DNA of 64,000 bases from Trichodelitschia bisporula (lineage: Eukaryota). The notes beneath the pieces are model-generated. The model saw only the letters and a list, made by a program, of their open reading frames with translations, was not told where the DNA came from and made no database searches. Below are positions 1 through 64,000 of the stretch, piece after piece; positions within the stretch are counted from its first letter, which is position 1; every line of letters begins with the position of its first letter. The translations under genes were made by a program, and so were the position numbers. The stretch spans positions 1,184,174-1,248,173 of the forward strand of contig ML996691.1 in NCBI GenBank assembly GCA_010356995.1, read 5' to 3'.

Positions 1-1944
1 AGGATAAGTGCCTTGGAGAGGGCAACAAGGGGTCAAGGACAGGGGTGGGAGAAGATTTGTGTGGCAGGGTCAAGGTACGGTAAGAGAGGCGGGGCAAGGG
101 ACTCTTACGGAGCTTCCTCTTGACATTTGTTGGTTCCTCTCGCGTATGGTCATCGTCTTTCTCCGCACGGGAAGAGAAATAGGGCAGGTAGAGGGAGTAG
201 AGTTAGGGAGCTCTCGTTCTCTCTCTCTTCCCCTCATCGCTTCTCTCTTACTGTAAAGCCTCACCCACTGGTCATCGGCGAACACCTTGCTGGTGTTGGT
301 TCTTTGGAGATGTGGCTCAGCATCGTGCATAACTGGACATGCACGCTGCAAACCCTCAAAGATTAGTACGCATGTACTATATGTACGTACAGCAGTCGAG
401 AATACCCTCGAAGTTTGCGTACTGTACCCGTACGGCATATCAATCGCGTACTCCTCCTTCCTGCGCACCGCGTACGTACACATCATGACACGGCGGCGGA
501 ACTGAATGTGCGAAATACTGATGCAGATAATTCACGACCAAAGCCCATAACCAGCCGCCCTAAACGACTCCCACCTCCCTCCATGTCTGTCATCCTTCAT
601 CAGCCCGGCCGGTGGCAAAACGTCAGGCTGCTCTGGACCCTACTGGCGCGCCTCCGCGCACGGTACCGCAGATAGGCCCTGTGGCGATAATCCCCATGAC
701 AAGACGGGAAGTAGTAGACGAAACGAGAGAGTACTCTAATCCCGAAAAATAGCATTGAAGCGAGAACTCCCTCGCGCAAGGCCAACCACCAACCAACACA
801 CCGCGGCAACTTTCTACTTCTTTGCTAAGTAGCATGGTCAAACCGAAGTTAGCCTGAGCCGGGGCAAAAGTCAACTCGCGACAGGGAACTGCCGAACCAG
901 CTGAATGGTGGCGGCCACGGCGGCACTTCGCTGGGCAACTGCACTGCGGCAGCCCCCGGGAATGCGCAGCATGATTTGCGACGCCTTCACTTGTGTCCAA
1001 TCATGCCCTGTTCACACCCCAGAGCCTCCAGTTCTCGCTGCTCCCTCCTCCCAGGCTCCCCAGCCTTCAACTTCTTCGATCACCACATCTACCGGCTCTG
1101 GGCATCCTTCTTTGGCACAACTTTCAGCCCTCTTACCCGTAAGCCATCCACATGTGACATCAAAGTGGTGCCGATTCCCGCAATCGCGATATTAACCCTT
1201 TCCCGACCTACCACCTTGATCTCCGTGCCGTCAAGAATTCCCATCCAACCCTTGACCTCCTCCCCCACCCTATCCCCTCCGTCTCCGACGGCTTGACGGC
1301 GGCCCCTCCGCCAAGCGGCTGAAACATCAAACGCCGCTCGGAAACAAACCACCGTCCGCACTGACGGGCTTCTCCCGTTCTCACCGGCTTTGAGTCCCCT
1401 TCCCCAGCGGAAAGAAACTGAGGGTGGGAGAGAGGAGGGGTGGAGCATTGAGCCGATTGTTTCCCCCGCCTGAGACTCTTCATCCCGGCAGTTCAATGCT
1501 TCCTTTCTTGCTCCCTCCGTATCAGGCTCAGGCCACCAGGCACTAAGCCCGACTATCAAAAGCCGGTCGTTGGGCGAGCCCGGCCAGATCGCAGGGAGAC
1601 CTGCAGCGGCCAAGCAGAGCGCCCTAACCGTGCCATGGGCAGCCTGCGCACCCGCCCCTTCTGCGAGCTGGCGCGCCAGCCGCGTGAGCATGCGTGAGCT
1701 GTAGGGCCGTTCACGGTGATGAGCAAGATGCATCGCGCATCGCGAACTCTACTTACCCACAAACGACTGGTGCCGCTGAAATGGCCGCGTGTCAAGGGCA
1801 AGATCCGCCGTGGTGACGGTGCGCACGGCGGTACAAGCACCTGCGAAGACGTTGCAGTTGGTCGGCAAGGGCACTGCCAAATGCTGATTCGGACCGGTTT
1901 GGTGGGGATTTGCCGATGTGCTGCTGGGTTTTCCCCGCCCGGCT

Positions 1945-1978
1945 TATCGATTACCCGTATCGATTATCGATTATCGAT
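1945..1978. repeat. Four copies of TATCGAT (three in tandem)
   Basis: Copies start at 1945, 1958, 1965 and 1972. Confidence 0.8.
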
Positions 1979-4900
1979 AGGTGCAAGTGGGTTGGTTGAC
2001 AGCTGGTGATGTACCCCGCGTATGTTTGCACCGTGGTGAAAGAGGCATATCCTTGGGACTGTGACACCATAATTCGATGCACCAAGGCTATATTCCGGTA
2101 CTAACTACTGGCTGTCTTGTGGCGGCTGCGGTGACCGGTGACGCAACAGTCGCGCTTGCCATGCCGTTCAACCCCACCACTGAAGCGACATCGTACGCCA
2201 CAACCTCCAAAACATCAAATTCTTCTGCATCACCGCTGCATATCGGAAAATCTTCACCGTACTTGCGGTGTACATTGCTCGACCTGTTTGATTCTCGTTT
2301 CATGGTCCATTGGAAGCATTCCACTTATTTTTGAGACCTCGACCTCCTGAATTTATCTAATTTTCGCCCCATCTTCATCATCCATATTCTCCCTCAGTCA
2401 GACAGTTGATCTCTTTCTCGAATGATATTGAGACAGGGAGCACAAGCTGCACCTTGTTAATCAGCTCGCATGCATATGTCCGTGGTACGGCGCGCACACC
2501 AGCTGTCCTTCCCACAAACAACCTGCACCTTATCTTGACATGGTACTGGGTCTGTATTCCGAGAACTTCGTCAAGGATTTAGTCATGGCTGCAGTAAATT
2601 TCCAGGTCTAAGTCCGAGTATGCTACCGGTCACGTTGTATATCACCAAGTCTATTGCGAAAGTCCTTCTCAAAGACCGATATCACGACCAAAATACTCTC
2701 GAGCATCAAGGACCAACGAGCATCATCTGTTAACCACCAGCCGCCCCGCTATCGATAATCGAGCCTCGCCGATTGCAACGTGGAAGACGACGATGGGCGA
2801 ACAAAACGCCCCCATCATCTCTCGGTCGCCCATTCTAGTGTCATGCCCCCACCACACGCGACGACCAGATACGACTGATCAAATAATGCTTCCCCATCTC
2901 TCCATCGGAACGCATCATTCGTCCGGCTCTCAGACATACCTACCCGCGCACCAGCAAAATGTGCAGCGTGAGCGGTGCCAGCATCGTCACTCGCAGCTCT
3001 ACTCGTGAACGGCGAAGGAGCATTCTCAGCGCGTCGTCTTTGCTGAGTCCTCCACCAAGGATCCCCGCTTCCGTGCGCCGCGGCGCCTCCAAACCGTCGA
3101 GGCTTGTTCGTGACCAGGATTCTGCGGGTGCGCTGCCGCCGTGATTGGGTATAAGGGCGGTGTGGGTCGTGGTGCGCTGGCGGCGCTAAACCGCTGCGGG
3201 AGTTTGGAATGGATGGTGGACGGGGGGTGCAGGTGCCGTTGACTTGGTCCGGACGCATCTCTGGCTAGGGCGAATGTCACAGGTCCTCGGAACGCGAGTG
3301 AGGGCGACCAAGGACCGAAGGACGACTCTCCATCGCTCTCTGCCTTTTCTCTCTTCTTCGTCGAGTAAGAGGGAGAGATGGTTTCCATGGTGGAGTACCG
3401 GATCTGCGGATCGGCCGCCGCGAAAGTGAGTCTGGATGTCAACGTGGCATGGGGTGGGAGTCGGAACAGGACCAGAATTCCAGATGCGGTCTCCGGCCTG
3501 TCTGAGCCTGTGAGGAACTGGGATAAGAGTTTCGTATCGTGGAATCGCTGTCGTGTCCGCCCTCTTGGCAGCAAATTCCCGACGACTGAGCGAGGGAGAG
3601 AGGAAGGAAGACGCCTGTCCTTGCTTGCCTACTTGCTCACTTGCTTGACCTCTGCCTGGTCGCGCCAAAGCTTCTATCAATCATGATGCACACCCCCCCC
3701 GCCCTAACTCGCTAGCCTCGAGCGGGGTCAAGCCCCAGCGCACCCCACTACCCCCTCATCGAGTCGCAGAATCGTAGAATCGTAAACCCTCTCACCATCG
3801 AACCGGGGCACATAATCGCCTCTCCAAGATTCGCTGAAAAGCGGCTCTTGGCCCTACAGCCATTTCCCCCTCCCTCAATCCTTCAGCTGCAAGCAGCGAT
3901 CGTGCATCGGATCCGCACTCCGCACGCCGTCTCCGCGAGGATCGCGCGCCTGCATGAAACGCGCCGCGCACCACGCCGCCGTGTGCGCGTCGTGCACCGC
4001 TGAGCGGCGAGCGCTCTCTGCCGGGTCGTCGGTCGGCTTCAGTCTGCAGCTGGGCGTCCGCCCGCGGCGTTTCGAAGTTTCGAAACAGACGACGAGCGAG
4101 CAGCGCTGCGCGGCCATGACTCTGGAGGTGCGGCTGGCGGTCGGGAGCTCCCTATCCATGATCCTTCAGTCCTTTTTTTTTTGCTGAGGTCTGAATGTTT
4201 TGCTCGTAAGCTGCTTGCTCCTGCCGGTGCGCCGCCGCGATCCCGCAATGCGGATGCCTCAGCGCCCTGCGCAGCAGCACTCGGTGCCGGCTTGCGAGCT
4301 TCCGCACACACAATCTGCACTCCTCGCACCCTTTCCCGGCCTCAAGGTCTCCGCACCCGCGTCTGCGGATCGTACATCGTACGCATCCCGCTCGTAGAAC
4401 CTATCAGCGCGGGGCCGAAGATCTTGTCGCGAAAAGACCGTTGCACCAGCCGCGCCCGCGGTTCCGAGCATTTTCGTCCCGCAGGCTTTGTGAGACTGTG
4501 GCTGCCCGGGAGGGGGAAGAGCGGGGCGGTGCACGATGAGATGGTGGATCTGGCTTCTTTGACTTCGAGACGTGCGATGCGTCAGGAAAGGAGGGCAAGT
4601 AAGGCCACGAATTCGCAATCGCAGTGCCATCGTGCGAACGCGATCCTTCTATCCCGCCTTCTCTGCACATCGAGTCGTGTCCTGCCTCCGCCGCGGTATC
4701 CTGCGCGCCGCTCGTTTCTCCCGCCGAGAACCTGGTGGTCGTGCAGAATGCAGCAGGTCCGCTAGAAGGGAGGAACGCAGCTGCAAGGAGAAGCTGCATC
4801 AACGTGTCGTGCGCGTGTGTGTGGGCGGGCGTGGGGAATAGGAGCTGTCACGCTGTTGAGTCGTGATCATCGCTCTATCGTCGCGACTTCATCTCGTTTA

Positions 4901-7900
4901 CTCCCTCGCCACGATGTGCCGCGCTCACCGTCTTGTCGTCATAACCTTCTAAGTTTGGTCTTCGCTCAGGCGAGGCAACGCATAAATCTCCGCCTTTTTG
5001 ATCGTGGCATCTGCGTTGCACATGTCCCGTTCTGACCTTTCACCGTGTTCCCGCGGCCACCGTATGCCTTGCTCGAGTCAGCCGGCTCGGGCGTTTCGTG
5101 TTCAAATGCTGGCAAGTGTGTTTGCGCTCGACAACGATTACCCGGTCGGTTAGGAGGATATCCATCTAACATCCAGAGAGGCTGATCTTAGCCGTTCTCG
5201 CGATGCGCTGTTCGCGATGCCAGTATCTACTATGATATTGGCAAGGGTGATGATACCTCAAAAGTCATTGCCATCGGTTCCTCCGTCGAACCTGTCCATC
5301 TCGATTCTTCACCCGCGAGATTTCGGACCTCCCCAGCGTCTCCCTATCTACGGTAGTTTGCCCCTTCTGAACCCGAAGGCGAGGTTGAGCAATGTCCTTT
5401 CTTGCGCTGCAAACCAGGATCATCCGCGGAGGACCCCGCCCCCGCCATCGAGTCCTATCGATAACCCCTCGCCACATGCCCAATGGGCCTGCGTCGACGC
5501 ATTTGGTACCGACGCACCGGTCAACGTCCACTATCAATATGAGCAGCGCAGTAAGACCAGCCTCCATCGGCCTAGATTCTTTTTACTAGGGATTCACCGT
5601 CGTCGGCGCGCGCGATGTGGCAATTTCGCCTCTCCCTATCGGGCCAATCCCCGGTATCGCGGAGGCAAATCACCTAACCTCAACCGCTCGGACGGGCCGT
5701 AACGTCCACCACCCTCAACCCACAATCCACATCTGCCTCGCCACATCCATCCATCAACCCGCAACAACCTCCCGCTGCGAACCATGGCCGCTAAAAATGC
5801 CCAACCAACCCCACGCTGCAGATGCACACTGCAGCGGCGCGCGCGGGACGATCGATGTTGTGCATCAGAGCCAGGATGAAGAGAAGGCAAATCCAACGAC
5901 TCAGCCTTCCCCGCCTCGAGGCCGTGAGTGGTCGGTCCGCAATTTACCCGCAACGACCACAGCCAGTCTAGCCGACCCAGCCCAGCCGGCGGCGCGCGCG
6001 CGAGCCAGTCGTCGCGCCGCGCCGGCTGTCAGCGATCCCCGCCTCGGCGTGCGATTGGCTGGCCCGGTCGGCCTCGTATGCGAACGGTGAGTCCGAGCGG
6101 GCGCTGCTCAACGAGCTCACTTCGAGCCGGGCAAATCGCATTCACAGGACGCGCTTTTCGCCTCAGCAACCCCCCACGCGTTAAGCACCCCGCGTCGTCT
6201 GTCTGGCAGGGCCGACGCGCACGCGCATGCGCATCCAGCCGTTCCTGCAGTATGCGCGGCGCGGCGGAAATGCCGCGCGTGTGCATCGCGGGCTTGGCAC
6301 CGTTGCTGGCGCGGATTGGTGCGGGGGGTGTGCATATGCGTGTAAATTGGGTTCGTCGGGAGGGTGGGGAGGTTGAGGGGGCGGGGCGAAGGAGGTCATG
6401 TGTATGTCGAGGATCGAGGTCACGGTACGGACGTACCGTTTGCGCGGTTTGGATATTGTTCCGTGGAATGTGCACCCAGCCTCCAAGGTGAAAACGCACG
6501 AGGGATGAGGCTGGTGGCCGAGGCTGATGCGCCTCCAGGATTAGTAACCGCTCTCTGCGCCGGCCGGAATTCCTCGGCGAGTGTCGGCAGCAGCCTCGGC
6601 CTTACGCCCGCCGATAATCGGGCGCGCTTTCGCGATCTACCCGGACTTTTACGATATCGACCGCGGTATCGCGGACCGAGCGAATATCTCGGTGCTCACA
6701 GCCGAGCAGTGCCGTCCAGTGGATTGTAGTCTTATGCTGCACCGCATCCTTCTCCGCTCACGTCGATCCCGCCAGCGGAATCGGACGCCAAGCCTTTCCT
6801 CTCTCCGCCCGCACACCTCCACCCCCCACCAGCCACCCCCTCCGCCCCGCCCTCCCTTGGCACTCCCGCCCCCCACCCTCGGACCTCCGAGGCTCCACCC
6901 CAGCTCCCGGCGCAGATCCGCCGGCGATCCGCCATGATCCCCGCCGCGCACTCAGGGGTGCGCACTGTCCGCCGCAAGTGCAAGGCCCCCCGCCCCGCCG
7001 AACTCGGCTACGGTTGAAGATAGCTTGCCGATTGTCGGCGCTGAAGCTGAAATCCCGGAGTTGCGGGACTGCAGCTTTGCTGGAGTGTTTCCGCCAGCTG
7101 CTGGCTTACGAAGCACCCACTTGCTGGGCTCGCTTCATCCTGCCAGAATCTTTCGCGCAGTCGCTGAAGCTCTCACTTGCGCCCGCAAAGCGGGGTCGTG
7201 CACGGACGGTGCAGGCGCGCCAATCATAGCCCGCCACGTCTGGTGGCCGTGGGGCAGGGATGAAGTACGGGACAGGGGTGCTCAGCCGGGTCTATCCCAG
7301 TGGGGGTTGACTGGTGGGGGCCGATAGCGGGCGGAAGGCTGAGACGAGTGTCGAAGGCGCCGTTCGACAACGACTGGAATGCATTCTCGGGTTGGTCACG
7401 GAGCTTGGACGAGCGTGGTTCCTGCAGTAGAGCTGAGGCCGCAGAATGGGAATTTTGCCCGGGGCGATGATGCAACGTGACTGCTGCTGCGCAGAGGGAC
7501 GAGGTGAGGCTGCGCTGGGGGCACGACAACTTGTACGTTCTGCCCTCATTGCCCTCAGCCTCGAGTCTGGCGATGCGTGGGAGGCGTGGCGGCCGGTGGA
7601 CGGCACTTGGGATTGCCGGTCGTCGGACCGGGCTGAGGGCACGGTATTTGGAAGACGAAAGAGCGACGACGCCTTCGATGATATCGCTGCGTGCGCACCG
7701 CGCCCCCGTGGTACCGGTACGTACGGTACCGCCGCCATTGATGTCCGACGATATCAGACCTGCAGGCCGGGGGTGTACGTAACCCTTTCAACGGAGCGCA
7801 CTCGCTGGTCCGCGTGTCGAGGCCGATGCCAGCCTCGCGCACGGCGCGCTTCGTGTGCCCGCAAGCGCGCGCCAATGCGGGGGCCAATCCCGTTCACAGG

Positions 7901-10220
7901 TCCCCGACCTCATCATCTAGTATGCCGACGACAGACGTCGAGCGGACTTTCTTCCTGCTTGCAGAATGCATCTGCTCGTCGTCTTCTGGAGTCTACCCTG
8001 ACCTTACACCCCCAAACCGCGCCCCCGGCGCTCCTCCACGCGGCACGCCCACACGCTCATTGGTCGAATACCCGCGCCCCAACGCCCCCGCCCAACCAAA
8101 CCCGCCCCCGCCCTGAAGCGGAAGGTCCTCACCAGCCCCCCGCGCGCCGCGACCGGTGCGGGGTGCCAGTCATCCGCGGGGGAATGGCATCATGACCCAA
8201 ACACCGGACGACGCTCGCTAGACATAAGCCTGGCAGTACGAATCGAGAGCTCGTGGACTTCGCTACCGACCTCACGGCCGCAAAGGGGGTGGAACGCTTG
8301 GATAGATACGAGAATCTGGCATAAAGAACTCATAAGGCCTGCCGCCCGTCGTCATTCTTTTCGTTCTTCCCGCCTTCTCGAGCGAGACGTTGAGCACGGG
8401 CTCCTTCCTGTGGCGGCCGTGAGCCACACGTCCCAATGCGTGCCATCACGAACGCAATCCCGAGCACGGCACGCGGGAGGCCTGCCCCGCGCCCACACGA
8501 AGAAGCCAGCCTACTAGCCACCCAGCGCGGCGGGGCAGACGAAGTCATGATACTCTTACTCTCGCATCATAACTCGCCGCTCGGCCACGCGCTCGGCCGC
8601 CGGCCGCGGCGGCCGGCGCGTTTTGTGCGTATCTCGCGATGTATTACAGACGGCGTGAAGGCATTTGTGAAAAATGAAAAAAAAGCGGGTGGAAAAACGC
8701 CCCAAGCCGGCCGCGCAATCCCTCATCCTCGCTGCTGGTCCCCCGCTGGATCAATCCTTCATCCACCCTGCCTTCCCGGGTCCCCTCCATCTCTCCCCAG
8801 TCCCGATATCTGTCCCGCATCCCTCGGAGAACAGGACGTCGGCTACTTGCCCTATGAATGGAGGTCTACACCGCCCTTTGTGCGGGCTCAGAGGGCATAT
8901 GGCGGGGGGAAGGGTGTGGTGTGGGCGTTGGAGGTTGGTGTTCACAGTGGGGCGGGGTGGAGGGAGGGGGCAGTGGCGCTCGTTCGCGCGATTCGGGGCA
9001 ACTTTTTTCTTATTTTGTTTTTTTCCTTTATTTTTGAGGCAGCGCAATCAGATGTGTGTGCGGGTGGAGTATGTGCAGCGTGGGAAGCTTTGGATAGCCA
9101 GAAATCTGGTTGCTGGCTTGTTCCCTATTCAGGCGACCCCGCGCAACGTGGTGGGCCGTCGCTGGACGGCATGCTCGGTTGCGGGAGCGGAGCTGCTTCG
9201 TCCACCCGGCGGACCATTGGGTGAGCGAAACGCCGGGTGGGAATTGAGGGAGGGGGAGGGGGTGGGGTGGGAAGTTGTGCGGAGCGGCAGCCGGTGAGAG
9301 GCGCGCTTTCCGATACCTAATCTTATCCTGGTTCGATACTCGTGAGCCTTTTTTTTGCGGCCATCTCTTTGGGCTTCTTTTTTTGCTTTTCCTATCTTCG
9401 CCTGTTGCTCGTGATGTGCCCTGCTGCTTTGCTCTGCCCCGCCGAGAAGCTGTTATCGTCCCGGGCGAAGGATTGCGTTTGAGGGAGGGGGAATGGGCAT
9501 AGCTGGCCTTGGGGGCGCTAACCATTGGGGATTGGGTGCTCAAGTTCGCGGACTTACCACAGCAACTGACTCTCAGTGGGCAGCCTGATGGGATGCTCGA
9601 GTCGTGAAGTGGAAGGCAAGGGAAGGGAGACGGGGTGGCTTGGTGGGGTTCCCTGGGGGTCATCTTTCTCGTTGCGGGAATCCAGGACATGGTTTCGACC
9701 CATGGATTTAATGCGCGGCCATGACGGACTGCGGAAGCACAGCACCCACTTCCCTAGCATACCAGCGCGGGCGTACGACGGGATACAACGCCATCGCATC
9801 GAGGCGAGCAGGAACCCCGCTCAGCCTTTGCACGACAACCTTCGGGGAATTTATCTCCTCAAGGGCCGCCTGTGTTCCCAACAAGGGGAGGGCGAAGGTG
9901 GTGCGCAGACGGGAAGTTGTAGAACGCAACTAACGAGCAGAAAAGCGGGCGATCCAAGACGGCGGGGCTGAGGCCATGGACCATCATCGTCCTTGGTCGA
10001 CATCGCCGTCGTCGAGCCGGTTCCCCATTTCTCACCTCAAGAAAGGAAAACCGTGAAGCAGCAGCGGGAACTGCCGCGTCTGCTTGCTTCTGGCCTCACC
10101 CCGTCCCTTCCCCCAACCCCCCCAACCCCAATCCCGCGCAGGCAATGCACGACATTTCGAGCTGCATCATGTACGATGTGATTTCCCACTCGCCCCGTCC
10201 CGCGGTCGGGGTGGATTGAT

Positions 10221-10270
10221 TGCTTCTGCTGCTTGCTTCTGCTGCTTGCTGCTTGCTGCTTGCTGCTTGC
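10221..10270. repeat. Imperfect (TGCTGCT)n/(TGCTTC) simple repeat
   Basis: tgcttctgctgcttgcttctgctgcttgctgcttgctgcttgctgcttgc. Confidence 0.85.
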
Positions 10271-11272
10271 CGCTGGCGCTGCTGCTGCCCTACGCCCGCT
10301 CGTGCCTCACCTGCAATGCATCTGTACCTGAGATGCTAGCCGCGACTACTAGCACACATAACGCCTGGGGCCCCCTTTACCACCATAAGCCTTCGAGCAA
10401 GCAGCAGCGGGAGGCGGCGGGACTCCCCGCGCGCGGCTGGCAGCAGTAGTTTGGTAGCCGAAGAAGCAGAAGTAGAAGCAGAAGCAAGGAAGCTCGGAGG
10501 CGGGGTCGAGGAGGCGGGGAGGAGGGAACGACAAGGTGTAGATGACGTACCAAGCAACGGGGAGTTGTGATGTTTGCGAAATACGCAACGTATATGCGCG
10601 GCCGGTGAGCACCATGCGTGATTGAGAAGCCCTGTATGCGGTCGTGCCGGTGCTGCGTTGCGAGCCGCGATGCAATGCGGGCATGATGCACAGGATGCTC
10701 GTGTGATGTCATGATGTGCGTAATAGACTGTACTGCGCCTGCTCTCGTGGACATATAAACTTGGGCCTGAGCGAATATCAAACTCCGGGGTATGGTCATG
10801 TAGACGTCGACGAGGCAGATGTAGCCATGTCAGATCACCGTTATGCTTGTTGCTGATGGCTGAGAGGCCTCGAAAATGCTTCATGCCATATGGTCTTCTA
10901 AGTTCAGTCCGATCCGTGTTGATTTATTCTTGAATATTGGAGACGTGATGTTGCATTCGTTTGTTTGAAGCTCGTGGAGATCAGACGTCGCAAGGCAACA
11001 CTTTTTTCCGTAACTGTAGACTCCACTACATCCAACAACACATGATAAGCCTTTCTGAATAGGCAAGAAGTCAACATTCGGTCCCTTTAACTAAATGTTG
11101 GCAATGATCCGGTGAAGGAACTACAGGTACGGTTGATCTTGCCAGTTTGTCACTCGAGCTAAAGATGTCAGTGACCCCCAAAACATCAACATCAACCATC
11201 ACCGACTCGCCATAAATCCAATATCGCCCAGTCCAAAACTCATAGCCCTGGCCCACCTCGATCATCTTTACA

Positions 11273-11620
11273 ATGTCCAGCGCCAGCATCACTCCCCAAC
11301 CCTCCCCTCCCACGCCGTCACAGCAGTTCCTAAGCCAGTTCCTGACACGCACGCTCCGCATTACCACCACCGACCAGCGCATGTTCACAGGCCAAATGAA
11401 ATGCACCGACCGCGAATGCAACATCATCCTCAGCAACACGCACGAGTACCGCCCACCCACCACCGCCGAAATGTCAGCGCCACAGAACGCGAACCCCGCC
11501 GGCGTGGACCCTGCTTCGCGGTATGTGGGCCTGGTAGTTGTGCCCGGGAAGCACATTGTTAGAATCGAGGCGGAGAGTAGTTCGCTGGCGGCGAGTTCTA
11601 GAGTCGGTGGCGTGGCTTGA
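11273..11620 (+). CDS. MAK31: LSm-domain protein, NatC auxiliary subunit (Mak31/Naa38-like)
   Basis: Intronless 115-aa ORF. Has Sm1 motif (TLRITTTDQRMFTGQMKCTDRECNIIL) and Sm2 motif (RYVGLVVVPGKHIVRIE), typical of Mak31/LSMD1. Confidence 0.85.
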   Translation: MSSASITPQPSPPTPSQQFLSQFLTRTLRITTTDQRMFTGQMKCTDRECNIILSNTHEYRPPTTAEMSAPQNANPAGVDPASRYVGLVVVPGKHIVRIEAESSSLAASSRVGGVA

Positions 11621-11905
11621 TGGGGATCTGACGTGCTATGTAGGAGTTCGCGAACTGTACAATTGAATCTTTACTTGATTTTGCAAACCGGATGGGGTTG
11701 CTGGTTCGTCATGGCTAGGGGCTGTTGGGTTGCAAGGCGTCGCACTGATGCCGATATGGCGGTATCGATGGCATGTGGCCAAACCATGGTCAAGATCAGG
11801 GGACTTCATGAGCAACACAAGAATACAAACAGCACATCAAACCATCACTCATTTGCTATTCAACCTCTAGAAACGCCCTTTGGAACAAGCTCAACCGCTC
11901 ATGAA

Positions 11906-14900
11906 TCACAATTCATCCCTCGACCTGGCCGAACTCCCAGCATCCGCCGTCTGCTCCTCCCCAACCCCATCCGCGCTATTCTGCTCACTCTCCTGCACGC
12001 TACCCCTCGGGGCCTCCTCACCCCTCTTCCTCCTCGCCAGCGCCGCAATCTCCTCATCATACTCCGTCCACTCCGGCACCTGGCGCCTCGCACGATCCAG
12101 CTTCGGCTCCTTCGTTTGCGGATTGTTACAAAGATCAATCGTCTTCGCGTCCTTGAGACTTTCGTCACTGCACCACGTCTCGCACCACAGCCACTCCTGC
12201 GGCAAGCTGTGGATTGGCAGTACCATCTGCATGTTGTTCGGCAGATCTTGGTCCAAGTTCGAGAGCGAATTGGGGTCGGCGCTGAGCTGGTGATATTGCT
12301 GCCGCAGCCGGTCGCCCGCCGCCATCTGCCTGAACCGCTTGAGATCGACGACGTACAGCGCGGAGATGTGGTAAGGGAGGCCGCGGAGGAAGTTCTTCCA
12401 GTACCCTTGCTTCCAGAAGCGAAAGCCTTCCATCTCGGTGCGTGAGTCGCACATGGGCGTAAAACCATAGGGTGCGCCCTGGAGATCATGCGTGACCAGC
12501 TCGTACATATCAGTGCGAACGATCTGGTCGGCGTCGACGAAGATGACCTTGTCGAGGTCGAGTGGGAAAAGCACGTCCAAGAAGAGGATCTTGTAGCCCC
12601 AGATTTCGCGCTGCTTCTCCTTCTGGGCCCGCAGCCAATGCGGCCACTTGTACGTAACCATCTCATAAGTGAATCCATACTCCTCGGCCATGGTCGGAAG
12701 GAAGGATTTGAAAGACGGCGACAGGAATTGCTCGATGAACCAAAACTTGACAGTATGGTTGGTGTGCTTCATCACGCTGACCATCATGATGTTCAGCATA
12801 CGCTCGTACAGGTGACCGCTGGCAACGGAGAAGATATTGATCTCGGCTTGAGTCCCTGCTTTAGACTTCGTATTAGCCAACCTGCCCAGGCCCTTGAGAA
12901 GACCAGCTCCGCGCTGGATGGCCTCGGAGAGGTAGTTACCAGGTTTAGTGTGTTTCAGGCCAGCCTTCTGGAGTAGTCCGTCCACAAGGCCAGCGCCCTG
13001 TGAGATGATATCCGAGCCTCCGGAGCCTGCCTCCTGGAGAACATCCTCGTTATCCATGCCAGGTTTCCGAGAAATGCGAGGAAACAAGGTTACGCCCTGG
13101 AAACTGAGGAGTGTGACTTCGGTAGATTCGTCGCCTGGTTGTGGGTTGTAACCAAGAGCGCCCACACTGTCAATGTGGAAGATCCGCTGGCTAGACCCAG
13201 GCTTTAGGGAGATGTTGTAGAACCCGGGGTTTGCCTTGAACTGGAAGTAGCCTAAGTTAGACATGATGATGGTGTCTGCGAAGTTGGGATCCTTCGCGGT
13301 TGATAGGACCAGTTGCGCCCCCCGCGGAGGTGCGCCTTGTGCGACTTCACGAGAATGGCCTTCGATGAGGATGTTTTCCAGCTCGTAAATTGCATCGACG
13401 TTTGAACCAGCGCTCAGTGTGCTGAGCTTGATGTTGTCCAGGTCGTGAACTGATTCTTTCGGTGCAACAAGCCACGACGCCGGTACATCCATGCCGGCTG
13501 TGAGTAGAGCTTTCTTGGGCACACTAGAGAAACGAGCTCCAAGCTTTTGCAGGGACCCGTCGTTGGTGAACGAGGGCTTCGACTCCAGGACATAGCGGTA
13601 AAACCGCTTGATGGGCAGTTCCTGCAGCTTCTCCTTCGGATTCAGGAAAAGCTTCAAGTAAACGCCATCCAGTTCGGACAGAACCTTAAGAATCGGGACC
13701 CATCTCTGCGCGACCTCGGTGGCGGGATCAATAGAACCGATGATTTGGATGGAAGCGGTGGCGATGTCACCGGTGCTAAGGGAGGTATGCTCCCCAGTCC
13801 AGCTGTCAAAAAGTGCGGTCCGTACAGGGGGCGGCAGTTCGAAAATGCCTTCTGGCATGTCCGAAACGGTTGAAACCGCCAGCAACGAGCAGAGCTTGGC
13901 CGTATCGGCTGCCCTTTTGAGTTTATCCGTCAGATTGAGGTCAACGATAGCCTTCGCGGCAGGTAGAATGCGCTTGGTCGCTTCGAAGTCGAGGAGCGTG
14001 GAGAAATCGTCAACTGAGAAAGCGACGCTCTCGGGAATGGGCCCCAGGCGTCTGCCGTTGATCACCAAGCCATTCTGACCTTTGGAAAGTCCGAGCTTCT
14101 TGCAAAGAGGCAGCGTGTCAGGCCACGATACCTTCGTGCTGCTGTCGGTCGATGTTTCAAGTGTCTGAAGGCTCTCAATGAGCTCTGGTAACTTGTTGGC
14201 GGTCCAATGAGCTCCTTTCCAATTCGCGAGAAGCCGAGAAGCGCGGGACGATGCATCGCCGTTGTGCACCAGAACAACTTCAAGGTTCTCATGCTCTTTG
14301 CGGAATTCCACTGCATCAAGTGCGAGCTTAAAGCCAGTATTGCTGTTGAAGTCGCCAACGACAAGAAGCTGAGTCCAGAGCTCGCTGTCTGCATCTTTGG
14401 AGGCGGGAACTGTTGGCAGCTCGGATTCGAGCAGGGACTCTTCACCTTCGTACACGTTTGCAAGATTATAGAGCTTGATGTCTTTCGGATCCTCGGGAAT
14501 GATCAGAGGGTTCCGGCGCAAGGATGCTGTGCTCAAAAATTGGGAAGGAATCCAAGTGTCCTCTGCGATGACTTCTTCAAAAACGGCACGCTGTACCCAC
14601 CGGAGGTCGAGAGTAACCCGTTGGCTCAGTGTTGTAAGCCACTCATCATCTTTCTTAATGGGCACTCCGTTGATGAATATGGGCGTGGTGCCGCTAGCAC
14701 CGAGGCGAGCCAGATACTTTTGGGAGTCACTTGTTCTCTCTTTGTAGGGGTCGAATGCCAGAGCTTCCTCCAATGTGAGGGGACCTTTCTTGGTCCTATC
14801 CTTGAACTTCTCCGCCACATCAGCGAAGATTTTCGGATTGGGTGATGTTGTCTTCTTCGCTTTCAAGGACTAAAAAGTCAGTTGTGAGCTACGTCTCAGA

Positions 14901-16646
14901 ACCACGACGTACGGATTGTAGATAGTCCACAAGCGCCCCCAGTCCGTACGTTTCGGCGACGTAGTATACCACAACAGCCTGTTCAGCAGCATTTGCACTG
15001 CTAGTCACAGGGACGAGGCCCCAGCGACAGGGCACTTTGCGCTTGATAATATCTTGAATGTAGTCGACGACCATCGTCAAGTCCTTCGGATTCGTGAAGT
15101 CGATCGGGACGATGGCATTGTGGATGTCTTTCCGAACGGAGGGAATCTGACCGGGATAGCCCCTTTGAAGTAACTAGCATACGTTAGAAAAGCCCTACAC
15201 GGAAGGACAGCCAACTTACGGAATATAGGCCGTGCGGCCAGTCCTGGTATCTCTTATCCTTTTCAATGTCATTCAGCCATATGATCACATGGCCGCCTTC
15301 GGTCTCGTCTCGCCAATCGTATCTCTGGGTATCGGCATCTCCTTGTGCCTCTGCAATGGCAGAATGAGAAAGTATACTAATGGCATCCCGTGATGTGAGG
15401 CCCAGGGACTGGAAACTGCTGATGAGCTTCCGTTCCCTGCGGAGCTGATCAAGAAGCGAGAAGGCGTCCATCTTCCGAGCATCCATCTGTAGGCCATTGA
15501 AAAAGAGGAGGTTCATGCCCGACGGAAGGAACTTCTCGCGGTTCGCGCCGTGCTCAGCGTAAAACTCCTCAGAGTAGTTTTTGGTGACCAGAGAGGCGGA
15601 GTATTTGGGGAAGTCCTGCGTGACTTTGACGAGGGCATCTAAGGGACTTTCGCTATTGATGATATAGCTCGACGCCTTCAAATCGAGTTCTTCCAACTCT
15701 GAGGATGACAGGGGTCGGAGGTCATCAACCTCCTCATCCGCGGCGTCATTCTCTCCAGCTTTAATGGCAACCTCCTCCTTTGCCCCTTCCGCCTGACGGT
15801 CATCGATCACGATGTAGTCCGTCCTCTTCAACGCCAGCTGTACGCCGTATCCGCTAACACTAAGAGGCTCCCCGGACCTGCCCACCGGGGGCTTGTAACG
15901 TACTCTGTACGATACCTTGCCATCCTTCGCCGCTTTGCTGATGGTCTGGTGAAACTTGTGGAATGTCGGGGACGAAATATCGGCGTAAACCACCGCGGGA
16001 AGGCTTTTCGGTGACCCCAGTAGGCGATCAAAGGGCAGCTTGTGTGACTCGTCTCCCCTGCGGTGCGTCAGATGGCTCAGGCTGCCATGCGGGCAGATCT
16101 ACCTTAGCCTTTTGATAGCCGTATTCTCATTTTCAAACTGGGGCGAGCAGAACTGCTTCCCTGCGAATTCCACCCAGGCCTCGCAGCCCACTCCCTGTGA
16201 ACCATCTAGTCGAGGCACGATAGACGTCTTGTAGTACTGGTAATGAGCCTCAATGCGCGGCGCGGAATTGCGTATGGAGAGGGCGAGCTGGAAGGAGGAG
16301 AGAGATTGGGGATCGGTCAAAAGGTCATCGTCCTTGAGTAGCTGCAAGAACCTTTCGTACAGCTCCTTGTCCGTTGTGGCATCTTGGAAGTAGCCCGCGG
16401 CGATTCGGTCGAGAAGGGGGAAGTAGACGGAAGGTTTCTCATCTGTTGCTGATTCCCTTCAAAGTTCAGGAGGCTGTTGCAAGGTATAGGAGTGGCTTAC
16501 AAGAGCTCTATGAGGTATGGCGGGGAGTCGAAGGTCGCTTGGAGTCCGACGTTAACAGACTGCCCCGCAGACACGAGAAGCGGGGCATGCGCTGCACTGA
16601 GCAAGAGGAGGAGCGCTGCTCTTAGCAGCGGTCGCGTTGATCGCAT
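11906..16646 (-). CDS. UGGT: UDP-glucose:glycoprotein glucosyltransferase (UGGT, Kre5 homolog), ~5 exons
   Basis: Signal peptide MRSTRPLLRAALLLLL. GT24 catalytic domain (INIFSVASGHLYERM, KVIFVDADQIVR, DQDLPN, WCETWC). C-terminal ER-retention signal RDEL. Introns include 16457-16500 and others near 16060-16103, 15175-15219 and 14870-14912. Confidence 0.96.
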
Positions 16647-17108
16647 GGTATACTGCTTTGGTGGTTCGCAAAGCGCAGAGGGCGCATGTGGAATCTCGAG
16701 ATGTGAAGGCCAGGTGTCGCGCGCGTCAAAGCTCCGCAGAGTCTCAAGATGCAACGTATGCTAAACAACGGCCGCCCTGGCGGCAGGAAAGGCCTTTTTA
16801 GTTGCAAATCCAACAGATGAAAGCTCAAATGCACGGCACTACCAGTATTCAGGTTTGAATTGTACGACGGAATGGGTTAAGGCGACCGTCCACTGCTTGA
16901 CCCATCACCAGGATTCATTTGAGCAGTACCGCATCGCTGCATCACCGCATCCCCGCGTGCTGCAGCCGCCCGTTCCTAAAGCAGCATAGTGCAATTTCAA
17001 GAGGCTCTGGAGGCTGACGACACTGCTACATATGCACCGAGCATTCAGTGAGGAATTGGACTTAAAAAGACATCAAATTCTCAGATCACAGAAATACTGA
17101 CTCTGCTG

Positions 17109-19428
17109 CTATTTAACCCTGAGGGCTCGGATAGGCCACTCCGGCGCCTGGTGCACCTCCGGCTTCACGCAGGCATAGCCGATCGTATGCATCAGATCCG
17201 AAGAGCCAAGCAGGCCCGTCTTGTCGAGCAAGCCGGTAGAGCGTAGCATACCCGTCCCCTTCGCCAGCAGGTCGTGACCTCTTCCCGCCGCAAATTTGGG
17301 CTTGAAAGAAGCCGCCTTGTCCATGACCCCTTTGCCAATCGTCAATGACGCAGCCTTGTCAGCCAGGCTCTGGCCGAGCACTCGCAACCTGGCCTTCTCC
17401 TTCTCATCCACCAGCATAACAAGCGAGTCCCAAGGATCGATCATCATTCCAAGCGCGGCATTCGAGTATCTCTCCTTCTTCCCGACGAATACTGCGAACG
17501 GCGGAGTGCCAGCCTTGTGGTCGATCGCCCATGTCCGGTCCTTCACGTCCTTGAAGCTCTTTCCCTCCCCCGCCTCTCCCTCCATCAATCGCACGGCCAC
17601 CGCCAGCGCCTCAAACGTTAGTACCCCCTCCGCATCCATCGCGCCCGTAGGCGCCCCCTTCAACTTCCACCAGGTATCCCCTGACTCTCCCATCGTAATC
17701 GCCGCATCCTTCATCACGCTGTCGATCAGCACCCCCGCGCGCCCATTCTCCATCACTTTGGGCAGCACGGGCAGCATACTAATCTCGTTGCCAACCGCCA
17801 TCCCCGGCGCAACCCCTAACCACTCCGCCTTGTCCCCTCTGTTCAAAAGTACCTGCATCAGATCAATCAGGGCGGGTACCACATCTTCAGATGGGTACTT
17901 GGAAGGGTCAAGGGTAACGCGGAGCAGACCCATGATGCTGAAGATCATATCGACGGGGTGGCTAGCGCAGCGCAGCAGTGCCGCGCGCCACACCGCATTC
18001 GCAAAACCCTCATCTTTGCGTTTGAACTCTCGTGCGCCCGCCAGGGCCATTAGTGGGGCTTGATCGTGCTCCGCGCTGCCGAGCAGCCGCAGAGTGATAG
18101 GCGTGGCGGCATCCCGGTCATGCTGTTTCTCGATATGGGAGAAGCGCACGCGGCCCAAAATTGACATATCGGTCAGGCTTTTGGTGTCGGCCATCGCGGC
18201 GCCATCTTCCAAATATGTAATGAACACGGGAAAGTGTGCGCTAATGACGTGGTGCGGTCCGTGGTCCCAGGCGAAGAGCGTGGCAGAGCGTGGCGGAGCG
18301 AGAGCTTCCTGTAGTGTCCAGGCGCGGTGCAGCCAGGGCGTCTCGGTGGTGAGGGAGACGAGGGCCGCGAGACCGCCAGGCACCACGAGGCAAGTCTTGC
18401 AGGCTGCGTACAGGTCATACATACGCCGGATTTGCCAGGCCCTGTCCTCGGCGGAAGCCTGGATTATGCACACGCCGTCGAGCCAGAGGAGAGGACAGCG
18501 CTCCTTGAGTGCGGCCAGGCAGGCTTTGCGCAAGACTTCGATTGATATGGGATCTGCATCTGTGGCGCCATCGATGGACATGGTTTTTGTTTCTGCAATC
18601 GCTTCTGGTGAGACCGGGACGCCGCGCCACACGTACGACAGCGCGACGTAACGGTCCTTTGGCAGGTGTTCGAACTCGATGACACGCAGCGCGGAGCGCT
18701 CGGCGAAGGCGGCGGTGTCGATAAAACGGAAGCGGCCGAGCGGGACGTCGGCGTGGGAGATGGGTGCGGAGGAGATGTCGTCAAAGGGCACTTCGAGGAC
18801 CACAGTCGCACGGGTTTCACGGAGGCGCAGCCATAGACAGACGATGGCGGCTTGGATCCTCCACTTACTGTGGGTGACGTGCACGGCTTGCTCGAGGAGC
18901 GCGATCGCCTTCTCCTGGTCGGGCCGGATATTCTCGCGCTCGAAGCGGTCCTCGTACAGCGCGCTTAATCGCTCCAAGTCAGGGCCTTTTAACATACTGA
19001 TCTGAGGGTGTAAAGTGAGAGCATCTTCCATTCTGGTGATCGCCTGGTTTAAATCATCCAGAATTCCACTGCTGCAGCGAGAACGTTGCCAAAGGAGGTT
19101 GCTCAGCGCGACGAGGCGCCCTCTTCGCTCAGGATCCTTTGTACTGAGCAGTTTGACGACTCGTTCGGTAGCCTCGATCGCCTCGCATAGATATGAGGGC
19201 CCTCGATATCCATTCTCGACCGTTCGCTCTTCATGCTCTTTGCTCAGCTGGAGCAGTAGCTTTACCTTGGAAGGTTCCGACCTTTTGCGTTCTTCAACCT
19301 GCTCATCAACTGCCTGACAGGCAGCGACAATTTCATTGCGAATCCATTCGTTACTGCTCCCTGAGACAACAATCAACAGGGCCCGTTTGAGGTAACACGA
19401 ATAAACACATACCAGGTATTTGGTCCAT
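17109..19428 (-). CDS. HET-domain (heterokaryon incompatibility) protein with N-terminal TPR-like helical region
   Basis: HET motifs YVALSYVW, LWLDGVCIIQ, QIRRMYDLY and WLHRAWTLQE. Start is in a 16-nt exon (19413-19428, MDQIP) followed by intron 19361-19412 (GTATGT...CTCAG). Confidence 0.88.
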
Positions 19429-19732
19429 AGCGCTCGGGTTCACAAATTTAGGTATGTTTGGTGCTGGAAGCGGAGCCCGTATGAACTTCTTAGGGGTACG
19501 AGTTCAGTCAGTCACATCAGAATGAAGCATGGAGGGGTAAAACGCACCATACAGCAGCATCTACCCTAGCGTCACCCCCAGCCAAAGGCGACCAATCAAC
19601 CATAAAGCCACAAGGCGGGGCAAGGCCAGCAAGAGGCTAAAGTCACAATCAGGCAATGCTGGCTTGGTGGACATCTCCAAAGGCAGATCATTGCTACAAC
19701 GCTACACATAACCAAAACCCAAGCGGCCCCGC

Positions 19733-21682
19733 TTACGGGGCTCCCAGCATGCTGTTGGTGCTAGTCGAAGCCGTTCGTCCCTGGCCCCGCAGGTGCGCAC
19801 TGCTGCCCTTGAACAGGCTGTGCCATATGAAGGCCTCACTGAGCAGCAGCTCGATGTCCTTCTCCGTCCAGTTCCGCGTAGGCAGGGCCTGAAGGAACAT
19901 CATAATCTCCTGGAAGTCCATCTTGAGCAGTTGGTCCGACCACTTGACCAGGAAAGCGGCACACACGTAGAGATGAAAGTCGGAGAAGCCACGGTCTTCG
20001 GACTACGAAAGTTAGATATGGAACTAGAGTCGACGTGGAAACATACCATATACGTATCCCACATCCGAATGGTGTTCTTGACGCTTATTTCCCGCATGAG
20101 GAGGCAGTTCATCCATCTGAAGCTGAACTGGATGAACTCAACTCCCTCGTTCTGGAGATGCTTTGCGAGGTTCGAGTCAATCCGCGTCGTAAGATCTCGA
20201 AGACTAGCCACTTGTCGCTGGATACCCGGCTGCGCGGATATATAGTTGTCCTGGATACCGTCGAGGAGCTTAGTTAAACACCAGAATGAATCAGCTTCAA
20301 CGGCATCGAGCACTGGTTTGGGCAGCTGTCCCGGGTCCATCCCAGATTCAATATCCGGATCCGTGATATACGCGCCGAGGAACACCTGCCAAAACGGCGT
20401 CACAAGATCGTTGATCCCCTGTACGTATCCGCTGGCGGGATGCCGTATCGCCCATACGTAGAGGATGCGCTCGAGTGAGCGTTGCGTCGCTTCATAGCCA
20501 TAGAGCTCGAGATGAGGGTTGGTGCGCGGAACATCGATGCTGATCTGGTGCCAGATTGCCTCGTCCAGACCACGGCTGCGACCGCGGTTGGAAGTCGGCG
20601 GCTCACCTCCACCGCCGCCACGTTCAAAGGCCTGACGTACCCCCTCGAGGTACTCCTTTCGCTTGCGTTCAAGGGCAGCAACTCGCCGTTCGCTGCTCGC
20701 TGGCAGGTACCCAAGGAGGAGCTGCCAGGTCATTGCCCGCACCTCTTCAGGGACTCCAGACCAGGCTGACGACCGTAGGTCAGGCAGAGAAATAGTGCTC
20801 GCCTGCAGGATACGCTTGAACTTGTTTATTCGGCTTATGCGCGAGGAATGGGCCTCTGTCTCCTTTGGAGGAGCATTGGGAGGTAGAGTTGGATGGTTGA
20901 TGAGGTGGAGAGAGTTTGCGGGATCGCGCAGGATGTCTTTGTATTGCGGCCGTAGAATCTTGCCCTCTGACTTCTTTGCCGTGGGATAGTTCGGGATGCC
21001 CCGCTCCTCAGCAATGTCTCCGCTGTCGACAGTCCAGGTGCTTTGTAAGGTTGAGCTCCCAGGACCATTTTGGGATGATCCGCCAGGTTCGATGCCTTTG
21101 ACGGGTTTTATCCTCTTGCCCTTGCGCCTCATGCTCGCTATACTGGGTAGGCCAAATTCGTCCTCATCGTCTTCGAAAGTGAACTCTCCTTCATCGTCGT
21201 CGTCATCGTCGTCTGTTCTCCACTCATTGTTCGATTGTCGGAGGAAGGACGTATAGCCCTTGGCGGGTGGTGGGGTAGGCTTGCTCGCCCTCGCCGGCAC
21301 GCTGGAATCTCGGCTGTGCGCCGTGCTTGGGGGCGTCCGAGGACGTGATCCGCCGGCCAGCGATCTGCGAGACCATGAGCCTCTCCTAAGCCTTCGCGTC
21401 CCATGACGGAGGTCTTACAGTGAGTCTAATCGTAGGATATCGGTGTGTGAGTATGAGGCGCCGACGACCTTTCTTGCCTCAGGCGCTTTAGCGGGGCTTG
21501 CGGGATTTGTGCGCCAAAAGGGAGACGAGGAGCTGCGGAAGCAATTTAGCAAACACTCAATACCGGTTTACGACCCACATACTCCGAGCGATCTGGGAAG
21601 AAGCGGCGAGTGTCATTAGCATGGGGGCTCATGTAGCTTGCTCGATGCACAAGTTTGGCGACTACGAACCGACCTGGACCAT
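19733..21682 (-). CDS. GYP1: TBC-domain Rab GTPase-activating protein Gyp1
   Basis: TBC motifs IWHQISIDVPRT, GYVQGINDL and FSFRWMNCLLMRE. N-terminus MVQVDRSDSSSPFWR is reconstructed from a 13-nt exon, a 10-nt microexon (21583-21592) and exon 3. The last intron is near 20002-20047. Confidence 0.93.
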
Positions 21683-22213
21683 TTCCTGCGCAGAGATGTT
21701 AAGCGGGAAATAGCGGACGTGACAGAGCTTCTCCTACCTGCTGCTGAGGCCTTTTAGGCGACATATCGGAAAGATCAGAGGTAACGCATCGCCTACGTAG
21801 TAGCTGGAGTACTTAGGCCTCTTGGATGTTACGCGCCTGGGGTTGGTGACATGGATGCCAAGGGCTGTTGGAGGCTGAGTCAGCAACGTCGTGGGGCCGG
21901 GGCCACCTTGGGCTTGGCCCAGTGAAGGCCTTGGGGAAAAGCCTCGACACTCTCCGCGTCTCCTCATCCGCTCCTTCACACCTACAACTCTTCAACGTCC
22001 ATCGTCCACCTCGAGCCAGGCGTTTCTCTCAGGAGCTCGAGATTTACAACCACGCCCTTCTTTACCGGTTGATACACCACTGCGACAAGCTCTCCCAGAT
22101 TATCTGTTTTGCTTCTCATTTAATTCGAAAGGTGTGCCCAAGGCCCGTGGTGCTACTCCGGCAATCGTGAGAACTTCATCGTCATCAGCCCTTGAGCGTA
22201 CTACCACCCCACC

Positions 22214-25200
22214 ATGGCCGATTCTTTCGAGGAAGATCTTTTCGCCGATATGTAAGTTCTTCGAATGGCTGATGATCTAAGTGCGAGTACTGATGGCGAT
22301 TGCGCGATAGTTATGACGGCGAAGATGACCCTTCTCAGCCCACTGCCCCTGCGCCAGCGCCCAAAGCCGCGCCAGAGGTCCCGCAGCCTGCTGCACAGCC
22401 CGTGAAGTTTGAGCCTGCCCCTGAAGCAACCATCTCTGCCAATATTCCGCAGCCGAGCATTGAGAATCATGGCGATAGGCAGATGGGCGGTGCTATCGAG
22501 CAACATGACAGTAATGGACATCATGCGGAACAGGCGGAGCGCTATGGTCCGATCGGTATGAAAGAGGACGGGTAAGTTCAAAATGTTATTCCCATCTCCC
22601 TCTTCCCCTCCCTCATGCAGTGTGTTTGCGAAAGGCTTCTGGGGGCACTATACGACGAGGAGTGCTACGCTGCCAGTCATTGCGAGCTTGATTTTGAGGA
22701 ACTGGAAGATGGATCCGCCTGAGAGGCATGTGCCGGTGGCGGGAACTGAGGATCAAAGGAAACATCGAGGGTTGATGGCAAGCCGATTCTGGGTTTGGCA
22801 TGGTCTACTGTGTCCTGGCTCGGCATGGCAAGCGGCTCGCGGTGGAGTTGATGGCACGGGCTGAAAAGAGTCGATGACTGCACTGAGCCTGTTATCATTT
22901 GGCTCGCTGGGCGAATCCGTGACCCTGTTGAAAACGGGGCGGCGAAAGGGCGCGAAAAAAGCACGAGATGCAAACCACGAAGGAAATCATCGGCACTGGC
23001 ACTGGCACCTCTCAACCACCTCCCATACTTCCGACATAACGCAGCTTCAAGCTGAGTGCTACTACCGATAGGTACATAGCTTCGTGTCGATATTATCTTC
23101 ATAGAGCAGACCAGCGCATCGGGATCAAGCCAACTCCTGTATGGAGCGATCTGGCATCCGAACTGGCCAAGTACCTAGCACCGACTCAGTAGCAAAAGCA
23201 ACACGATTCTCTGGACCATCACTGTGCCATTTCTGCGCACTTCTCTGCTGCTGCTTGGGGCGATGGGGAGGGGAGTGGGGTCAATGGCTTTACGATGACC
23301 CGAGGCCGGCGCGCTTGAACACCTCGCTTCGTCGCTTCAGTTCTGCAATTCCACCAGCCTTGCAGCCCATCAACACTTGCGGTTAGCCTTTCGTCAACTC
23401 ACCACTTCGCCGGCTACTCTTACTCCTCGCCTTCCTTCCGCCGGCCATTTCCCCTCGTTTCGGGCTCCTCATTTCCCTCCGCATTGCGTATCGATTGGGG
23501 ATGGCGTTATGGGATGTGTGGGGTCAACCATCTCAAAAAGCATCGTCTCGGAAGCATCGCCTCAACTCCGCTTCGCCAATGCCGTGCCGCTACAGCTGCT
23601 CTTGGCAATTGTCCCAGTTAGGAACATCGCTATATGCCGCAAACGACTATCGTCACGCCCTCGAATTCTGGGCCTCCAGAAGCCTTTTGCTAACCATGCA
23701 TGCACGTTGGCTTTGACAAAATCAATATGCACCTGAAGATGTTGCTAATTTTCCTACAGCAAGATGTTCATCGGTGGGCTCAACTGGGAAACCACAGACC
23801 GTATGCTCAGCCTTCCTTGATATACCGGTGATGCTAATATCTGTAGAATCACTCAAGGATTACTTCTCTCAGTTTGGTGATGTCCTTGAATGTACCGTAA
23901 TGAGAGACGGCGCGACCGGGCGCTCTCGTGGATTCGGGTTCCTCACCTTCAAGGACCCCAAGACTGTAAACATCGTCATGGTCAAGGAGCACTATTTGGA
24001 CGGCAAGATTGTAGGATTTTTCTCTTTTCTGCAAATTATCGACTAACGAGAACAGATCGATCCGAAGCGTGCCATCCCTCGCGAGGAGCAGGAGCGCACG
24101 GCCAAAATCTTCGTCGGTGGTGTCAGCCAGGAATGTACCGAGCACCACTTCAAGGAGTTCTTCATGCAGTTTGGTCGTGTCGTCGATGCTACGCTCATGA
24201 TGGACAAGGACACAGGCCGTCCTCGTGGCTTCGGCTTCGTTACCTTTGACGGTGAGGAGGCTGTGGACAAAACCCTCTCTCAACCCCTTTCCATTCTCAA
24301 CAAGATGATTGAGGTCAAGCGTGCCGAGCCGCGCGGGAACATGCATGATGACAAGGGCGGTAAATTTGGCCGTCGTGGAGACCGCTTCGGGCGCGGCGCA
24401 AATGACAACAACCAGGCGCAGGGCAACTTCGGCAACGATCAAGAACTCGGGAACGCACAGGGTACCTCCGGCATGACCCCGACGCAGATTGCTCGCTACT
24501 GGTACCGTATGCAGGAGTACTTTCGGATGATGCAGCAGCAGATCATGGCAAACAACATGGCCAACCAAGGCCAGGGCGCTATGCCGATGATGGGTGGTAT
24601 GAACCCAGCGATGATGCAGCAGATGGCCAGTATGAATCCCGCGATGATGCAGCAGATGGCCGCCATGCAAGGCCAGAATCCGGCCGGTGGCGCTATGAAT
24701 CCCGCGATGATGCAGCAGATGCAGCAACATATGCAACAACAGCAAGCTCAGCAACAGTCGCAGCAACAACAGCAGCAGCAAACGCAGCAATCTTCGTACA
24801 ACCCTGCAATGGAAGAGCAGGGCCCTATCGATGACAGGCCGGGCTTCAGCGCGCACGAGCAGCTCGCATTCGAGCAGCAAAAGTACGAGCGTCAGCAGGC
24901 TCACCGGATGCAACAGTACAACTCCGGCCAGGGCAGCTACGGCCAGGGTGGACCGGCTTCTTGGGACGGTATGTACGATGAGGTTCCGGCTCCAACTCCT
25001 CCTCCTGCTGGCCCGTCTCGTGGCAGCAGCGTTTCGGCTCCCAGCGGCTACGCCCGTGGTGGCCACTCGCAGCGCGGTTCCAAGAGCATTCCCCCTCCCG
25101 CTCAGCCGAGCAACGCTCCAGCCAACGCTCCGACCGGACCCAAGAACGCAGGCAAGCCGGGCGCTAACTACCGCGGCGGGGGGCGTGGCAGCCATCGCGG

Positions 25201-25222
25201 CTACCACCCCTATGCTCGCTAG
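22214..25222 (+). CDS. HRP1: Two-RRM RNA-binding protein, Hrp1/Nab4 (Musashi/hnRNP A-like) family
   Basis: RNP motifs KMFIGGLNWETT / RSRGFGFLTF and KIFVGGV / RPRGFGFVTF. Q/M-rich low-complexity tail ending RGYHPYAR (PY-NLS-like). Introns 22252-22310, 22572-23759, 23801-23846 and 24011-24055. Confidence 0.9.
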
Positions 25223-26014
25223 GTTGGCTGCTGAGACGTAGGGGAGAATTCGAGCTCACGGCTCACATTGGCTCTGGATTCCCCCTTTCCTCATCTCCAC
25301 AACTGCTCCTACTTCTTTCCTCGAGCTCTCTCTCTCTCTCCAATATACCGTCAGGCGGCCCATTCTACGAAATGTATAATCACGGATAAAGGAAAATCGG
25401 CGTTGTGTGACTTTTTTTTCATTTGCTACCCGCATGGTTGTGGTTTACGCGGTTCGACGGAGGGGCTTATCTGTGATACATTCGTTCGCATCTGTGGGAA
25501 AGTGATGGACTGTACACCTGTGAGGTTGTTCATTCCTCACGATGGACTGGAAGCAATGCAAACAGGTGGTGGGTTTGTCTCTTAGGTGTTGACTCCGTAC
25601 GGCCATCACATCGCGCCCATTTCTCTGTAGCTAGTATGAAAGGAGTAAATTCCTCTTGCTCTTGTGCCCCAATGTGTCCCTTAATGAAGCGCGTGATACT
25701 CTCGGCATGTGCACCCGACGTCATCCCCAGTCCTCTGCCCAGCCAGCGCCAAGAATGAGGCACCAAACACCCAAAGGCTGACATACTTGCCTGACGATCT
25801 CCCCGAAACATTGACCTTCCGTACATACACCTGACCTTCAATCCTTCTACTGAGCTCTTCGTTGTTCATTTCTTACCCTATCTATTCGTTCCTTACCCTG
25901 TTCGTCAGTGTGGCCCGCCTTATCCTCCCGCCGCGGCGCCTCCCCCGCCTTTACCCACTCCCACTCCGCACGCACTGCTCTACTCTCCTTGGTTGCGCCA
26001 CGAATCGCCGCGCC

Positions 26015-29000
26015 ATGAGCTCCCCGCCAGATCAGAAAGGCTACCTAGCAGGCTTGACCGCGTTCACGCCCTGGGGTTCGCGGAGCACGACACCGAAGCC
26101 ACAGCCTGCTGCGGCAGGAAGCGGTGGGGGAAAACCATACGAGCCTCCAAAGGCCGAGGCTCCGAATATCGAAGGCCTTAAAAGCGAGGATATACCGGCT
26201 CAGCAACGAGGAGGCGATCACACTATCAGTCACCGTCATCGACTGTCGTTGCGGAATTATCCTCCCGACTGTCCACCGCTGAAGGTACAGTGGTTTCATG
26301 CCACAGATGTATAGCATCCCCGTAGTCCCCTCGTAACATTATACTGAATATATAGGTTCCTAAGCGCAAGCCGATAATAGAAAGCCAGGCGCAGGATCAG
26401 CTACCTGGTGTGGCGAAGAAGTACGTCCCATTCTCCGAGGGCGATTCCAAGGCCATAGAAGTTGCATTTCAGAAGCTGGTTGTCGATGAAGATACTGCGG
26501 AGATGGACCGACTTGCTTCCGGGGGTACACGCGACGGACCTCAAGAGCCAGAGGGTAGCGCAAATCCCAACATGAAAGAGGACAAGCAGAAAGATCACGT
26601 TAAGGTTCCGGTCAACGAAGATTTTCTCTTTGATGTGGACATCGAGGCACGGGAACTGATGCCTGCATACTGGCTTGGGCCTGTGTACGCGGTAAGGCGT
26701 GCAACATGGTTCTACCAAGGTAGGCTTATCTTTATCTTCTCAAGTTTCTTGCACTCATCCATCTAGATGGCTCGACCTTGCGGCCATGCGACGAGAATCT
26801 GGCTACCCAACTCGAAGAAGGCTATCTGAAGCTTAAGCCTTGGAAGTTTTCCTCTGCCTCTGGGCACCAACGTTCGGCATCCCAGCCGCGTGCGAGGCCT
26901 ACGTCTCTGAGACTTGCCGATGACCCAAACACTAACAAACCGGTTTCCAACCCTGTAACTCCCAAAGCATCGATTGAAGATCTTGGCTCCGTTTCCATGG
27001 CGGGCAAGACGCCGACTTCGAAAGTGCCGCCTGATGACGACACAGCTTTGTTGCAAGGAGCCACCAAATCATTGCGCCTCTTTGGCGCACATATGAACTC
27101 TGTTGTTACTTATCAGGACGCTACGATGGCGTGGCTCGTTACGGATGACTTCCTTTCGCGCATGAGCAGTACGGTGTACGAGCGCTTTGCTGGCGGAGCA
27201 CATTTTGCCGGCCAGAAGGTCGTTCGTGGCTACGTTGACCCGGTCAAGAAGACCGAGGTGAAGGATGGGAAATCACACTCTGTACAGGCCTCTCCCCAAG
27301 CAGGACCACTGTCCGAAGACGAGCGGTCACAAACGTCACATTCTGAGCGCTCGGAGCTAGACGTTGATCAGCAAGGCGAAGGGGCACCGCTCAAGCCCTC
27401 TGCCTCGGAAGCGCGGCGGCGGCAGCTAGAACGACAAATGTCCTCTCTCGTTGAAGGCGGCCAAATGCAAGACCTCGAGAAGGAACAGGAAGAAGTCCGC
27501 AAGCGGGACGAGAAAGAGATCGAAGAAGACTACAAGGAGCAAGAGGGTGATGAGCAGACAAGAGATATCGAACATTTGATTCTCGTTACACACGGCATTG
27601 GTCAGCGGCTTGGGCTTCGGATGGACAGCATCAATTTCGTTCACGATGTCAATACATTGCGGAAGACTCTCAAGACGGTCTACAACGAATCGCCGAATCT
27701 GCAGACGCTGAATGGGGACACCGATCACCCGACCAAGAACTGCCGAATTCAGGTTCTGCCCATATGCTGGCGGGGAAAACTGGACTTTCCAAAGCAAAGT
27801 CTGAAGCATAACCGTCGTGAGCGTGATCTAGGTATTTGCTCAAGTTTCGGTGGTGTTTTTGTGTCTAACATGGAGCAGGCGACCTGGACTACCAAGATGA
27901 AGACTACCCAAGCCTTGATGATATTACCATTGAGGGTGTTCCCACCGTGCGTAGTCTTGTCACCGACCTAGCGCTTGACGTCCTCTTATACCAGAGCCCG
28001 ACCTACAAGCAACATATCTCAAGAATTGTGCTGGAAGAATGCAACCGCATCTATACACTCTTCAAGCAACGTAACCCCTCTTTTAAAGGCAAAGTTAGCC
28101 TGATGGGCCACTCCCTCGGCTCAGCCATTATGTTCGAAATTCTGTGTAACCAGCCTTCGCCGTCCAAGCCTAGGTCTGGATCTGGTGCCCGTCGCAACAC
28201 ACTGCGCCAGCCACTGCCCACCCTCGCCTTCGATGTCGAGGACTTTTATGCCCTCGGCTCACCTATTGCCCTCTTTCAGATGCTGCAAGGCCACGTCATA
28301 TCCGCCCGCTCATCAAACTCTGTGAGCCCACCGTCATCCTCAGACGATATCTCGGAGGACCCAGGGACCGCGATCGTATCTCCACTGTGCCGCCGCACAT
28401 TCAACATCTTCCACCCCACGGACCCGATCTCGTACCGCATTGAGCCACTCATTTCGCCTTCTATGGCGTTGCTCAAGCCTCAGCCGCTGCCTTATGTAAA
28501 AAAGGGTCTATTCGGCACGCCCGTAGGACAGGGGCTTACGGGGATTGGCGCGCGTGTCGGACAGAGTGTCACGGGGCTTTGGAATAATCTGAGTAACAGC
28601 GTTGCGAGCAGTCTCCTCAACCGGAGTCTGGGGATCACTGGGGAGGATGCAACGCGGCTGGCAGGGCCAAGCGGTGCGGCGACCCTAGCCGGTGTGCCGA
28701 TGGCGGGGATTGGGGTGCGGATTGGAGCTGTGGATGGGAAAGAGCAGAACAAAGGCGGTAATGGAGAAAATATGGAAGTTGAGAAGGGGCGGGATGGGAA
28801 GCATCCACCTACGCTTCTGGATTCGGAGATTGAGACACTCTACAGCGGATTTAAAAAGGTGAGGGCGGATGGGGAGGGTATAGAGAAGGGTGGGAGTGAG
28901 TGGCTGGAGTTTGAGGATCGGGCGAGGCGGATTAAGAGGGAGGAGGGGAAGGTGAGGGCGCTCAATGAGAATGGGAGGGTGGATTACAGCATCCAGGAGT

Positions 29001-29269
29001 GAGTTATATTCCCTTCTGTCCGCTTGGGATTTCGCATTTATATGGCACTAACTGATCATAGGGGCGCGTTCGACATCTCCCTTCTTGCCAGCATCGCTAG
29101 CCACCTTTCTTACTGGGCCGATGAGGACGTGGCGCACTTCATCATGTCGCAGCTTCTCGCCGCGAATCGAATTGTCAAGGGGACCAAGGGGAAGGTAGAT
29201 GAGAAGGCCGAGAAAGCGGAAAAGGCCGAGCAGGGTGATGTTAGTGATTTGGGAGATGGAAAGCCATGA
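26015..29269 (+). CDS. DDL1: DDHD-domain phospholipase A1 (Ddl1/YOR022C-like)
   Basis: Motifs VPVNEDFLFDVD, VRRATWFY, HLILVTHGIGQ, lipase nucleophile GHSLG, FNIFHPTDPISYRIEPL and SHLSYW. Four short GT-AG introns. Confidence 0.9.
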
Positions 29270-32200
29270 GGAGACGACGTAGGCGCTTTCCACATCCAGT
29301 TTGAGTTCCCGGCGTTTCAAGGAGCGATGTTCGACTACCTAATACCCACAGCATGGACGGAACAAAGACTGGAAGCTAGAAGAAGGACTTGAACGGCTTA
29401 ACTGTTATCTCTCGTGCGAATACATGAGACGTACGGGCTGCAGGCGTTGATGTGATTACAGTAGTCGCATTTTACAGGTCGTCTGCGTCTCATCCCTGGG
29501 GTGTTGAGATCTCTCAGAGCATTTTCAACTGACCTTTGATGTTTTTTGCTTTCATGTCAGCTCCTCCAGTGACATTGACAAGTAGAGGGCCTGTATCACA
29601 ATTGCGGTATGTCCCGTTTATCTGGCGATGTCTCGGAATTCCCGACCCCCGGCGACATGACATCATCAACTTGTCACTTGCGTCCACGTCTACCCCCAGC
29701 TCCGCTCGGCAAAGAATTCAAAACAGCATCCCAACACCGAGCACGTCTCCTGGTACTGAGTGCGGCAAAAGCTGCCGATCGCAACCACGACTGTGCCGCA
29801 GTCTGGCGAGCGGGCCGCGTCTCCAGCTAACCGGCGATCATTACTGCTCTACATTAACCCCATCTCTCCCGTAATATCGGGATACAATGTCAACATCCAG
29901 CATAGCCAGGCTTTTAACAACAGGCACTCGATATAGTGTGAGCGCACTGGTAACTATATGGCTTCCAAGATGCTATGAGCAGATTGCTGATCTATCGTTC
30001 AGGCGAAACATACCAGTTTGCCCATCAAGACTCCATATCACGCGATATAGGCGACCGCGCTCCTGGGTTCGCCAGTATTTTGCCTCGCAGGAACCGCAGA
30101 TGACATAGTACCGACTTTGAAGACTTTACGGCGCCCTATGGACTGCTGACGATATCGTCCGCACTGTCCCATCTCCGCCCCGGCCCTGGCAATGAACCGA
30201 ATACGTGGACAGGCCGGACCTGCCACCCTAAACTAGACCACATGACGCCCATAAAGGCACGACAGCGGGCCCTTGATATACCAGCCAGGCAGCCCCTGGG
30301 TTCATATTCATCTTCGGGGCCTGCTACCCCGACGATATATTAACCTCGCTTCTCGGAGTTACCGCCGCCAGATCGAGAGGACCAATCCATAGCATGCGCG
30401 GGGTCACTCGTTGCCAACACTTCTCTTTACGCCACCCTCGTTCCCGCATATCCGAGAAGCTCCAACCCCACGTCTCACAACAGCACTCCCAGGAACAGAC
30501 CATTGGGCAGAAAGCACCGGGTCGCACGTCTTTTAACCCCACTTGCGCACCGATATTGTACTTTGTCAATCGGCAACGTATCCGCCTCGCCGCAATGACC
30601 ATAGATGGTCAAATTTGCGCCCTGGCTCCCATCACGCATCTCATATGATGGCGCTGGGATGGCGATCCTACGGCGTGGCGCCTCGGTACGTACCGAAGTG
30701 ACGGCTTTTGCTCAACGGGGTGTCGATGCAAGTGCACATCATGATCCTTCGGCGCTTGGCGAGTGCTGAATCCGGGTTTGCGTGGACCAGGAGTAGAGAG
30801 TGCGTTGCCGGCCGGCTTGGCGCTGGGGTCAGCGCGGCCTTGGTATAATTTCGCCGGCGGGACATAAGGTACTGTAGGGCTTATCGCGAAGTTGGACGAG
30901 AGAGAGGAATGAGCCATTAGTGCTGATTTTGCCGATGACGAAGTGAAGGATCGGAGTGCAGATGGCCGAGATGAGGACCTCATTGAACTCGAATAGGAAG
31001 GCCGCTTGGGTGAGGGGAGCAGGGTAGTCACCTTGCTGTTTGCTTGCCGGGATGAGGTGGGAGCCCTGGCGGAGTGGTGAAAGACGGGGCAATATGGGCG
31101 CAAATGGGACTCTGACCGGCGACAATTGTCAATCTCTTAAGAAAGGGACGTCTGACTGGAGGAGGAATTGCGAGTGATGCCCCGACAAAGCTCCGCCCGG
31201 CATGAAGTGTATCACGGGAAAATGAGACGTGAGAAGGCTGAGCCGGTTCACGACATCACAACTCGCCACAGCCCTACATGCGATCTGTGAAGGCCATCCA
31301 CCTAACCCCAGATACGGGAGCGTCCGGCCATCCATCCCACCCCGGTCGAACCAAAAAAAGGCTATCAGGTCAAGGCACTCGAAGACTCGAAGTCGCCAGA
31401 TACACAATCAGCCTTGTCCCTGTCGGTTCCTCGCGAGTCACTAACCTTTGCAGCGAATAAGTCGGCGCTAGGCATCGAACGCAGCGTCCGCGCCGCGAGC
31501 TTCGAGAACATCCCCCCGGGCGCCGCAAGGCTGTCCCTTCCCTACCAAGACTCACCTTCGCCGCGCTGAATGCGCGGGACTCTTCCCCAGAAGAGGAGCA
31601 ATCTGCGCTCCTAGCCGTCTATCGAACGGGCCATAGCGCGCCGCATTCTATCCTCAGCATCCCTTCGCACAACGAAACGCCCGTCATGAACCCCACATCT
31701 CCACACCACCACCCCGACGTGTTCAACCCTGCGTACGAAGTAGTACTCCACCCGCAACGTTTGAGCGTGAGTGCGCCCGGCAGCTTGTGATCACAGGCTC
31801 CGGGCTTATCCCAGCATATCCTCGGCCCCGCCCCGTCCCGCTCATTTCCGCTGACGTCGCGTGCGCGGACAGAAGTCCCCCACGTGCCGATCGGGGCCAG
31901 CATGGCGGGTCCGGCCCCCACGCCCGCGGCTCTCGAAACGCGTGAGCGAGACGTGCGAGCGGGAAACCCGTGGGACCGGACGGCTCGCCGTTTGTGATAC
32001 CGATCCCTACCCCCGAAAAAGCCACGGCCGAGTAACGGTTCTACCGGTTGCCGAATCCTCATAAGCGGGTTTAAGTTCGGCCGGCGATGGGTGGATATAA
32101 CACGCCTAGATCGTCGCTTCAGACATTGGCACGCATTGTTGATTGGCTAATAGAGCGAGCGCGTTCCGTCCCGTCGGGTCCTTGGTGGAAAGGTTATTCT

Positions 32201-34247
32201 GACTCGGGGGCAGGCTAGAGCGACGTCCGAGCCATCCTATCGCATCGTTGCAATTGCGAATTTCGCGGACGCCTGATGTGCGCGACCTGCGGCGAGAGGG
32301 CTGGAAGAGGATAAGCTGAGGGAGCGCACCCGCTACACTTTATACGGGCTAACTGCTTGTGAGACCGTTCGTTCATACCCCTGAATTTTTCGGCTCCGGT
32401 TGTAGAGATTGTCGAGAGGTGTGGGCGCGATCGTTCCCCGTTCGAGGGCTAGATTCGAGCCACGAGGCTGGCAGAGCGGCGGTATTCCAGTGGCGGTATT
32501 CTGCTATCCGGAGCATCCGCTTTAGCTTGGTACAAACATCGTGAGAAGAACCGAGCCATTCATTGCAGCAGTACGGATGTACCGGTACGGTAAATTAATA
32601 GCACGGCTTCCAGTTGCGCGGAAGGACCACCGGACCGTCCGCCGAACCGTCCACCAAGCATTGTGCATACCCCGAACCCTTCATCTCCCAGTCGCACGAG
32701 CAGCTCGCCCTTACGGTACGCGGCCACCAACGCCCGCATCAATAGCCTCGGGTCCCCCTTACCGCGTATCCTCCAAACGTCGAACATTCCACGCACCCAT
32801 CACCCCACCATCCCCTCCCTGGAAGCCCCGACCCCCACTGCCCCACATTTCCCACTCCCCCGCCATCTCAACAAACATATTGTATGACCTCAAATTCCGC
32901 CAAGCTCGCATCCGAACCGTCCTGGCGGGTCCAGTGAACCGCGACTCTCGCATCGGCCACCTGGTGCATGATCGCGCTTCGCTCGGGTTCTCGGGGGGAG
33001 ACAGGTTCCGAACACGCCCCGCCGACGACGCGTCCTCCACGGCCTTGCGGCGGCGCAGTACAGTATTTCCGCTTCATACCCGCGGATTGTCCGCAGATGG
33101 GGTCACTCCACTTTGCAGCGTCGCTCGCCTCACTCGCTTCTCTCCCGCATAGCGCTCAGTTGTGGATCGCCTCCCAATAGCCCTACCGTGGTGACCTCGT
33201 CAACCGAGTGAACTGCGCCCCAAAAAAGCGGCAAATGACCGAAAAGCGATGGCCGTGAGCTCTTCCGATGCAGACGCCGTTCCCAGCCCCCAATAATCAC
33301 ATCCCCAAACCGTACCCTAAACCCACACAGCGAAGAAGCGTGCCACTTCCCGGGACTCGCATTGTACCTCGCATTCCCCGGCTGCGTGGTGGGGGAGGCC
33401 CACGGGGGGCACATGGGAGACCCCCACGCGCCCGCCGTCCCTCGGGATCTGACGCCGGAAGGCTTGGCTAGCCTCTTGCATCGTCATTCGTCGGTGCGTG
33501 AGGACGTCCGGTTCCAACTGCCTTTCGGTGGTAAAGTAAAGCCGAGAATGAGGATCTGCGATGTGCACATTGCCCATCATGCCTCGAATCATCTCCTTCC
33601 ACTACGGATGTACGCTACTGCATCTCGTTGGGGCCCTGTCTGTGAGGGCCAAGCATACGGAACGTGAAACCGCCCTGCTTCGTCGTGCGGCTGAAGCGAC
33701 CCAAGGCTGTGGTTCGCATTTTAATCGTTAACCACACCGCCGGCGGACGTGCGCCGTTCGGCATGGTGTGTACCAGGCACGCCTTTGACACGTGTGCCGC
33801 ACGTTGCATGTGCTTGGGTTTCTTCGGCCGTGGGGGCGGGGAGGATGGCCGAGTATGGGGAAATGGTCGGACAAAGGGCTAGAATCACCAAGGGCCAGAC
33901 TTCCACGTCCATATACCATTGACTACTTCAACAGCGCGCCCGCGGTTACGCGCGGGTAACTCCACCGGAGGTGGCTAGCACCACCGATATAACGTCGGAA
34001 ACAAGAACCAAGCGGTTCAAGAATGAGAATCTCGCCCTTTCCACCGCGGGTTCAACCCCAAAAGAACGCACAAACAGACTGCATCGCTGCACGGAAATAC
34101 CAAAAACCACAAACACCGCCCGAGATGCATTTCGTAGATCGCGGGTCACAAGCCCGAAGATGCTGTGCCAACCAACCCGTAGGATAACGCCGCGCCAAAA
34201 CGTATCAACAAAGTCGTAAGCCGTAAGAATAAGGGAAAGACGCCGGT

Positions 34248-36222
34248 TCAAGTGATCAGGAAGTCCCAACCCTAAAGCCGTCAGTATGCGCGCTTAGCCA
34301 CAGCATGGATCAAAACTCACCATGTCCTTGATGATCGTCTCCCAATCCCAGGAACTCTCGCTGCCCTCATCCATGAGCTCCCACACCCGCTCCACAATCC
34401 TCTTGGCATACTTGATGTTACCGAGGCTGCTGTAAGCCTCGAGCGAATCAAAGGCCCTTTGAATTTCAGGCCGCTGTTCTTGTTGGAAAGCGGAGCAGCC
34501 GAGGATGAAGAGCGGCATGAGCATGATACTCTGCGTTGACGAGTCCTCAGGCAGTTCCCGTAGGTACTCGAGGCCTTCATCGACGGCCATGTGGAGCTGC
34601 GCATTCGGTGTCGACGGCTGTATCGTGCGGTGCAGATACAGCCAGGTACATTGCCGGTAAAGCATGGCGGCCGTCCAGCGCGGTGTGTCGACGGGCTGAC
34701 CGGAATGCCAGGACCGCAGGTTCGAGTCGATCATCTGCGCATCGGCTAGGATCTGGTAGTCCACCCACGGCTTGAGGTTCTGTTCCCTCCGGGTGCGGAT
34801 CCGATCGCGCAGTTGCCGGATTTTCGAAATGCATCCGAAGAGTCCGTCTACGACACCGAGAAAGACGCCAGCCTCGGGCTGGATCATGAACTGCGGCAGC
34901 TGAAAGTCCTCCATCATCAGCACCGACGGCCGATCGATGGAGGTCACTGAGTTTGACACATTGTGGTAGATGAAGAACTCGATAAGGAACGCTCGGAACT
35001 CTTGGTTGCGGGAGTTCTGTGTGCAGATGAGATGTTTCGCTGCGTCAAGATGAACCCGATATTCGCCTTGGACTTCGCCAGCGCAGATCGACCTCAAGCA
35101 GAGAACGAGCGTCTGGGCTACCGTTGGATCGTCAATGATCGCTGTCTCGTCGCCTTTAGCATTCCTGTCGAGTAGGGCATCTGTCCGGAGATTCTTGACA
35201 GCGCAATCGTAATGGTGAGACTGTCGCTCCTCGAACCGTTTATCCGGATCTCTGCTGCTCAGATGAGCGCCTGAAAGGCAAAGCAGCGAGTGCATGAGGC
35301 CACGGTGGCTAGTGGCCATCGGCAGCAGGATTTCTGGCGAAGTTAGCGGAAATGCGTGCCTCCTAGTGACCAAGATCGTACCCTTGAAAGGATTCTGCTT
35401 GTCAGTAAACAGACTCAAGACTCTGGATAAGTTCAGGTTGAAGTGGTTAAAGAGGAACCAGTCCAGCTCCGTCTCAATGCCTTCAATCAGGAGCGGAAGC
35501 TCGCGTGGGCGATCCACGCTCGCTCCTCGACCTTTCGGATATCAGTGCACAACCTCAAGCGCAGGAAAGAGCTCACTCTTGACCAAGCGCTGCTTCCCAC
35601 CTTGCCAGTAGTCCTTCGGCGGATAGCCCTCGCAATGAACGTTGTTCTTCTGGCAGTGCAAGCACGCCGGCTTCGTCTCGTCGCACTTCTTCTTCCGTCT
35701 CCTGCAAGTGATGCATCCCGTCTTGCTCCTCCCTTTGGCCAGTTTTGCGCTCGCGTCTGGCGGAGACCTTGGGTACTTTCTCGGCCGACCTCTCGGTCTT
35801 CGGACAACCGCAGCCACGTCGCCTTTCCGATCCTCATTCTCCCCGCTGTTATCTGCCGCTCCTGCATCATCAATCTCTTGATCACCGTCTATACCAATGT
35901 CCTCATTCCCACCCCCACTTCCGTCCGCACTCTCAACCTTAGTCGGGCCAGTCATCAGACCTACGTCGTCATCCTCAATTTCCTCAACCTTGGGTACCAC
36001 CTCTTCACCACTGCTGCTGCCAGCGTCAGCCGAGGGTTTCCTCCCGTACTGTCCCAACCCGATAGAGAAGACGAAGGTAGTGCGGGGCGACTCGCTCGAG
36101 GCGGCTGTGGATGTAGACGAAGAGGGAGAGGAGGAGCTGGCACTAGATTGCCGAGCATAAATGGATCGCGGTCGCGGAGGCCCGAAAGCTGGAGTGAGGG
36201 TGGGTGCCATTGTCGCAGCCAT
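34248..36222 (-). CDS. oefC: Zn(II)2Cys6 transcription factor with AT-hook and fungal-specific TF domain (OefC-like)
   Basis: AT-hook RRPRGRPRK and binuclear cluster CITCRRRKKKCDETKPACLHCQKNNVHC, followed by a fungal TF middle domain. Terminal exon GWDFLIT* follows an intron at ~34272-34320. An alternative in-frame ATG lies at 36306. The symbol is recalled similarity and is less certain than the family call. Confidence 0.85.
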
Positions 36223-39199
36223 GCGGGTTCGATGCTTCTTAAAGTTAAGTCGGGTTACAAAGGGTTGCGGAAATGTGGTGTGATGTGCTTGGTATGGGCA
36301 ATGCAATCGGGCATTGCCAGCTGATGGGGATGCAGAGGAGGGTTGAAATCCCGGGGGGTGCGGTGGTGATGGTCGTTCGGAGGTGCCTAACAGCGAGCTC
36401 AGGGGTGAGCCAAAACACGCAGGCTACAAAACCGAGTACGTCGGAATATTCATCCAGAGAGCTCAAGGTAACGAAATACGGGTACGGAATTGAGCAAATG
36501 TGCCGACCAGAAAGAAGATAGAGTAGGGTTGGCGGGTGGTGACGATGAGAGCGGGCTGCGATGATGTCGAGGACAGGTCCAGCGCGGGCAAATGCAGACG
36601 AAACAGTCCAAAGGAGCTGCACGCCGAGGGCAAGTCGCAATGGTTATATAATCCAACGATGGTGGCCTATGAGTAGAAGAACCCAGGGATCGCTACCCCC
36701 GGGGGCGTGGCCTTTTAGTTTCTCGCACTTCAACTCACCTCACTCTGTGTAACGCACAAGCACCGCACGCGAAAGGCAGCCACGGGCACAGGCATAGAGC
36801 GGGGAGGGGGCGCTTTTTCGGTTGGGGTGCTTGGGTAGTGCCGGGGGGGGGGTGTGGGAGACTGAAAGGGACTAGAGAAATGGGGGGAGAAAGAGGCGGA
36901 GGAAGAGAGTGAGCGGGGCAGGGGACGGCGGGGCCAGACATGGTGAATAAAAGTGGAGACTGGGGGGAGTTGGAATAGAGATGAGGGGGGGAGACGATTA
37001 GTTAGTTTGGATAGAACGACAGAAGGGGTGGAGAAAAAGAGGCGTTGTCTTCTGTCGCTTGGCACATCCGGTGGCCGTGGAAAAGAAAGAGGCGACCAGG
37101 GGGCACTAACGACACAGAAAGAGCCTTAGAATGATGGAAGTTGGAAGAGGAACAAGGCCAAAAGCGCGGAGGTTCGAATCGGGCAGTTAGTACCCTTGGT
37201 GGTGAAGAGGGAATGGGGAGAGAAAGGGACGGCCCTTGCTTGTGGGATGCGCGCAAAGAGTGGTGATGCGGGGAGGACCTGGGCCTCTCATGGAACGTTT
37301 AGAGAAGATCCGATGGTAACGAGACATAGAATACGTCCAGACCACCATTCATCTCCCCTACAATAACAGCCATCCTCTAACGACCCCAGCGGGCACACAA
37401 CCGCCAATGAAGATTGAAGTGGACGTTTCCGCAGTGAGGGATCCCCCCCGGATTCCCATGCCTGTCGCCCGTCTGCGGGTTTTCATTCTGCCACAATCTC
37501 ACTGACGTGAGGCGAGGGATACTCCGTTGGCCAAAGCGAGACGGAATTTATACGGTCCGACCTCGTTCCTTGATACAACAGAGGGGATGACGAACTGACG
37601 AGGCTGTATCCATTATCGCTAACATAGCAGCCTAGCGGATTGTCCTCTCCAATCATGCATGAGCCACTTACCCTTCTAGTTCTAGGGAGCAAGCGCTATC
37701 TCCCGCCTGCAAGCTCCATCACCACGGGGACTATGTTAGTTGGCAAGACTGCGTCGTCGCATATAACACAGGTACGGTGGAGATCCTATTTTCGGAGCAA
37801 CTCTGCTCCGTTCATTTGGAGCTGAAGCCAACCGAACACCTCTCAGCAAGGACATGAGGAACGTCGAAGCTCAATCTCCCACCGCTACTTCGAGGTGACG
37901 AGTGATGAGACTGGCCTTCCCCGGAGGTTAAGGGGCCTACGAATTTCACCCGTGGTAGAGTATACCGACGGGGATAGGGAATACACTTCGCGACCCAGTG
38001 CCGGGAGAGTCCATGGGATGAAAAGCCACAGGAGGAGGAGTATGTCCGGCGATCGATATGATGTGGGTCTGGCGACGTCTTTATGGCATGTTTAGCCGCT
38101 GGCTTTGCGCATCAGTCGCAGATCATCGTTCTTAGCACTGTCTTGGGGACCGAGAAATCAAGAGGATGTCCGAGATCGATATCACTTAGGACAGAATATC
38201 GCCGTCGCATGCATCCATATCCCTTCTCCCTCCGCGCAAATCGGCTTGGACTCCTGCTCCGGAAAAGCCGAACCTTAGCGAAACCGATATCGACACCGAG
38301 ACCTCGAATGTAAAAGCTTGATGTAGTGCTAGTTTGATGCGCAATGGTAAGCATTGCACTGTGAACTAGTCCAGGAACGGGAAGGAGGAGTGGGTCAAAA
38401 AGGCGTATCCGCAGACATCCTATTCTAGATGCCGGTCATCCAATTTGATACAATCCCATATTCCCGATCATTCCCGGTGCTTTTCTAAGCAGTCAACGGA
38501 CTACCCCGTACCTCCGTAAAGGACTGAAAATGATAAACGTCCTGCAAGGCTGGTCCAGCCCTCAGCGGCCCCGTTCGGTGCACAATCGGGCTCTGAGCCC
38601 GAAGTTCCGGTGCAAATGTAAGCGAGCACATCCAGCCACACGCCGCCTCGTCATGCACAACGGGGAAAACCAACCTCTCGAGCAAAACGGATCAGCCAAT
38701 GCAGAATGCAGATGCAGACCGGAGCCATTTTCTTTACCCCGCAGCAGCAGCACAGTCAAACATTGGTCGTTGACACCTCGCCGAAAGCAGCATCTCGGGC
38801 ACGATGCGGTTCGGCAAAGTCATGACCTGTGGGACGAAGTCGGTCCCCGCATCTTGGCATTGTAACTTCATGCCTCTCCCCTCTCTGGTGTCCGTGTTAT
38901 TTCAGCCTCGTTACTAAGAGCTCACAGCATCTCGCTCTGTTCGGAATCCGCCATGGATGCTCTACTGCGCCAGCATCAGAGTGGGTTCCAGGACAGTGCC
39001 GCCATGCCTGCTTTCAGCACAGTTCCGCTTGTCGTGGCGTCGTGATAATCCCTGCATTGCTTCGCGGGGCAGCTAGAGCATGCGTGGCGTGTAATACGGA
39101 CGATTAACAGGCAGAGTGGATCTCTGGCAAAGAAAACCCTCCTGGACCGCCAACCTAGACAGCTTCACTCCGTACGGCGGCCGGTGTCCATCATGGCCA

Positions 39200-41600
39200 G
39201 CAACGGTCCGACCTAACCTTATTAAAGGGCCAACCGCATGGTAAGGCGAAAGTGAACGGAGATGTGCTATCCTTTGGGCATCCTCGGACCGAAGTTCATT
39301 CTCGCAACTCGCAAGCCAGGCGTCCGCACGCGATCATCAATATCGGGACTGTTCGTACGACTCTATCGGGAGCCGCAAAAGCAACACTTCCGTTCGTTCG
39401 AGCTGGTCCACTGAAGCTCTGGTTCACCGTTTGCCCATAATCCTCTTTCTCCGCACCAATGAAACAACCAGAATTTCTCAACTGCATTGCGTTGCCGAAG
39501 CGGCTGCAGCTTAGGACTCGTAAGGAGCGCATCGGCGGGTGGGTTCTTTCGCCATCATCGCCGCCTTGCCATCTGTGATTGGCTTCGGGCCAGCCGCTCG
39601 GCAGCTGGCAAGCTGGCGTGGACGGCCATAGACAAACGAATATCTGCATGTAAGTGCATTTGCGGAGAGAGGTGAAGACTCATAGCGACGCCGAGTCCCC
39701 GTCGCAACCCAAGAGCCAGGGGATATCGACTGACAGTCCTTCCGATGCTATCATTGGCATACTCGGAGCGTGGCACATGAGCGCAATTGAATGCGAGGAA
39801 TACTCATTAGACAGGGGGCCGTTGCAGTTGCGTATGGTAAACCGGCGTTGCGAAAACACCCCACAATGGTCGACGGATGGGCGTCACCACTTGGGCTCCG
39901 TGTGTTCTGCTGTCGTCGTAAGATGAGATGTCAGGATACCGTAGTCACGCGGACCTTCTAGGCTACACAAAGGGTCCAACGGTGAGCTTGTCATGTCAGG
40001 ATCCGAAGACATTCTCTGACCGGCTTCGAGAGTGAGCTCCATGAGGATTTTCTCTTACGCGTCAGCATGGCAACGTTATGGTGGAGGGCGAAACGTGTGG
40101 CTGTCAGCCCTTCAGCCACTAGATCGACCCTCAACTCCAGACGCTGCATCCGAGACATTTCGTCCACCTGCGGATAGTATGCCAAAAACAGGAATGAAAA
40201 AGTGTATGTGAGATCAATATTGCGAATGACTGGGTTTTCCGCGACTGTGATACGTCCAACGCGGACAAAATACGAAGTGAATGCGATCAGTCACAAATGG
40301 GCTTCTGTTTTGACTTTGGCAGGATTCTCGGGTGCGGTAAGCCCCGAAGCCATGAGGAGGATGGACCGTGTGTTTCAACACAAGGCCTGGGGAAAATGCC
40401 ACAGACATCCAAAACGTGGCCCCCACTGAGCTCTGGTATTCGAAGAGTCTCCAGCCTTGTGCAATGTGGTTAACCGGGCGTAGAGTAATCTGAGCGCGGA
40501 TCCATATTGGTGGACGCCATGCACAAAGATATGACCTTGCGGAGGAACCGAGCTCTGGCCTTGCAAATCAGCTTAAGGCGGATTTCCATGTGAGAAATGA
40601 ACGCGATCCGCTGCTGCGCTACAGTTCGACCCAGCTCGCAAGGGTGTTCGCGAATCAGATGCGCGGTACAAGGGCCGGCATATCGTGCAGCATCCGAGCC
40701 CTGTAAATCGGCCTGTTGTGCAGGGAAAGGCGGGGTATCATGCATGCGGGGTGCTAGAACAAGGGGGAGCAGCAGACTGGACTTGGCCGAAAACTTGCAC
40801 CTCTCATCCATCCGAGGTTCTGGCTAGCCAGCACTCGCTGCGCGCGGATTTCTTGCGGGATATTTCGAGAGAAAAGACGGATTCTCCAGGGATGAACGAT
40901 CAATCGGCAAGGTCGTGCGGGTGAGATTTGCATCTTACTGCAGGCGGGGGGCGGTTAAAAGCGGGTTACCCGGCTGCCAGTTCGACAGATGCATCAGATT
41001 TCATCATCAGCACTTGCCTTTGGAGTTTGTGCCGTAGATTGTACTGTGGTATGTTCACCGCAGCCGAGCGCAGGTTGGTTGGTTGGCTCTTGGTTTTAGT
41101 CCGCTGTCGTCATTTCGCGTAGACCTGCCTGATGTCGCATCTAGAGCTGGTCCGTAACCCATCAACAGCTAGCTCCCGGACGTTGGTCATCAGAATGACT
41201 TAGGGTTATCAGCCACGCTGACTTCATTTGGCGAATACCAACTTTAAAAAAGAGCTCTAATGCAGCTGGAACGGCCGACCGCTTCAACGGCGAAGGACGG
41301 GTCGACAAAACGCGGGAACGATGAAGAGAAACTGCAGGTACGCTTTGCCGCTTCGTAGGATCATCAAGCATCCCAATGATAAGCGTGCCACAGAGCTGCC
41401 GTGAAACATACGGTAACCGGAAAGGCAACTGCCCCGGAAGTTGATATCCGCATCAGCCATGCGCATCGGATTTTGGCAAGGGGATGCCCGACGGCAGTTG
41501 CGTCAACATCTGATGTAAGACCTGATGGGTTGCTGTAGAATTTCCGTTCGGAGCCGGCAAGCCGTACTTCGGTCCCGTGTGTTGCACTCTGTAAGCGTGA
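39200..41600 (-). ncRNA. Candidate telomerase RNA (boundaries approximate)
   Basis: Template TAACCCTAA (41208-41200) is directly preceded by hairpin TCAGC-GTG-GCTGA (41221-41209). 41257-41232 pairs at long range with 40442-40428. The region has no credible ORF. Pseudoknot and CR4/5 were not identified. Confidence 0.4.
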
Positions 41601-42319
41601 GTTCGTATTTCGTGCGCTGTGCGCCGTGGGGAACAGCAGCTGCCACGAGAGTTCAGACTCCAGCCTTACGAACCACTGCCATTGGTGATCCCGCACTACG
41701 AACTGTTTGTTTGAAATTGGAAGGCGCCTCAATCACTGATATGAAGCTAGCCATGCTTCTGGAGCAGGGGAACGAAAGACCGGGGCGTCTGTTCTTGAAG
41801 CTCCTTGAGGGGTAGGGTGGTTGTTGCCGTGGGCGCTTTAGCTTGAATTTCACGAGATCCACGCAATATCGACGGCGAATGCTGAATGGCTTGATAATGG
41901 AACCAGAAACGTTAATGAATCCATGAACGCCCGCAATATCATGATGGCACGGTAATTGGGTATGGCTGGCGCGCAGTTTGACCTGAAGAAAACGAGGAGG
42001 TGATGTTCAGACTTGAAATCTTTCAGAGTGGAGTGACATCATGGCGATGCCTGGGAGATATTTTTGAGGCAGCAAGGCCAAAAACGGCCACACTATCGGG
42101 CCGCGCTGTCTTCCGGAGTCGCAGACTTGGCGCTCGGACGCGTCTTCCAATGTCGCCCCAACAGGAATGTCGTCGACTGACAACAACGATCCTTCAATAC
42201 CATCAAGTTACTCCTCGATCTTTAGTAATCTCGACGAGTGCGTGGAGCTCTGGCGCTGGTGATAGAAGATACCCCTGGATTCTGGAGTCGTTGGGTTCAC
42301 TTTACACTGCACAGGACAG

Positions 42320-45300
42320 ATGTTCACCTTCACCTCCCTGCTGGGAGCCCAATCCAGCTCGCCGGCATCGCAGTCACTTCTTGAGCTGGATGGTGGTATC
42401 AAGATACTAATCGACGTGGGCTGGCATGAGAGCTTTGACGTAGAACTGCTGCAGAACCTTGAGAAGTAAGTTGGTTGTCGTGTGATCAAGCTCGTAATGG
42501 GATCGTTGGATACGCTTTGCCTCTTTGTTATCTAAATGCGTGATGGCATGTACATAGAGTAGCTGACCGGATTGCTATAGACATATTCCAACTCTCTCCT
42601 TCATCCTCCTCACGCATGCCACTACGTCTCACCTCGGTGCATTTGCCCACTGCTGCAAACACTTCCCGCTGTTTTCGAAAATCCCTATTTACGCAACAAC
42701 GCCGGTGATATCGCTTGGAAGGTCACTTCTCCAGGATCTCTACACCTCAACCCCGTTGGCCGCGTCCTCGATCCCTCAGGCGGCCTTTACAGACTACGCC
42801 TACGCGCTTGCCGGATCCAAGAACGCCACGACTCCGAACATCCTTCTACAGCCTCCTACGCCCGAGGAGATTGCCAGCTACTTCTCCCTCATCACACCTC
42901 TCAAATACTCCCAGGCGCACGAGCCGGCCGCTTCGCCCTTCTCACCCCCTCTCAATGGCCTCCAGATTACGGCGTACAGCGCTGGTCACACACTCGGAGG
43001 AACGATATGGCATATTCAGCATGGGTTGGAGTCTGTAGTCTACGCTGTAGATTGGAACCAAGCTCGAGAGCATGTTCTGTCGGGTGCAGCATGGCTCAGT
43101 ACTGGAGGTGCGGAAGTTATCGAGGCCTTGCGCCGGCCAACAGCTCTCATCTGCAGCAGCCGGGCATCGCAACGCGTGGCTCTTCCTGGCGGGCGGAAAA
43201 AGAGAGACGAACTCCTGGTCGAGTTAATCAAAGGGACCATCGCTAAGGGTGGCACCGTCTTAATTCCTTCGGACTCCAGCGCTCGGATCCTTGAGCTTGC
43301 CTACATGCTCGAAGACGCTTGGGCGAAAGATAAGGATGACGAGAATGCAGATATGCTACGTCGCGCGCGCCTTTTCCTTGCCAGCTCGACGGCCAATGCT
43401 ACTATGCGCCACACGCGGAGTATGCTCGAATGGATGGCCGAAGAAATTGTGCGGGAGTTTGAGTCCGCTGGTGGTACTGGCCCTCAAGGCCAAAACATGA
43501 ATGAGGGGAAGCTGGGACAAAAGACGGGGAAAGCGCCTTTCGATTTCACCTATCTGAAGCTGCTGGAGCGGAAGAAGCAATTACAGCGTGCTCTAGCCCA
43601 AGACGGTCCCAAGGTCTTCATAGCCAGCGACACCTCTATGGAGTGGGGCTTTTCGCGGACACTGATCCAGAACATTGCACACGATCCGCGGAACTTGGTC
43701 ATCCTCACAGAGCGCATCTCACCACTCTCGAAGACGGAAAACGGAATCGGTAGGTTGCTGTGGAATTTGTGGGCGGACCGATCCGGTGCGAACTCCTCAC
43801 TGGCAGTCGAGGACGCCTCTTCCAAAGTGATCGACGTCGACGATGACGACTTTACGTACCGCGAAGTCCGGATGGAAAAGCTTGCCGGAAATGAGCTGGC
43901 CGTGTATCAACAGTACCTCGCACGCCAACGCCAGATCCTGAACACCGTCAACGCCGAAAAGACCACAGCCCTTGAAACCTCCGCCGATATCGCCAACGAT
44001 GCCTCCTCGAGCTCTTCAGAGTCCTCAGAAGAAGACGAAGAAGGTCAACAAGGCAAAGCCCTCAATGTGACCACAGCAATGACGCACTCGAAGCACAAGC
44101 TCGGCCTCACCGACGCCGAACTCGGCATCGACATCCTGATCCGCCGCAAAGGACACTACGACTACGACGTGCGTGCCAAGAAAGGCCGCGAGCGCATGTT
44201 CCCCTTCGTCACGGCCCGGCGCAACCAGCGCAGCGATGCATTCGGTGACGTCATCCGGCCAGAGGAGTACCTGCGTGCGGAGGAGCGTGACGAGATCGAA
44301 AACGAGGAGACGCGCCCTGGCCTGCGGAAGGAATCTACCCTCGGTCAGAAACGCAAGTGGGGCGATGTGGCGAAGCAAATGGGACCCGGAGGTCGTCGTG
44401 CGCCAAATGGGCTTGCGAAGCGACCTAAGCTTGACGGCCCGGCTGGTGAGGCTATGCGTGGGGCGTCCGTCGAGCAGCAAGAGGAGGTGGAATCGGAATC
44501 CGAAGATGAGTCGGGATTGAAGGATGGTCCTGTGCGCGCGGTGTTTGAGGAGAGGACGCTGAGATTGCATATTCGGCTTGCATATGCGGATTTCTGCGGC
44601 TTACACGATAAACGCAGTCTGCAGATGTTGATCCCGCTTATTCGACCTCGGAAGCTTATCCTTGTGGGAGGCGAGACACAGGAAACTCTTGCGCTGGCAG
44701 CGGATTGCAAACAGCTTCTCAGTACCTCCGATGACACGGCTGAGCGGACGGCGGATATATTCACGCCTGTGATTGGGGAGACGGTGGATGCAAGCGTGGA
44801 CACTAATGCGTGGGTGGTCAAGCTCAGCAAGAGTATGGTCAAGAAATTGCAGTGGCAGAATGTGCGTGGGCTTGGTGTGGTTGCGATCATGGGTCAACTG
44901 GCTATGGACGAGGGCGGGGGACATGAGAGCACAACAAAGAAGATGCGGGTCACGAATGGGGAAGAGAATGGCGAGGAGGGAATGGAGGAGGAGGATGAGG
45001 AGAAAGAGGAGAACAAGGCCGATGTCAACGGCCCCGGATTCCCGGTTCTGGACGTCGTTTCGGCTGCAATGGCGGCTCGGACTCGAGCCGTGGCCCAGCC
45101 GGTTCACGTCGGTGATCTTCGGCTTGCCGATCTTCGGAAACTCATGCAGCAGGTCGGATATTCGGCCGAGTTCCGAGGCGAGGGCACATTGGTCATCAAC
45201 GGCTTGGTCACAGTGCGTAAGAGCGGGACTGGCCGCATTGAGATTGATGGCATAGTGGGCATGTTCAGTGGCATGCGGCCGGATGAAACTTTCTACGAAG

Positions 45301-45347
45301 TCAAGAAGAGAATTTACGAGGGACTGGCTGTGGTGGCAGGAGTGTAA
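42320..45347 (+). CDS. CFT2: Cleavage and polyadenylation specificity factor subunit 2 (CPSF100/Cft2)
   Basis: N-terminus MFTFTSLLGAQS...KILIDVGW. Intron 42466-42580. Inactive MBL/beta-CASP motifs (LTHATTSHLGA, AGHTLGGTIW, DFCGLHDKRS). CPSF100 C-terminal HVGDLRLADL...AEFRGEGTL. Confidence 0.95.
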
Positions 45348-45713
45348 GGGAGAGGAACTAATTGTATTACTAGGCAAGAATGCAGAAATCATAACGGACT
45401 GGCACCGTTGTCTCTACTAACCATACCCTTTCCCAGTTACTTACTGCGGTGCGGTCGTTTGCCTGGCGGAACTTTCACGTCCTCCACCGTGCCTTCCCCG
45501 CACGGCTGCCGGCGGCCGGCAATTTTTCGGCATGCCGACCACTCGGACTGGCTTACCGGTGACTCGGCCCGGTGACATGGCATGCCGGGCCGGTGACTGA
45601 TTTTCTCCTCAAGTATTGTCCTCAGCCTCCGCAAACCAACTCCTTTCCTTCGCCCATCGTCTCCTTGTTTCCACGCTCCTCATCTTCTTCACGTTTCCAC
45701 TCGTCTTGTGACA

Positions 45714-47051
45714 ATGCCTCGTCATTCGGTTATTGCGAAGAACCCGTGGCCGGCGTACTCTCAGCACGCCGGAGACAATCTCAAGCCGGCGGAGAAGGAT
45801 CGGCTGCGCATGGCTGCGATCCATCAGGCCTTCGCCACGTCAGTCACGGATTCGGATGACGACCGCGTCAAGCCTGCTAAGTGGGCGAAGTCGGCTCAGA
45901 CGGTGAAGCCGGCGGCTGTGGCTTCCGAGGTCTGTGATACCATTCACGAGTCTACAGTTCACCGATCTAACATTCACCAGATGGCCGGTCACCAAGGCGC
46001 GTTCACTGCTGTGGACATCGACATCAAGACCGCGGGGCCGTCGACTTCCTCCGCCATCAACCACACACCTCCTCTTTCTCCAACTCCTTCAGTGGCCTCT
46101 ACTTCAACTGGCAGCTCCACTCCCACAGTCCGCACTCCCACTTACAACACCAACACTTACTACCACAAGACCTCCGGCCAGGCTACTCCTCGCAACACCA
46201 AGACGAGCGACAACTACAATCGGGGCCAGGACTCACCCTACCCCTCCACTCCCTCCACCCACCACTCGCGCCAGAACCGTTCGTCTCGCAACAGCAACAT
46301 GCCGAACATCCCTGCAAACCACTGGCGCCAGGGAGCCGGCTACATCCCTCCCGTGGACGACTACCCCCCTCACCCTCTGGCCATGGGATCCGGTTACATG
46401 CCAAACATTCCAGCGGGTCAGGGCGGTTATCACCCTGCCGGTCCGACCATGCCCCCCTACGGTCTGCCTCACATCGGTAATGCCAACTACCCGCCTGTTA
46501 ACGCTGGTTTCGGCTTTCCGGCTCCAGTCTATGGTCCTCCGGGCCCGATGTACGGTCCTCCTGGGCCTGTCTTTGGTCCGCCTCCCGTCATCGTCAATGG
46601 TCCGATGTATGGTCCTCCGGTTGGTCCCGTCGGGCCTATGGGTCCGTTCGGCATGCCGTTCCCGCCTGAGGGTGATCATGGTCATCGCGTCAAGGGTGGT
46701 CTTCGCTCGGGTGTTGGTCTCCTCTTCTCAGGCAAAACCTGTCAAATCCATGTGATTAAGGGGCGCAACGTGGAGGAGATTGTTCACGGAGTCACGTTCA
46801 ATTTTGAAGTTCACAAGGCCGATGCCACGATGAAGGTGCGCACTCTCATGGAGCAGCTTGGTGCCATTGGGCCGGGCTGGGCCATCACGCAGGTCTTTGA
46901 GATGGGCGAAGGCGAGTGGCAGAAGGGCGGTACGATGCAATGGGAGGAGGAAGCCAAGACTGCTCAGTCCCTGGAGATGCTCGGATGGGAGGGTGCCGGG
47001 GTCGAGCGCGACCTTGAGCCCATCTGGGTTGTCCTGCATCGCGTCTTCTAG
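45714..47051 (+). CDS. Hypothetical protein with Ser/Thr- and Pro/Gly-rich low-complexity region and globular C-terminal domain
   Basis: 445-codon intronless ORF with ATG in ACAATG context and C-ending codon bias. The C-terminal ~110 aa look folded (FEVHKADATMKV...W...PIWVVLH). Confidence 0.75.
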   Translation: MPRHSVIAKNPWPAYSQHAGDNLKPAEKDRLRMAAIHQAFATSVTDSDDDRVKPAKWAKSAQTVKPAAVASEVCDTIHESTVHRSNIHQMAGHQGAFTAVDIDIKTAGPSTSSAINHTPPLSPTPSVASTSTGSSTPTVRTPTYNTNTYYHKTSGQATPRNTKTSDNYNRGQDSPYPSTPSTHHSRQNRSSRNSNMPNIPANHWRQGAGYIPPVDDYPPHPLAMGSGYMPNIPAGQGGYHPAGPTMPPYGLPHIGNANYPPVNAGFGFPAPVYGPPGPMYGPPGPVFGPPPVIVNGPMYGPPVGPVGPMGPFGMPFPPEGDHGHRVKGGLRSGVGLLFSGKTCQIHVIKGRNVEEIVHGVTFNFEVHKADATMKVRTLMEQLGAIGPGWAITQVFEMGEGEWQKGGTMQWEEEAKTAQSLEMLGWEGAGVERDLEPIWVVLHRVF

Positions 47052-48345
47052 ACGTTTCGACTTCGACTTCGACACTGGATTTCATTTCCTGGGTGTGCAT
47101 ATGGCTAGGATGGGAACATCGTCCACTGGTTCACCGCTCTTGATCTGGAACAACGACTGTGAACGATTGCGATCTCGACTTTGCTGCTGGATGTTAGGAG
47201 AAAGGAGTCGGACCTTGTGTTTGGGGGACTTCTTCAACTCATCAGCTGCTCATGGTCGGGATCAACGACAAAGGACTTCCAAAAACTACAAAACGCAAAA
47301 AAAACCCTCCAAAACATCAAAACCTCACAAAAAAAAGTCAGATCCCCAAAACGAAAAGAAAAAAAAAAGTTCGTCCCACAGAAGGAAGTACGGCAGGGGA
47401 GTGGACCACCGTAGCCTTAGAAAATGGAGATCATTCCACTAATTCAGCATGATTGATGTGATTTCGTGACTTGACTGGAGTGTTCAATATCGCGTGTCCG
47501 GTTACCCGACTCTCCCCACGACCGTGACTTGAACCGCCCCCTCCCCCTCATCTCGACCACGCTGACGTTCATAGGTATCCACATCAGTTCCTTACGATTG
47601 TGTACTGGACTCGGCTTGGGCGAAGGATGGTGGCGGATGGTCGGTGGCCAGTGTCAAATGGGAATGGAAGCATAGAGTTCAGGTGTGCAAGGCTACGGCG
47701 TAGTGCGAAAAAGTTGATCAAAGACGAAGAGGAGAAGACAGTCAGAGACGCTCCAGAATGAATACATGATGATACCCAGTACCCTCCTATGCTCCTTCCT
47801 CCTATCATGCGCATATGACATCATGTTCCACCTCTTCCTTCCTGACATAACAATGCTCCTGCCCTGTCCACATCAGAGCGATCACCCGGCTCTCACCCCC
47901 ACCACCATCACAACCTCATCTCAAGCGACCCCATGCCACAACCATGCCACACTTACGTCCCACAGATCCAAAAGCGTACATCATTCATCATCTACCTACA
48001 TACATACTCCCATCCAGATACTCATTACCCCAGCGTCTGCCACCATAATCATCTCTCCTCTCAAAATCAGAGAATGCAAAACACCAACTCCCCCCCCTAA
48101 CCGCCGCAAGTGTTGAAGTAAAATGCAACGCCCATTTTCCCCCTCAGAAGAAAAAGAATATGCCCTTCGCCTCCACAATGCCTCCCATCTTGGAGAATCT
48201 TGCTTCGCAACGAAAAAAAAAGAAAACGAGAGGGGTATGTGCCTGTGTCGTCCTTCACCGTCCGTACCATATCAATTTTGCCTGCCCACCTTAAAAATGC
48301 CAAAAAGCCTCCCAGTCATAACAAGCATCCCATCTCTTTCACCAC

Positions 48346-50259
48346 TTAACTCCCCCCCCAAACCCCCTTCCCCTCGCCCTGTTTCTGCCCCCCAACAGGC
48401 CCAATCCGCGGACTCGCCTTCCCAAGCACAATCCCTCCTCCCCACCCCCCACTCACCCTCTTCCACGCCCCCCCCTTATCAACCCCCTCATCATCCATAC
48501 TAAACAACTCCGGCTCCTCCTCAATCTTCTCCCGCCCAACACTCGAACTGCTCACCGCACGGTCTAGCCGTCCTGGCCCCCCCACCGACGCCCCACTACT
48601 CACGCTCCTCACCCCCGGTATCGGTGCCGCACCGGGACGCTGCTTCTCGCCCGCAAGCGGCTGAGGCGACAGCCCCGGCGATAACGCACCCACTTCACCT
48701 AGCCCATTCTCGCTCGCGTTCCGCGAAATACGCGTCCGCTGCAACTGCAGCGCAATCATGCCCACCCCTCCACCATGATGCCTTGGCGGGCTCGCCAAAA
48801 ACGGGCTAACGTCCCCGGAAACGGGGCGCGGGCCCGCTCTACTCGCCGGACTAGCGCCGGGATGAAGGGAGGCGTTGCGCAGCGGAGACCCAACGTGGCC
48901 GAAGGCCGACGCGCCGGGCATGCCGTCGTCTGGCTTGGGGGCGCGGGAGAAGAGGGCGCCGAAGCGTGAGGGCGAGGCGGTGGAGGGGGAGCCGACCTTG
49001 GACCCTGCGTCTGGGGTGCCGAGGCCGGAGAGGGAGGCGCGGTGTGGGTCGTCGTCGGCGGTGCGGCTGAAGCGGCGCATTTTCTCGGCTGGAGTCAGGA
49101 GCTCCTGGAGCGAGGTCGGGACGAGGTCCTCCTCAAACGCGAAGTTCTCGTCCCACTCGTCCGCGACGCCGCTGAGGGGCGGGCGGGCGCCGACACTCGC
49201 GGACAGCATCTTAGCGCGTGCGGGCCGGTCACTGTGCATTATCCGCCTTCCAAGGGGCTCATCGGCGTGGGTAGGGGGCGAGGCGAGTTTAGAGCGGGAG
49301 TCGTCACCGAAGGCGGAGGAGTGCAGGGTGCGAAGGATTGAGGAGTCGATTGCGGCGCGGGAGGGGAGGGAGGAGGGCGGCGAGGACTCGAAGGGGAAGC
49401 GGGTGGGGACTGAGGCAGCGATGGGGCCGTTGCGCGCGAAGACGCTTATGCCCTGGCTATCGAAGGAGGCGGGGAGGGGCGCGTCCATGACGCTAAGTCC
49501 CTTGTGTGCGGGCGAGATGGGGAGCCCGCCGTTGTCGTTGGGCGGGGAGCCGTAGTTTGAGCCTGGGTGCGAGGAGAAGGTCGTGTCAATTGTTGGGATG
49601 TCGTAGGCTTTCTTCCATGGGTCCAGCGGGGCGTAGTCAGGGCCCGGCTGCATGGGTTGCGGCTGCGAGAGGTGGTCTTGCTGCATGCTGAGCAGACTGT
49701 TGCCGACCGGGCCTTGCGTGGGCATTACACGGCCGCCGAGGTTCAGTGGCGCGGGCCCGATACCGTAGTTGCCGGGCTTGTTGATTCGACGGCCATCGGC
49801 GGTGATGTGCTCATTCGCGCACTTGAGGCCGAACTTGCAATTTCCCTACCAGGCTCAGCACACACATCCTCCCATCATCCCAACCGCACTCACCTTCTGA
49901 AAATACTTGCAAGGCCCTACACTCTCCGAGTGCAAAAACGGACACGCCTTCCCAGCCTGACACGCGCCCTGGCGGAAAAATTTGCACGGTACATGGCTCG
50001 TATCTATACCTGTTAACACCTCTTCTTACCAGCTTCACAAGCACCACCTACTCTTCCCATTAGGCGGACTCCTCGGCCCCACGAAACCTCCTCGCATCGC
50101 CTGCGGCTCATGATGTCCATTCGCCATGCGAGCATGCGGCACAGGCATGCTCGTCACAGGCGGGACATGGGGAGCATGCCCGTTGAGCGCTGTAGCCGAG
50201 GGCGCGCGGTGGCGGACGGGCGCGGGGCCGTCGTCGCCACGGGAGGGCGCGCTCATCAT
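48346..50259 (-). CDS. cps3: Tandem CCCH zinc-finger protein, Cps3/Scp3/Lee1-like
   Basis: Spliced NTSHVPCKFFRQGACQAGKACPFLH and PCKYFQKGNCKFGLKCANEH, plus motifs LDAPLPASFDSQG-like and EEDLVPTSLQELLTP. Two short introns. Confidence 0.87.
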
Positions 50260-52113
50260 TGTGTCCGGTGGTGGTTTGGCGAGCAGACTATCCGATCAGA
50301 CTAGGATGTGAGACTCGAGATGGGATGTGAGATTCGAGATCGGGAAAGAGGATGCGGTGCTGGCGAGCACGGCGAGCAGCGTCAATAGGTCCTGCGAGCG
50401 CGGAAGTCTATCTCAAGGTCAGATATTGTCCAGGGCCTGACGATACGCTCGCTCGCCGCTCACCCGCCGGCCACACAAGTGTGCGGGGGTCCCAACGCGG
50501 CGGGCCTAGCGAGCAGTGGGAGCCGCGAGCCCAGCAGCAACAACAAGCGGGAAGCATACCTAGCAGCACACACCAAATGAATGCGTGGAGAGGATAGTGT
50601 AGAGTTTGCGGTAGGCCGATTTGTTGTAGGCCGACTTGTAGTGGTGCAGATAGCCGGGAGGGGTGCGCGGAGAAGAGGAGGTACCTCGTCCTGCCCTCGT
50701 GCTTGCCCGGGCCTAGCTAAGCGAGTCTGCTTGCGCCTCTGCTGCGCGCGGGAGGCCGGTGTGTGGGGGGAAGTGTGGCGTCGGGGCTGGGCGGGCGGTA
50801 GGCGGGCGGGCGGCGGGGGAGAAGAGGGAGGTGGTGATAGTCGTTTTTGGGGAGGACTGGCGATGATTGATGATGCTATGCGGATCGTGTATCGAGATGG
50901 GGCGAGAGCGGAGGACAGGGTAGTTTCTAACGGATGCGTCGATTTTTTTTGGGTCTGGGTTGTTTGCTCTCGTGGGATAGGATGGGATGGAGCCGGGGGT
51001 GGTGATGTGCGGGGGGGATGGGGGGGCTATCTTGTCCCCTCTCTCTCTGCTCTGTGCTGTTGCTCGCTGCCTGCAGACGCGCGTGACGGGCGTAATAATC
51101 GTCCTCCTACGCTTCGAGAGAAGTCTACATCCGTACACGTATATCCACCGAAAGCAGCATCTCACTTAACTCTTGAAGAGAAAGCCGGGTAAGCAATAGA
51201 ATTCAAGATACTCCACCAACACCCGCACTCTAAATCCCCCCTCATCTCCCACCCCACGCCCACCATCTCAACCACGCGGCTGACGGCCCGCGGCGCACAC
51301 CTCCCATAGCGTACGGGAAGAGAAGTACGACATATGCCGTCCATGGCGCGTACACGAAGAATATCTCCCTTATTCCTCCCCTCATACCCACTCATCCCCC
51401 TCCAATCCCATGTGCTGCATCAAGAGTCGCCTCAACATCTAGCCACAATCCCCACTCAGCCCAACAGCAGCAGCACCGGCGTAGCGCAGCCCTCTTAAGC
51501 ATCCGCCTCCATCTCCGGTCGTCTTTCGTGGAACACCACAAACCCATGTATCCACACCCGATCCAGCCCCCATGAGCCTCCATCACATGAACAATCACAC
51601 CTAACCCCCCCACCATCTACCACTATCAGCAGCCTTAGGTCCAAGATTCATAACAAGCATCTTTCCCACCCAGATGACCTACGAGCTAAATCCAGCATCA
51701 CCCACCATAAATCTCAAACACTTCCACGCAACCACCATAGCCCCCAACCTTGTCTCTCAGACCCACACCACCCCCGCCGAGCATCATGAGGACCATTCCC
51801 ACCCTAGGGAGCCATGGGGCCCAGCAGCCGACACCGGACTCTTTTCTCTGAACGTCATCTCCCAAAACCTGCTCGTCCTGTTTTCCTGCTGATGAACCTG
51901 TCTCAGGACCGCGTGGCCTCATGCATGTCAAGCCAACTTAGTACTATTGCACTGCCACACCTTCAAAGCTTCAGCATCATCTCATCAATTACCGATTATC
52001 GAGCCCCGAGCCCCCAGTATCTAGATACAACCTAGAGTACAAATAACATTCAAGAAATAGCCCCTTCAGCAGCTCCCTGGCGAGCCACATCCAGCGGAAG
52101 GTCCTCCTTGCTG

Positions 52114-53752
52114 CTACTTGCGGTGACTCGTGCGGTATGTGCCAGCCTCGCAGCTATTGTCCGTCCACTGGAGCTGCAGATTGTCCATGACAAAGATCCG
52201 CTGCGTCCCGTTGATAAACGCCTCAAACTGGATGCCGCTCAGGTCCCTAAAGTCCTGGCGGAAACCAATATGCGAGAGCTTGCAGTGGGGCATCGTGTCG
52301 CATGGCGGAATGTCCACCTCCTGCCGAACCTTCACCACCTGTTTGCCACCTTCCCAGCCATAACCCGTGATCATCATCTGACAGAAATCAAGGCCGGAAT
52401 GATCGCATCCCATCTCCGCGCTGAACGCACCGAAGTGGAAGTATTTCGAGTTGGCGCGCGGACCAGCACCGATCTCGCCTGGCTGAACAGCCGGTCCGTC
52501 GGCCGAGCCGACATCAGTGCGGGAGGCGTTCGGGAGGAAGATTGCCAGGTTCGGAGCCGAAGCCGCATCAAACGGCTCGCCTGGAGGCGGCACGTAAGCG
52601 TACCCGTTCGAGAAGAACATGTGGTGATCTGAACTATCAGTATCCTCCAGGGTCCGGCGGGTTTGACACTTACATGGGTTAAAAACGGGCGTGAAATCCA
52701 CCTCATTAGGCTTGGACACCAACAAAGGCTCGTCGTCCCACTTGTCGAGTTAGCTATGTTCACAATGTCCAAAGGCTGACTTACGGTCAGGGTGAAGTTG
52801 CCGCGCTCGCCATCAGCTCCACAGGCGTCGATGCTAGCCGTGGTAGTTGACTTATGGGTGGCGGTGCTGAAAATGGCCGCCGTTCCAACGGAGCGAGATG
52901 CCGCATTCACAGTGATCCGCAAGGTAGATGCCTTCGGACGCGTGGTGCCAGTCGCGGCGCTGAAAGAACCAACAGTTCCTGAGGATCCAGTAGGAGCAGA
53001 AGCTCCGGCAGCCGATGGGAAGACACCCATGCCATGGACCGGTGTGTATGTGGGGAAGGAACCTGTCGGGATGCTGTCCTTAGTCTTCATTGCCCCAGCG
53101 CCTTGTGTGGACTCTTCAGCATCAATAGCAGCCTCCGTAGCACCTGCGACTTCGTAGGAAAAGGCTTCGGTCGCCGGCCAGGTACCCCACTTCGAAGACC
53201 AGGACCTGCCCAGATTGCCACCATACGAAACCGCTATTGCAATCAATGAGAGGAAATAAGAAAAAGTCCAGACTTTTACTTACTGCGAATAGGCGAGACG
53301 AAGATCGTCGACAGGAGGATCTGCGTGCTCAGAGGGGTAGCTGAAGTCGGAGGAGCGCGACCACCCGCCCAACTAGTCGTTCCATTGTCAATGCCGAAGG
53401 TGTAGGGGCCACCGAAGTCAGGCTTGGACGCCGTCTGGACCGGGCTAGCTTCAATCGACGTGATGGACGAAGCAGGAACAGACTCCACAGACTTGACAGG
53501 AGCCACTTCCGAACCCACAGCCCCGTACTGGACAGGCGCCGCAAAGTCAGGGGCCGCTGAGACAGCCGGGTTGGCAGTGACCGAGGACGTCAAACCATTG
53601 ACAAACACGGTGACCGTGGAGGTTTCCGCAGTGCAGGCCGAGGCATTCGCAGCGGCGATCCTAGAAATGCTGGTGTATGTATGATGAAGCACCGCGGCAC
53701 GAAGGCCAGGCGCGACGGCCAGGACGGCAGCAAGGACAGATGAAGGACGCAT
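52114..53752 (-). CDS. Secreted Ser/Thr-rich protein with Cys-containing C-terminal domain
   Basis: Signal peptide MRPSSVLAAVLAVAPGLRA, then a Ser/Thr/Ala-rich linker and a C-terminal domain (GNFTLTWDDEP...PVFNPYHHMFFSNGYAY...FVMDNLQLQW). Three GTAAGT introns (~53234-53283, 52742-52784, 52629-52673). Confidence 0.82.
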
Positions 53753-55596
53753 TGCTGCTGCCCTTGGTTTTCTGAAAGAGGGACTGTATGAATGGATCTT
53801 GCAGATTTTTGGAACAAAGCGAGAGAAGGCGTGGCGTGGTGAGAATTGAGGGAGAGTGCGGGTGGAGGAAGATGGAGGAAGCGAGAAGGAGAGGACGTTG
53901 CTGAGTATTTGTTTACAGCGCCGGCTCCCGTTGGCCGTTGCCCCGTTGCTGCCTTCTTGGTGGGCGAGGTGTGTGAGTGCCGCGAAGGGTAGTCGCGTAC
54001 AATGCAGCTTGCCAGGCTGGGAAGGTACGTTCTCCGACGGATGGTCGCGACTTCCTTCGTTTGGCGTGACCGCAAACCCGGCGGGAGGACGGCCTTTATG
54101 TCTGTGCGTACATGAGATTAGATCAGATCAAATTTTATGGGAAGACAGGATACGTTGTTACCATCATGGCCGCTTAGCTCGAAACCTGCAAAAGTCCGAC
54201 TGGCATCCTCTCCAACCATAGAAAGGGGTCGTTCATTAGCCAGCGGCATGGCCAACCGGCCGCCTGTTGCGCGTGGTTACCCGTGAAGCCATGCCGAAAT
54301 TAATCATGCATGGACCTTCAAGTTACATTCGTGCCGGCGTGACTTTGGCCGGCCAACCTGGCAATGTCGTCGAGGGGCCACTTAGCCCGCGCATCCTCTC
54401 GGTACAAAACCGAGACTGACTGTTTGCCCATCGAGGCTGCATAAGCCTTTCTGAAGACTCTACACCGTCTGCTCTTTGCCCGAGACGGACCTGGGAAGAG
54501 TACAAACGACTCAACCGTGGTACCTCACATGCTCGCACGACATTGTTCCAGGTGGTTGCACAAGATCGGCGTGAAGTCGTATCACCCACCCATGAAACGC
54601 CCGTTTGACGGCCATGATTTGGGCCGAAGTTGACTTATACTCCGTAGAGGAGTAAGCAAAGTCTATCTTTTGTCTTCTTCACCTCTTGAAGTGGAGCGCT
54701 ACTAATCCAACACCACGCGTTCTTGACGGCCGGGGCAACCCGCGCGGCCTCTGTGAACTGTTCGTTGACGCCGCGATTATTCATCGCAGAGCTTTCTATC
54801 TCGCGTAAGCACTGGGTCACCGCACACTTGTCTCAAACTACCGAGGTATCGGAGCGCCTTGCTCTTCTGAGCCATCTGCAGGCCTTGCTTGTACTCGATC
54901 ATGGGCCGCATGGGCTTCATGTCACGCTTTTCGCTTCCTCTCCTTCGTAAAGGAGGGATGGTGGACTCAATGGAGGACAGCCGCAATGGCTTCCTGTTCT
55001 TGATGATTGACAGACGGTGGCTCGATTGAAGACGGCCGCACCGCAGGTTCGTATTTGATAGAGATTCTTTGCTGATTGTGCTGAATTGCTCTCAATTCGT
55101 TAGCGAGGGGAGATCGGTAGGTTATCCAAGGAGGCTTAGGATTATATAATTCCGCGGTAAAGAATGATACAGTTTATTCGGAGAATTATATCGCGCGATG
55201 ACCTTGATCGGATACTACCCGCTTGATTTTGCGGATCAGGAGGTACACCATCGGAGCTGGAACATAGCCATTCTTGCTAGCAACTAGAAGTGAAAAGCGT
55301 ACATCCTTACCGAGTCGTTTGCTAGTAAATGGCCAAGGCGGGCAGAGAATATGTCGTGCAACGGGCGGTCGAAACTGAAAAAAGTAGGAGAACTTCGGTC
55401 GACGTGTATGCATTCCTTAGAGGACGAGGCCTTGAAGTGAAGTTGTTGATGTTGCAAGCCACAACGCCACGCCCTGGCTTCCAAGCCTCTCGTTCGTCAA
55501 CGGCCAGTTCGGAGCACGCAATCAAAAGCACCGACTCGCTCTCGAGCCCAGCGAGATTGCGGAAGAGCCAATAGGAGCAAATGGTAAAAAGAGAAG

Positions 55597-55704
55597 TGCC
55601 CCTAGTGGGGATCGAACCCACGACATTCGCATTGCCAGGATGACCTGTCATATTGGTGCAAAGACCCATATAAGAACGACGCGCTACCTCTGCGCTATAG
55701 GGGC
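55597..55704 (-). tRNA. trnI-TAT: tRNA-Ile (anticodon TAT) with 36-nt intron (55633-55668)
   Basis: Acceptor stem GCCCCTA/TAGGGGC+A, D-arm GCGC-AGAGGTA-GCGC, anticodon loop CTTATA with intron after position 37, T-arm GTGGG-TTCGATC-CCCAC. T5 Pol III terminator at 55586-55590. Confidence 0.95.
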
Positions 55705-57431
55705 TTTCTGACTCCTTGAGTGCCAAAAAATTGGAGCGCTCTGCACATATGCTGACAAAACAAGAATCTCAAAAGCGAAGGCGTCCACGGGCCCCTTCCA
55801 TGGAGACGGTGGTTCGCTAAATGGCACGAAAGCTTGACCTCACTTCATAGTACATTACCACCAGGGCTTTAGCCGTCTTCGATATCCTCTGGTTCCGATA
55901 TTAAGCGTCACGCCAACGAGTTGCATCTGCAAGCTTTCAATCACCAAAATGCCTCAGTTTTATGGATGCTCTGCAGGCCTCTACGGCGGGGACGGATAGT
56001 TGCTCCGTCTCACATGCCTAGGCTGAGGGATGAGGCCTTAATATGTTGATGCCGATATGCCTCATCACTGGTGCCCCGCATGTCACGGATACTAAGATAC
56101 CAGCTCTTACCGGCCATAGGTCAATTCCCTCAAACACGCCGAATTGCGGCATGAAACCCACCACAAGCGCCACGAAGGTTGGCAGAGCCGGTAGATCTCA
56201 CTCTCTATCCTTCAATGCATTCGGAGTAAGGCCCCATGCCCGTCAATGCTAGCTAACGACAACATCCCGTCCCGCACGTACTAGTTGCGCCCCTGCTAAA
56301 GTGTCCAGGCCAAGGTGTAATCAGATATCCAGTCGCCTATCCTATAGCAGACATCGGCAGTCGCAAGGACCTGCTGTCTTGAGGTACGGGTAGTTATCCC
56401 CGCCGAAGGGGATATGGGCAGACAGCTGGTGGGGGAGTGAGTAAGGTGCAAGCGCGGGGCAGCTCCGCGCGTCTTCCAGTAGCGAAGCTCCTTCGAAGCA
56501 TATGCGGGAAGCTGCGGGGCTGGACATTGGGCGTAATGCTGCATGGTGGTCGGGCGTGGGCCTAACGGCTTGATACCGCTCTGGCTGATCCGAGAATCGT
56601 GCGGGCTTGCAGGAGCAATGGCGGCAGCAATTGTCACATGAAACGGCAGCAGAGTACGGGTAGATAAGTGGTGTATGTGTCTGGAGGAGTTGTGTTCGTT
56701 GCCGTTGCCGCCGTTCTATCGCGGGGTCGACGTCCTGCTCCCTCAACCCCCCGCGCTGCCGGCCTTTTAATCCTGGCGGGGCTAAACCTGTTGCGGCAGC
56801 TCCACGCGCCATTGGGCAGGGGACCCGCACGTCTGGCGCACAGGCGGAGGATTATCACGGCTTGTTGGAGGGGATGAAGAGGGAAGATAGAGAATGACGG
56901 TGGTGGAAAAAGCGATAGATTGACAACCCGAGACTGGCGACGGCGAAGCTTGTTCCCTATCTCCACCTCTCGGCATCCCAAAGAAGCCATTGACGCGGTA
57001 ATCCCTTCCGCGATTTGTGGACGAGATTCGCCTCCCCGCAACGCCTTTTCGCCCCAGTCTTATCTCGACGTTAAACCCTTCCCCATTATTATTCAACCTC
57101 GTCAAAAGATGCCCCGTTGGCGAAGGGAGCTAGCATAGTAACTGTGTCTAGCTTTACTTTTTCCATCAGTCCCCCGAGTCATACCCGGCGCATGAGTCCC
57201 GGGAATTGTGTGAAGCCTAGTGTATATAAGACGAAGCTGCATGTACCACTTCATCCCACGTCTCTGTATCTCACCTCCCCCTCCCTGTCCCGCCCCCCCA
57301 ACCTCATCACCTGCAGCATCTAGACCAGGACACCTAGATAGCACGTCACGCCGCAGAGATATTGCCGCGACGCAGATCACTACATAAGCTCCAATTGCTG
57401 CGCATCTTCAGACGCTTCCTCAACATTACCA

Positions 57432-59652
57432 ATGGCTCCCACACATCCCCTCGCCGCCCTGCGCGCGGACGAAATCACCGCTGCCTCGAAGCTCATCCGC
57501 TCGCTATGGCCCGCCGAGGCCAAATTCCAGTTCAAGACCGTGACGTTGGAGGAGCCACCCAAAGCGCTGGCACTTGCCGTGTTGGAGGCCGAGCACGCGG
57601 GGAAGTCGCTGCCCAACGTGCCCCGCAAGGTGCTCGTGAACTACTACCTGCGGAACACAGTATGGAACATTACTCATTTTTTTTCAGCAATTCGTAAGAT
57701 GAACAGAGGCTAATTTTCGTAGAACAAGTTCCATGAAGCCATCGTCAATTTGTCCTCCGGCAGGGTCGAGCGCAACGTCCGCCTCGGCGCGAATGTTCAT
57801 GGCGCGGGTGATGGAGCCGAGATCATCGCGGTCGAGAAGCTGGCGCTCGAGCATCCGGACGTCAAGGCTGAGATTGCGAAGTTGCAGCTGCCCGAGGGCG
57901 CCGTTGTGGTGTGCGACCCGTGGATTTACGGTACGTGATGCGTAGAATCGAAAGCATCCCAGCTAATATACCAGGTGCCGATGGCGTCAACGACGACGAC
58001 CGCATGTGGCAGTGCTACCTGTACACGCGCGATACCGCCAACTCGAGCGAGCTTGATTCGTGCCACTATGCGCACCCGCTCCCCATCTCGCCCGTTATCA
58101 GCACCGCGGACATGAAGCTCGTGCGCATCGACATCCTCCCCACCGGAGCTGACAACATGATCAAGCCGCTGGGGCCTATCCACATCCGCCCGGCTAACGA
58201 GTACATCCCCGAGTACCAGCAGCTGCGAACGGACCTGAAGCCGTTGAACGTGGTGCAGCCTGAGGGCGCAAGTTTTACCGTCAAGAATGAGGGGACGAGC
58301 TCAATCGTGGCATGGCAGAAGTGGCACATGCGTGTGTCGTTTAACCAGCGCGAGGGCATGGTTTTGCACGATGTGAGTCACCTGTTTCCGTAAAGCGACC
58401 GTGGCTGATCTCCTAGATCCGCTACGACAATCGCCCGCTGTTCTACCGCGCCTCCCTCTCCGATATGAACATCCCCTACGCCGATCCGCGCCACCCGTAC
58501 CACAAGAAGTCCGCCTTCGACCTCGGAGACGTGGGCGCAGGCCTCATGGCCAACGACCTGCAACTGGGCTGCGATTGCCTGGGCTCGATCTACTACCTCT
58601 CCTCAGTGCTCACGGACGACGAAGGCGCCCCGATCGAGATGCCGAACGTCGTCTGCATCCACGAGCAAGACGCCGGCATTGGATGGAAGCACACGAACTA
58701 CCGCACGATGCGCGCGGCCGTGGTTCGCCGCCGCGAACTCGTCCTGCAGAGCATCATCACCGTTGCGAACTACGAGTACATCCTCGCCTTCATTTTCGAC
58801 CAGACCGGCGCTATGGAGTACGAGGTCCGCGCCACGGGCATCCTCTCCACGCAGCCCATTGACGACGGCGTGGATGTCCCGTTCGGTACGCGCGTCCACC
58901 CGGGTGTGCTGGCTGTGCACCACCAGCATATCTTCAGCCTCCGCGTGGACCCACATCTCGACGGCTCGGCCAAGAACCGGCTCGTGTACGAAGAAGCCCA
59001 CGCGATGCCGCGCAGCGACTTCAACCCGCACGGCACCGGCTACGAAGTCCATGAAACGGTCGTATCCAAAGCCGGGGGCCTGGACATCGACCCCTTCGCG
59101 AACCGCACGTTCAAGATTCAGAACGTCGCCTCCCGCAACCCGATCAATGGCAAGCCTGTTGCGTATAAAATCCACATCCCGGCTTTCCAGCCCATGCTGG
59201 CGGATAAGCAGAGCTTCAATTACCGTCGCGCGGAATTCGCGGATAAGGCTGTGTATGTGGTGCGGAATAACTCGGCTACTGATTCTCGCGCCCTGGTCTC
59301 GGATGAGCTGTACTCGGGCGGGAAGTATACGAACCAGAGCCGCGGCGATGCGGGCGTGCGCACGTGGAGCAAGCGCGGCGATAGCGTGGTTGATGAGGAT
59401 ATTGTCGTTTTCGTCCAGTTTGGTCTGAATCATGTGCCCCGGATTGAGGATTTCCCGGTCATGCCGGTGGAGATTATCAAGGTTGGGTTTAAGCCGGTTA
59501 ATTTCTTTGATCGCAATCCGGCGCTGGATGTCCCGCCGAGTGTGCAGGCGGTGAATAAGAGTGTGGGGCTGAATGGCGAGGTTGAGGCGAAGGTGGGTGA
59601 GGATGGGAAGGTTGAGAGTTGCTGCACGAAGGAGCCGACGGCGAAGTTATAG
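57432..59652 (+). CDS. Peroxisomal copper amine oxidase
   Basis: TPQ motif TVANYEY, Cu ligands HQH and NHVPRIEDFPVMP, LGCDCLG. C-terminal PTS1 AKL*. Three short introns. Confidence 0.95.
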
Positions 59653-59794
59653 TTCTAGGTATGGGCCGGGAGATGAAGGACTGAGACGGATGGATTGGGC
59701 GGTTGGCTTTTTTGGTACATTGCAATGACAAGTAAATGATATAAATTGATAATACACATCAAGAAATGAAATCGGAAAACGCGTCTCTGGCCTC

Positions 59795-62629
59795 TCACTC
59801 CTCCTCCCCATCCTCAACCCTAGCCCGGAAATACTCCCTCGAAGTACGCACATAGTCATCCGTACAATCCCCCGGCGTGACGATGCGCACCCTCCTCCGT
59901 TCCCGGTCTCGAATAGGTGGCGTGTGTACTTCGCCGTCTTCGAGCCGGATGCCGAGGACGGGCCCCACGGGCCCGGGGCGGGGTGAGGAGGAGGGCATGG
60001 GCAGGATGTGGTATTCGTCGTCTGGTGCGTCGCTGGGTGGGGAGATTATTACGCGGGGTGGGGTGGGGCGGCGCGGGGGGGATGGGGAGTGCTGCGGTGG
60101 TGGGGGGTAGATGGGACCGATGGGTCCGAGGCGGCGGGGTGGTGAGGAGGGGATGGGGAAGATGTGGACTGGTGGGGAGGCTTGTGACGGAGGTGGGTAG
60201 ACTGGACCGATGGGGCCGGGGTGTCGGGGTGGTGATTGTGGGACGGGGAGGATGTGATAGGGGTCGTGGGGCGGGGTGTGGTAAGGCGGGTAGTGCGGGT
60301 GTGGGGGGTGCAGTGGCGGCGGGGGGTGGTGGGGGATAGGACGGGTGAAGAATGGGGGAGAGGACGATGACGATGAAGAAGAAGAAGAAGAAGAAGAAGA
60401 AGATGAGGATGGGGAGGACGAAGAAGACGAAGAAGAGGGTTTGGATGAGGACGAGGACGAGGAAGGGGAGGAAGATGACGACGAAGACGAGGTGGGAGAA
60501 GATGACGAAGCCGAACTCGAGGACTTCGACCCATCCTCACAACCCCGCCGGGACGCACTCGATGAACTCGGCGAGGATGGCTCCCGCAGCCGCAACCTCG
60601 GCCCCGACACCGGCAAAATATGAACTTCAGGCTCCTCCCTCCACCGCGGCGCCGGCACAACCGGATACGGATACACCGGCCCGACCGGCGCAGGACACGG
60701 CTGCGGCTGCTGCGGGACGGGGAGCGTATGGTATACCGGGTCGGGCCGCCTGTGTTGCGGGGGCTCGGACGCCGGGCGGCGTAGCTCAAGGCGCACGCGG
60801 CGGGGCGGGTCGTGGTGTCGTTGCGGGGGGTGGTGGTGAGAGGAAGAATGGTGGGAGGAGAAGCGGATGCGGGCTAAAGAGGACTGGCGCGGGACGACGG
60901 TTTTGAGGCGGATGAGGCGCGAGGGAGGGCGGGGCGGGGGTCGAAGCCGGGGGGACGGGGGCCGGTGGATGAGCGTGCGATGGGTTGTTGTGCGGCGGAC
61001 GAGGTGGCCTTGGTGCTCGTGTTCGTGTTCGCGGGGCTTGTACCGGTGGTGCTCGGAGAGGCGGATGTGGATGCAGTCCCAGTGGGTGCAGCCGCAGGGT
61101 TTGAGGCGGGGGGGGGAGGGGGCGCGAGGGGGTGGACGGCGGGGCGGAGAGGGGGTTCGAGGGGGACATCGGGGGGGTGGTGGGTGGTAGCGGAGGTCGG
61201 AGCGGAGTTTACGTTCTGCTTGCTTTACTTCTAGGATTTCGAGCTCGAGTTTCTTCTTGCTGAGGTAGTCCTGTTGTCGCTGCCGGTTGATGAGGTCCTT
61301 GAGGTCTTCGCCGAAGGGGAGTTTGCGAGGGATATCCCCGTGTCTCAAGTTCTGGTTCGGTCAGCCCCATGTCTGATCAAATGGGCTAGCAGATGCACCT
61401 GCTTGCAAAACAGCGTTGCAACCTGCCGCAGGTTAGGAGTCCTGAACCTTGGCCACAACGTCCTGTCGTCCCCTCGACACGCCACGCAAAACGCATAGAG
61501 GTCAGCCGGGAGCGGCTCGCCGGAATCTTTCTTGAACCGAATGTCGGGCGGAACGGCCGAGCGGGTGAAGAAGTTGACGCATCGCCCAAGTTCGCGGACC
61601 CGGACTTCGGCTGTGAAGTCGAAGTGAAGGTACCGATCAAGTTCCCGATGGCGACCCTTGCGGAACAATTCCTCGATTTTACCCACCTCCACGACGCGGG
61701 TGATAGTGACAGGAAGAGAGATGCATTGGTAAAGGTCCGGAGTCCAGAGTGAGCGACCTATATTGGTTTGCCACGCCCAGTAAACACAGGAATCATATCT
61801 ACAATTCCAGCCCTGGGGGTGGCATTCGTGCCTCTTGTGAAATCTCGGGCTTGGAAACACACCAAAAAATGCCCTTGACCTCGGCGACTGGCACAACTTT
61901 GTCAACTGGGCACAGTACTTTTGCGTTGAGCTATCTCTTATCGGTGGATCTAGCAGTGTTAGATCCACATAACCGACTCCTCTCAGGGATACGAACATGC
62001 TTCCACGGTGACACCCCGCCTCCAGCTTTTCGTCTTTCGTTCAACAGCCAGGGTCTGGCCACCTTGGACATGTACTTGAGCACTGGGCGCAGCGGAAGCG
62101 ATATCAGAGCAGCTGCTTGTAGTGTCTATCGGCTCGCAGGCCCGATCCTGGCTGTCGATCCTTTGGCTTCGCGGGGTAGTTTCGTACCGCTCCCCATCTC
62201 GAAGAAGCCAGCGAAGGGAAACGGAATCAAAGAAGCGGTTGAATTTTTGGAAACTGAACCATCAGCATCGCTCACAAAGAAAGGCTCTTCTTACTCCTCA
62301 TCAAAAGTCGGAATCTCGACTTCCAGCGTAAAGCTGGCATTGATACGAAAGACCTCCCTGGGCGAGTGGCCATGGTCCCGTGAGCGCCATCGCCTCCAGG
62401 ATTCCCCTTCACCGTCTGTAAACTCCACCTCCACCGGCCCATCCTCATCGAAATGCGTCTCTCGAGAGCCGGCATGGAGAAGGCTGCTTTTCGTTTCGGT
62501 GTCCCGCTCGATATAAATAGCCGGCTTGAGGATGCTGATGGCTGTGTAATCCTGCGGGAGCGGAGTGATGCGCTCCTCCAAGTTTGCTAGGCGCACGTGA
62601 GACGCTATCTGCGGTCGACATTCCCGCAT
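59795..62629 (-). CDS. Hypothetical protein with long Pro/Ser/His/Arg-rich repetitive C-terminal half
   Basis: ORFs 62291-62629, 61345-61998 and 59795-61348 can be joined in frame by introns 62254-62294, 61950-61996 (CTAAC branch) and 61352-61398 (CTGAC branch). A TATAAA lies upstream near 62724-62729. Confidence 0.55.
60362..60510. repeat. GAA/GAC/GAT trinucleotide tract including (GAA)9 at 60375-60401; encodes poly-Ser on the minus strand
   Basis: Directly visible in the sequence. Confidence 0.9.
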
Positions 62630-63011
62630 TTTGGCTTATCAACTTGGGCAGTGCAAATAACGAGCGATGAGACGGTTCACAGCGAGCAAAAGGAAGCGGG
62701 AGGAGCAGCGCCATTTTATTAGATTTATACCGTCTATAAAGGTTGCGAAGTGACAGTGAAGCGTGAGCCAGTAAGGTGCGCGTGGGGCTAGTCAGATGCA
62801 GGTTGAGGGTCGGTGGTCGCGATGCCAGAATGACCTGCCGCCTTGGTGTTTCAGACGTCGGATCAGCCACAACATGCAGGAGGATGTGGCTGGAGGCCGC
62901 GCCAAGTGGTGTGGCACACCATGAGATCACGACTCCATCATGTCAAAACGCGGACATCTGAACACCTTTTCTCTCTTTATTTCATCGAGCCCATTAATCC
63001 ACCGGCTGTGC

Positions 63012-64000
63012 TCATGGATACTGTCCAAGAATGGTGTCGATCGAGTCTGTTGACACTTCGTATTTGGTGCAGTCCTTGTCATACTCGTTCGGATTCCCGT
63101 ACGAGACCTCAGGCTTGTTGTTGAAGCCGAACCGGATGAGCGTGGTATCTGCAATGGTTAGTGGCTATTCCATTTTTCGATGCTATACTGACCATTTGGA
63201 TCGTAGGCCTTGTAGCCCAGCTTGGTCAGGCCGTGCTCGGGATCCTTTGCGAAATTCGCCCAAGCCGTCATCATGACCTTTGTCAAGGCGGCCTCATCAG
63301 CCGTGTCCTTGCTCGATCCATTGTTATTGTGTAGCTTCGGCGTGCCGAAAACAAGCGGCAACTCGCTTCCGTGGTACGCTCCGGCTCCCGGCATGATGCG
63401 GTTGTTCGGGTAATCGGCAAAGTAGCGGTACCGCCAGATCGGGATCTTGTAGTCGATCCTCGCCTTTGCGCTCTTCATGGCTACGCACGTGAAGCAGAGG
63501 TTCATCCTCGTCACGTCTGAGTCCGTCATCTGACGCTTGACGACGCGGAAGAAGCCGCCCTCGTTGTGCGTTGATCCCGTAAACGTCGGCCGTTTGGCGA
63601 ACGCGCCGAGCTTGACGCGTGCCGCATAGTCCTCCCAGATGATCTTATCATCGTATGTCGGTCCAAAGGTGGTGCCCGGCACCCGCGGCCCGGTGTTGAC
63701 GTATTTCATAATCTGCCGCCATGACTTCGTCCGCATGCACGGGATGCTCTTCTCGCCAGCCTCCGGGCCACCACATCCCAGCTTCGACGAGGCGTTGAAC
63801 CACGGGCCCAAGTTGTTCTTGTCCGAAATTCCGCGGGTGAAGACGGACCCGGATTGCGGAATGAAGCCCGCGACGATCGGATCCTCCGGCCATGCAAACG
63901 CGTACGCATCAGTGGCACCGCCTCCGGCACTCTCTCCGAAGAGAGTGATGCGCTTTGGATCCCCGCCAAACGCGGCAATGTTGTCCCGTACCCACTCGAT
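63012..64000 (-). CDS. Carboxylesterase type B (alpha/beta hydrolase), 5' part outside window
   Basis: [25 protein letters not shown] nucleophile motif, TGSTHNEG and [13 protein letters not shown]. The last exon follows an intron at ~63149-63192. Confidence 0.93.

Follow-up and report, generated by a model that had tools for sequence, protein, structure and literature searches.

The window analysed in our study is a stretch of 64,000 nucleotides of contig ML996691.1 of Trichodelitschia bisporula, and it was found to contain a long spacer between a Zn2Cys6 gene and CFT2. The spacer (36424-42566) is the largest part of the window without an open reading frame (ORF) of at least 150 amino acids; it spans 6,143 nucleotides, and the runner-up spans 2,217 nucleotides. 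The GC content of the gap was ordinary (0.51-0.57), and no repeats and no terminal inverted or direct repeats were found in it except for one 14-nucleotide pair. In a window that is compact elsewhere, a repeat-free spacer of 6 kb suggests the maintenance of something within it. The telomerase RNA (TER) genes of Aspergillus are likewise present in ORF-free intergenic regions (PMC3603654). A first-pass annotation had described the gap as gene-free and had placed a candidate TER gene in it. The gap is free of long ORFs as described, but it is not silent, since RNA contigs show that it is transcribed.

Transcription of the gap

The RNA contigs were obtained from two runs, X3 and X4, of one sample, and they were taken as RNA because the neighbouring genes appear spliced in the same contig sets. 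The following features were found.

38047..42000, minus strand: unspliced non-coding transcribed region, candidate TER precursor or lncRNA (X3 and X4 contigs)
38593..38674, minus strand: intron of 82 nucleotides, GUUGGU...CAG (joint 38592/38675 in one X4 contig)

The X3 contig covers 38047-41983 (3,937 nucleotides, depth 18.5) and the X4 contig covers 38675-42000 (3,326 nucleotides, depth 48.3); both are unspliced. Stretches without contig cover, such as 37216-38046 in X3, were left out of the evidence, and the mature ends and the size of the RNA are not readable from the contigs. The only splice junction (38675/38592) had a depth of 13.9 and a shorter side of 28 letters. It reads CT..AC on the plus strand, that is GT..AG on the minus strand, and therefore the strand of the transcript is read as minus. 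A minus-strand transcript across 41208-41200, the putative template, had been set as a test of the first proposal; both contigs span these nucleotides, and this one downstream junction gives the strand. A non-coding transcript spanning the template, as expected of a TER, was thus found, its sense orientation being taken from the same junction. If the RNA is of the minus strand, its right-hand end at about 41983-42000 would be the 5' end. The X4 contig terminates precisely at the exon boundary, and the X3 contig reads through the intron. The depth in X4 falls from 48.3 to 12 across 38675, which is a hint only, as contig depth cannot rank the parts of a gene.

The longest ORFs in 38047..42000 were of at most 136 amino acids. 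The presence of several ORFs of 80-136 amino acids on both strands might point to an unannotated protein-coding gene, a pseudogene or a decayed mobile element. Against this, no splice was found inside 38675-42000 that could join the ORFs, the Pfam cutoff was reached by none of the 10 gap ORFs, and the GC content and the single 14-nucleotide repeat pair are as given above. In a tblastx comparison with 69 related loci, 111 of the 118 HSPs were in CFT2 exon 1 and only two, both weak, were in the gap. We consider a coding gene or element highly improbable; the locus is a real lncRNA.

The position of the RNA suits two other readings. The contigs of CFT2 start at 42159 and 42300, 160-300 nucleotides from the right ends of the gap contigs (41983 and 42000), and the RNA could be a functionless by-product of a bidirectional CFT2 promoter, a cryptic divergent transcript running through an unusually long spacer, with the telomere motif present by chance. 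The word depth of 18.5 and 48.3, against 205-892 in the neighbours, would agree with this, contig depth being a poor measure. Cryptic divergent transcripts, however, are usually short and unstable, whereas 3.3-3.9 kb were assembled contiguously in two runs here, the RNA is spliced once downstream, and the long spacer free of repeats hints at maintenance. We regard the by-product as unlikely.

The RNA could instead be a regulatory upstream lncRNA, which would run from the divergent CFT2 promoter into the promoter of the Zn2Cys6 gene and modulate that gene through transcriptional interference or by serving as a long alternative leader; the helices and the 9-mer would again be due to chance. Control of fungal regulator genes by such upstream lncRNAs occurs in SRG1-SER3, IRT1-IME1, and ICR1-FLO11. 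In the minus-strand direction, RNA contigs tile the gap between 42000 and 37399; the Zn2Cys6 mRNA contig starts at 37340 (X4), and the sole splice junction is on the minus strand, in the same direction as the Zn2Cys6 gene. No contig of X3 or X4, however, links the lncRNA with the Zn2Cys6 mRNA. Such a regulatory RNA is a possible reading of the locus, though a somewhat doubtful one.

Putative template, adjacent hairpin and long-range helix

The TER reading starts from four features of the minus strand.

41200..41208, minus strand: putative template, 5'-UAACCCUAA-3', 1.5 telomere repeats, unique in the window
41209..41221, minus strand: template-adjacent hairpin UCAGC-GUG-GCUGA, candidate template boundary element
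41232..41257, minus strand: 5' strands of a two-part long-range helix, GAGCUC (41257-41252) and UGGUAUUCG (41240-41232)
40428..40442, minus strand: contiguous 3' strands of the long-range helix, CGAAUACCA-GAGCUC (DNA: CGAATACCAGAGCTC)

All of the strings quoted in the first-pass annotation were present on the minus strand where it had placed them, including TAACCCTAA at 41208-41200. This was the sole 9-mer from all six (CCCTAA)n registers in the window. A TER should carry a template that can pair with 1.5 or more telomere repeats (UAACCCUAA or a permutation of it), and the 9-mer has this property. No telomere is present within the window. Its expected number by chance was 0.11 copies in the window, and at least one copy was found in 11 of 100 shuffles, which bears out the earlier warning that the 9-mer alone is near chance level. 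Extrapolated at this rate (0.11 per 64 kb), tens of copies would arise by chance in a genome of some tens of Mb. In the fold prediction, eight of the nine template bases were unpaired, with a probability of 0.74-0.99.

The hairpin is formed by the arms TCAGC (41221-41217) and GCTGA (41213-41209), with 5 bp and a 3-nucleotide loop, and it directly abuts the 9-mer. A stable helix is expected immediately 5' of a TER template, and this hairpin occupies that place. It is part of the minimum free energy (MFE) fold with a pair probability of 0.32; it is short and without covariation support. In the two-part helix, whose 5' strands read GAGCTC (41257-41252) and TGGTATTCG (41240-41232) as DNA, an 11-nucleotide U-rich bulge separates GAGCUC from UGGUAUUCG. 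The 9+6-bp complementarity encloses about 800 nucleotides, with the template inside. In the fold model, the enclosing helix is not thermodynamically favoured; its pair probability was about 0.001, and a fold forced to contain it stands at +6.8 kcal/mol relative to the MFE. Fungal TERs contain a helix next to the template and helices that enclose the core, and the enclosing 5' strand is upstream of the boundary element (PMC3592445). The putative enclosing 5' strand, boundary hairpin and template of the candidate have the same order.

The geometry proposed for the hairpin and the helix was applied to 24,840 random anchors within the window. At 1.6% of the anchors, a perfect hairpin (5 bp or longer) ended 0-2 nucleotides before the anchor; a 9+6-bp two-part enclosing helix was found at 1.15%, and a relaxed 8+5 helix at 11%. 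The hairpin and the 9+6 helix occurred jointly at 2 of the 24,840 anchors. The complementary strings of both elements, claimed from the sequence at first, are confirmed in place, and together they are unusual, even after discounting that the descriptor was built after the fact. The joint rarity counts against a chance motif in a promoter by-product, and a regulatory lncRNA would have to treat the hairpin and the helix as a coincidence.

Three further stems had been pointed out near these elements.

41501-41493 / 41433-41425, minus strand: stem GCAACTGCC/GGCAGTTGC (string match)
40528-40520 / 40463-40455, minus strand: local hairpin CUUUGUGCA...UGCACAAGG (DNA CTTTGTGCA/TGCACAAGG), one G.U pair
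40320-40305 / 40191-40181, minus strand: stem GCCAAA..AAACAG / CTGTTTTTGGC (string match)

The stems are present in these places, but they are not noteworthy, as their kind is at or below chance level; seven perfect 9-bp inverted-repeat pairs were found in 39200-41600, where the window as a whole averages 15.9 per 2,401 nucleotides. The hairpin at 40455..40528 stops 12 nucleotides short of the enclosing 3' strand, and neither a U-rich loop nor a crossing stem 1 was found with it. No excess stability over shuffles was found in 40400-41290 (z = +1.41) or in 39215-39700 (z = -0.49); the lack of excess structure agrees with a promoter by-product.

Searches for further telomerase RNA elements and relatives

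The core of a TER is expected to hold a pseudoknot with a U-A.U triple helix, in which the U-rich CS3 precedes the A-rich CS4. A scan for U-run/A-run helices and for the Aspergillus CS3/CS4 motifs found no such pseudoknot in the enclosed core; it was a search of a single sequence, which a divergent pseudoknot could escape. A U/A-rich cluster at 40320-40150 was rejected as the pseudoknot; its A-rich strand comes first, which is the wrong order, and it is outside the helix. Two features came closest to the other missing elements.

38938..38998, minus strand: three-way-junction-like fold (descriptor hit, one of six in 128 kb)
39217..39222, minus strand: AUAAGG preceded by GGCCCUUUA, closest to the Aspergillus CGGC3-5U7-12 + AUAAGU signal

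The predicted fold at 38938..38998 contains P5 (UGGA/UCCG), P6 of 8 bp with a UGGC loop (38981-38960) and P6.1 (AUCC-AUGGC-GGAU, 38958-38946). The base between P6 and P6.1 is C, against the A that PMC4993307 gives as invariant, and the fold does not resemble the Aspergillus junction in sequence. Directed scans found no P6/P6.1 junction that keeps the invariant A. In a TER, P6.1 is expected to have 4 bp and a loop containing U and G. P6.1-like hairpins numbered seven in 4.8 kb, and six candidates were rejected. The candidate at 39858 has a 9-nucleotide junction and is too far from any 3' signal, and that at 40417 is better read as another hairpin. The candidate at 39225 (UUAA-UAAGG-UUAG-GUC) is without P6 and has a loop U substituted by A, and in that at 39124 (AGAG-AUCCA-CUCU) a loop G is substituted by C. 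The candidate at 38276 (AAGG-UUCGG-CUUU) caps a long simple hairpin with no junction, and that at 38678 (AGAG-GUUGG-UUUU) coincides in part with the 5' splice site seen in the RNA.

The pattern ATA[ACGT]GT occurs zero times on the minus strand of 42100-37300, and hence no AUA(A/C)GU 5' splice site is present there; AUA(A/C)GU is conserved in 13 of 13 Aspergilli (PMC3603654, PMC4299874). The closest match remains the ATAAGG near 39222 that had been named at first, at 39222-39217; no CURAY branch point was found after it, and a 6-mer of this kind is expected by chance. The 3' ends of fungal TERs are formed by spliceosomal cleavage with varied mechanisms (PMC4299874). A combination of pyrimidine-rich Sm-like site, AUA(A/C)GU and branch point was not found here, the only alternatives being AUAAGG at 39222 and the GU intron at 38674-38593. 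The intron carries GUUGGU, a weak CUUAC branch site and about 26 nucleotides from the branch point to the 3' splice site, and GUUUUG is present 9 nucleotides upstream of it. The first-pass annotation had conceded that the pseudoknot, CR4/5 and AUAAGU could not be identified, and the directed searches had the same outcome. The lack of TER hallmarks away from the template agrees with a regulatory lncRNA.

The sequences of the pseudoknot and the three-way junction (TWJ) are conserved enough across Pezizomycotina for homology searches, according to PMC6115765 and PMC3592445. Sequence or profile homology to known TERs was not detected with Rfam 15 or with the Aspergillus motifs. Rfam 15 gave no telomerase family in the window at the gathering score and, at E up to 10, no true match in the region; the Infernal check that had been proposed at first gave no telomerase-family match at any threshold. 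One lncRNA match at E up to 10 was spurious. The Aspergillus core motifs (the TWJ 21-mer GGAUCAAAGCUYAGGCUUGUC, CS3, CS4 and others) gave matches no better than chance, with no match to the 21-mer at up to five errors in the region. At 39862, CGGTTTACCA gives an identity of 10-11 nucleotides to a block conserved in Aspergillus; it was dropped, as about 0.6 such matches are expected by estimate.

The comparison set contained 69 fungal metagenome loci around CFT2 relatives, the nearest of which are only about 60% identical in CFT2. The 9-mer was found anywhere in four of the 69 loci, one copy (L022) being in AT-rich, RIP-like sequence, and Rfam found nothing on these four. Upstream of CFT2, the 1.5-repeat template was found in none of the 36 loci with at least 2 kb of upstream sequence; eight of the 36 contained ACCCTAA on the matching strand, none of them in a 1.5-repeat context. 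A blastn search of 37300-42300 against all loci gave three hits (E = 4.2) and no DNA similarity to the gap. The conservation of template and helices that had been expected in relatives was thus not seen at this distance, the related loci gave no covariation or synteny support for the candidate TER, and the lack of conservation found agrees with a by-product.

Telomerase RNA reading and comparison with known systems

In our study, the proposal that this is the TER locus gained strength from the RNA contigs and from the test against random anchors, and lost strength through the missing hallmarks. We give a probability of about 0.4 to the reading that the gap RNA is a telomerase RNA, which would be its most likely single function, and we consider it a credible but unproven candidate. 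In the TER reading, an RNA polymerase II-type non-coding transcript would start at about 42000, divergent from the CFT2 promoter, and run along the minus strand. UAACCCUAA (41208-41200) would pair with the 3' overhang of TTAGGG and serve TERT as the sequence to copy, the hairpin at 41221-41209 would halt reverse transcription at the 5' limit of the template, and the core around the template would be closed by the helix 41257-41232 / 40442-40428. Two sites might serve for the 3' end: one near AUAAGG at 39222, for an RNA of about 2.3-2.8 kb, and the other the 5' splice site at 38674, through first-step spliceosomal cleavage, for about 2.9-3.3 kb. Of all this, the sequence features, the transcription, the want of coding capacity and the one minus-strand splice junction are observed, and the strand and ends of the main RNA, its folds, a TERT link and its function are inferred.

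A more specific form of the TER reading is that of an outlier of about 2.9-3.3 kb (from about 41600-42000 to 38675), with a CR4/5-like junction at 38998-38938 that has no invariant adenosine and a 3' end that would arise from first-step cleavage at a GU intron of ordinary look, in place of the AUAAGU device of other filamentous fungi. We consider this form improbable; if true, it would be the longest TER yet, and splicing would have been adapted to 3'-end formation in a fourth manner.

Telomerase RNAs are unannotated in nearly all fungal genomes because they evolve so fast. If the TER reading is true, the candidate would add a further member, perhaps of unusual length, to a known family. Each confirmed TER, especially from an isolated lineage, enlarges the comparative data that define the conserved core; this one would extend the size range and test the universality of the AUAAGU cleavage signal and of the P6.1 junction adenosine. 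If the RNA is not a TER, a 9-nucleotide template and locally plausible helices in a transcribed gap are insufficient for a TER call.

Among known systems, the yeast upstream regulatory lncRNAs SRG1, IRT1, and ICR1 resemble the candidate as tandem transcripts toward the promoter of a transcription factor; unlike the candidate, they are not known to have a telomere template with an adjacent boundary hairpin. The TER of Neurospora crassa (NcrTER; Qi et al., 2013; PMC3592445) contains the same 9-nucleotide template UAACCCUAA and a template-adjacent helix, and, like the RNA of the candidate, it is a long transcript without an ORF. Its two core-enclosing helices around the template domain may be compared with the putative enclosing helix of the candidate. 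NcrTER is 2,049 nucleotides long, whereas the RNA contigs of the candidate are 3.3-3.9 kb. NcrTER has a covariation-supported pseudoknot (PK1/PK2/PK2.1) and P5/P6/P6.1 about 190 nucleotides from the 3' end, neither of which was found in the candidate. The TER of Mycosphaerella graminicola, of the same class (Dothideomycetes) and compared by length alone, has 2,425 nucleotides (PMC3592445), so that a long RNA is not out of range. The RNA contig, which extends from about 790 nucleotides upstream to about 3.2 kb beyond the template, exceeds the TER lengths reported in the literature cited here.

The TERs of Aspergillus and Penicillium (Kuprys et al., 2013; PMC3603654) differ from the candidate in several respects. 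The candidate contains neither AUA(A/C)GU nor GCUAACU, unlike the Aspergillus TERs (Kannan et al., 2015; PMC4299874). The template of the Aspergillus TERs is about 300 nucleotides from the 5' end, whereas the contig of the candidate starts about 790 nucleotides upstream, and their neighbours are Zpr1 and a TATA-box-interacting protein gene, against CFT2 and the Zn2Cys6 gene here. The GGCCCUUUA-AUAAGG of the candidate faintly resembles the Aspergillus CGGC3-5U7-12-AUAAGU, and an ACGCGTC upstream of the transcript start may be compared with the proposed Aspergillus promoter box (PMC3603654). The local hairpin about 12 nucleotides before the enclosing 3' strand has the position of the pseudoknot strand CS4 in the Aspergilli (Kuprys S1 alignment). 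Like the candidate, these TERs occupy an intergenic, ORF-free locus, and the order of core-enclosing strand, boundary helix and template in the Aspergillus TERs (PMC3603654) is also that of the putative elements of the candidate.

The gap upstream of CFT2 and its transcript

The ORF at 42567-45347(+) was found to encode CFT2/CPSF2, with 100% identity to a protein of a Dothideomycete; the next CFT2 relatives were only about 57-60% identical. The ORF at 35542-36423(-) contained a Zn2Cys6 motif. The first-pass annotation had placed a candidate telomerase RNA (TER) gene in the gene-free gap between them. This gap (36424-42566, 6,143 nt) was confirmed as ORF-free at a cutoff of 150 aa and is the longest such stretch in the window, ahead of one of 2,217 nt. 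Its GC content was ordinary, and no repeats were found in it except one 14-nt pair.

Four public sequencing runs containing the stretch (X1-X4) were mapped on 35000-45500. X1 and X2, whose contigs ran on without joints, were DNA. The contigs of X3 and X4 omitted 35334-35381 (48 nt) and 35530-35574 (45 nt), both with CT..AC ends and in the minus-strand Zn2Cys6 gene, and 42466-42580 (GT..AG, 115 nt, plus strand), which follows the first exon of CFT2; since introns of both genes were skipped, X3 and X4 are RNA. The CFT2 start codon was placed near 42317-42320 by tblastx. A minus-strand transcript over the template had been proposed, and long unspliced non-coding RNA was indeed found to cover it in both runs; the strand was given by one splice junction only, which points to minus.

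Long unspliced RNA contigs of the gap
38047-41983, run X3, 3,937 nt, depth 18.5
38675-42000, run X4, 3,326 nt, depth 48.3

These contigs come from one sample of one study, and ends, strand and level cannot be read from them. None of 10 gap ORFs (80-136 aa) reached the Pfam cutoff; a missed coding or decayed element is a highly improbable source of the RNA. One X4 contig joined 38675 to 38592 (depth 13.9, shorter side 28 letters) with CT..AC ends, which indicates an 82-nt GT..AG intron on the minus strand. The long X4 contig terminated exactly at the exon boundary 38675, and the X3 contig retained the intron sequence by read-through. A further X4 contig (37399-38594, depth 12) extended toward the Zn2Cys6 mRNA contig, which starts at 37340; that the RNA is a regulatory lncRNA in tandem upstream of the Zn2Cys6 gene is possible, if somewhat unlikely. 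The CFT2 RNA contigs started at 42159 and 42300, so the gap transcript and CFT2 look divergent from one promoter region; a divergent transcript devoid of function is an unlikely reading.

An ACGCGT palindrome (42138-42143, within GACGCGTCCGAGCGCC) was present in the 160-nt spacer between the end of the lncRNA contig (42000) and the start of the CFT2 contig (42159). It resembles the ACGCGTCGCG box that is conserved ahead of the TER genes of Aspergillus (marked 'Promoter?' in alignment S1 of Kuprys, PMC3603654) and also the MluI cell-cycle box; about 15 occurrences of a 6-mer palindrome are expected in the window. The two copies of the 14-nt direct repeat (CAAGGCCAAAAGCG / CAAGGCCAAAAACG, at 37153-37166 and 42073-42086) each stand a short way upstream of a minus-strand transcript start (Zn2Cys6 mRNA and lncRNA); the repeat may be a promoter element common to both or a coincidence. 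The Zn2Cys6 5' leader contained a GA/GGA-rich low-complexity stretch (36800-36920), at which contigs of both the DNA and the RNA runs are interrupted or branch (loose ends 36824, 36882 and 36918) and which draws weak tblastx matches from unrelated loci.

Template-like word, adjacent hairpin and enclosing complementarity

The minus strand of 38400-42400 was read, and a script found every string quoted in the first-pass annotation at its position, including three further stems and ATAAGG at 39222.

Features around the putative template
41208-41200, minus strand, putative template TAACCCTAA (sequence)
41221-41209, minus strand, hairpin TCAGC-GTG-GCTGA directly abutting the 9-mer (sequence)
41257-41252 and 41240-41232, minus strand, 5' strands GAGCTC and TGGTATTCG of a two-part helix (complementarity)
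40442-40428, minus strand, contiguous 3' strand CGAATACCAGAGCTC of the same helix (complementarity)

The window contained a single copy of TAACCCTAA (expectation 0.11; at least one copy in 11 of 100 shuffles), and no second 9-mer was found in any of the six (CCCTAA)n registers on either strand. Extrapolation of the window rate gives tens of chance copies, beside one TER, for a genome of some tens of Mb.

The boundary element of fungal TERs is a helix directly 5' of the template (PMC4993307). The proposed geometry was made into a descriptor and run at 24,840 anchors across both strands of the window. A perfect hairpin (at least 5 bp, loop 3-8 nt, end 0-2 nt before the anchor) was present at 1.6% of anchors, a 9-bp plus 6-bp helix (5' arm at most 60 nt upstream, 3' arm 300-1,500 nt downstream) at 1.15%, and both jointly at 2 anchors; a relaxed 8+5 helix was present at 11%. 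The descriptor was drawn up after the data were seen, so that these figures overstate the rarity; even after this discount, the sole template-like word with its hairpin and helix is not like a random place.

The further stems proved uninformative, as 39200-41600 contained 7 perfect inverted-repeat pairs of 9 bp, where the window mean is 15.9 per 2,401 nt. No excess fold stability over shuffled sequence was found (z = +1.41 for 40400-41290, z = -0.49 for 39215-39700). In the minimum-free-energy fold the hairpin 41221-41209 was formed and the template unpaired; in the ensemble the hairpin had a probability of 0.32, and 8 of the 9 template bases were unpaired with probability 0.74-0.99. The enclosing helix had an ensemble probability of about 0.001 and cost 6.8 kcal/mol when forced, which neither proves nor kills it because folding predictions are unreliable for long-range pairs in an RNA of 900 nt.

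The sequence CUUUUUCAUUCCUGUUUUUGGC at 40181-40203(-) contained two U-tracts separated by 6 nt, the second resembling a near-consensus Sm site (GUUUUUGG); the sequence has an A-rich pairing partner at 40320-40305, 115 nt upstream.

Telomerase RNA hallmarks and relatives

The Neurospora crassa TER is 2,049 nt long with template UAACCCUAA, and is described as containing a boundary element, two core-enclosing helices, a PK1/PK2/PK2.1 pseudoknot and a P5/P6/P6.1 junction, where P6.1 is 4 bp with loop NUNGN near nt 1850; one Dothideomycete TER is given as 2,425 nt (PMC3592445). Pseudoknot and junction sequences of Pezizomycotina are conserved enough for homology searches (PMC6115765), and an A between P6 and P6.1 is invariant (PMC4993307). 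At the 3' end, an A at intron position 1 prevents the second splicing step, for which fungi use several different devices (PMC4299874).

ATA[ACGT]GT was absent from the minus strand of 42100-37300. The closest signal was AUAAGG at 39222, preceded by GGCCCUUUA, with a faint likeness to the Aspergillus 3' signal; no CURAY branch site was found downstream of it. The 4-bp stem with NUNGN loop fitted seven hairpins in 4.8 kb, about the chance level, and a junction descriptor gave 6 matches in 128 kb, one of them in the transcript.

Junction-like fold
38998-38938, minus strand, P6 of 8 bp with UGGC loop and P6.1 AUCC-AUGGC-GGAU (descriptor)

This fold precedes the observed 5' splice site by 272 nt, compared with roughly 270 nt in Aspergillus (estimated from the alignment), but its junction base is C instead of the invariant A. 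A second descriptor requiring the A gave 30 matches in 128 kb; the only match within the region was rejected for its overlap with the splice site. In vertebrates, GUC follows P6.1. P6.1-like hairpins followed by GUC, as in Aspergilli, were found at four places, none with a P6. The Aspergillus junction consensus had no match with up to 5 errors in the region, looser matches occurring at the background rate, and the Aspergillus pseudoknot strands CS3 and CS4 and three other conserved blocks matched no better than chance. Helices with a 5'-strand U-run and a 3'-strand A-run numbered 52 in 4.1 kb, none with a U-rich loop and crossing stem inside the enclosed core. The U/A-rich cluster at 40320-40150 was rejected as a pseudoknot, its A-rich strand coming first. 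The only remaining positional likeness was the hairpin CUUUGUGCA...UGCACAAGG, which ends 12 nt ahead of the enclosing-helix 3' strand; in Aspergilli, 13 nt separate the end of CS4 from "core-enclosing I".

Rfam 15 gave no telomerase match in the window at gathering score, and pieces of 6 kb, 1.4 kb and 2.4 kb gave none either when E values up to 10 were admitted. Its sole gathering-score match was a tRNA at 55597-55704(-) (108 nt, 53.8 bits), which probably contains an intron because its length exceeds the 71-position model.

An alignment of 25 CFT2 proteins was used to fetch 69 fungal metagenome loci. The expected conservation did not appear: the 9-mer was present in 4 of the 69 loci, and in none at the matching place. 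In one of these (L022, positions 1800-4200 of the contig, upstream of a CFT2 relative), about 10 kb upstream of CFT2 was AT-rich and TAA/TAG-filled, lacked ORFs of 120 aa or more, and looks like RIP-mutated repeat DNA; its copy of TAACCCTAA, in AT-rich, stop-laden sequence, was therefore rejected as chance. Of the loci, 36 extended 2 kb or more upstream of CFT2; in 8 of them the matching strand had ACCCTAA within 4 kb, never in a 1.5-repeat context. By blastn, the gap region had no similarity to the fetched loci; by tblastx, 111 of 118 HSPs were in CFT2 exon 1, 5 in the low-complexity stretch 36400-37000 and two, weak, in the gap. The 69 loci thus gave no synteny or covariation support for a TER, which says little either way because protein identity was about 60% and TER loci can move, as in A. 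nidulans (PMC3603654).

Possible standing among known telomerase RNAs

The odds of a TER are raised strongly by a position in the only large gap that is free of ORFs, by the long unspliced RNA covering the template on the right strand, and by the adjacent hairpin and two-part enclosing helix in the right order. They are cut by a similar factor because AUA(A/C)GU, profile or motif homology and a convincing pseudoknot or junction are missing and the length is excessive. We put the probability that the gap RNA is telomerase RNA at roughly 0.4.

On TERs of Dothideomycetes, literature searches gave no description beyond the length figure of Qi 2013. That the odd length, the junction and the GU-intron 3' end are all real TER features is improbable, and only then would the interest go beyond that of a further TER. 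The TERs of Pezizomycotina, Dothideomycetes included, are an already described family, and the T. bisporula RNA, if confirmed, would be one more member of it.
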